Source: a virus
Lineage: Duplodnaviria > Caudoviricetes
IMG/VR virus record: IMGVR_UViG_3300044878_000142
Coordinates: 1 to 33,544 of that record
Direction: 5' to 3' (one strand)
DNA: 33,544 nucleotides
The position numbers and the translations under genes were made by a program. Of this stretch, positions 1 to 33,544 are shown piece after piece. Position 1 is the first letter of the stretch. Each line of letters starts with the position of its first letter. Under the pieces are notes generated by a model, which was not told the DNA's origin, ran no database searches, and worked only from the letters and a program-made list of their open reading frames with translations.

Positions 1-127
1 ATCGATCTTCATTTCCAGATCGAGCTGAGTGGTAAAGCCGCTATCCGAAAGCGAGTGAGATACCTGACTGATAATCCAGTCGGTGCTGTCGATGATCGGC
101 TTAAACCCGATGACTGCCGCAGGCAGC
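1..127. repeat. 127-nt terminal duplication (copy 1), circular-contig overlap
   Basis: Positions 1-127 are identical to 33418-33544. Joining the ends gives an uninterrupted gene D reading frame with its stop codon. Confidence 0.97.
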
Positions 128-1116
128 TCAGGGAATAGGTCGGCCCGGCCATGGGCCAGGGTAATACTGAACGAGGCTACCCCACGTTGCAGTTTATCGA
201 ATGCAGCCTTGGCGCCACGGATGGCAGTTGCTTCACTCGCATAAGTGTGCCGCAACACTTTGGTGTTTTCCGCGCTCGGCTTGACGGGATCTTTCCTTTC
301 AACGCCGAGCTTTTCCCGCTTCCCTGTCTTCCCTGACTTAACCTTCTTGATCACGGTTTTGGCATCTACCAGCACCTCGCCTTTTTTGGCGGACGCGGTG
401 TTCTGCCAGTAGGCCAGCACGGCGGTGAAGTTGTTCCCGTCGGCCACATTGAACCTGTGTTGATCGCCTTTCGATCGAACGATGGTTACGGCTCCAAGTG
501 GCAGGCCGCTGGCGCTTTTGGCTTCTCCCGCCTTGATGAACATCAAGCGGTCATGCTTCACCGTTGCGATGGCATCGAACTGCTCTGCGAGCCTTGTCAG
601 CAAGTTTGCGTCTGACTCACTCGTCTGATCGATGTGGTCGACTATCTCGTCGGCAAACGTCTTGGCGATCTCTGCGGTGAGCCTGTTCTGGCTCGCGATC
701 GCCGTCACAATGTCCGACACCTTCTTGCCGTGAAAGCTGCGCTCGCGCTTTGTGGTCAATCCCGCGCGCAAGTCCGCGCTCCGAGCCCGGATGATCAGCT
801 TGTCGGGGCTCCCACTGTGTTCGACTTCGTCGACGGTGTAGGTGCCCTTGTCGACCAGACCCTCATGTTTCCAGCCCAAGGCGAGAGACAGTTTTGCTCC
901 GCGCGGTGGCAGGTCTAAAAGCCCATCGCTGTCGTCCAGGGTGATATCGAGCTGATCCGCGTCAAACCCGCGATTGTCCGTCAGGGTCAGCGATTCCAGG
1001 CGCCCTTGGAGAGTGCTGGTGATGTCCTTCCCTCCCACCACGGCGATGCGATAGTCAGGTGTTGGGTGGATCTCTTCCCTCGCATATTGCCGATAGTCTT
1101 GAACGAATGAATTCAC
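1..1116 (-). CDS. D: P2 gpD-like late control/tail hub protein (372 aa; stop TGA lies across the junction at 33415-33417)
   Basis: Missing from the ORF track because it runs off the edge. Manual translation from GTG at 1116 (GTGA overlap with the gpU stop) gives ...HPTPDYRIAVVGGKDITSTLQGRLESLTLTDNRGFDADQLDITLDDSDG...HIDQTSESDANLLTRLA...LDLEMKID. Position after U matches P2. Confidence 0.93.
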   Translation of the reverse strand, partial: MNSFVQDYRQYAREEIHPTPDYRIAVVGGKDITSTLQGRLESLTLTDNRGFDADQLDITLDDSDGLLDLPPRGAKLSLALGWKHEGLVDKGTYTVDEVEHSGSPDKLIIRARSADLRAGLTTKRERSFHGKKVSDIVTAIASQNRLTAEIAKTFADEIVDHIDQTSESDANLLTRLAEQFDAIATVKHDRLMFIKAGEAKSASGLPLGAVTIVRSKGDQHRFNVADGNNFTAVLAYWQNTASAKKGEVLVDAKTVIKKVKSGKTGKREKLGVERKDPVKPSAENTKVLRHTYASEATAIRGAKAAFDKLQRGVASFSITLAHGRADLFPELPAAVIGFKPIIDSTDWIISQVSHSLSDSGFTTQLDLEMKID

Positions 1117-1547
1117 GTCATGCTCCCTTGTGGACGGTTGACTCGCCCGACGCGATCGATCTTGTCATCATCGACACGCTTGAGGCTGAGGTTGAATTCG
1201 ATCCGCCGCGGTGCCCCATCTTCAAAGAAATAGCTCTTCGTCTCGCTCAAGCTTTCGATGATGAACAGCCCGTGGATGCGTCCGTCACTGCCGTCAATCA
1301 GCGGCCATGACGAACCCTGATCACCCATCTCGCGAATTAGGTCGAGGCTGATGCGGCCTCCTGTCAGCTCCGGCAACAGTACGCCGCTGACGGTGATGCT
1401 TTCGTCATCAGGCCCGAGAAACTGACGTGCCGGACGCGCGCCGACCCGGCTAGTCGTCGGGTGCCGCCAGCCGAATTGATGCTGCAGTTCCTGATAAGGA
1501 AGGCTCGACAGACTGAAGGTAAATTGCCCGAGGGCCATCATCGACAT
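1113..1547 (-). CDS. U: P2 gpU-like tail protein
   Basis: MMALGQFTFSL...RVGARPARQFLGPDDESITVSGVL, typical of gpU; lies between the tape measure gene and D. Confidence 0.93.
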   Translation of the reverse strand: MSMMALGQFTFSLSSLPYQELQHQFGWRHPTTSRVGARPARQFLGPDDESITVSGVLLPELTGGRISLDLIREMGDQGSSWPLIDGSDGRIHGLFIIESLSETKSYFFEDGAPRRIEFNLSLKRVDDDKIDRVGRVNRPQGSMT

Positions 1548-1559
1548 TTGCAGGGTTCC

Positions 1560-4286
1560 TTAATCTTTGTCGCCAAGGCGCGAGCGGCCACGGACTGCTT
1601 TCTGCCGCTCCAGATTGGCGACCTCCGCCGCGACCAGCTTGGCGAGCATTTGCTCGTCCATTCCCGCTGATGGATGAACGTTGATGATGATCTGGCCGCC
1701 GCCCGATTGCGCTGCACCAGCTGCACCCGCTGCGGCAGGGGATGAGATAGGCGGTCGGCTATCGATAGGAATTGAACGTGCTATAGGCGATTGGCTGTCG
1801 ATTGGGATCGGCCCTGCCAATGCCGACCCAGCACCAATAGCGATGCCTGCCCCGACTGCGGTGAGCTGCTTGGCGAAGCTGGTGACGGTTGATAATGGCC
1901 CTGTCTGGTTCTCGGCCAAGCCTTGGTTAAGCCCGGCCATGGTGAAGCCGCCGAGTTCAGCGAACACCCGGCTCGGGCTGTGGATGCCGAGCTTTTCTTT
2001 GAACCAGTCGATCGTTGCACCGCCTGCCCCGGTGATTGCGTCTTTGACCGCTCCCAAGCTACCGGTGATGCCGTTGACCATGCCTTGCATGATCTGCGAG
2101 CCCAGGGTCATAAACTTGGCAGGCAGCGCACCCATCCACGCCATGATTTGATCCCAGTGGCCGTAGATCAGGCCGGGGAGCGTCCAGTTCATAAAGAAGC
2201 TGGCCAGAGCCTGCCCGACGCCCATCACTATGGATTTCAACCCTTCCCAGGCGGCGGCTGCACCGGCCTTGATTCCTGCCCACAACGCCGCGAACTTTGG
2301 CCCCAATGTGTCCCAGTTCGACCATACGTACACCGCAGCAGCGGCAATCAGAGCAACGATCGCGAGAATCGGGTTTGACATCATCGCCACGAACAGCAGA
2401 CGTAGGATGCCGATGAGCTTCATGATGCCGCCTCCCATTAAGCTCAGCGCGCCTTTGAGCAAGCCAGTGCCACCGGTGAAGACGCGCATCAGTGTCGAGG
2501 CTCCACCCAGCTTGGCGCCGAGCATGGCGAAGCCTGCGTTTGCAATCAGCATGGGGCCGAAGATGGTAGCCATGGCGAGCGTCAGTGCACCCAAGACGGT
2601 CAGAACGATGGCGATGACACCGGCAACTTTCATCAGAGCATTGGCAAGAACAGGGTTTTCCTTCGCCCAGTTTCCCAGCCCTTCGGAGACGTCCGTGATC
2701 CACTTCGTCAGAGCCTTCAGCTCGGGGGCGATCGCCTCACCGAAACGCACCAGCGCGTTGGTGAAGGTGCCGCTAGCTGCGTCCCATAGGTTCGCCAGCG
2801 TGCCGAGCTGGGCGTTTACCCGGTCTTGCATCGAAGCCTGGGCGTTCATCTTGCCCATCATTTCGTCGTAACCGGCCTGACCTTTGGTGATCAAGAGCGA
2901 CACAACCTGAGTCACTTCGGAATCGTCGCCGTAGAGGTCTTTGATCAGCTGGATACGGGTTTCAGTGCTGAGTCCTTTGAGCTTGTCCAGTTCCTTGAAC
3001 ATTTGCGGCAGACCACCAAACTCACCTTTCCCGTCGGTGAAGTTCAGCTTGAGATCGATCCCCTTAGTGGTCTTCAAATCGTTGAGGGTTTTGGTGATGG
3101 TCGCGGTGTCCATGCTCTTTTGGAACACTTTCCGGTAGGCGTTACCGGCACTGCCGCCATCCGTCATGCCCGCTTGGTTCGCCATCGCAAGCAACGGGGC
3201 GAGCGCCTTGGCGCCGTCCAACCCCTTCGCTTTGATGGTGTCCATGCCTGCGGAGAGCTTGCTGAAGCCTTGCAGCATCCAGTCCGGGTTTACCCCGGTG
3301 TAGTAGGTTCGTTGGATGACATCCATCAGCCCCATCATTTCCTTTTCGGTGGAGCGGGTAGCGTCCTGCAATTGAGCGGAGAACTCAGCCGCTTCCTCAA
3401 ACGGCATTTTGAGTTGTACCGCGAGCGAGCCAGTGGCTTCGCCCAGGCCTCCGAGGATCGACTGCGCTGACATACCTTGGCGGATGAGCATAGTCATCAT
3501 GTTCTGGAAGTCGGCGGTTGTGCCTGGCAGACGGTTGCCGAGGCTATTTGCTAACTCGCTGATCTTGTCGAACTCTGCCGAGACTTGGCCGCCGGACGTC
3601 ATCATCGCTACCTTGAGTTGAGTGGCCGCGTCTTCCGCACGGGCATACTCCTTTACGGGAACGAGTAAGGCTGCGCCCGTTGCGGCACCTGCTGCCGTCA
3701 TCCCAGCGCCTGCTCCGGCCATCTTATTTCGCGTGTCCATGCCCTTGTCGTACTGCGATTTGATGGCCTGCATGCGTTGCTGCTGTTTGCTCACCCTCGC
3801 AAGCTTCGTCGACTGTTGGGTGAGCACCCGATTGACTGATTCAACCTGCTCCTTGAGCTGGCGTTCGTGGCTGGAGAGTTGGTTGGTGCTGATGCCTGCC
3901 GCATCCAATGATGTCTTGGCCGCACGGGCTGCATCGATTCGTTTCGTGTTCGCGAGAGAAAGCTTTTCCACAGCGATCTCCGCACGCTGTAGCTGCCGTG
4001 CCATTTTCTCCGTGGGCGGCCCGGCAGCAGCGATAGAGCTGGATAGTTCTTTGACCTTCTGCCGAGCGGCAGCGAGCTTGTCACCGGTTTCCTTGGCTTC
4101 TCGGGTGAGGCTGCGGAATGCATCGATCCTGCCCTGTTGGTCGTTCAGCGCCTTGAGCTGATCGCGACTTTCCTTCACCGCTCGCGATAACCCTTTGCTG
4201 CCTTGCATGACGGCCTTCAGTGGCCGTGTGGCCCGATCGACCGCCTGCAAGATGACTTCCAGTTTCAGATTACGTATGCCGCTCAT
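1560..4286 (-). CDS. T: Tail tape measure protein
   Basis: About 908 aa, Ala/Gly-rich, with an N-terminal LKLEVILQAVDRATRP, hydrophobic segments and the KLGIHSPSRVF motif. ATG at 4286 overlaps the gpE' stop (ATGA). Confidence 0.93.
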   Translation of the reverse strand: MSGIRNLKLEVILQAVDRATRPLKAVMQGSKGLSRAVKESRDQLKALNDQQGRIDAFRSLTREAKETGDKLAAARQKVKELSSSIAAAGPPTEKMARQLQRAEIAVEKLSLANTKRIDAARAAKTSLDAAGISTNQLSSHERQLKEQVESVNRVLTQQSTKLARVSKQQQRMQAIKSQYDKGMDTRNKMAGAGAGMTAAGAATGAALLVPVKEYARAEDAATQLKVAMMTSGGQVSAEFDKISELANSLGNRLPGTTADFQNMMTMLIRQGMSAQSILGGLGEATGSLAVQLKMPFEEAAEFSAQLQDATRSTEKEMMGLMDVIQRTYYTGVNPDWMLQGFSKLSAGMDTIKAKGLDGAKALAPLLAMANQAGMTDGGSAGNAYRKVFQKSMDTATITKTLNDLKTTKGIDLKLNFTDGKGEFGGLPQMFKELDKLKGLSTETRIQLIKDLYGDDSEVTQVVSLLITKGQAGYDEMMGKMNAQASMQDRVNAQLGTLANLWDAASGTFTNALVRFGEAIAPELKALTKWITDVSEGLGNWAKENPVLANALMKVAGVIAIVLTVLGALTLAMATIFGPMLIANAGFAMLGAKLGGASTLMRVFTGGTGLLKGALSLMGGGIMKLIGILRLLFVAMMSNPILAIVALIAAAAVYVWSNWDTLGPKFAALWAGIKAGAAAAWEGLKSIVMGVGQALASFFMNWTLPGLIYGHWDQIMAWMGALPAKFMTLGSQIMQGMVNGITGSLGAVKDAITGAGGATIDWFKEKLGIHSPSRVFAELGGFTMAGLNQGLAENQTGPLSTVTSFAKQLTAVGAGIAIGAGSALAGPIPIDSQSPIARSIPIDSRPPISSPAAAGAAGAAQSGGGQIIINVHPSAGMDEQMLAKLVAAEVANLERQKAVRGRSRLGDKD

Positions 4287-4456
4287 TCGTCCGCTCCGCT
4301 TCGTTGCCGGGCGCGCTCGCGCCATTCCATCAGTTCACTAAGGCTCATTGCCGACATCGCCTCCGGTGTCCAGTGGAACACCGTGGCGATATCGGCCATC
4401 GGGTCTTCTACTCGGCGGGGGATTGATCCGGCTTGCTCGCCTTCGGCAACAAAAAA
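4283..4456 (-). CDS. E': gpE' extension of the tail assembly chaperone, reached by a -1 frameshift
   Basis: TTTTTTG slippery site at 4456-4450 in E. The -1 frame reads FVAEGEQAGSIPRRVEDPMADIATVFHWTPEAMSAMSLSELMEWRERARQRSGADE*, matching the P2 gpE' pattern. Confidence 0.88.
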   Translation of the reverse strand, partial: FFVAEGEQAGSIPRRVEDPMADIATVFHWTPEAMSAMSLSELMEWRERARQRSGADE

Positions 4457-4704
4457 TCAGCGACCTGCGAGCCAAGCTGAACAAGGTCGGCGGGATCCAT
4501 ACGTCCGACATCTTGCTCTGTGAGCGAAGGGGAGGTCAGGCGCGGCAGGATTTTGGTGAGGGACGTCACGTTCATTTGCAGCAGGTCGGTAAGCGCGATG
4601 CCGCGCAGTTCGCCCGACGACGGCTTGCGCAGGGTCAGCTCCGTGATGATTTGATCGCCGCGCTTGATCGGGGTGTCCAGGGTGACGGTTTGGTTCTGAG
4701 ACAT
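4408..4704 (-). CDS. E: Tail assembly chaperone gpE
   Basis: TVTLDTPIKRGDQIITELTLRKPSSGELRG...MDPADL; lies between the tube and tape measure genes. Confidence 0.92.
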   Translation of the reverse strand: MSQNQTVTLDTPIKRGDQIITELTLRKPSSGELRGIALTDLLQMNVTSLTKILPRLTSPSLTEQDVGRMDPADLVQLGSQVADFLLPKASKPDQSPAE

Positions 4705-4758
4705 GGGGTTTCTTCCTGAGTAGTGAAGGGCGGTCGCCGAGGCGACGACCGCGTTGGT

Positions 4759-5268
4759 TTAGCGACCGATGTTGCGGCGGTGTTGTTCGAGCCGATCCAC
4801 GCCGTTGACCTTGTAGATCATGTTGACCATGTCAATTTCGATGAGGGTAGCGCCGTTGACGGCGAGCTTGTAGTAGCTCAGCGTGGACTTGACCTTGAAC
4901 TCGGTGTCATCACCGGGCTTGGCGTTGCCCTGATCGACTTCAGTGTGACGGCCGCGACAGATGGCTTCGACAGCATCGGTATCGCCGGTATCGTCGCGCT
5001 GATAGCTGCCTGAGAAACGCAGCAGAACACCGCTGACGTTGGTAATGCCGAAGTCCTTGATGATCTGGTACATCAAGCCGCCGTAGCTGTGTTCCAGCTC
5101 GAGCTTTTCTACGCCCAGGTCGATGTCAACTTCGCCGGGCATGCCAGCGCCACGGTACGCCTCGGCTTTCATGGCGAGCTTTGGCAGTGTGATTTCGGTC
5201 GCCTGACCGAAGAACTCTTCACCGTTGTAGAAGACGTTGAAGTGTTTGAGCTTGCGGGGTAGGGACAT
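4759..5268 (-). CDS. FII: Major tail tube protein
   Basis: MSLPRKLKHFNVF...TLPKL...YRGAGMPG...EIDMVNMIYKVNGVDRLEQHRRNIG, the P2 FII pattern. Confidence 0.95.
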   Translation of the reverse strand: MSLPRKLKHFNVFYNGEEFFGQATEITLPKLAMKAEAYRGAGMPGEVDIDLGVEKLELEHSYGGLMYQIIKDFGITNVSGVLLRFSGSYQRDDTGDTDAVEAICRGRHTEVDQGNAKPGDDTEFKVKSTLSYYKLAVNGATLIEIDMVNMIYKVNGVDRLEQHRRNIGR

Positions 5269-5311
5269 AGCGAATTCCTTCTATGTCGGGCTGGATCACC
5301 AGCCCGCTCGA

Positions 5312-6484
5312 TTAGCCGTTGATGCGAGTTGCGAAGTCGACCAAGTAGCGATCAGTGATGCGTTGACGGAAGGACAGATCTTCCAGTGGCGGCACCGGGG
5401 TGTAGTCGTAGTCGAGGTACAACTTGCCGGACTTCAGCGAGTCCTTGGTGTTGATCTCTTCGTCGTACCAAGCCTCGCCGCCGATCAGATAAGTTCCGGT
5501 CAGTGACCGGAACTTCTCATTCAGGCCTTCGAGCATGTCCTTGACCAGCGATGGGTGAAGCGGCTGATCCACGGCCCACATATGCGCCTCAGCCATCGTG
5601 TCGGCCAGAACCTGGGCTGTGCGGGTGTAGTTCTCGAACTGAAACAACGGATCGTCAGAGCAGGTTCGGGAGCCCCAGAAGCGATAGCCGTTGTTCTGTA
5701 CCAGCGTGGTGACTTCGTTTTGGTTGAGGTAACCGGCATCGGTGTTCGGATCCTGAAGATCCCAGAACACGTCGCGGCTCATTCCGGTGACGCCGTTCAC
5801 GCCCACGTTGGAGAGGGTTTTGTGCCAGCCGGTTTCCTGATCGATCTTGGCGCGCAGGCCGAGGGCACGAGCAATGGCGAAGGCGGTGGCTTCTTGATTG
5901 AGCGCGGTGTCCCAGCTCACGAAGTCAGGCCAGATCGTCATCAACTCGCGCTGGCTGAAGTTGTCGCGATAGGCGACAGCCTCTTCCTTGGTCGCACAGC
6001 CGTGTGCCGAGACGTAGGCGAAGCCCCGAAGCTTTTGAGCAATAGAGGCAAGCTCGGACGCGACCGGTAGGCTATCGAGGCCAGGAACCCCGAGGATGCG
6101 CGGTTTCACTTTGAGCGTGTTCTGAGCGGTGAGCAGCGCTTTCATGCCAGTCAACTTGCCCGCCGGGGTGGTAGTGCCGATCAGGTTACTGGTCGTTTCT
6201 GCGTCGGTTGCGCCCTTCTTGGCACGAACGACGACGATGACCGGGTTGGTTTGATCTGCAATCGCGTCCAGGCTGGCAGCCAAAGTGCCCGTGATGCCTG
6301 CCTTGCCGATCGCCTGATTGATGTTCGTGATAAGCACCGGTCGATCTTCGGGGAAGAAGGCCGCGTCGGCATCTTCTGCGATGCAGGTCAAACCGATCAC
6401 GGCGGTGCTGACTGTTTGGATGGTGCGTGAGCCCTCGTTGATTTCGAGGACTCTCACGCCGTGGTGGTATTGGTCTGCTGCCAT
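5312..6484 (-). CDS. FI: Tail sheath protein
   Basis: YHHGVRVLEINEG, KPRILGVPGLD, GWHKTLSNV, GYRFWGSRTC and YDYTPVPPLE motifs. Start chosen at ATG 6484, downstream of the late-promoter dyad. Confidence 0.95.
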   Translation of the reverse strand: MAADQYHHGVRVLEINEGSRTIQTVSTAVIGLTCIAEDADAAFFPEDRPVLITNINQAIGKAGITGTLAASLDAIADQTNPVIVVVRAKKGATDAETTSNLIGTTTPAGKLTGMKALLTAQNTLKVKPRILGVPGLDSLPVASELASIAQKLRGFAYVSAHGCATKEEAVAYRDNFSQRELMTIWPDFVSWDTALNQEATAFAIARALGLRAKIDQETGWHKTLSNVGVNGVTGMSRDVFWDLQDPNTDAGYLNQNEVTTLVQNNGYRFWGSRTCSDDPLFQFENYTRTAQVLADTMAEAHMWAVDQPLHPSLVKDMLEGLNEKFRSLTGTYLIGGEAWYDEEINTKDSLKSGKLYLDYDYTPVPPLEDLSFRQRITDRYLVDFATRING

Positions 6485-6555
6485 TGTCTCTTTCTCCGGG
6501 GTAAGAGGGTTGCGGCCAAGGATGCCGCGCGCGCGATGGCGCGGCATCGCCCCGG

Positions 6556-6580
6556 TGTTGTGCCTTTAGGAGGCACAACA
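6556..6580. promoter_or_regulatory. Ogr-type late promoter activator site (pF)
   Basis: TTGTGC-N9-GCACAA dyad (6558-6578) about 75 nt upstream of FI; the same dyad occurs before V and between O and P. Confidence 0.8.
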
Positions 6581-6587
6581 ATTGCGC

Positions 6588-7385
6588 CTAGAAAAGCCCG
6601 CCGAAGACTTGCGGCTCCCAGTTCATGATCACCAACTCGCGGCTGGTTTTGGCGTCACCGCGTAAGTTATCCACCGAGTACTTGATGTCGAGACCTTCCA
6701 TATGGAGCCCGGCGAACGCTTCGCGAATGTCGGGGTGATCATTGATCGAAACCATCACCTTTCCTTTGCACTCCCGCATGAACTTCGCCAGGGCGAGATA
6801 GTTCTCGAAGCCGAACTCAACGCCATAGCCTTCGGTTTCCCAGTAGGGTGGGTCGCAGTAAAAGAAAGTGTGCGGGCGGTCGTAGCGGCGCATGACTTCC
6901 TGCCATTGAAGATTCTCGACGTAGGTGCCTGACAGCCGTAGGTGTGCGGCGCTCAAGTTTTCTTCGATACGGCAAAGGTTGATCGACGGTGCGGTGGTCG
7001 CCGTGCCGAACGTCTGCCCGCTGACCTTGCCACCGAAGGCGTGCTGCTGAAGGTAGAAAAAACGCGCAGCACGCTGGATGTCGGTGAGCGTTTCCACGTT
7101 GGTCATCTGCTGCCACTTGAAAATCTGGCGGCTACTGAGCGCCCATTTGAACTGGCGCACGAACTCTTCGAGGTGGTGCTGCACCACCCGATACAGGTTC
7201 ACCAGATCGCCGTTGATGTCGTTCAGCACTTCGGTTTGAGCAGGCATGGGGCGCAGGAAAAACAACGCACCCCCACCGGCAAAAACCTCGACGTAACATT
7301 CGTGAGGTGGGAAGAGTGGGATCAGCCGATCGGCGAGACGCCGTTTGCCACCGAGCCACGGGATGATAGGAGTTGCCGCGTGCAT
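6588..7385 (-). CDS. DNA adenine (N6) methyltransferase, Dam/D12 class
   Basis: PWLGGKRR, SAM-binding motif EVFAGGG, LNDIN, and catalytic DPPY. Confidence 0.93.
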   Translation of the reverse strand: MHAATPIIPWLGGKRRLADRLIPLFPPHECYVEVFAGGGALFFLRPMPAQTEVLNDINGDLVNLYRVVQHHLEEFVRQFKWALSSRQIFKWQQMTNVETLTDIQRAARFFYLQQHAFGGKVSGQTFGTATTAPSINLCRIEENLSAAHLRLSGTYVENLQWQEVMRRYDRPHTFFYCDPPYWETEGYGVEFGFENYLALAKFMRECKGKVMVSINDHPDIREAFAGLHMEGLDIKYSVDNLRGDAKTSRELVIMNWEPQVFGGLF

Positions 7386-7543
7386 GGTTCTTGCCTTTCA
7401 GTAGACGCTCGCGGGCGTTCGTGTGCGGGGCTCGTGGCCCTCAGTGAATTCAAGGTGCCGCAGCGTGGGCACTTGATGGTCAATTCGATGTAGCGGCCTG
7501 CGGCCAGTTTGCGGGCGCAATTGCCGCAGCGGATGTCTTCCAT
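7322..7543 (-). CDS. com: Mu Com-like zinc-finger translational regulator
   Basis: IRCGNCARKLA...IKCPRCGTLN (CxxC...CxxC); overlaps the start of the methyltransferase as com overlaps mom in Mu. Confidence 0.85.
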   Translation of the reverse strand: MEDIRCGNCARKLAAGRYIELTIKCPRCGTLNSLRATSPAHERPRASTERQEPCTRQLLSSRGSVANGVSPIG

Positions 7544-7569
7544 GTTGGGGTGAGCCCTTTATGCGATTG

Positions 7570-7695
7570 TGCTAAGGTGCCCGCGCCTTGACGTCAGGCA
7601 GGCGGCCTTGGCTTTGGCTCACTGGTTCGATCAGTGGTGTTGAAGCGGCTGGATGGGTGTTAGCGCATCCGTCCAGCCGCCGTCTCTTACTTTTT
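7570..7695 (+). ncRNA. Putative cis-antisense small RNA to the com-methyltransferase leader
   Basis: Extended -10 TGcTAAGGT at 7570-7578; hairpins at 7620-7636 and 7645-7680 (15-bp stem whose G-U pairs form only on the + strand); U-rich tail. Confidence 0.45.
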
Positions 7696-8306
7696 CAAAT
7701 TTGCTCTGTCAGCCATGGTAGGGCAGTGGGCCGGTGTTCAATCAACGGGAACTCTCCCGCTTCCGGCCAGTTGCGCAGATCGCGGCGGTACGCCTGAAGC
7801 TCGGTGTACTGCGCGGCCGTCAATGTAGGCTCCACACCTTCCTCCAGCTCGTCGCGATGGCGCGTCACGACACCATCCGTTTCAGACAGGCGCTGATCCC
7901 GCCAAACCCGCTCAACAGCGGCCAACTCCTCATCACCGGGCGGCGGTGGATCAACCAGCACTGGATAGCCATCACCATCCCAGGCAATAACCTTGCCTTC
8001 CGACTCCCCCGCCAGCAGCTCAGCATGGAACCCAGCAGAGATTTCTACCGCATCCTCAGGAATCAAGCAGTCCGGGTTAGTGACCTCCAGGGTGTCAGGA
8101 ATTGCGCTCATATCTGGAACATCGTGGATTGTTACTGGCTCATCACCCGTGTTCTCGATCAGCTCGCCGTCAACCCAAACAGACTCACCCTGCTGTACAA
8201 CGATATCCATCTTCGGCCTGATCCAAGCAGGATCTGTAATCATGGTCAGGCGGGCACCATGAATCTCGGTATTGTAAAAACCGCGAGTAGCTTTTGAAGC
8301 GAACAT
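7695..8306 (-). CDS. Tail fibre assembly chaperone
   Basis: GFYNTEIHG, IPEDAVEIS, ERVWRDQRLSETD and YRRDLRNWPE...RP motifs; directly follows the tail fibre gene. Confidence 0.85.
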   Translation of the reverse strand: MFASKATRGFYNTEIHGARLTMITDPAWIRPKMDIVVQQGESVWVDGELIENTGDEPVTIHDVPDMSAIPDTLEVTNPDCLIPEDAVEISAGFHAELLAGESEGKVIAWDGDGYPVLVDPPPPGDEELAAVERVWRDQRLSETDGVVTRHRDELEEGVEPTLTAAQYTELQAYRRDLRNWPEAGEFPLIEHRPTALPWLTEQI

Positions 8307-8324
8307 ATATTCCTCCTTAGTCTG

Positions 8325-10235
8325 TCACTTACCGGTTGCACGCCACATCATTGCCACAGCTCCTGGTGTAGTCACAGTCGCACCCGAAGATTCTGCGCCC
8401 CATGCGAAACCAGAGTTAGTTAAGTTGGCATAACAAGCAAGTGGACCTCTAGCTGCAAGGTTACCCGACTGACAGGTGATCTCTAGACTCAAACATACTG
8501 TCGGGAATGCAGTAGAAAAAGTTACCGCAGTAGATGCTCCGGTGTTAGTTGAGTAACCCCATTGCTCAATCAGTCCGCTCGGTAGCTTCTGGTTGCCGAT
8601 GGCCGCCAATGAAGCAGCGAAGACCGCCGCATGTTTAAGCGCGACCGAACCGCCAATCAAACGCCACTCGCCAGTCAGCCTCGACAGCAGCGCCGAATCA
8701 CCTTGCCCCAGAACAACGGATATCGCGGAACCGCTTGCATTCGTAATGATCTCGGCACCCGAAGCCAACAGCGTGACAGCCCCAGCCCCACCGCTTAGCA
8801 CCATGATCATGGCTCCCGGCCCCACTGGCGCGGTGGGCGGCAAGGTAACGTTAATTGCCGTCGGAGATGACGCGCTAACGATGCCGCCAACACTTCCATT
8901 GCCCAGTACCGTACTGTTATTGACCGTACCGAAGCTCGACCACTCGACCCCCATTCGCTTTACGAACTCGGTAGTTGCAAACTTCAGGGTGTTGTCGAAC
9001 AGCGCCGGCGTCGGACCGGTAGGGGCCCCCGTAAATGCCGGGCTGGCCAGTGGAGACTTGAGCGCCAGCAAGTTGGTGATGGTCGTGGCAAAGTTCGGGT
9101 CATCGCCCAAGGCGGCGGCCAGCTCATTGAGCGTATCCAGCGAAGCAGGGGACGACGCCACCAACGCCGCCAGCGCCGCTTGAACGAATGCCGTGTTAGC
9201 CGCCAGTTGACTGTTGTTCCCCGCCGCCACGTTCGGGACAGAAACCGCGCCGGTGAAGGTCGGGGCAGCCAAGTTCGCCTTGAGTGCTAACGCCGCGTCG
9301 ATCTGCGTCACGGTGTAGACATCCGTGAGGCCATAACCCGCCACCGTGGTCGGATTCGTCGCGGAAACCACGCGCCCGTATTTGTCCACGGTCACGCTGC
9401 GATAAGTCCCGACCGCCACCCCCGTGCGGCCAAAGGCCATTTCAAAAGCCAGCGCCGAAACTCCCAGGGTAATCGGGCCATCGGTGACCAACTGCCAAAC
9501 CCCGTCACCGTTGGCCGTGCCTTTTTCGACATGAACCAGTAGACCCGGTGTGACCTTCGCGCTGCTGTCCGCATCCGTGCGGCGCACCCAGGCGCCGACT
9601 GCCACCACATACAGGCCATTGTCTTTGGCTGCGACCTGATTTTTTACCAGCACCGTGGCGCCCGCTGGCAGCGCCACGGCGTCAATGGTCTGCAAACCGC
9701 TGAGGACGATGGCGGCAGTGGTCGCCACCAGCACCGAATGCTTGAAGTCCTGTTTGGCCAGCTCTTCGGTGACAAACTCGCGAGTAGCCAGCACCACGGC
9801 CGGATCGATCTTGAGCTGCACATTGCTGGAGTTGCTGACGATCAAATTCATGCGAACGACTTGCGTGCGGCCTGATCCTTGATTCAGCAGCGGCTTGAAG
9901 GACGGCGCGCAGTTGGCCACGGCCACCAGATCGCCCGCCTCGTCATACAGGCCAATCTCGCGAATCCACTCCCCGCCGACCTCGGCCGGAATGACTTGCT
10001 CCGCCACAATGATTCCGGCGTTATTGGGGTCAACCTTGAGCTGATTCAGCGGCGCCCGGCGCCACTCACCGAGCAGGCTGGTTTGCGTCGCGTCAGGCAT
10101 CGGGTCCGTGCCGTTGGCATGCCCGACCGCCATTTCGGTGATCTTCCAGGGAATGCCCAGGGCGTCGGCATTGGCCTGTTTGGCCACGCCGATATTGGTG
10201 AGAATTGCGAAAAACTGCGAAGACTGGTCAATCAT
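8325..10235 (-). CDS. H: Tail fibre protein gpH
   Basis: P2-type N-terminal anchor (AILTNIGVAK, GEWIREIGLYD, GSGRTQVVRM, IDPAVVLATR); LDTLNELAAALGDDPNF and ASPAFTG shaft motifs; C-terminal QKLPSGLIEQWG domain. Confidence 0.93.
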   Translation of the reverse strand: MIDQSSQFFAILTNIGVAKQANADALGIPWKITEMAVGHANGTDPMPDATQTSLLGEWRRAPLNQLKVDPNNAGIIVAEQVIPAEVGGEWIREIGLYDEAGDLVAVANCAPSFKPLLNQGSGRTQVVRMNLIVSNSSNVQLKIDPAVVLATREFVTEELAKQDFKHSVLVATTAAIVLSGLQTIDAVALPAGATVLVKNQVAAKDNGLYVVAVGAWVRRTDADSSAKVTPGLLVHVEKGTANGDGVWQLVTDGPITLGVSALAFEMAFGRTGVAVGTYRSVTVDKYGRVVSATNPTTVAGYGLTDVYTVTQIDAALALKANLAAPTFTGAVSVPNVAAGNNSQLAANTAFVQAALAALVASSPASLDTLNELAAALGDDPNFATTITNLLALKSPLASPAFTGAPTGPTPALFDNTLKFATTEFVKRMGVEWSSFGTVNNSTVLGNGSVGGIVSASSPTAINVTLPPTAPVGPGAMIMVLSGGAGAVTLLASGAEIITNASGSAISVVLGQGDSALLSRLTGEWRLIGGSVALKHAAVFAASLAAIGNQKLPSGLIEQWGYSTNTGASTAVTFSTAFPTVCLSLEITCQSGNLAARGPLACYANLTNSGFAWGAESSGATVTTPGAVAMMWRATGK

Positions 10236-10846
10236 GGGTATACATCCAGAGTGTCGATCATGTGATCACGCCCACCGCGCCCGATGGTGCCGGTGACTTC
10301 AATGTCGCGGGGTTCAGGGGGGTAAACGTCAATTTCGTCGCCGTCGTAGATCGAGGCGCCAATAAAAACCGAGCCGGCCGCCTCCAGACTGATCGCGAGC
10401 CCGGTCAGATGTCGGGTGACGGGCTTGGCGTCGTCGATCAGGCGCTCCAGCTCCTGATACATTTCCTCGGTGATACCGGTGTCGAGGACGCCAACCTTCA
10501 GTGCGAAGGTGCCCCGCTCGCCCATGGGCACGGTTTCCCACCACTCAACCACCTCGATCAGGTAGCCAAGCGGCTCGACCACGCGGCGTACCGCTTTGAT
10601 TGTCCCTTTGCGCTTGTGGACGAAGAACGAAGACTTAATGACAGAGCGCTTAGTTTTCTCCGTCCAGCTTTGATCCCAGCGATCAACGGAAAGCGCCCAT
10701 GCAAGGTAGGGGAGTAGAACCAGTGGGCAACGCTCGGGGCTCCACAAGTCCCGCAGTGGCACACCGAGTGCCATTGCTTCAGCCATAGCTTCGGCGGCGG
10801 CCCGTTCAAGTGGGGTTGAACCGCTCGGCAGCAGGGACTTACTCAT
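10232..10846 (-). CDS. I: Tail/baseplate protein gpI
   Basis: SLLPSGSTPLE, CPLVLLPYLAWALSVDRW, HKRKGT and IDDAKPVTRHL motifs. Confidence 0.93.
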   Translation of the reverse strand: MSKSLLPSGSTPLERAAAEAMAEAMALGVPLRDLWSPERCPLVLLPYLAWALSVDRWDQSWTEKTKRSVIKSSFFVHKRKGTIKAVRRVVEPLGYLIEVVEWWETVPMGERGTFALKVGVLDTGITEEMYQELERLIDDAKPVTRHLTGLAISLEAAGSVFIGASIYDGDEIDVYPPEPRDIEVTGTIGRGGRDHMIDTLDVYP

Positions 10847-11750
10847 CCGATCCACCCAGCGAAATGGTGGAGCTGGTGCAGTACCCGGCCTGTTCCTTGG
10901 TCAGAACGATGTCCGTGACCGGTTTTACAAGCTCAACGCGCTGTACCCCTTCGACATGCAGAGCGGCGTAGAGAGCTGAGCGTCTAATGTCCCGACCGAT
11001 ACGCCGTTGATTCCCGATGTACGCTTGGAGTGATTTTTCCGCTGCCGCGCGTATGGGTTCGCTCTCGGGGCCAGGGTAGTAGTAAAGAACGGCTTCGACG
11101 GCGTATTCGACAATCGTGACGGACTGAACGGTCAGACGATCGCCAAGGGGCCGAACGTCTTCATCGCTTAAGGCGGCTGTGACTTTTGCAAGTAACGCGG
11201 GAGACGCTATTCCCTTGCCTTCACGCGAAAGAACGCTAACCACCACCTCGCATGGTGCTGGGCTCTCCGCGCTGACATCCGACACTTGGCCGTCTGCCGA
11301 TAGCGCGTGGTAGATGTACGCGCCTCGTGGGCCAGCTACAGATAGCCCCTCGAAGGCCATCTGACACCGAGCTCGTAGATCTTCATTGCTCTCCATCGTG
11401 GGAGGAATTGGAGGCACTGCCAGAGGGTTGCCACTATCCAGCTCAAGCCGTTCCAAATGGAAGTTGGCCGCGAGCTGATCAAGGTCTCCGTCATTGCTGA
11501 AAGCAAGCATCACCGCGAGTGCCGCTTCGTTGATCCGCTGCCGCAGCAGCATTTCGCGATAGGCGTTCTCTTGGAGCATCTTGGTGATGGGCTCCGATTC
11601 AAGCTGCAGGGTTGCGCGGACATCGTCCTGTTTCTCGATCGGGTTCAGGCTTACAAAGCGCTCTTTCCGCTCAGCCAGGATTTGCTCGTAGTCGACCACC
11701 TCAATGACGTTTGGCTCAGGGAGCTGCGATAAATCGATCAGGCCGCTCAT
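10839..11750 (-). CDS. J: Baseplate assembly protein gpJ
   Basis: IDLSQLPEP, LESEP, SVAGPRGAY and DVRPLGDRLTV motifs. Confidence 0.95.
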   Translation of the reverse strand: MSGLIDLSQLPEPNVIEVVDYEQILAERKERFVSLNPIEKQDDVRATLQLESEPITKMLQENAYREMLLRQRINEAALAVMLAFSNDGDLDQLAANFHLERLELDSGNPLAVPPIPPTMESNEDLRARCQMAFEGLSVAGPRGAYIYHALSADGQVSDVSAESPAPCEVVVSVLSREGKGIASPALLAKVTAALSDEDVRPLGDRLTVQSVTIVEYAVEAVLYYYPGPESEPIRAAAEKSLQAYIGNQRRIGRDIRRSALYAALHVEGVQRVELVKPVTDIVLTKEQAGYCTSSTISLGGSDE

Positions 11751-12112
11751 GCGCTTGCCCCCTTGAGTGGAACTGTAATTTGAATGGGGGTGCCCGATTG
11801 CGGGCCGTCAGCGCGTGTGCCGTCCAGCTCAGCGATCAGTGAACCGGGAGTCGAACCAGTCGTGACGAGGAAACCCTTCAAACGGATGCGAGGCTCCCAG
11901 CGAAGCAAAGCCATAACGCCTGCCGCGCTGATGCGAAGAGGCAACGAGGCGTTCATAGGCTGATCGATCAGATCTGGTATCAGCGACCCGTATTCACGGC
12001 GCATAACGCGAGATCCGATTGGTGTTACGAAAATGTCCCTACACGACTGCCGGATGTGATCGAGCTCGGTAAGTTCTTGGCCGGTGCTGGCATTCATGCC
12101 CGAGTAGTTCAT
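11747..12112 (-). CDS. W: Baseplate wedge protein gpW (gp25-like)
   Basis: HIRQSCRDIFVTPIGSRVMRREYGS...DQP...RWEPRI. Confidence 0.94.
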   Translation of the reverse strand: MNYSGMNASTGQELTELDHIRQSCRDIFVTPIGSRVMRREYGSLIPDLIDQPMNASLPLRISAAGVMALLRWEPRIRLKGFLVTTGSTPGSLIAELDGTRADGPQSGTPIQITVPLKGASA

Positions 12113-12678
12113 ATCGGGCCTCCGGTGCCTGGGTGTTTGTGGGTGTGAACGATGATGCCGTTCGAGCTCATGTTTCCGCCTTGCTGCACAACCTCACCGG
12201 TTATCTCGGCACCTTGTTCAACAAAGAGTTTTCCCATCACCCGTAGGTTTCCGGTGGTCTCGACTTCGGGGCAATCCACTGTGCATTTCTCGGCGGCTTG
12301 CAGTAGCGCGGTTTTGATACCACTGACTTCCAGCGCACCGGACTTGTGGTTGTAAAGGATCCGAGCGCCGTCTGGATAAACCCGCAGGCATTCGTCAGGG
12401 CTGTCGCTCGGCGATGGGATGCTGTTCGAGTTCAGACCGACCAGCACAAGGCCCAGCGCCGGATCTCCGCTCGGGCTGAAAATGACGCACTGCTCATCTT
12501 TGGTCGGTGGATCCCAGTCCCGAGTAGTGCCAGCGCGGAGGGTGATGCACGAGAGCCAGTTTGATGTCAGCCCCCCGGATGCAACGCGCACGCGCAGAGG
12601 CTTGAGCTGCACTTCGGAGATAGTTCCGGTGCGGATCAGGCTTTCAAGGCGGCGGGCAAGGTCGGCGAATTCGGTCAT
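12109..12678 (-). CDS. V: Baseplate spike protein gpV
   Basis: RRLESLIRTGTISEV, RAGTTRDWDPP, SPSGD, YPDGA and C-terminal HTHKH metal-binding motif. Start at ATG 12678. Confidence 0.93.
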   Translation of the reverse strand: MTEFADLARRLESLIRTGTISEVQLKPLRVRVASGGLTSNWLSCITLRAGTTRDWDPPTKDEQCVIFSPSGDPALGLVLVGLNSNSIPSPSDSPDECLRVYPDGARILYNHKSGALEVSGIKTALLQAAEKCTVDCPEVETTGNLRVMGKLFVEQGAEITGEVVQQGGNMSSNGIIVHTHKHPGTGGPI

Positions 12679-12723
12679 GGCGCAAGAATGCCGCGCGGGT
12701 GTGAGCTCGGCATTCCGTGAGTG

Positions 12724-12744
12724 TTGTGCCGGATTGCGGCACAA
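12724..12744. promoter_or_regulatory. Ogr-type late promoter activator site (pV)
   Basis: TTGTGC-cggattgcg-GCACAA upstream of V. Confidence 0.8.
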
Positions 12745-12749
12745 CTGAA

Positions 12750-13196
12750 TCAGCGGGCAAGGTGTGAGATTACGAGGTCGTGAACGGCGTTGACGTCATC
12801 ATCGGTGAAACCGAGTAGCTCGCGAGTGGCGTACTGGGCTTCTTTGCCGCCCTTCTGCACCCGTTCGCGGAGTCCCAATTGGTGTACGCGAGCGATACGC
12901 TCGACCTGCCCCACAAACCCGACCACCGCGCTGTTCGAGGTGGCTGCAGTCTTGAGGTAGCGAGCGGTACGCAGTTTGCTGAACATTGTCCTGCGGATTC
13001 TCCCTGCCTTTTGCCGCAACTGCGGTTTGCGCTTGGCGAATGGCGTTCCATCCGGGTTCATCTGGTCCGCAATTCGCTTGCGTTGCCGGGGTTGTATTTC
13101 CTTGGCAATGGCCCGCGCAAGGTCGCGCCGCGCGCTGGGTTCGAGCTGGGCCAATAGCCCGCCGAGGCGAGCTTCTAACGGATCCAGGCTGCTCAA
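12750..13196 (-). CDS. S: Tail completion/virion morphogenesis protein gpS
   Basis: RIADQMNPDGTPFAKRK, RIARVHQLG and RELLG motifs; TTG start overlaps the R stop. Confidence 0.92.
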   Translation of the reverse strand: MSSLDPLEARLGGLLAQLEPSARRDLARAIAKEIQPRQRKRIADQMNPDGTPFAKRKPQLRQKAGRIRRTMFSKLRTARYLKTAATSNSAVVGFVGQVERIARVHQLGLRERVQKGGKEAQYATRELLGFTDDDVNAVHDLVISHLAR

Positions 13197-13663
13197 GATG
13201 TCGTCACCTTCTCACCGTGAATGATGAGCTCCCACTGTTCGACTTCCGCATAGGGATCGAGGGCGGGCTCATCAAGATGTTTGATGGTTCGCTGCCCTGT
13301 AGCGAGATCGTCGGTGACCGCCACTCGCTCAGTGAGTCTGAGCTTGATCGAGATATCCGCCGTCTTGTTGTTGAGAATCTCAGCCTCGAACGAAAAGCCA
13401 TCGCGCATCTTGTCGCGGTTCAACATCATGTCGGGTTGATTGACCTTGAGCCAGCCGAGGATTGGAACCATCAGTGTGTCGGGGTGACCTGCATAATCTG
13501 TGACGATGGCGTTCAGGATGTACTGGTATTCAAAGGACAGCGTGTTCGCTGCCGTGGCGATGATGTTCCCTTCATCCAGAAAGATATGCAGCTTGTCCGG
13601 GTCTCGCTTCAACTGCGGAACAGCAGTTCTCAGCAGAGCTCGCAGGCTGTCGGGCTTATTCAT
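13193..13663 (-). CDS. R: Tail completion protein gpR
   Basis: MNKPDSLRALL...PDKLHIFLDEG...SFEYQY...WLKVNQPD...LRLTERV. Confidence 0.92.
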   Translation of the reverse strand: MNKPDSLRALLRTAVPQLKRDPDKLHIFLDEGNIIATAANTLSFEYQYILNAIVTDYAGHPDTLMVPILGWLKVNQPDMMLNRDKMRDGFSFEAEILNNKTADISIKLRLTERVAVTDDLATGQRTIKHLDEPALDPYAEVEQWELIIHGEKVTTS

Positions 13664-13863
13664 TCGAGCGCCCCTTGGCAATCTATGCAGCGTTCGCAGC
13701 CCGGCATGGCATCCCTTCGTGCTTGAGGGATCTGATCGTCGCAGTCCCGGCAGTGAGTCGCGCTCGGGGTCAGCACCGGTGGATTAGCAGCAAAATGACG
13801 GGCCAGCGCCTCATCACGTTGACGTTGTTCGAGGCCTTGTGCGCGGTCTTGAGGTGTGGTCAT
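13660..13863 (-). CDS. TraR/DksA C4 zinc-finger protein
   Basis: DRAQ...SATHCRDCDDQIPQARRDAMPGCERCIDCQ; translationally coupled on both sides. Confidence 0.88.
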   Translation of the reverse strand: MTTPQDRAQGLEQRQRDEALARHFAANPPVLTPSATHCRDCDDQIPQARRDAMPGCERCIDCQGALE

Positions 13864-14144
13864 GGGTGCTTCCGTTCGTTCTTGGCTTTTTCAGCTTTCA
13901 GTTGGCAGTCGAGGATCATGTCTACCTGCGCGGCGCACGCCGCCCAGGCTTCCTCGGACTCTTCAGGGTTGAGCAGCAGCTCGCCGTTGCTCGTCGGTTG
14001 GCTCGGTGGAAGGCGGCACGCGGTTACGCGCGGACAGCCAAGCTCGGTATTGGCTGGCTCCGACGATCTCGGGGCGTTTGCGCAGGCTGACAGCAGCAGG
14101 AGGCAGCTCAGCAGCGGCCCAATCACGAAACTGTTTGTTTTCAC
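13860..14144 (-). CDS. lysC: Outer-membrane lipoprotein spanin (Rz1/LysC-like)
   Basis: Lipobox LLLLSAC; GCPRVTACRLP...NGEL...WAACAAQVDMILDCQ; overlaps the LysB gene in another frame. Confidence 0.88.
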   Translation of the reverse strand: MKTNSFVIGPLLSCLLLLSACANAPRSSEPANTELGCPRVTACRLPPSQPTSNGELLLNPEESEEAWAACAAQVDMILDCQLKAEKAKNERKHP

Positions 14145-14424
14145 GTTTGAACCTCTCGATCAGTTCTTTGCTTTGCTGATTGCTGCTGCGGATATCAGCG
14201 AGCAAATCGCGCAGTTCTGCGTTGGCCTTGTCACGGTCTGCGGCGTTCTCGCTGATGGCGTTCAGTTGCTGGCCGATGCGGTCAGCGGTGTTTTTCGCCC
14301 CATCTCGTTGCTCGGTCGCATACGTGAGCTCAGCGGCTTTCAGGCGGTATTGCTGAACACCGACCAGCGCCATGCAGGCGACCAAAGCCAAGGCAAGTGG
14401 GCTACCGAGTAATGGCATGGGCAC
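13963..14424 (-). CDS. lysB: Inner-membrane spanin (Rz/LysB-like)
   Basis: N-terminal TM segment, coiled-coil body and ENKQFRDWAAAELP motif; alternative ATG at 14418. Confidence 0.85.
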   Translation of the reverse strand: MPMPLLGSPLALALVACMALVGVQQYRLKAAELTYATEQRDGAKNTADRIGQQLNAISENAADRDKANAELRDLLADIRSSNQQSKELIERFKRENKQFRDWAAAELPPAAVSLRKRPEIVGASQYRAWLSARNRVPPSTEPTDEQRRAAAQP

Positions 14425-14427
14425 CTC

Positions 14428-14643
14428 TCAGTGAGTGGTTTTCTGTGGCAATGAGCGATAGAGGCCTACCGCTGCGAGATCGAGCTCTGAGACTTTTTCG
14501 ATCGGGCAGGTGAGGACGATGATTCGCTTGTCGGGGTGCAGGTTGGTGATTGCTGAGGAAAGCCAGCGCAAGCACTCCTGCGTGGTATCGGCAGGCACCC
14601 GCAGGATGTCTCCGTCTTCGAGCTGAAGGTGGTCGATCTTCAT
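14428..14643 (-). CDS. Small hypothetical protein in the lysis cassette (71 aa)
   Basis: ATG 14643 overlaps the endolysin stop (ATGA); MKIDHLQLEDGDILRVP...; fills the gap to lysB. Confidence 0.7.
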   Translation of the reverse strand: MKIDHLQLEDGDILRVPADTTQECLRWLSSAITNLHPDKRIIVLTCPIEKVSELDLAAVGLYRSLPQKTTH

Positions 14644-15443
14644 GCGGCTAGCCTCTCGAAACGTTCGTAAGCCTGGGCGAGCTTCGCGTCGTAGAGGTTT
14701 TCCTTGTACGCCGGGCCGTTGTAGAGCTTGGCGAACTCGGCCCATTTGCGGGCCTTCAATGCCTTGTGTAGCGTGGCATCCGAGGCGATGAAGTTGACGA
14801 AGGCATCGAGCTGCGCTCCCTCGCTTTCGCTCATCTTGTCGACGAACTGGGCGGCGCTGCCGTAGCCGAGGTTTTCCCAGTGGTAGCCCATGATCTGGAA
14901 CAGTCCCCAGCTACAGGCCTCGTAAGCGATGTCGGCGAACGCATCGCCGATAATCAGTCGCGCGTTTCTCAGGCGTGCCCACTCACCGGCCCCGCCGGTA
15001 TAACCGCCGCGTTTCGGGTTGCAGAGGTTTGGGTATCGGGCTGCCAGAGTTTCAACATCGGCGCCTTTGGCCTTCAAGCGCTGATAGAAAACATGACGTT
15101 CAAACAGGATCACGGGGCGACCATCAGGCAAGAATCCGCAGCCGTTACTCTCCACCGAGTTGACTGTCTTGATGCTGATCAACGGAAGCTCCAGGCGATC
15201 AGCCGCGGCTTGCAGATCCTGCTCGCGAAGAACGCGAGTCGAAGGTTTGCCGACCAGAAAGGCCATGGTTTTTGCTCCGGCAATGCCGTCGGCAACCAAC
15301 CCCGCCTCGCGCTGCAATTCAATAACGGCTGCCTGCGTGGATGTACCAAACCAGCCGTCGATCGAGATTTTGGCCCCGCGTTTGTTGAGCAATCGTTGTA
15401 GCTCAGCAACGTCGCTGCCGTGGCTATCCATTTTTAGAACCAT
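14640..15443 (-). CDS. Modular endolysin: peptidoglycan-binding domain plus N-acetylmuramidase (DUF3380-like)
   Basis: GSDVAELQRLL...DGWFG...Q...GLVADGIAGAKT binding domain; VESNG, ILFERH, SWGLFQIMGYH and FAKLYNGP catalytic-domain motifs. Confidence 0.92.
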   Translation of the reverse strand: MVLKMDSHGSDVAELQRLLNKRGAKISIDGWFGTSTQAAVIELQREAGLVADGIAGAKTMAFLVGKPSTRVLREQDLQAAADRLELPLISIKTVNSVESNGCGFLPDGRPVILFERHVFYQRLKAKGADVETLAARYPNLCNPKRGGYTGGAGEWARLRNARLIIGDAFADIAYEACSWGLFQIMGYHWENLGYGSAAQFVDKMSESEGAQLDAFVNFIASDATLHKALKARKWAEFAKLYNGPAYKENLYDAKLAQAYERFERLAA

Positions 15444-15754
15444 GTCTCTCTCCGTAGCAGTCGAACGAATCGGTTATCCAGTGGTGAATTGCTTGGTCGG
15501 CACAGCTCGATCACGTTGCCTCGAACAGATATCAAGGCGATGCAGAGCAGCAGATTGAGAACGAGCTGCGGCGGGTCAGGGGGGTAAGGGCGCCCGATCA
15601 TGTGCATGATCGGAACCGAGCCCGCTGCGACGGTGACCGTGTAGGCGAGCAGTGAGGCAAACGGTCGGTGCGTTGCGCCCTTGCGACTGAAAAGCATCAG
15701 TGACAGCGCGATGAGGCCGCAGAGAATGCTGTTGATCAGGGGCAGGTAGTTCAT
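15434..15754 (-). CDS. Holin-like membrane protein
   Basis: Three hydrophobic segments and a basic C-terminus (RGNV...RLLRR); immediately upstream of the endolysin. Confidence 0.78.
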   Translation of the reverse strand: MNYLPLINSILCGLIALSLMLFSRKGATHRPFASLLAYTVTVAAGSVPIMHMIGRPYPPDPPQLVLNLLLCIALISVRGNVIELCRPSNSPLDNRFVRLLRRETWF

Positions 15755-16125
15755 TTCCGACCTCCTTTAAACCGCTCGAAAACGGCGCTGGGGTTTTCGG
15801 CGAGCTTGATCAGCCAAAGCAGAAGACGCACAGCTACGGCTGCGGCGACTAATGCGCCTAAGCCTTCACTGACTTCAATTCGCTCAGGCAACAGGCTGGA
15901 CATCAGCGCGGCGGCGATCGAGGCGCTTAGGATCCCGGCGATAAAGCTGATGGCGAAGAACCCCACCTTCTTGGCGTTCGTGAGGTCCGTGGCGGATAGG
16001 ACAAAGACGACAGCCCCGGCGAAGGCACCGAGGATCACCGCCGCCTCTACTCCGGGAAGTAAGGACAGCGATCCGACGGCGACGACGGATCCAGTTGCGT
16101 AGCTGGTAGAGACTGGCTCGGCCAT
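15751..16125 (-). CDS. Putative holin
   Basis: MAEPVST...VILGAFAGAVVFVLS...FAISFIAG; multiple TM segments and a basic tail. Confidence 0.8.
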   Translation of the reverse strand: MAEPVSTSYATGSVVAVGSLSLLPGVEAAVILGAFAGAVVFVLSATDLTNAKKVGFFAISFIAGILSASIAAALMSSLLPERIEVSEGLGALVAAAVAVRLLLWLIKLAENPSAVFERFKGGRK

Positions 16126-16131
16126 TTGTTT

Positions 16132-16335
16132 TCAATCCCAAAGTTGAACCAGGCGGTTTTGCGCTGGTGGGGGTAGGTCGGGGAGGGTGACTAAGGTTCC
16201 GTGCGGCAGAACGGCGCCGAACGCGGCGAGATCCGGGTTGGCTTGCAACGTCGCCTCGACCACGCCTGCTGTGCGTCCGTAGTGACGCCACACCAGTGCG
16301 TCCAGGGTGTCGCCCTGTTGGGCGCGCACTTGCAT
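16132..16335 (-). CDS. X: Tail protein gpX
   Basis: VRAQQGDTLDALVWRHYG...ANPDLA...LPHGTLVTLP...QLWD. Confidence 0.94.
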   Translation of the reverse strand: MQVRAQQGDTLDALVWRHYGRTAGVVEATLQANPDLAAFGAVLPHGTLVTLPDLPPPAQNRLVQLWD

Positions 16336-16811
16336 CAGATGAGCTCTATCGTGGATCGGCCAACGCCCAGCAGATCCCGGATTGCCCATCGGGCATCGCG
16401 GCGCAGATCGTCGATCGGGGTTTCAAGGGAGTCGGCGGCTTTATGGCCGTCGGCTGTGGTGTCGGAGTCGCGATAGCGTTCGCGCAGGTTGGCTGAAGCG
16501 TTGGAGTAGACGGCCCGCAGGTAGAAGTAAACCAGCTCGCTTTTGCCGTCGATGGCTTCGGCTGGAACCGCATCAAGGGTGCTGTGGCCTGCGGCCTGCT
16601 GGGTTACGCGCCACTGACGAAGATCCCGGTTTGCACTGGTGATGGCTTCGACCGCTGCGTGGTACAGGCGAGGGTGGCTGACGGTGCCGTCAAGGCGAAC
16701 GGTTTCCCGCAGATCCGCCAGATCGATGTCCGGGAAAAAGCCAGAGTTTCGGATGGTGTTTTCCGGGCAGTCACTGCTGATGAGTTCGTCCGTGGCTACA
16801 AAACCGCTCAT
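16335..16811 (-). CDS. L: Head completion protein gpL
   Basis: NSGFFPDI, RLDGTV, YLRAVY and DLRRDARWAIRDLLG motifs; GGAG RBS before ATG 16811. Confidence 0.92.
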   Translation of the reverse strand: MSGFVATDELISSDCPENTIRNSGFFPDIDLADLRETVRLDGTVSHPRLYHAAVEAITSANRDLRQWRVTQQAAGHSTLDAVPAEAIDGKSELVYFYLRAVYSNASANLRERYRDSDTTADGHKAADSLETPIDDLRRDARWAIRDLLGVGRSTIELI

Positions 16812-16824
16812 GAATCGCTCCGGT

Positions 16825-16886
16825 AAAAAAAAGGGCGGTGGAGGGGGTTTTGGCGAGGCAAGCCTGCCGTCACCCCCTGCCGCCCT
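16825..16886 (-). terminator. Long GC hairpin plus U8 between M and L (attenuator/terminator-like)
   Basis: Minus strand reads AGGGCGGCAGGGGG...CCCCCTCCACCGCCCT followed by a T-run. Confidence 0.55.
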
Positions 16887-16908
16887 GGTGCGCGGGGTTC
16901 GCCCGGTG

Positions 16909-17619
16909 TCAGCTACCAGCGCCGCTGGTAGTTGCATTCTTAAGCTCGCGTTCGAGCTTCTGGATTTCTTTCTTGATGCCGACCTTGTCGTTGAGCTCCA
17001 TGGCACGCTTCATGTGCTCCAAGGCAGCGGCACCGGTGATCATCACGTCAGGGGTCAACGGTTGGTCGACGATCGAGAGGCTGAGCGACAGGCCGATTTC
17101 CTTGTGCAGCTTTGCGCGCACCTGATCCGGCATGTCCTGGCCGAGCGTCAGCTCAAGGACGTCCTTCAACGCGGTGGCATCCACGGGGTAGCCACCGTCT
17201 CGGGCACGCTTGGCAGCGTCAGCAAACTCTTCGGCGATAAGCGTTGAAGTGGTGCGCTGGTACTGATCAGGCAGCGAGAGCTGATGCGCGATTGCATAGC
17301 GGGCGATTTCCATAGCGCCGCGTCCGTCACCGGCGTCAATGCGCCAGATAAGGACCGTCATCAGCACGTCGTCCTGAACGCCAGTACCTGCGGCCAGCAC
17401 ACCCTCAACGTAGGGAACGTACTCCGGCAACAGTTCGCGCTTCAGCTCGGCCTTGAGCTCCATCGACTGAACTTCCTTCAGGCGGCGGCGATCGGTCGCG
17501 AGCTTGTGCAGCATCAGCTCATAACCGGTAGCGAGAGCCAGCGGGTTGTCCTCTGCTGCTGCGGAAGTTTCCGCAGCAGCAGTGGCCCGCATGAAGTGTG
17601 CTTGTGCGGGGGTTGGCAT
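16909..17619 (-). CDS. M: Terminase small (endonuclease) subunit gpM
   Basis: PAQAHF, KRELLPEYVPYVEGVL, QDDVL...WRIDAGD, DMPDQVRAKLHK and VGIKKEI motifs. Confidence 0.94.
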   Translation of the reverse strand: MPTPAQAHFMRATAAAETSAAAEDNPLALATGYELMLHKLATDRRRLKEVQSMELKAELKRELLPEYVPYVEGVLAAGTGVQDDVLMTVLIWRIDAGDGRGAMEIARYAIAHQLSLPDQYQRTTSTLIAEEFADAAKRARDGGYPVDATALKDVLELTLGQDMPDQVRAKLHKEIGLSLSLSIVDQPLTPDVMITGAAALEHMKRAMELNDKVGIKKEIQKLERELKNATTSGAGS

Positions 17620-17623
17620 GCCG

Positions 17624-18640
17624 TTACTCCAGCTCGATGTTTTCGATGAATGCCACGCACTCGTAGTCTTCGATCACGAAGGAATCGTTCGACGACTGGT
17701 AGGTTTCAACACGGTCGCGTTTCGGGTTGTCCATAACGCTCCGGCGCTGGGCACCCTCCTGCCAATACACCGAGAGGTTGGAAAGCTTGGTGATCAGGAT
17801 CGCGTTCGCCGGGAAGAACGGAACGCTCACTGCTTGGCGGTTACCAATGCGTTTTTGGCTGGAGATGAGGTCTTGAGCCGCCTTCTGCTCGGTTGGAGCC
17901 TGAACGGTGTTGACCAGCGGGAAGTACTTGTCTGCTAGCAGGGCACTACCGCAGATCGCGACGAGTTGAGTGTCCTCGCGATACCAAGGGGCGATCAGGT
18001 TGTTGACCGCGTCATAGACGACTGCGTCCAGGGTCTTGTAGTCGCCGTTCGGGCCGACTTTGATTTTGCCCGAGGCCGGTACAACTTCCTTCATCCAGCG
18101 GGACGGTGCATTCGCACGGATTTTTTGCAGCCAGCCGACGCCGACGTCTTGCAGCAGTGGATTCGTCGCGCGGTTGCTGGTCAGGGCGCGGCTGGTGCCA
18201 TTGAAGCCGACCATGATGCGGTCGAGTGCAATGCGTTGCAGGATCGCGTCACGGATCAACTGCTGGAACTGCGGGAATTTCGCCCAGGCATCCAGAATCG
18301 AGTACTTGAGGTGGGTGTCGTAGTTGATTTGCTCACAGCGGTAGCGGTTGCCATCGATCTCGAACAGGTCACGGGTCTCGCGGTCACCGGTGGCGGTGTC
18401 CTGCGTACCTGCGATCGGGCCAGTGATCATCAGGCCGAGGGCTTCGCCTTCTTGCTCGATGACGCCGATGACGTTGATGGATTTCAGGAACTCGCTGGTT
18501 TCCTGAATTTTGGCTTCCATGGTCTGCTGAACCTGAGGGGAAACCGCAAATTTGCTGGCTACTGCATCGGCGTCAACGCCATTCAGCCGCGCCACTTGGT
18601 CACGGTAGAGTTTGAGGGCTTGGCGGGTTTCGTTACGCAT
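17624..18640 (-). CDS. N: Major capsid protein gpN
   Basis: MRNETR, LDAWAKFP, IALDRIMVGFNG, NPLLQDV..GWLQ and LSNLSVYWQ motifs. Confidence 0.96.
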   Translation of the reverse strand: MRNETRQALKLYRDQVARLNGVDADAVASKFAVSPQVQQTMEAKIQETSEFLKSINVIGVIEQEGEALGLMITGPIAGTQDTATGDRETRDLFEIDGNRYRCEQINYDTHLKYSILDAWAKFPQFQQLIRDAILQRIALDRIMVGFNGTSRALTSNRATNPLLQDVGVGWLQKIRANAPSRWMKEVVPASGKIKVGPNGDYKTLDAVVYDAVNNLIAPWYREDTQLVAICGSALLADKYFPLVNTVQAPTEQKAAQDLISSQKRIGNRQAVSVPFFPANAILITKLSNLSVYWQEGAQRRSVMDNPKRDRVETYQSSNDSFVIEDYECVAFIENIELE

Positions 18641-18677
18641 AGATTGCTCCGGGCTTATGGGTATGGGCGGTCAGGGA

Positions 18678-19496
18678 TCAGCAGTCGGTAACGACCGCGC
18701 CTTTGTTTCCGGTGGCTGGTGGCCGATTGGTGCTGTTGTCCGGGGTGAAGTTGAGTTTCTTGGTCAGCTCATCCAGTGCTGCGCATTCGGTTTCCAGATC
18801 GGCAGAGAGCTTGTTGACCTTTTCTTCCAGGGCGGACACCGAGCTGAAACGCCCGAGCAGATCGCGCTGACTTTCGGCGATGGCTTCGATCGCTTGGCTG
18901 TGATCGGCGAAGTTGCCGTTGTCGGTTTTCGACTTGCCCGCGAGGAGTTCTTTGACCTTGGTGAACAGGGTCTTACCGTCTTCGTTCGATGCAGCAGCGT
19001 CCAGTTCGAGGGTGAACTCGACCGCTTCCGAGAACAGCGTGTCCGGGCTTTGTTTGCGGGCCGTCAGGGGGCTCGACTTGGCCGAGGCACTGAACTGCAG
19101 CATTTCGGTGCCCAAGCTGGCCGGGTCGTCGGTGACAGCCAGACCGACCAGATACGCTTCGTTGGTGTCAGCGAAGCTCGGGTGCACTTCCATGGAGGTG
19201 TAAATCTTCTGGCGGGCTTTCGTCATCGCGATCAGCTCGTCAGTCGGATCGATCACGGCAAACAGACCGAGCTTGTTGTCCTCGACAGGCTCAGAGGTCA
19301 ACGCGAGAACATCGCCGTAACGCTTGAAGGGGCTGTCCGGCAGAACGCCTTTGAGGTGTTCCAGATTGACGCGGGCACCGTATTTGGCCGGGTTGTAGTT
19401 CGCGGCCATCTGCTCGATCCAGCTACGTTCAATAACGCGGCCGTCGGTGGTGGCGCCTTCGGTGGCAATGCGGAATTTTTTCGATTTGCTGGCCAT
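18678..19496 (-). CDS. O: Capsid scaffolding protein/protease gpO
   Basis: KKFRIATEGATTDGRVI, YGARVNLEH, KIYTSME and YLVGLAVTDDPASLGTE motifs; ends in TDC. Confidence 0.95.
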   Translation of the reverse strand: MASKSKKFRIATEGATTDGRVIERSWIEQMAANYNPAKYGARVNLEHLKGVLPDSPFKRYGDVLALTSEPVEDNKLGLFAVIDPTDELIAMTKARQKIYTSMEVHPSFADTNEAYLVGLAVTDDPASLGTEMLQFSASAKSSPLTARKQSPDTLFSEAVEFTLELDAAASNEDGKTLFTKVKELLAGKSKTDNGNFADHSQAIEAIAESQRDLLGRFSSVSALEEKVNKLSADLETECAALDELTKKLNFTPDNSTNRPPATGNKGAVVTDC

Positions 19497-19586
19497 TTCC
19501 TGTCCTTTGCGATGTTCCCCAGTCGGGCTGGGCGATTGACGCAGCCATGTTGGGGATCGCTGGCAAGGACAGGCAACGGTGGCCTG

Positions 19587-19607
19587 ATGTGCCGGTAGGC
19601 AGCACAA
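19587..19607. promoter_or_regulatory. Ogr-type activator site between the divergent pO/pP late promoters
   Basis: ATGTGC-cggtaggca-GCACAA in the O-P intergenic region. Confidence 0.75.
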
Positions 19608-19654
19608 CAAGAGCCGATACGAGGTCGCACGCGCGCAACGGCATGCTTGCCGCC

Positions 19655-21409
19655 ATGAACGAGATTACTTCCGACCTTGACCCCCGCCGCCGCGCCCGTG
19701 CCCTTTACTGGCAGGGGTGGCGTATCGCTCGAATTGCCGAGCAACTCAACGAAAAGCCCGCGACGATCCATAGCTGGAAACGGCGGGATGCTTGGGACGA
19801 CTCCGATCCGATCGAACGGGTTGGCAGCACGCTCGAAGCGCAGCTCATTCAGCTGATCCTCAAGGAGTCGAAAGAGGGCAAGGACTACAAGGAAATAGAC
19901 CTGCTCGGTCGGCAGATCGAGCGGCTGGCTCGCGTCAAGCGCTACGAGAAGTCGGGCAACGAAGTTGATCTCAATCCGAACGTAGCCAACCGGAACAAGG
20001 GGCCTCGCAAGCCTCCCGAGAAGAACGCGATCAGCGAAGAGCAGCACGAGCAGTTGGTCGGCGCGTTCATGGACGGCTTGTTCGGCTACCAGAAACACTG
20101 GTATCGCGCGGGGCAGGTGGAGCGGATCCGCAACCTGCTGAAGTCCCGTCAGATCGGCGCAACGTTCTACTTCGCCCGTGAGGCGTTGATTGATGCACTG
20201 GAGACCGGACGGAACCAGATATTTCTATCAGCCAGTAAAGCCCAGGCGCATCAGTTCAAGTCGTACATCATCGACTTTGCACGGCAGGTGGCCGGGGTTG
20301 AGCTGAAGGGCGACCCAATCAAGCTACCAAATGGCGCCGAGCTGATTTTCCTTGGCACCAATTCCCGCACGGCTCAGAGCTATCATGGCAACCTCTATCT
20401 CGATGAGTACTTCTGGATCCCGCGCTTCAAGGAGCTGCGCAAAGTAGCGTCCGGCATGGCATCGCAGAAGCAATGGCGGCAGACGTACTTCTCGACTCCG
20501 TCCGCGATGAGCCATGAAGCCTATCCGTTCTGGACAGCCGAGCTCTTCAACAAGGGCCGACCGAAGGCCGACCACATCAAACTCGACGTTTCCCACAAGG
20601 CATTGGCTCCGGGCCGACACTGCGAGGATGGTCAGTGGCGACAGATTGTCACCGTGCTGGACGCTGAGAACGGTGGCTGTGACCTGTTCGATATCAATCA
20701 GCTCCGGCTTGAGTACGGACCGGGTGAATTTGAACAGCTCTTCATGTGCCAGTTCATCGACGATGGCGCGAGCGTCTTCGGCTTTGCCCTAATGCAGGCA
20801 TGCATGGTCGACAGTTGGGAGATGTGGGAGGACTACAAGCCGTTCGCGGTGCGTCCTTTCGCCGGTCGTGAGGTATGGGTTGGCTATGACCCGGCGGATA
20901 CGGGCGACCGTGCGGCGCTGGTCGTGCTGGCTCCGCCACTGGTGGCAGGGGGCAAGTTCAGGATCCTTGAGCGGCACCAGTTCAAGGGGATGGACTTCTC
21001 CGCCCAGGCGGAGGCGATCCGCAAGATCTGCGATCGCTACCGCGTGACCTACATCGGCATCGACGTCACCGGCTTGGGCAGCGGCGTATTTCAGTTGGTG
21101 AAACAGTTCCGGCCCGATGCCCGAGGCTTCAACTACAGCGTTGAGGTCAAGACCCGCTTGGTGTTGAAAGCCTACGACGTGATCAGCAAGGGCCGTCTCG
21201 AGTTCGATGCTGGAGCCTCGGAGATCGCAGCCTCATTCATGGCTATCAAGAAGACAACCACGGCCAGCGGCAGACAGGTGACATTTGCTGCTGGTCGATC
21301 CGAAGAAGTGAGCCACGCCGATCTGGCGTGGGCAACGATGCACGCCCTTTTCAACGAACCGCTGGAGGGGGCAACCCCGAGCAACTCCGGCTTCATGGAG
21401 ATTTACTGA
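19655..21409 (+). CDS. P: Terminase large (ATPase) subunit gpP
   Basis: ARALYWQGW, LKSRQIGAT (Walker A-like), LYLDEYFW (Walker B), WVGYDP and HADLAWA nuclease motifs. Confidence 0.96.
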   Translation: MNEITSDLDPRRRARALYWQGWRIARIAEQLNEKPATIHSWKRRDAWDDSDPIERVGSTLEAQLIQLILKESKEGKDYKEIDLLGRQIERLARVKRYEKSGNEVDLNPNVANRNKGPRKPPEKNAISEEQHEQLVGAFMDGLFGYQKHWYRAGQVERIRNLLKSRQIGATFYFAREALIDALETGRNQIFLSASKAQAHQFKSYIIDFARQVAGVELKGDPIKLPNGAELIFLGTNSRTAQSYHGNLYLDEYFWIPRFKELRKVASGMASQKQWRQTYFSTPSAMSHEAYPFWTAELFNKGRPKADHIKLDVSHKALAPGRHCEDGQWRQIVTVLDAENGGCDLFDINQLRLEYGPGEFEQLFMCQFIDDGASVFGFALMQACMVDSWEMWEDYKPFAVRPFAGREVWVGYDPADTGDRAALVVLAPPLVAGGKFRILERHQFKGMDFSAQAEAIRKICDRYRVTYIGIDVTGLGSGVFQLVKQFRPDARGFNYSVEVKTRLVLKAYDVISKGRLEFDAGASEIAASFMAIKKTTTASGRQVTFAAGRSEEVSHADLAWATMHALFNEPLEGATPSNSGFMEIY

Positions 21410-22437
21410 TGTCGAACACGCCCAACCCGCAGGCGATCGCAGATTCACCCGCGTCCAGTGCCGGGGCTATGGCCTTCAGCTTTGGCGACCCGGTGCCGGT
21501 TCTTGATCGGCGCGATATTCTCGACTATGCAGAGTGTCTGAACGCTGGACGCTGGTATGAGCCGCCGGTCAGTTGGGAAGGGCTCGCTCGGTCATACCGT
21601 GCCGCCGTTCACCACGGCAGCGCGATCCAAGTGAAGCGCAACATTTTGGTCAGTACGTTCCAGCCGCACCGCCTGCTGTCTCGATCGGACTTCGCGCGGT
21701 GGGTGTTGGACTATCTGACCTTCGGCAACGGCTATCTGGAACGCCGTGATAGTCGCCTGCGAACGGCGCTCACCTTGAAGCCTGCATTGGCGAAGTACGT
21801 ACGCCGGGGTGGTGACCTCAGCAACTACTGGTTCGTGCCGAGCTATGGCCTGGAGCACCAGTTCGCCGAGGGCTCGTTGTTCCACCTGATGGAGCCGGAT
21901 ATCAATCAGGAGGTGTACGGGTTGCCGGAGTATTTGGCCTCGCTCAGTGCGGCATGGCTGAACGAAAGCGCCACGCTGTTCCGTCGCAAGTACTACCTGA
22001 ACGGCTCGCACGCCGGGTTCATTTTGTACATGACCGATGCGGCACAGAACGAGCAGGACGTAGACGGGTTGCGCAAGGCGCTGAAGGATAGCAAGGGGCC
22101 GGGCAACTTCCGCAACCTGTTCGTGTATGCCCCGAACGGGAAGAAGGACGGCTTGCAGGTGATCCCAGTGTCTGAGGTCGCGGCCAAGGATGAGTTCTTC
22201 AACATCAAGAACGTGACCCGAGATGACATCATGGCAGCGCACCGCGTGCCGCCGCAGTTGATGGGCATCATCCCGAACAACACTGGCGGGTTCGGTGACG
22301 CGGGCAAGGCAGCCCAAGTCTTCTACCATCACGAGGTCGTGCCGCTGCAAGAGCGCTTCAAGGAACTGAACGAGTGGCTCGGCGATGAGGTGGTGACCTT
22401 CAAGCCATACGAGATGGCAGCCATCGGCACCGCCTGA
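21409..22437 (+). CDS. Q: Portal protein gpQ
   Basis: AFSFGDPVPVLD, WYEPP, DINQEVYGLPEYL, FRRKYYLNGSHAG and AHRVPPQLMG motifs; TGATG coupling to P. Confidence 0.96.
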   Translation: MSNTPNPQAIADSPASSAGAMAFSFGDPVPVLDRRDILDYAECLNAGRWYEPPVSWEGLARSYRAAVHHGSAIQVKRNILVSTFQPHRLLSRSDFARWVLDYLTFGNGYLERRDSRLRTALTLKPALAKYVRRGGDLSNYWFVPSYGLEHQFAEGSLFHLMEPDINQEVYGLPEYLASLSAAWLNESATLFRRKYYLNGSHAGFILYMTDAAQNEQDVDGLRKALKDSKGPGNFRNLFVYAPNGKKDGLQVIPVSEVAAKDEFFNIKNVTRDDIMAAHRVPPQLMGIIPNNTGGFGDAGKAAQVFYHHEVVPLQERFKELNEWLGDEVVTFKPYEMAAIGTA

Positions 22438-22455
22438 CGCTGACCCGCAACACCC

Positions 22456-22482
22456 AGCCGCCCCAAGAGGGCGGTTTTTTTT
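22456..22482 (+). terminator. Rho-independent terminator after Q
   Basis: GCCGCCC-caaga-GGGCGGT followed by a T-run. Confidence 0.85.
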
Positions 22483-22536
22483 GACCGGCCATCGGCCCCG
22501 GCTGCCACCCCCCCCCATTTTCACCCGGCGCGCGGA

Positions 22537-22555
22537 CTCGTTACCCCGCCACGCC
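22537..22555 (-). other. cos (cohesive end) site, P2/186 type
   Basis: Minus strand GGCGTGGCGGGGTAACGAG resembles the 19-nt P2-family cos core (GGCG[A/T]GGCGGGG...); lies downstream of Q and is flanked by GCGCGC. Confidence 0.8.
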
Positions 22556-22724
22556 TGCGCGCCTTTCGTGCCACTAAATATGCACCTGCATGAGTCCGGT
22601 GGAGGCCCCGTGCGCCGTGGGCTTCGAAGGGGGTGTCAGGCCTCTTAAAAACTTGCAGAATCATGCACCCAAGCGCATGCAGTGCAGCTTTCTGCGATGC
22701 CAGGGGGAGGGTCTATTTTGGGAA

Positions 22725-23005
22725 ACGGGTAACCAAAGTCATCGTGGTTATAATTCATGGCAAGCCTTTGTTTTTATTGGATTTTTCTGATTACCTTAAA
22801 TGCGTAATCCGGGGTAACCAAAATGGTAACGTGCTCGTAAAGCATTGATTTATAAGGGTTATTCGTATTGAGTAACTAACTCTTATAAAAGGTAATATGG
22901 TTACTACATAATTACTATTCAATTACCTTTATTCAATTGTGTTAACCCCTTGTTGATTATGGCTTGTAGGTGCATCAGAAGGGCTTGTAACCGGCGTTAC
23001 CTTTT
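22725..23005. repeat. AT-rich iteron-like array (GTAAY/RTTAC) with IHF-like sites; putative replication origin
   Basis: About 12 copies of GTAAC/GTAAT in both orientations within 280 nt; consensus IHF site (AATCAAtgctTTA on the minus strand) near 22838-22850. Confidence 0.55.
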
Positions 23006-23097
23006 TCTCGCACCCCCTCCGACTTGAAAACTGCAACCGCCCCGCGTGAGGCGTGCGCGCACGTATACAGTCGCGCATGATTGCTTTCGTCCAGGCG

Positions 23098-23124
23098 AAA
23101 AAAAGCCCCGATCGCGCGGGGCTT
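23098..23124 (-). terminator. Rho-independent terminator of the par operon
   Basis: Minus strand AAGCCCCG-cgcgat-CGGGGC followed by T7, 20 nt after the last par gene. Confidence 0.82.
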
Positions 23125-23143
23125 GATGGCCATCTTTTTCCGG

Positions 23144-23446
23144 TCACTGCTTCGATCTGATTTCAGCAGCGCGCCGCTGGATCTCCGGCAGCAGGATCGA
23201 CTCCAGCAACTTCTGTTTGCTCTTCACGTTGGTGTTCTCGTAGACGAACGCGAACTCATCGGCGGTCAGCTTCGAGCAGCGAAACAACATGCTTTCGGTG
23301 AGCTTGCCTTCCTGTTCGACTTTCCCGGTCGGAGCAGCGACGGCAGGTGCTACCGGCGTCGTTGTGTGAGTTTCGGCACCTTCCGCAAATCGGGCCAGCG
23401 CCTCAGGGTCTACGGGTTGCTTCTTGGGCGTAACGTCGAATCCCAT
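23144..23446 (-). CDS. Small ParA partner, putative centromere-binding protein (ParG-like)
   Basis: AAGGAG RBS; flexible N-terminus with ALARFAEGA and a Pro/Ala/Thr linker; C-terminal strand-helix-helix-like segment; downstream of parA. Confidence 0.6.
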   Translation of the reverse strand: MGFDVTPKKQPVDPEALARFAEGAETHTTTPVAPAVAAPTGKVEQEGKLTESMLFRCSKLTADEFAFVYENTNVKSKQKLLESILLPEIQRRAAEIRSKQ

Positions 23447-23462
23447 ATTCGCTCCTTTCATG

Positions 23463-23495
23463 TGATATCAGGTGTAACGATATCAAATGATATCG
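23463..23495. repeat. GATATC repeat array 1 (parC/operator-like)
   Basis: TGATATCA, CGATATCA and TGATATCG; shares AACGATATCAWATGATATC with array 2. Confidence 0.7.
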
Positions 23496-23504
23496 CTTTG
23501 ACTG

Positions 23505-23762
23505 TTAGTCATCATAGCTGTTCTCCAGCTGTCTCTTGGCTTTGGCCAGTGCAGCAATTGCACGTTCTTGAATGAAGTCAGGGACGTCTTCAAGGCCGTC
23601 AGCTAGCTCCGAGACGAACTCTTCCAGCGCTGACGACTCAGCTATGGCGTGACCTCGTGCCCATGACACAACGTTTGCTCCGTGTAGTTCACGGGGGATT
23701 TCCGGGTTGGTGCAATCTTTAAGTACCAGGGTGTCATAGCGGACGGTCTTCAAGTTACTCAT
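23505..23762 (-). CDS. Hypothetical protein (85 aa) inside the par operon
   Basis: ATG overlaps the parA 3' end by 8 nt; no recognisable motif. Confidence 0.65.
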   Translation of the reverse strand: MSNLKTVRYDTLVLKDCTNPEIPRELHGANVVSWARGHAIAESSALEEFVSELADGLEDVPDFIQERAIAALAKAKRQLENSYDD

Positions 23763-24417
23763 GGGTTGCACTCTGGTTATTCAGCAGGTGAGGGAACATC
23801 TCAGCGGCCAGCAACTGAACTTCTGCCCGTGCCTTGCCATTGCCCATTTCTACAACGCCTTTTCCTTCGAGCCATGCGTCTCTATAAATCTTGCGGTCAC
23901 GGATGATAGATCGGGCCATGGTGAAGCTTTCGAACTCGACGAGCAGGGTTTTGGCGTCAGCGACTTCATTGATCACCGGGTTTGTCGGTGCGCGAGACAG
24001 GACAGCAAACGCCTCAAGGTTGGGGTTGATTCCCTGTGCCAGCCCAATCAGTTCGTCGAGGTGGGGCAGCGTTTCAAGGTCTGCTTGGCTGGCCTGAGTA
24101 GGGATGATCATCCGATCCGCTGCCACCATCGCCGTGCGTAGTTCTTTGCTGTCGCGGCCACCTGCATCAATGATCACGAGCTGATAACGCTGGGCGAGAT
24201 CCTTCGCCGTCGCGAATACGTCTCCAGTCTTTTGAACGCAATGCACGACCGGAAGTCCTGCTTCGTTCCTCCGTGCAATGAACTTGGCGGCTGTGCCTTG
24301 TGGGTCAGCGTCCATCACTACGGTGTCCACGCCTTTAAGTGTCGCCCATACCGCGAGGTTGCCTCCGATGTTGCTTTTGCCTACACCGCCTTTCTCAGCG
24401 CCGATCAGTAGAATCAT
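23755..24417 (-). CDS. parA: Short ParA-family ATPase (type Ib)
   Basis: Deviant Walker A EKGGVGKS, A' motif DADPQG, Walker B VIIDAGG; no N-terminal HTH; GGAG RBS. Confidence 0.9.
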   Translation of the reverse strand: MILLIGAEKGGVGKSNIGGNLAVWATLKGVDTVVMDADPQGTAAKFIARRNEAGLPVVHCVQKTGDVFATAKDLAQRYQLVIIDAGGRDSKELRTAMVAADRMIIPTQASQADLETLPHLDELIGLAQGINPNLEAFAVLSRAPTNPVINEVADAKTLLVEFESFTMARSIIRDRKIYRDAWLEGKGVVEMGNGKARAEVQLLAAEMFPHLLNNQSATHE

Positions 24418-24435
24418 GATTCTCTCCGTATGACA

Positions 24436-24478
24436 TGATATGAAACGATAACGACTGAAACGATATCATATGATATCA
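24436..24478. repeat. GATATC repeat array 2 upstream of parA
   Basis: TGATATGA, CGATAACG, CGATATCA and TGATATCA, arranged as pairs at 10-bp spacing. Confidence 0.7.
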
Positions 24479-24574
24479 CTTTATGAGAATGACTTTGTGA
24501 GAGGTTGTTCGTCGGAAAAAAGGGGGGTTGAGCAAATGGAGGCGGGGAATTTTACGTCGAATTTTACGTATTGC

Positions 24575-24612
24575 AGAAACAACAAAGGCCTGCATCGCTG
24601 CAAGCCTTTGTT
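24575..24612 (-). terminator. Terminator downstream of the tRNA 3' fragment
   Basis: Minus strand AACAAAGGCTTGCA-gcga-TGCAGGCCTTTGTT followed by GTTTC; would terminate the reconstituted tRNA after integration. Confidence 0.65.
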
Positions 24613-24617
24613 TTGTA

Positions 24618-24663
24618 TGGTGCCGGCACCAGGAGTCGAACCCGGGACCTACTGATTACAAGT
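24618..24663 (-). mobile_element. attP core: 3' 46 nt of tRNA-Thr(UGU)
   Basis: Minus strand ACTTGTAATCAGTAGGTCCCGGGTTCGACTCCTGGTGCCGGCACCA has the anticodon loop (TGT), T-arm and CCA but no 5' half. It lies next to the integrase 3' end and is flanked by TTTACG repeats and an IHF consensus (24683-24695). Confidence 0.92.
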
Positions 24664-24772
24664 AAGGGAAACTTTACTTATAAATCAAGGCGTTGCGCCA
24701 TTTTATTTTACGCAGAAGGCCCGCTGCAAGCCTTGTTCGGCGTGGGGCCATGCGTTTGATTTACGTAGGGTT

Positions 24773-25921
24773 TTAGTCCGCTGAGGGGTTCACGAGCGGT
24801 ACGCTGAGGTCATAAATGTCCATCATCGCTTCGTCACGGTGACCGGACGCTTCCTGCTTGTCGGCTCGGGTGCCGACGGTATCGGTGATTCCTCGGCGCT
24901 TGAAGTCGTGCATTCCGAAGCGCTGCTCGGCGGTGATGATCTCGGCTTTGATGGCCTGGGTAATGAACCGTTGCCAAGCCGTGTCGAGGCTGGACTTTTG
25001 CAACGCGCCGCCGTGAGCAGCGGTGATGATCGGGCGTTGCTCTGCGGAGATCGGCACCGGCACGCGCTTTTTGCTCCAGATGTCGGATCGCACTTTCTTC
25101 GCGCTGTCCCATGCGGCACGCAGGCGTGGCGTCCATCGCACGATGTTGTCACGGCTGCCTTTGCGCCGGTTGGTCAGCACGCCGTCAGGGGTTTCATTTG
25201 CGTCGGTGAGCGTCACCGTCTCGATACCGCGCAAACGACAGAGGTAACTGATCTCCATCACGTACCACAGGTACGGCGCACACGCGCCAAGTTGGCCGCG
25301 TGTGAGCTGGCCCTGCTGTTGGGCGTACTTCACAAGCGCTTTCATGGCTGCGGGTTCTGGAAGGCGTCGCTGCTTGCGTTCCTTCGGCGCCTCGATTCCC
25401 TGCGCAGGGTTCGTCTCGACGAAGCCACGGTTTTTGCCCCATTGCATCGTTCGGCGCAGGTAGCGGAGTGCGTGTGCGGCCTTTGACGGCGTTCCTGCTT
25501 CGGCGATCCGGTCGATCACGCGCTGAACCAATGGCGCATTGAACTTGCGAACGGCCAGCTCACCGAGCGGCTTTTTGAGCTTGGTCGGAAAGGTCAGCAG
25601 GACGTCGCGGGAGTATTCGTAGTCAGCCTGGGTCTTTGGTTTCAGGCTTTTGAACCGATCGCTTTTGTGGAACTGCTCGCACAGGTAACGCAGGCAGTCG
25701 CGGTCAACCCCTGAACGTTCTTCCATCAGTCGGTGAAGCTCGGACAGGGTCGTAGTCGGTCCGGCCAGATTCGTCCGGCGTTGATTACCACCCTCGTCGA
25801 AAAACAACGTGTACCAGACACCGGCTCCGCGCTGGTCGAAGTAAACGGCTGCCGGTAAGGCAGCCTGATCGATGTGCGCCGGAATGTTCGGGTTGTGCTT
25901 GCGCTTTCTACCGCGTCTCAT
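24773..25921 (-). CDS. int: Tyrosine integrase (phiCTX-like)
   Basis: Catalytic motifs CRLR, RRKGS, HDFKRRG, SGH and IYD; adjacent to attP; ATG 25921 coupled to the upstream gene's stop. Confidence 0.93.
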   Translation of the reverse strand: MRRGRKRKHNPNIPAHIDQAALPAAVYFDQRGAGVWYTLFFDEGGNQRRTNLAGPTTTLSELHRLMEERSGVDRDCLRYLCEQFHKSDRFKSLKPKTQADYEYSRDVLLTFPTKLKKPLGELAVRKFNAPLVQRVIDRIAEAGTPSKAAHALRYLRRTMQWGKNRGFVETNPAQGIEAPKERKQRRLPEPAAMKALVKYAQQQGQLTRGQLGACAPYLWYVMEISYLCRLRGIETVTLTDANETPDGVLTNRRKGSRDNIVRWTPRLRAAWDSAKKVRSDIWSKKRVPVPISAEQRPIITAAHGGALQKSSLDTAWQRFITQAIKAEIITAEQRFGMHDFKRRGITDTVGTRADKQEASGHRDEAMMDIYDLSVPLVNPSAD

Positions 25922-26130
25922 CAGATGATTTCCGGGCTGTAGCTGTCCTGAGTCGGTGGAGTATAGCCACCGGCCTGATTGATCAGATCCGTGGTAGTCC
26001 ACGGGCCGTTCCGGCCCATGAACACCCGAATACCTTGTTCCTTGAGCGTGCGCTCGATGTCAGACCGGCGCTGATAGCCGGTGACTTGTTTCAGATCGTC
26101 GAAGCTGAGAATCCCTGAGACGTTGCTCAT
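25921..26130 (-). CDS. Putative excisionase/recombination directionality factor (DUF4224-like)
   Basis: LSFDDLKQVTGYQRRSDIERTLKEQGIRVF...GP; small winged-helix-like protein directly upstream of int. Confidence 0.75.
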   Translation of the reverse strand: MSNVSGILSFDDLKQVTGYQRRSDIERTLKEQGIRVFMGRNGPWTTTDLINQAGGYTPPTQDSYSPEII

Positions 26131-26375
26131 TTGTTTTGTCCCTGTGCTGGTTCGGCTTCGCCGATCGGCTTATTTATCCACAGGCTGCGAATGCGCCATT
26201 GGTTGCGCATTTCTTCGATCAGCAGCTCGATTGCGTTGGTGCCGCGCTTTTTGTGCAAGAACTCGCGCAGTTCATCGACCTTCTCTTGATTCGTGTAGCC
26301 CTTGCGGAGCCAGTAGCGCGCCTCGCAGGCGCGCAGTTGGAGTGGTACAGGTTTCCCTGCCAGCGTGTCGTTCAT
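26127..26375 (-). CDS. Conserved-type small phage protein (82 aa)
   Basis: ATGA coupling on both sides; CEARYWLRKG...KKRG...L.EEMRNQW pattern. Confidence 0.75.
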   Translation of the reverse strand: MNDTLAGKPVPLQLRACEARYWLRKGYTNQEKVDELREFLHKKRGTNAIELLIEEMRNQWRIRSLWINKPIGEAEPAQGQNK

Positions 26376-26953
26376 GGCACAACCTGCTTGAACTCGACGA
26401 CCCAGACCCAGGGGTTGGCGTGATAGTCGCCGCCGGTGCTTTCCCAGATATGCCGGAAGTGTTCCTGAACTGTGGCGTTGCCGATGTAGCGGGGAATTGA
26501 TCCGTGCCCACCGGAACAGCCCTCGGCTATGCACTGTTGATTGGTGATTGCGTGCAACCGCTCGACCCGGACGTCAGTCACTTCCAGCAGGATGCGGCTG
26601 GCGCGGCGGGGCATGAAGATGCTTGGCTTCCACGGGCCGCCGAAGTCGGTTCGATTGTCGCACTCGCGGTAAACGATCCACTTTTGATCTGGTGCCTGGG
26701 TCACGCTGACTTCTGCCCAAGTCTCTCGCACCCACAGGCGGTCGCCGGGCTTGCCGTAGGGGCAGGACTTCCACCAACGGGTGCCGAGCCGGGTGCTGCC
26801 AAGCTCGACCATGGCCTCTTCCTTGGAAAAGTCGCAGGGGAAGATTTCCTCGGGGTGGCGGGATTTGGTGAGCGCCCGCCGCGTGACTGTTTTTTGGCCG
26901 GATAGAATGGCGCGGATCATCGAACCATTGAAAAGTACTGGACGCTCTTTCAT
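26372..26953 (-). CDS. ASCH/PUA-like domain phage protein
   Basis: [56 protein letters not shown] and NPWVWVVEF motifs. Confidence 0.82.
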
Positions 26954-27285
26954 ACGCGGACCTCCGAGCCAAGCCACTTTGGCGCTGGCTCTGTCATGAA
27001 GTCGATGAACTCCTGTTTCTTCTCCAGTTCCGCGATTCTCAAGAGCAGGATCTGATTGAGTTTTTCCTGTTTTGAGACGAGGTCATCGGTCAGGAAAGAG
27101 CGTTCGAGGCGGATGATGATTTCCGAGTTCATGCTGCGATGCTCAGTGCGGGCGGCCTCTGCGATTTGGTCCCGCATGCCGTCCTCCAGGCGCACAACAA
27201 ATTTATCCTTCATGCGGGAATCCCCGGCTTTGTAGTTGTTCGTGGTAGCGTTCGTTGCGCTGCTGCTCTGGTGTTGTGCTTGCAT
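26950..27285 (-). CDS. Arc-family ribbon-helix-helix DNA-binding protein
   Basis: [35 protein letters not shown] plus a coiled-coil tail; AGGAG RBS. Confidence 0.9.
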
Positions 27286-27347
27286 GGTGCTTCTCCTGTG
27301 TGGTGGCAGGTGTCGGGGAGTTGGCGCTCCTCGACACCGCTTTCGTC

Positions 27348-27647
27348 TTATTCGGTTTCCGATTTCGGTCTAGTGACCAGCACTTTCAGGCTCTCGTAGA
27401 GGTCTGGCAGCTCCTCTCTCAAGTGCGCGGCGATCAGCAGGTCAACGCGGTTTATGCTCGCCAGTTCGATGTGTTCGATATGCACCAACCGGAACAGCTC
27501 GGCGGTCGGGGCAGGCATCGGGCGCCCGCTTTCGTAGCGGCTGGCTGCCGTCTGGTTCACGAAGATTTGCCGCCAGAATTCGGACTGATTGAGGCCGGTT
27601 GCTGCGCGGATCTCGCGCGGGTTCGGGTGCGATGTGGGCCGAGACAT
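27348..27647 (-). CDS. XRE-type HTH regulator, RsaL-like
   Basis: [35 protein letters not shown]. Confidence 0.8.
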
Positions 27648-27649
27648 GG

Positions 27650-28006
27650 TCAAAAGCCCTCGAACTTGAGGCGGATGGTTCGGGTGTTTTCTTCTTCAGT
27701 CGGCGGGAGGATCCGGCAACCGTCGCGGGTGACCTGAACCTTTCGCCCGAGCTTGGCGCTTTCGTCGATGACGACATCCTGAGCGACGTTGATGTGGTCG
27801 GCCTGGACGCGGGCCACCAGCATCAAACCGTGGCGTTCGGTGTAGTGAGCGACGGTCGGGACGCCTTGCTTGCTGAATTGCTCGGCAAGGTGTTCGGCTT
27901 GCTCCAGCGTTGGCAGCGCCTTTTCCAAAGCGCGTAGGACGAAGCGGAAGCGCTTGCTGTATCGCACCACCGTGCGGGTATAGAGGTTCGTCATGGTCAG
28001 TTCCAT
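27650..28006 (-). CDS. Hypothetical protein
   Basis: Co-oriented ORF filling the gap in the early operon; start at 28006 or 27994. Confidence 0.7.
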   Translation of the reverse strand: MELTMTNLYTRTVVRYSKRFRFVLRALEKALPTLEQAEHLAEQFSKQGVPTVAHYTERHGLMLVARVQADHINVAQDVVIDESAKLGRKVQVTRDGCRILPPTEEENTRTIRLKFEGF

Positions 28007-28023
28007 TTGAGGGTTGGGGTGGC

Positions 28024-30714
28024 TCACGCTTTGAAGACCCAGCACTTCACAGTGGACGGAAGCGTTTGGTGGAACGCGTCCCTCGCGCTGTTGCGCCGGG
28101 CGTTGATCGCGCTGTTTACGGCGCGAATTTCTATGAACTGGCGGTTGCGGCTGGATTTCAGAACGCGCTTGAGGTCGGTCAGCGGCGGGATGCGCTGCTT
28201 TTTTTCTGCCGCCAGTTGCTCGAAGTGGTTGAGGTTGATGGCGATCAGACCTGCATCGCGGCTGTGATTGAGCTTTGGCTGGCCATCAGCGTCATCACCG
28301 GCGCCGTCGAGGTACTCGAACGCCTCCCAGAAGGACTCGACCATTGGGTTCTCGCGGGAAAGGGCTTGCTCACGCTCAAGGGCCAGCTCGGTGATAACCG
28401 CTTTGGCTTCCTTCATTTGTGCGTCACTGATCGGGCAGACCAACTTCAGGGCGTCCAGAAGCACCATCAGCTGTGCGTGGTTTTTCTGGATACGCAGGTT
28501 CTTCGCCCCGGCTGCTTGAATTTCCTTTTCGTATGGGCGCTGACGTTCATCCATCAGCTTCAAGACTTCGGCTTCTTTGGTGACGGCCTTGACCAGAAAA
28601 CCGCTGACTTCGCTGGCCGTCATGCGACCGAGTGCGAGACCACCTTCGCGGCCTTCGTCGGACTGGCGGCTTTTGTCGAACCAGACGTGGATGATCCGTT
28701 CCATGATGGCCGGTGACGCTTGTACCGGAGCGTTCTGGCTGATCACCAGCGCCGCGCGAAACTGAGGCTCGTAGGTATCGTTACCGGAGTTTTTGACGCC
28801 CGTGGTACGCAGTGCACCGCCGTTGTAGAGGGACTTGAAGCTGTCCCAGTTGAACGCCTGTTTTGGTCGGCCTTTGCCTTCGTCGTCGTCGCTCCGATCG
28901 GACTCAAGCATTACAACCGGCATGTTCGAGACCTGGGCCATTGTGCGCAGATAGCCAACCATGGAGCCTTTCAGCGGATCAGAACCTTCATAGCCGTTGC
29001 GGCCCAGCAGTTTCCACAGGGTTTCAAGCAGGGTGGACTTACCGGCGCCGGGTTCACCCACAACTTCCATGAAGGGAAACGACTCGAAGCGTTCGCGGAT
29101 TTGCTCGGCAAACAAAGTGCCCATCCAGTAGGCCAGCACAATCAAGCCGCGCGGGCCGTAGCAGAGGTAAATCAGGTCAAACCACGACTCGCTGTAGGCT
29201 TTCAGGTCCGGGTTGATGTCGAGCTTCACCGACTTCGACAGGCTCTTGATTGCCAGTTTTCCGATGTCGAAATAGTCCTCGTCGTTGATCTCTACCAGCT
29301 TGTCAGCAGCGATCGCGACGTCGTTGTAGACATAGCAGCCATGGTCGGCGCTGTACCCGATGTAGTCGATCGTCTGGACTTTCTTAATGTTGAATGTCCA
29401 TCGCGACAGCAGGCGGTCGAGTTGGCTGGCACTGCCCGTCCAGATCGCACCTGCACCCATGTGCAGCAGGCGCTTTTTGAACTCGGATGGCGCCGAGAGC
29501 TGGCTCGCCGTGAAAGTGCCTTTCTCCGGTTTTCCGCTGTGCGGGAAGTTGACGCGGAAGTAGTACCAAGACTCGTCAGTAATTTCGTTCTTCATGTAGT
29601 AGAGCGGGGTCGGCTTGCAGTTGCAGATCTCAACCACGCAATTGCTCTCGGCCAGGGCTTCGAGCCGCTGCTCTTCGCGGGTCATGTCCGGGTGGTCGTC
29701 TTGAACCTTCTCCAGCACCTTGCCGAACGCATCGAGATCGAGCTTGAACCAATACAAGCGCTGCTCGAAGTCGAGCGGAAATTGGGTGGTGCCGAACCGG
29801 GAATAGATCAGGTTCGCTTTCGCCTGAGCGCTCTCGGCAATCAACAGCGCGCCGTGGTAGCGGTAATCGTCAATGTCCTTCGGCGTTAGCCTGCTGAGCC
29901 GGTGCAGATCATCCCAGTCACGTTTGGCCGTACCGCGAGACGGAGACATGGCGGCAGCAACCTCCCAGCCTTCTTCCTTCGCGCGGCGGCAGAACTTGCG
30001 GGTAGCTGAGTGCCCGGCAGGGTCATCGTCGTACGCAAACACCAAACGCGGGCGCTCTTTGCCATTGGCCTCGCATTGAGCCGCCAGTCCAGCCAACGCC
30101 TCGCTCGGATAATTGCTGGTCGAAAGGGCAGAAGTGGCGGTGATGCCGTTTTGCAGCAGGCCGATCGCCTTGAAGATTCCTTCAACGATCCAGATCTCGC
30201 CGACGTCGGAAAACGACTGGCCGGGTGCCTGCCACCATGTGCCGCCGTAGTTGCCTCGGAATGTCGCCTTGCGCTTACCGAAGCGTTGCGGCCTATCGAT
30301 GATCCGCTCCCAGTAGCCAATACCGGGCAGGGCAAAACGCACCGTGGCGCTGCCGATACCTTTATCAGCGTCCCAGTAGCTGTCTTGGGTATACCAGCCT
30401 TTGATCGTGCTGAGGTCGAAGCCTCGGCCTTCTTTCATGTACGCGTCAGCGGTCGCGTTGGGGTTTTCGGGGGACTTTGGTGCGCGATCTGACCAGCTTT
30501 CGAACAGATCGCTATAACGATCTTTGATGTGTTCTTCGAACTGGCACTTGATGGAGCGATTGCAGCGCAACACCCACGGATGTTCCGCGCTGGTGTAAAG
30601 CTCCTTCTGGTGGCAGTTAGGGCATTCCCCTTGCTGCAGCCAATCGCCGACACGCTTGAATGCGAAGTCGCGATCAAGCTTTTCGGTTACGGCTTTGTAA
30701 AGGCGCTGTTCCAT
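28024..30714 (-). CDS. Zn-finger/Toprim primase-helicase replication protein (phiCTX-type; P4 alpha-like architecture)
   Basis: N-terminal CPNC...C...C; Toprim IWIVEG and FAYDDD; Walker A GEPGAGKST; SQN sensor-like motif. Confidence 0.88.
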   Translation of the reverse strand: MEQRLYKAVTEKLDRDFAFKRVGDWLQQGECPNCHQKELYTSAEHPWVLRCNRSIKCQFEEHIKDRYSDLFESWSDRAPKSPENPNATADAYMKEGRGFDLSTIKGWYTQDSYWDADKGIGSATVRFALPGIGYWERIIDRPQRFGKRKATFRGNYGGTWWQAPGQSFSDVGEIWIVEGIFKAIGLLQNGITATSALSTSNYPSEALAGLAAQCEANGKERPRLVFAYDDDPAGHSATRKFCRRAKEEGWEVAAAMSPSRGTAKRDWDDLHRLSRLTPKDIDDYRYHGALLIAESAQAKANLIYSRFGTTQFPLDFEQRLYWFKLDLDAFGKVLEKVQDDHPDMTREEQRLEALAESNCVVEICNCKPTPLYYMKNEITDESWYYFRVNFPHSGKPEKGTFTASQLSAPSEFKKRLLHMGAGAIWTGSASQLDRLLSRWTFNIKKVQTIDYIGYSADHGCYVYNDVAIAADKLVEINDEDYFDIGKLAIKSLSKSVKLDINPDLKAYSESWFDLIYLCYGPRGLIVLAYWMGTLFAEQIRERFESFPFMEVVGEPGAGKSTLLETLWKLLGRNGYEGSDPLKGSMVGYLRTMAQVSNMPVVMLESDRSDDDEGKGRPKQAFNWDSFKSLYNGGALRTTGVKNSGNDTYEPQFRAALVISQNAPVQASPAIMERIIHVWFDKSRQSDEGREGGLALGRMTASEVSGFLVKAVTKEAEVLKLMDERQRPYEKEIQAAGAKNLRIQKNHAQLMVLLDALKLVCPISDAQMKEAKAVITELALEREQALSRENPMVESFWEAFEYLDGAGDDADGQPKLNHSRDAGLIAINLNHFEQLAAEKKQRIPPLTDLKRVLKSSRNRQFIEIRAVNSAINARRNSARDAFHQTLPSTVKCWVFKA

Positions 30715-30799
30715 TTTGGTTTCCGTCAGGCAAAAAGATCCCGTCACACCGGAAATGCCGGTATGAGGTGGTGTTCTGGTTCAGGTCAGGTAGTGCGGG

Positions 30800-31048
30800 T
30801 CAGCTCACCGCAAGCTCTAGCTGTTGCTCATCCGGTGGCGCCTGTTTTCTCTGGCTGGTCGGTATGAACACGCGAGGGTTCGGGTTTGCGCTTGGCGACA
30901 AGGTGCGGGCCACTTCGGTGATGCTCACGAAGGTGTAACCGCATTTCAGGTTTGAACACTGCATGTAGCTCTCCTTGCAGGTCGGCGACATATACCGGCT
31001 GGTGCGTGTATGAGCTGTGCTTGTGCAGTGGGGGCATTGCATCGCCAT
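30800..31048 (-). CDS. ogr: Ogr/Delta-family late gene activator
   Basis: CPHC...RTSRYMS...ESYMQCSNLKCGYTF...SPSANPNP; GAGG RBS before ATG 31048. Confidence 0.92.
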   Translation of the reverse strand: MAMQCPHCTSTAHTRTSRYMSPTCKESYMQCSNLKCGYTFVSITEVARTLSPSANPNPRVFIPTSQRKQAPPDEQQLELAVS

Positions 31049-31064
31049 GGGCAAACCTCGCGCG

Positions 31065-31559
31065 TTAACGGCAGAAGACGACGTAAGTGAGTTCGTTCAT
31101 TTGCGTGACCTTCTGGCAGATCGCTAAGCGGATCTCCTCCAGGCGCTCGCGTTCCTTTGCGTCCACCTCGCCATCGCGGGTGGCCTCGCGCCATTCACGA
31201 GCCAGTCGACCAACTTCATCGACCAGTGCCATGTAAACGGTTTGGATTTCTTCGTGGTCGACGGTGGTGGGGCAAGGCAGAGTGATAAACACGCCGCCAG
31301 ACTCTGCCGCGACCGCTTCAGCGAACAGCGTGCTGTTGCTGTTGGCCTGCATTTGCATGGCGAGATGCACATCTACGGACTGCCCTTTGCGCTCATAGAT
31401 GCGGTTCTCCAAGCCATCTTTGGAGAGGCTCACGGATGCTGCCATCGCTGACCAACCGCCATTGACCGAGCGGCACATCGACTGATAGCTCGCACGGATC
31501 CTGTCCACAGGATTCTCTGTGGTTCGGTGGTGTGCGGTTTGCGGTTTGGTGTCTACCAT
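31065..31559 (-). CDS. CII-like (YmfL-type) phage regulatory protein
   Basis: GGWSAMAA...LENRIYERKGQ...FAEAVAAESGGVFITLP...DGEVDAKERERL; second gene of the early operon. Confidence 0.75.
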   Translation of the reverse strand: MVDTKPQTAHHRTTENPVDRIRASYQSMCRSVNGGWSAMAASVSLSKDGLENRIYERKGQSVDVHLAMQMQANSNSTLFAEAVAAESGGVFITLPCPTTVDHEEIQTVYMALVDEVGRLAREWREATRDGEVDAKERERLEEIRLAICQKVTQMNELTYVVFCR

Positions 31560-31563
31560 TGGA

Positions 31564-31752
31564 TTAGGCCTCGCCCGCTGCTTTCATTGCCTGAAGGCCT
31601 CTGAGATAGATCAAGCGAGCGAGGCTGCTTTCAGATCGGTTCTGCTGCTGTGCCATGTCGCCAAGACCAGCCTTTTCGTCGGCTGTCAGCCTCATCGCAA
31701 CGGGCTTATCGGACATCACCCCATTGGGGGCTCGGCTTCGTGGTGTGGTCAT
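31564..31752 (-). CDS. Small Cro/Cox-position regulator, ribbon-helix-helix-like (62 aa)
   Basis: First early gene, divergent from the repressor; KPVAMRLTADEK...AQQQNRSESSLARLIY. Confidence 0.72.
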   Translation of the reverse strand: MTTPRSRAPNGVMSDKPVAMRLTADEKAGLGDMAQQQNRSESSLARLIYLRGLQAMKAAGEA

Positions 31753-31776
31753 TTCCGGTCTCGGTTGGTGGTAGGA

Positions 31777-31855
31777 TTGTGTAAATCTGCAATACACAAC
31801 TGAATTATTCGCAGGAATCTGCAATATGTCAAACGATGTTTGCGAAAAACTGCAA
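31777..31855. promoter_or_regulatory. Three operator-like repeats of the lysis-lysogeny switch
   Basis: TTGTGTAAATCTGCAATA (31777), TCGCAGGAATCTGCAATA (31809) and TTGCGAAAAACTGCAATA (31840). Confidence 0.72.
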
Positions 31856-32269
31856 TACAACGATCGGTTGTCGCAGGAACGCGTTCGTCTTGGCCTCACT
31901 CAAACGGAGATGGCCAAGCGCGGTGGCGTTGCTTTTCGTACTTACTGTGATTACGAGGCGGGCAAGACTGAGCCGAAGCTCGGTTTCCTTGAGGCGGTAG
32001 GGCGCCAGGGTGCCGATGTGCTGTATATCGTCACCGGCGAGCTGTCCGGTGGGCACTTGGCCCCGGACGAGATGCTTGTTCTTGGTGGATACCGAGAACT
32101 CGACTCGAAAGGCCGCTCGGGCGTTCTTGGGATGATCGCCGGATACAACGCTCCAGAAGCACAACCCACGCAGAAGTTCAGCATGGGCGACGTAGCGCAG
32201 ATCATCAGCGGCGGGGCCGTGAATCAGACCGGTGCACGTATCAGCACTGGCAAGAGGACGAAAGGCTAG
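31826..32269 (+). CDS. Immunity repressor, XRE-family HTH with C-terminal beta-type motif
   Basis: RLSQERVRLGLTQTEMAKRGGVAFRTYCDYEAGKTEP...GADVLYIVTG; divergent from the early operon; no S24 peptidase domain. Confidence 0.88.
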   Translation: MSNDVCEKLQYNDRLSQERVRLGLTQTEMAKRGGVAFRTYCDYEAGKTEPKLGFLEAVGRQGADVLYIVTGELSGGHLAPDEMLVLGGYRELDSKGRSGVLGMIAGYNAPEAQPTQKFSMGDVAQIISGGAVNQTGARISTGKRTKG

Positions 32270-32333
32270 GAATGTTTAGCCAGCCGCCACGTATAATGGC
32301 GGAAAGCCATTATGGATGTGGGTGCAGTAGATC

Positions 32334-32975
32334 ATGGGGGAGAGTTACAAAGTTGGGGATGTTGCCCAGCTCATTACCGGCGGTACGGTCAATGAGGGCA
32401 GCAACCCGCAGTTGAGCAATGTTTTCAATCTGTCATTCGGTGCAAATGCAGATCGAGCGATCACTGATCTGCAACGAAAGGCGATCGCCTATCGAGTGGG
32501 AGAGGTGTTGAGCGTTACCGGGCTCGAACGAATGGACGTTTACAAAGTGATTCTTACAGACTTTGGCGTCGACAAACTCGGCGAATTGCCGCGCGACAGT
32601 TTCCACGAGGTAATGGCGTTGCTGGATCGCTGGGTCAAGGATCCGCTCAACGTGCCTCTGTCTTCATCCCTTTCGCATCCATACGCGCTCATCGGCGATC
32701 CAGGCTCAACACGTGAGCCATCGCCGCCATCTGACGGCGCTATGAGTCGCAACACCACCATCGTTATCTCGAACCGTCATCTTTTCAGCTCGATCGGCGT
32801 TGCTGGTGCGTTGTTCTGCGGTGTATGGCTGGCCTTTGGCGGGCCTCAAGGCCCATCGGTGTGTCAGTTTGATGGCCGGGCGTTTTCCATAGGGAGCGTA
32901 TTGAAGATGGAAGGGATCAAACGCGAGTGTCAGCGCACAACAGACGACGGCCCCGAGTGGGCCGACCCCACATAA
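32334..32975 (+). CDS. Single-pass membrane protein: repressor-matching N-terminal motif, ORF6C-like domain, TM helix, small Cys-paired exported domain
   Basis: GDVAQLITGGTVN; ITDLQRKAI...VYKVILTDFGVDKLGELPRDSFHEVMALLDRW; Ser/Pro linker; TM LFSSIGVAGALFCGVWLAF; CQFDGRAFSIGSVLKMEGIKRECQ. Confidence 0.75.
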   Translation: MGESYKVGDVAQLITGGTVNEGSNPQLSNVFNLSFGANADRAITDLQRKAIAYRVGEVLSVTGLERMDVYKVILTDFGVDKLGELPRDSFHEVMALLDRWVKDPLNVPLSSSLSHPYALIGDPGSTREPSPPSDGAMSRNTTIVISNRHLFSSIGVAGALFCGVWLAFGGPQGPSVCQFDGRAFSIGSVLKMEGIKRECQRTTDDGPEWADPT

Positions 32976-33010
32976 GAGAGCGCCTGAGCCTCTTGCTATA
33001 GGAAACCACC

Positions 33011-33412
33011 GTGAAAAAAATCGGCCTCACCCTGCTGCTGCTCGCGTCGATCCAGACGGCGCATGCAGAACCTGTCCCGGCGAGCATCACCAAACAACTC
33101 AAGCCGCTTGATATCAAAAGTGTCGAGTTAAACAGCAACGTGTTGCGCGTTGACATGGACCGCCCGCGCGTTACCGAGGACATCTATGCCACGGTGATCA
33201 ACAACGTGTGCACGAGTCTGATCCTTGAGCCTGGGTCGTGGGGCAAGACTGATTTCCAGCGGATCGAAGTCGTGAACTCATTCGGCGCGCAAGGCCGTGT
33301 GTTCAGTGGCGGCGCGGCAGAGTGCAAGGCGATCGGCAAGCTGACCATGGATCAGGTCAATCAAGAGTTCTTGCCGGAACACACCAGTCTCTGGAGCGCG
33401 CCTGGCAATTAA
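33011..33412 (+). CDS. Secreted/periplasmic protein of unknown function
   Basis: Sec signal peptide MKKIGLTLLLLASIQTAHA|EP; two cysteines; AGGA RBS; stop is 2 nt from the convergent gene D stop. Confidence 0.8.
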   Translation: MKKIGLTLLLLASIQTAHAEPVPASITKQLKPLDIKSVELNSNVLRVDMDRPRVTEDIYATVINNVCTSLILEPGSWGKTDFQRIEVVNSFGAQGRVFSGGAAECKAIGKLTMDQVNQEFLPEHTSLWSAPGN

Positions 33413-33417
33413 GCTCA

Positions 33418-33544
33418 ATCGATCTTCATTTCCAGATCGAGCTGAGTGGTAAAGCCGCTATCCGAAAGCGAGTGAGATACCTGACTGATAATCCAGTCGG
33501 TGCTGTCGATGATCGGCTTAAACCCGATGACTGCCGCAGGCAGC
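33418..33544. repeat. 127-nt terminal duplication (copy 2)
   Basis: Identical to 1-127. Confidence 0.97.

What the first reader, a model, noticed from the sequence alone, without database searches (positions are those of the whole stretch)
32177..32396. Repressor C-terminus and the next gene's N-terminus share a homotypic, amyloid-like motif
Seen: the repressor ends in FSM-GDVAQIISGGAVN-Q (32177-32227) and the next protein begins YKV-GDVAQLITGGTVN-E (32346-32396). Ten of 13 core residues are identical, yet 7 of those 10 codons differ synonymously. This points to selection on the peptide rather than a recent DNA duplication. Known: a short G/Q/N/V/I-rich motif shared by the C-terminus of one protein and the N-terminus of a neighbouring gene's protein is the architecture of amyloid signalling pairs (fungal HET-s/NWD2, RHIM-like motifs, bacterial BASS motifs next to NLRs). 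Inference: the membrane protein could capture or co-polymerise the repressor through this motif and so switch immunity on or off. The repressor has no RecA-cleavable peptidase domain, so any induction must use another route. I know of no description of such a pair in a phage lysis-lysogeny switch.
Basis: partly seen in the sequence, partly recalled or inferred. Interest (0 to 1): 0.9.

Follow-up and report, generated by a model that had tools for sequence, protein, structure and literature searches.

The report
Matched peptide links repressor and partner
A temperate phage's repressor ends in the same short peptide that begins the membrane protein encoded next to it, and the two peptides change together across many phages, so they likely bind each other and would tie the phage's dormant-or-lytic switch to a membrane partner.

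Summary
In detail: 10 of 13 residues identical, 7 of 10 codons synonymous, 0 of 1000 shuffles above 8. The pair sits in the lysis-lysogeny switch of a P2-like phage. In 113 distinct repressor-partner pairs the repressor tail resembles its own partner's head more than other heads (28 lineages, z 6.9), position by position, without DNA homogenisation. The partner is a bitopic membrane protein with a three-helix bundle resembling ORF6C/Bro-N antirepressor and Flk domains; two repressors carry that bundle as an insertion. Best reading: the head mimics the repressor's self-association tail and captures it at the membrane, probably weakening repression (0.45; direct binding of any kind about 0.8). 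A true amyloid/prion switch is possible (0.2) but untested; it is not a BASS member (no NLR, no death effector). Against: about 30 repressors keep a tail with no partner nearby, and no complex model could be run. This scan noted the same pairing four times on other DNA; nine literature searches listed no description.

The parts
31826..32269 (+). XRE/HTH_3 repressor, 147 aa: HTH (res 17-57), two C-terminal helices (80-107), low-confidence tail (113-147); probable immunity repressor
   Evidence: Pfam HTH_3 E 8.3e-08; model; homologues annotated repressor in KS5, Carl1, Ps59
32177..32227 (+). Repressor tail motif, res 118-134, followed by a short basic end
   Evidence: 14 synonymous against 2 non-synonymous variants in 7 close relatives
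32334..32975 (+). Partner: bitopic membrane protein, 213 aa, N-terminus predicted cytoplasmic
   Evidence: phrog_6521; positive-inside pattern in 78 of 83 homologues with a TM segment, of 90 examined
32346..32396 (+). Partner head motif, res 5-21, matching the repressor tail
   Evidence: 9 synonymous against 2 non-synonymous variants; pLDDT under 50 in the monomer model
32454..32648 (+). Three-helix bundle, res 41-105, ORF6C/Flk-like
   Evidence: pLDDT 95+; weak ORF6C hits; Flk hits in enterobacterial homologues; family profile hits a Bro-N protein C-terminus
32781..32837 (+). Predicted transmembrane segment, res 150-168
   Evidence: Kyte-Doolittle mean 1.94
32856..32963 (+). Small beta domain with invariant Cys pair (DUF1496-like), predicted periplasmic
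   Evidence: Pfam DUF1496 E 0.00097, just under cut-off; C177 and C199 invariant in 23 rows; model
31777..31859 (.). Three operator-like 20-nt repeats, spacing 32 and 31
   Evidence: 3 of 4 window matches of the 8-nt core lie here, 0.62 expected; related palindrome in 5 of 5 more distant loci with the same recognition helix
31804..31832 (-). Sigma-70-type promoter-like site (11 of 12), overlapping the repeats, facing the early operon
   Evidence: one site found; 0.8 expected in shuffles at the looser threshold
31564..31740 (-). Arc-like repressor gene, first gene of the divergent operon (followed by CII-like 31065-31559 and Ogr 30800-31054)
   Evidence: phrog_3431 E 3.3e-22, phrog_101, phrog_603; Pfam

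Best explanation
The repressor tail and the partner head are a co-varying peptide pair that likely stack on each other as in-register beta strands, so that the membrane protein would capture the repressor and weaken repression. Shown: the match, its position-by-position co-variation across phage lineages, protein-level selection, the switch context. Inferred: the tail normally lets repressor dimers self-associate across the three tandem operators; the partner's head mimics it, forms a finite complex at the inner membrane and brings an antirepressor-like three-helix bundle to the repressor; the small periplasmic Cys domain may gate this in response to an envelope cue, giving a RecA-independent way to tune immunity or induction.
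For: Cognate tail-head scores exceed non-cognate at 12, 19 and 24 clusters of 113 pairs (median p 0.002, the floor of 500 permutations; without the enterobacterial type max p 0.002-0.032) and in 28 lineage representatives (41.4 against 30.3, z 6.9; shuffled heads z 0.0-0.7; tail against a downstream partner region z 1.3). The signal is at offset 0 only (summed z 10.0; other offsets -2.3 to 1.2). Identical codons 98 of 237 against 88 expected. Both motifs are low-confidence coil as monomers, with alternating hydrophobic positions and Gly turns. 0 of 14 tail-less repressors with 1.5 kb or more of flank have a partner (sorted by eye); two more in named phages agree. Two fusion proteins with different HTHs carry the partner's bundle between the repressor helices and the tail (iE 1e-16, 5e-18). 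One host genome holds two pairs of different variants, each matched. Orphan tails and three tandem operators fit a self-association role.
Against: No binding, structure of the complex or phenotype is in hand. Cognate matching is statistical, not exclusive: the cognate head ranks first for 6 of 28 and in the top three for 12 of 28; a control (HTH against head) reached z 2.0. About 30 repressors keep a tail with no partner in the flanks (20 above threshold, 11 more by eye), none found in three records 92-100% complete or two whole genomes, and 3 loci have a partner without head. The bundle's link to antirepressors is weak (Pfam ORF6C best E 0.015 in 2 of 9; Foldseek E 7e-3; VIA Z 7.9 is in the range of common helical bundles), and short partners lack the bundle. 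Fusions show that the bundle is tolerated inside a repressor, which does not favour an inhibitory role.
Confidence: 0.45

Rival explanations
1. The motifs are amyloid signalling motifs: clustered partner heads would template a self-propagating cross-beta polymer of repressor tails, a prion-like switch of lysogeny.
For: C-terminal plus N-terminal motif in adjacent collinear genes is the layout of BASS pairs. Composition V 16, G 16, N 8, Q 8, I 6, P 2, L 2, K 4 per cent follows the bias reported for BASS. In-register co-variation. Some heads appear by eye to carry two motif copies (P0098, P0159, P0160). Bab/Agp shows such signalling can work from an E. coli prophage.
Against: No NLR-like oligomeriser or death effector; no RHIM/HET-s-type family hit; the matched core is about 13-17 residues against about 25 for BASS; a regex found a second copy in only 1 of 149 heads; a self-nucleating tail on an essential repressor would risk spontaneous loss of immunity (inference), and orphan tails persist.
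Confidence: 0.2
2. The two proteins bind through the motif, but the partner acts as co-repressor, anchor or stabiliser that strengthens immunity rather than weakening it.
For: The partner lies 64 bp behind the repressor stop on the same strand, so it is probably expressed in the lysogen; fusions place its bundle inside repressors.
Against: Many complete prophages lack it; the bundle's nearest leads are antirepressor-associated domains.
Confidence: 0.17
3. Both motifs bind a third factor (a protease, chaperone, or host or phage protein); the head is a decoy that titrates it away from the repressor tail.
For: Same-position similarity is also expected for a shared ligand; tails persist without partner; variants partly follow host groups.
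Against: Different matched variants occur in one genome (L187, L189) and in one host species (L006, L012); no third conserved gene was seen, and the genes inserted between or after the pair vary.
Confidence: 0.15
4. The match is a DNA-level by-product: recent duplication, gene conversion or a repeated DNA site.
For: The genes are adjacent; identical codons are slightly above expectation (41% against 37%, one pair 5 of 5).
Against: 7 of 10 codons differ in the window; the excess is about 1.3 standard deviations; both motifs show mostly synonymous variation; matching persists with other genes or a transposase in between.
Confidence: 0.03

Closest known systems
Bacterial amyloid signalling pairs BASS1-10 (Bell/NLR; 10.1101/2020.01.06.895854) and BASS11 Bab/Agp (10.1101/2024.11.07.622273)
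   Same: Short G/N/Q/V/I-rich motif at the C-terminus of one protein and the N-terminus of the next, adjacent collinear genes; Bab/Agp also lies in a prophage.
   Different: Carriers are a DNA-binding repressor and a bitopic membrane protein, not a cell-death effector and an NLR/TPR receptor; the output would be transcriptional; amyloid state untested; orphan tails are common.
SinI-SinR of Bacillus subtilis (mechanism recalled; PDB 1b0n seen only as a title)
   Same: An XRE repressor and an adjacent gene whose product mimics the repressor's C-terminal oligomerisation segment and titrates it.
   Different: SinI mimicry is helical and soluble; here the mimic is a predicted beta motif on a membrane protein with a periplasmic domain, in phage immunity regions.
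Phage antirepressors (Bro-N/ORF6C proteins; Qtip and AimX seen in search listings; 186 Tum recalled)
   Same: Control of a non-cleavable repressor by a second protein; the partner's bundle has weak similarity to ORF6C and to a Bro-N protein C-terminus.
   Different: Membrane-anchored, encoded behind the repressor on the same strand, and sharing a co-varying peptide with its target.
Flk, flagellar regulator (NCBIfam NF007987)
   Same: Enterobacterial partners match Flk residues about 22-160 at E 1.7e-19 and 3.7e-17; C-terminal membrane anchor.
   Different: Scores are 63-70 bits against a 353-bit cut-off; the window protein has no hit; phage context.

Membership tests
BASS / amyloid signalling pairs | Shared short motif at C-terminus of one and N-terminus of an adjacent collinear gene product | tested here: met
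BASS / amyloid signalling pairs | Composition enriched in Q, N, G, V, I and poor in K, P, L | tested here: met
   against the paper's statement (no formal background test)
BASS / amyloid signalling pairs | N-terminal motif carried by an NLR (NB-ARC/NACHT) or TPR receptor | tested here: not met
   213-aa bitopic protein, no such family
BASS / amyloid signalling pairs | C-terminal motif carried by a Bell/HeLo-like or other immune effector | tested here: not met
   HTH_3 repressor; PADLOC hits only in the HTH
BASS / amyloid signalling pairs | Sequence match to a described BASS1-11 or RHIM profile | tested here: inconclusive
   No RHIM-type Pfam hit; BASS logos and profiles are in figures and supplements that I could not see
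BASS / amyloid signalling pairs | Fibril formation, seeding, prion-like propagation | not testable with these tools
   needs bench work; ArchCandy not on hand
P2-like (Peduoviridae) immunity repressor | XRE HTH gene divergent from the early operon, with operators over the early promoter, in a P2-type genome | tested here: met
   same layout in RSA1, phiE52237, KS5, Carl1; repression itself not tested
RecA-cleavable CI repressors | C-terminal S24 peptidase domain | tested here: not met
ORF6C / Bro-N antirepressors | ORF6C domain at family cut-off | tested here: inconclusive
   2 of 9 members, best E 0.015; Foldseek E 7e-3; Bro-N protein hit E 2.3e-4
Flk equivalog | NF007987 score of 353 bits or more | tested here: not met
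   no hit for the window protein; 70 and 63 bits for L101 and L111

The most novel reading that the evidence does not exclude
Temperate phages of proteobacteria control their immunity repressor with an amyloid signalling motif: a periplasm-sensing membrane receptor templates the repressor's tail into a self-propagating cross-beta polymer, giving a RecA-independent, all-or-none and possibly heritable lysis-lysogeny switch, with motif variants insulating co-resident prophages.
Probability: 0.2. Interest if true: 0.93.

Novelty: new variant of a known kind. Interest (0 to 1): 0.74.

Why it matters
How prophages with non-cleavable repressors sense the cell and leave lysogeny is poorly known for most P2-like and Mu-like phages. 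A widespread module (405 partner-like clusters at 50% identity with E up to 0.001) that joins the repressor to a membrane protein by a matched peptide gives a direct, cheap test: delete or swap about 15 residues. If binding holds, it is a new way to wire envelope signals to a phage switch and a natural set of partly orthogonal peptide pairs; if amyloid, it extends amyloid signalling from cell-death immunity to transcriptional fate control.

Tried and rejected
Monomer models leave both motifs unstructured. Foldseek against PDB gave no match at E 0.001 for either model; VIA-align top hits for the bundle (Sak C-terminal part Z 7.9, rmsd 2.2, 60 aligned; NinB 7.0; Red-beta CTD 6.7) are leads only; a profile search of PDB sequences found nothing useful. 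A best-14-mer scan of each tail against its whole locus was noisy and missed most Burkholderia-type pairs, which carry a one-residue shift. A search for a distant partner of the SQIIVGGSNNVQVG-type tail in about 38-39 kb of each of two genomes found none. A class-wide search found the partner profile in 3 of 400 genomes, one being the centre genome, one a Bro-N protein and one apparently unrelated. The ESM Atlas gave Flk_N (10% of members, score 0.91) for the partner and no usable hit for the repressor C-terminal half. A look-up by sequence in earlier findings found nothing. The tail-head similarity matrix correlation (rho 0.54; tail-HTH 0.0) is not counted as evidence, since linkage explains it. 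No fusion form was found in named phages. Rejected: chance match, recent duplication, BASS membership, Flk membership.

Full report
Observation. The two stretches are as described: FSMGDVAQIISGGAVNQ at residues 118-134 of a 147-aa ORF (31826-32269) and YKVGDVAQLITGGTVNE at residues 5-21 of the next, 213-aa ORF (32334-32975). 10 of 13 core residues are identical, 7 of those 10 codons differ, and 0 of 1000 shuffles exceeded 8 identities.

Context. The window is a P2-like phage record (P2 capsid, terminase, portal, Ogr; virus record). The first ORF is an HTH_3 protein without a peptidase domain, divergent from an Arc-like, a CII-like and an Ogr gene. Three 20-nt repeats spaced 32 and 31 bases overlap an 11-of-12 sigma-70 site that faces the early genes; the 8-nt core occurs 4 times in the window, 3 of them here, against 0.62 expected; five more distant loci with the same recognition helix show a related palindrome. 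The protein is therefore probably the immunity repressor; this is inference, as are the annotations of its homologues in KS5 and Carl1.

Anatomy of the partner. The monomer model gives a low-confidence head (1-38), a confident three-helix bundle (41-105), a variable linker, and a small beta domain (175-210); hydropathy places one TM segment at about 150-168. Among the 90 top representatives examined, 83 have a TM segment, 78 of the 83 are more positive before it than after, and 68 of the 83 have the Cys-pair domain after it: head and bundle are predicted cytoplasmic. The bundle has weak links to ORF6C (2 of 9 members, best E 0.015; Foldseek E 7e-3), to the C-terminus of a Bro-N protein (E 2.3e-4), to Flk (strong only in enterobacterial members) and, by fold, to Sak and Red-beta C-terminal parts at Z 6.5-7.9, a range the tool calls common for helical bundles. 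The family is sizeable: 405 clusters at E up to 0.001; 106 of 150 listed representatives have an N-terminus that scores above the 95th percentile of shuffles against repressor tails.

Co-variation. From I extracted 186 distinct repressor loci, 124 with a partner hit. Many were retrieved with partner queries, so this ratio is not a frequency. I dropped 3 loci whose partner has lost its head, added 2 by eye (L250, L265) and removed duplicates, leaving 113 pairs. Variants are matched within a genome: GQN(I/V)(Y/F)G in both proteins of L077 and L122; NR.AGRD(Y/F) in both proteins of enterobacterial loci; VSQ in L117; a quite different form in L265. With one random pair per cluster (12, 19 or 24 clusters), cognate alignment scores were 42-43 against 28-30, median p 0.002 (floor); without the NR type 41 against 30-31, max p 0.002-0.032. 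For 28 representatives that I picked by hand (one per cluster plus visible sub-lineages; two anchors set by eye) z was 6.9; shuffled heads gave 0.0-0.7, tail against a later partner region 1.3, HTH against head 2.0; the cognate head ranked first in 6 and in the top three in 12 of 28, first for the window. Column by column the signal lies at offset 0 (summed z 10.0, others -2.3 to 1.2); the test sees only like-for-like changes and shares an anchor, so it fits in-register stacking and also a common ligand. Linkage cannot explain resemblance between two different genes.

Protein or DNA. Identical residues use identical codons in 98 of 237 cases, against 88 expected from each locus's usage and 35% in non-cognate pairs, an excess of about 1.3 standard deviations by my arithmetic. 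In 7 close relatives the tail shows 14 synonymous and 2 non-synonymous variants, the head 9 and 2, the partner's linker 60 and 42. Matching survives inserted genes and a transposase between the two.

Co-occurrence, including what goes against. Of 183 complete repressors, 123 have a partner head; 101 of these pass a shuffle-based tail threshold and the other 22 show the motif by eye; 8 were set aside for short flanks. Of the 29 below threshold without partner, by eye 14 are tail-less, 11 carry a tail (10 of the SQIIVGGSNNVQVG type) and 4 have other ends. A further 20 tails above threshold have no partner in the flanks, and 3 have a head-less partner. Searches of three records 92-100% complete found no partner; a fourth gave one marginal hit (E 0.008), a fifth is a fragment; two whole genomes had none. 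So the partner seems to need a tailed repressor, but the tail does not need the partner. This suggests the tail has a job in the repressor itself, most simply self-association over tandem operators, and that the head is a mimic.

Further links. Two proteins with different HTHs, P0134 and P0166, carry the partner's bundle between the repressor helices and the tail; each is on record from one contig, and I have no gene context for them. One Ralstonia genome holds two pairs with different, matched variants. The module extends beyond the P2-like phages seen first: Pseudomonas phage Ps59 has an NR-type tail and a membrane neighbour with the matching head but no recognisable bundle, whereas tail-less repressors in YO002_1 and KL3 have no such neighbour. 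Short partners keep head, TM and Cys domain without the bundle, so the head and the membrane anchor are the constant parts.

Mechanism. I commit to a finite in-register beta complex in which the membrane partner captures the repressor tail and weakens repression (0.45). Amyloid templating (0.2), a co-repressor or anchoring role (0.17), a shared third ligand (0.15) and a DNA by-product (0.03) are the rivals; direct binding of some kind is thus about 0.8. Binding, direction and signal are all inferred.

Comparison with print. [quoted passage not shown] Bab/Agp is a prophage-borne BASS11 pair; the word repressor does not occur in its main text (10.1101/2024.11.07.622273: passages). A 2026 review (PMC13506858: passages) showed no phage repressor case in the passages returned, and PMC12261475 has no occurrence of HTH, repressor, phage or XRE. 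PMC3091744 lists the KS5 genes as repressor and membrane protein in a table (passages). Nine searches (listings and abstract starts only) showed no description of the pairing; the library lacks most subscription papers. The SinI-SinR mimicry and 186 Tum are recalled. The layout works like an amyloid signalling pair or a SinI-type mimic, but fails BASS membership on both carrier domains.

Earlier notes of this scan report the same pairing on four other windows; they are unchecked AI notes and I count them as no support. Verdict: a real, selected, widespread repressor-partner peptide pair not found in the literature searched; new variant of a known kind; interest 0.74.

Noticed in passing
window 31826-31859: The annotated ATG lies in the -35 box of the leftward promoter and the third repeat lies inside the ORF; homologues have an ATG where the window has CTG at 31850, so the true start may be either.
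   Followed up: no
P0134, P0166: Repressors with the partner's three-helix bundle inserted before the tail; the order differs from what a simple deletion between the two motifs would give.
   Followed up: partly
L069, L145 and about 10 similar loci: A distinct conserved tail type (SQIIVGGSNNVQVG) with no partner found; neighbours are variable moron-like genes.
   Followed up: partly
L118, L120, L217: Partner reduced to a remnant with the Cys domain but no head, while the repressor tail is kept (altered end in L120).
   Followed up: no
L006:1675-2895; L007:606-1840: Insertion sequences sit between repressor and partner in RSA1 and just upstream of the repressor in RsoM1USA; both could disturb expression of the pair.
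   Followed up: no
window 33011-33412: Small protein with a signal-peptide-like start (phrog_3807) in the variable slot between the partner and tail gene D.
   Followed up: no
window 23755-26002: A ParA-like ATPase lies next to the integrase in this P2-like genome.
   Followed up: no
L101, L111, L155-L185: Enterobacterial phage partners are Flk-like, which hints that chromosomal Flk and these phage proteins share an origin.
   Followed up: partly
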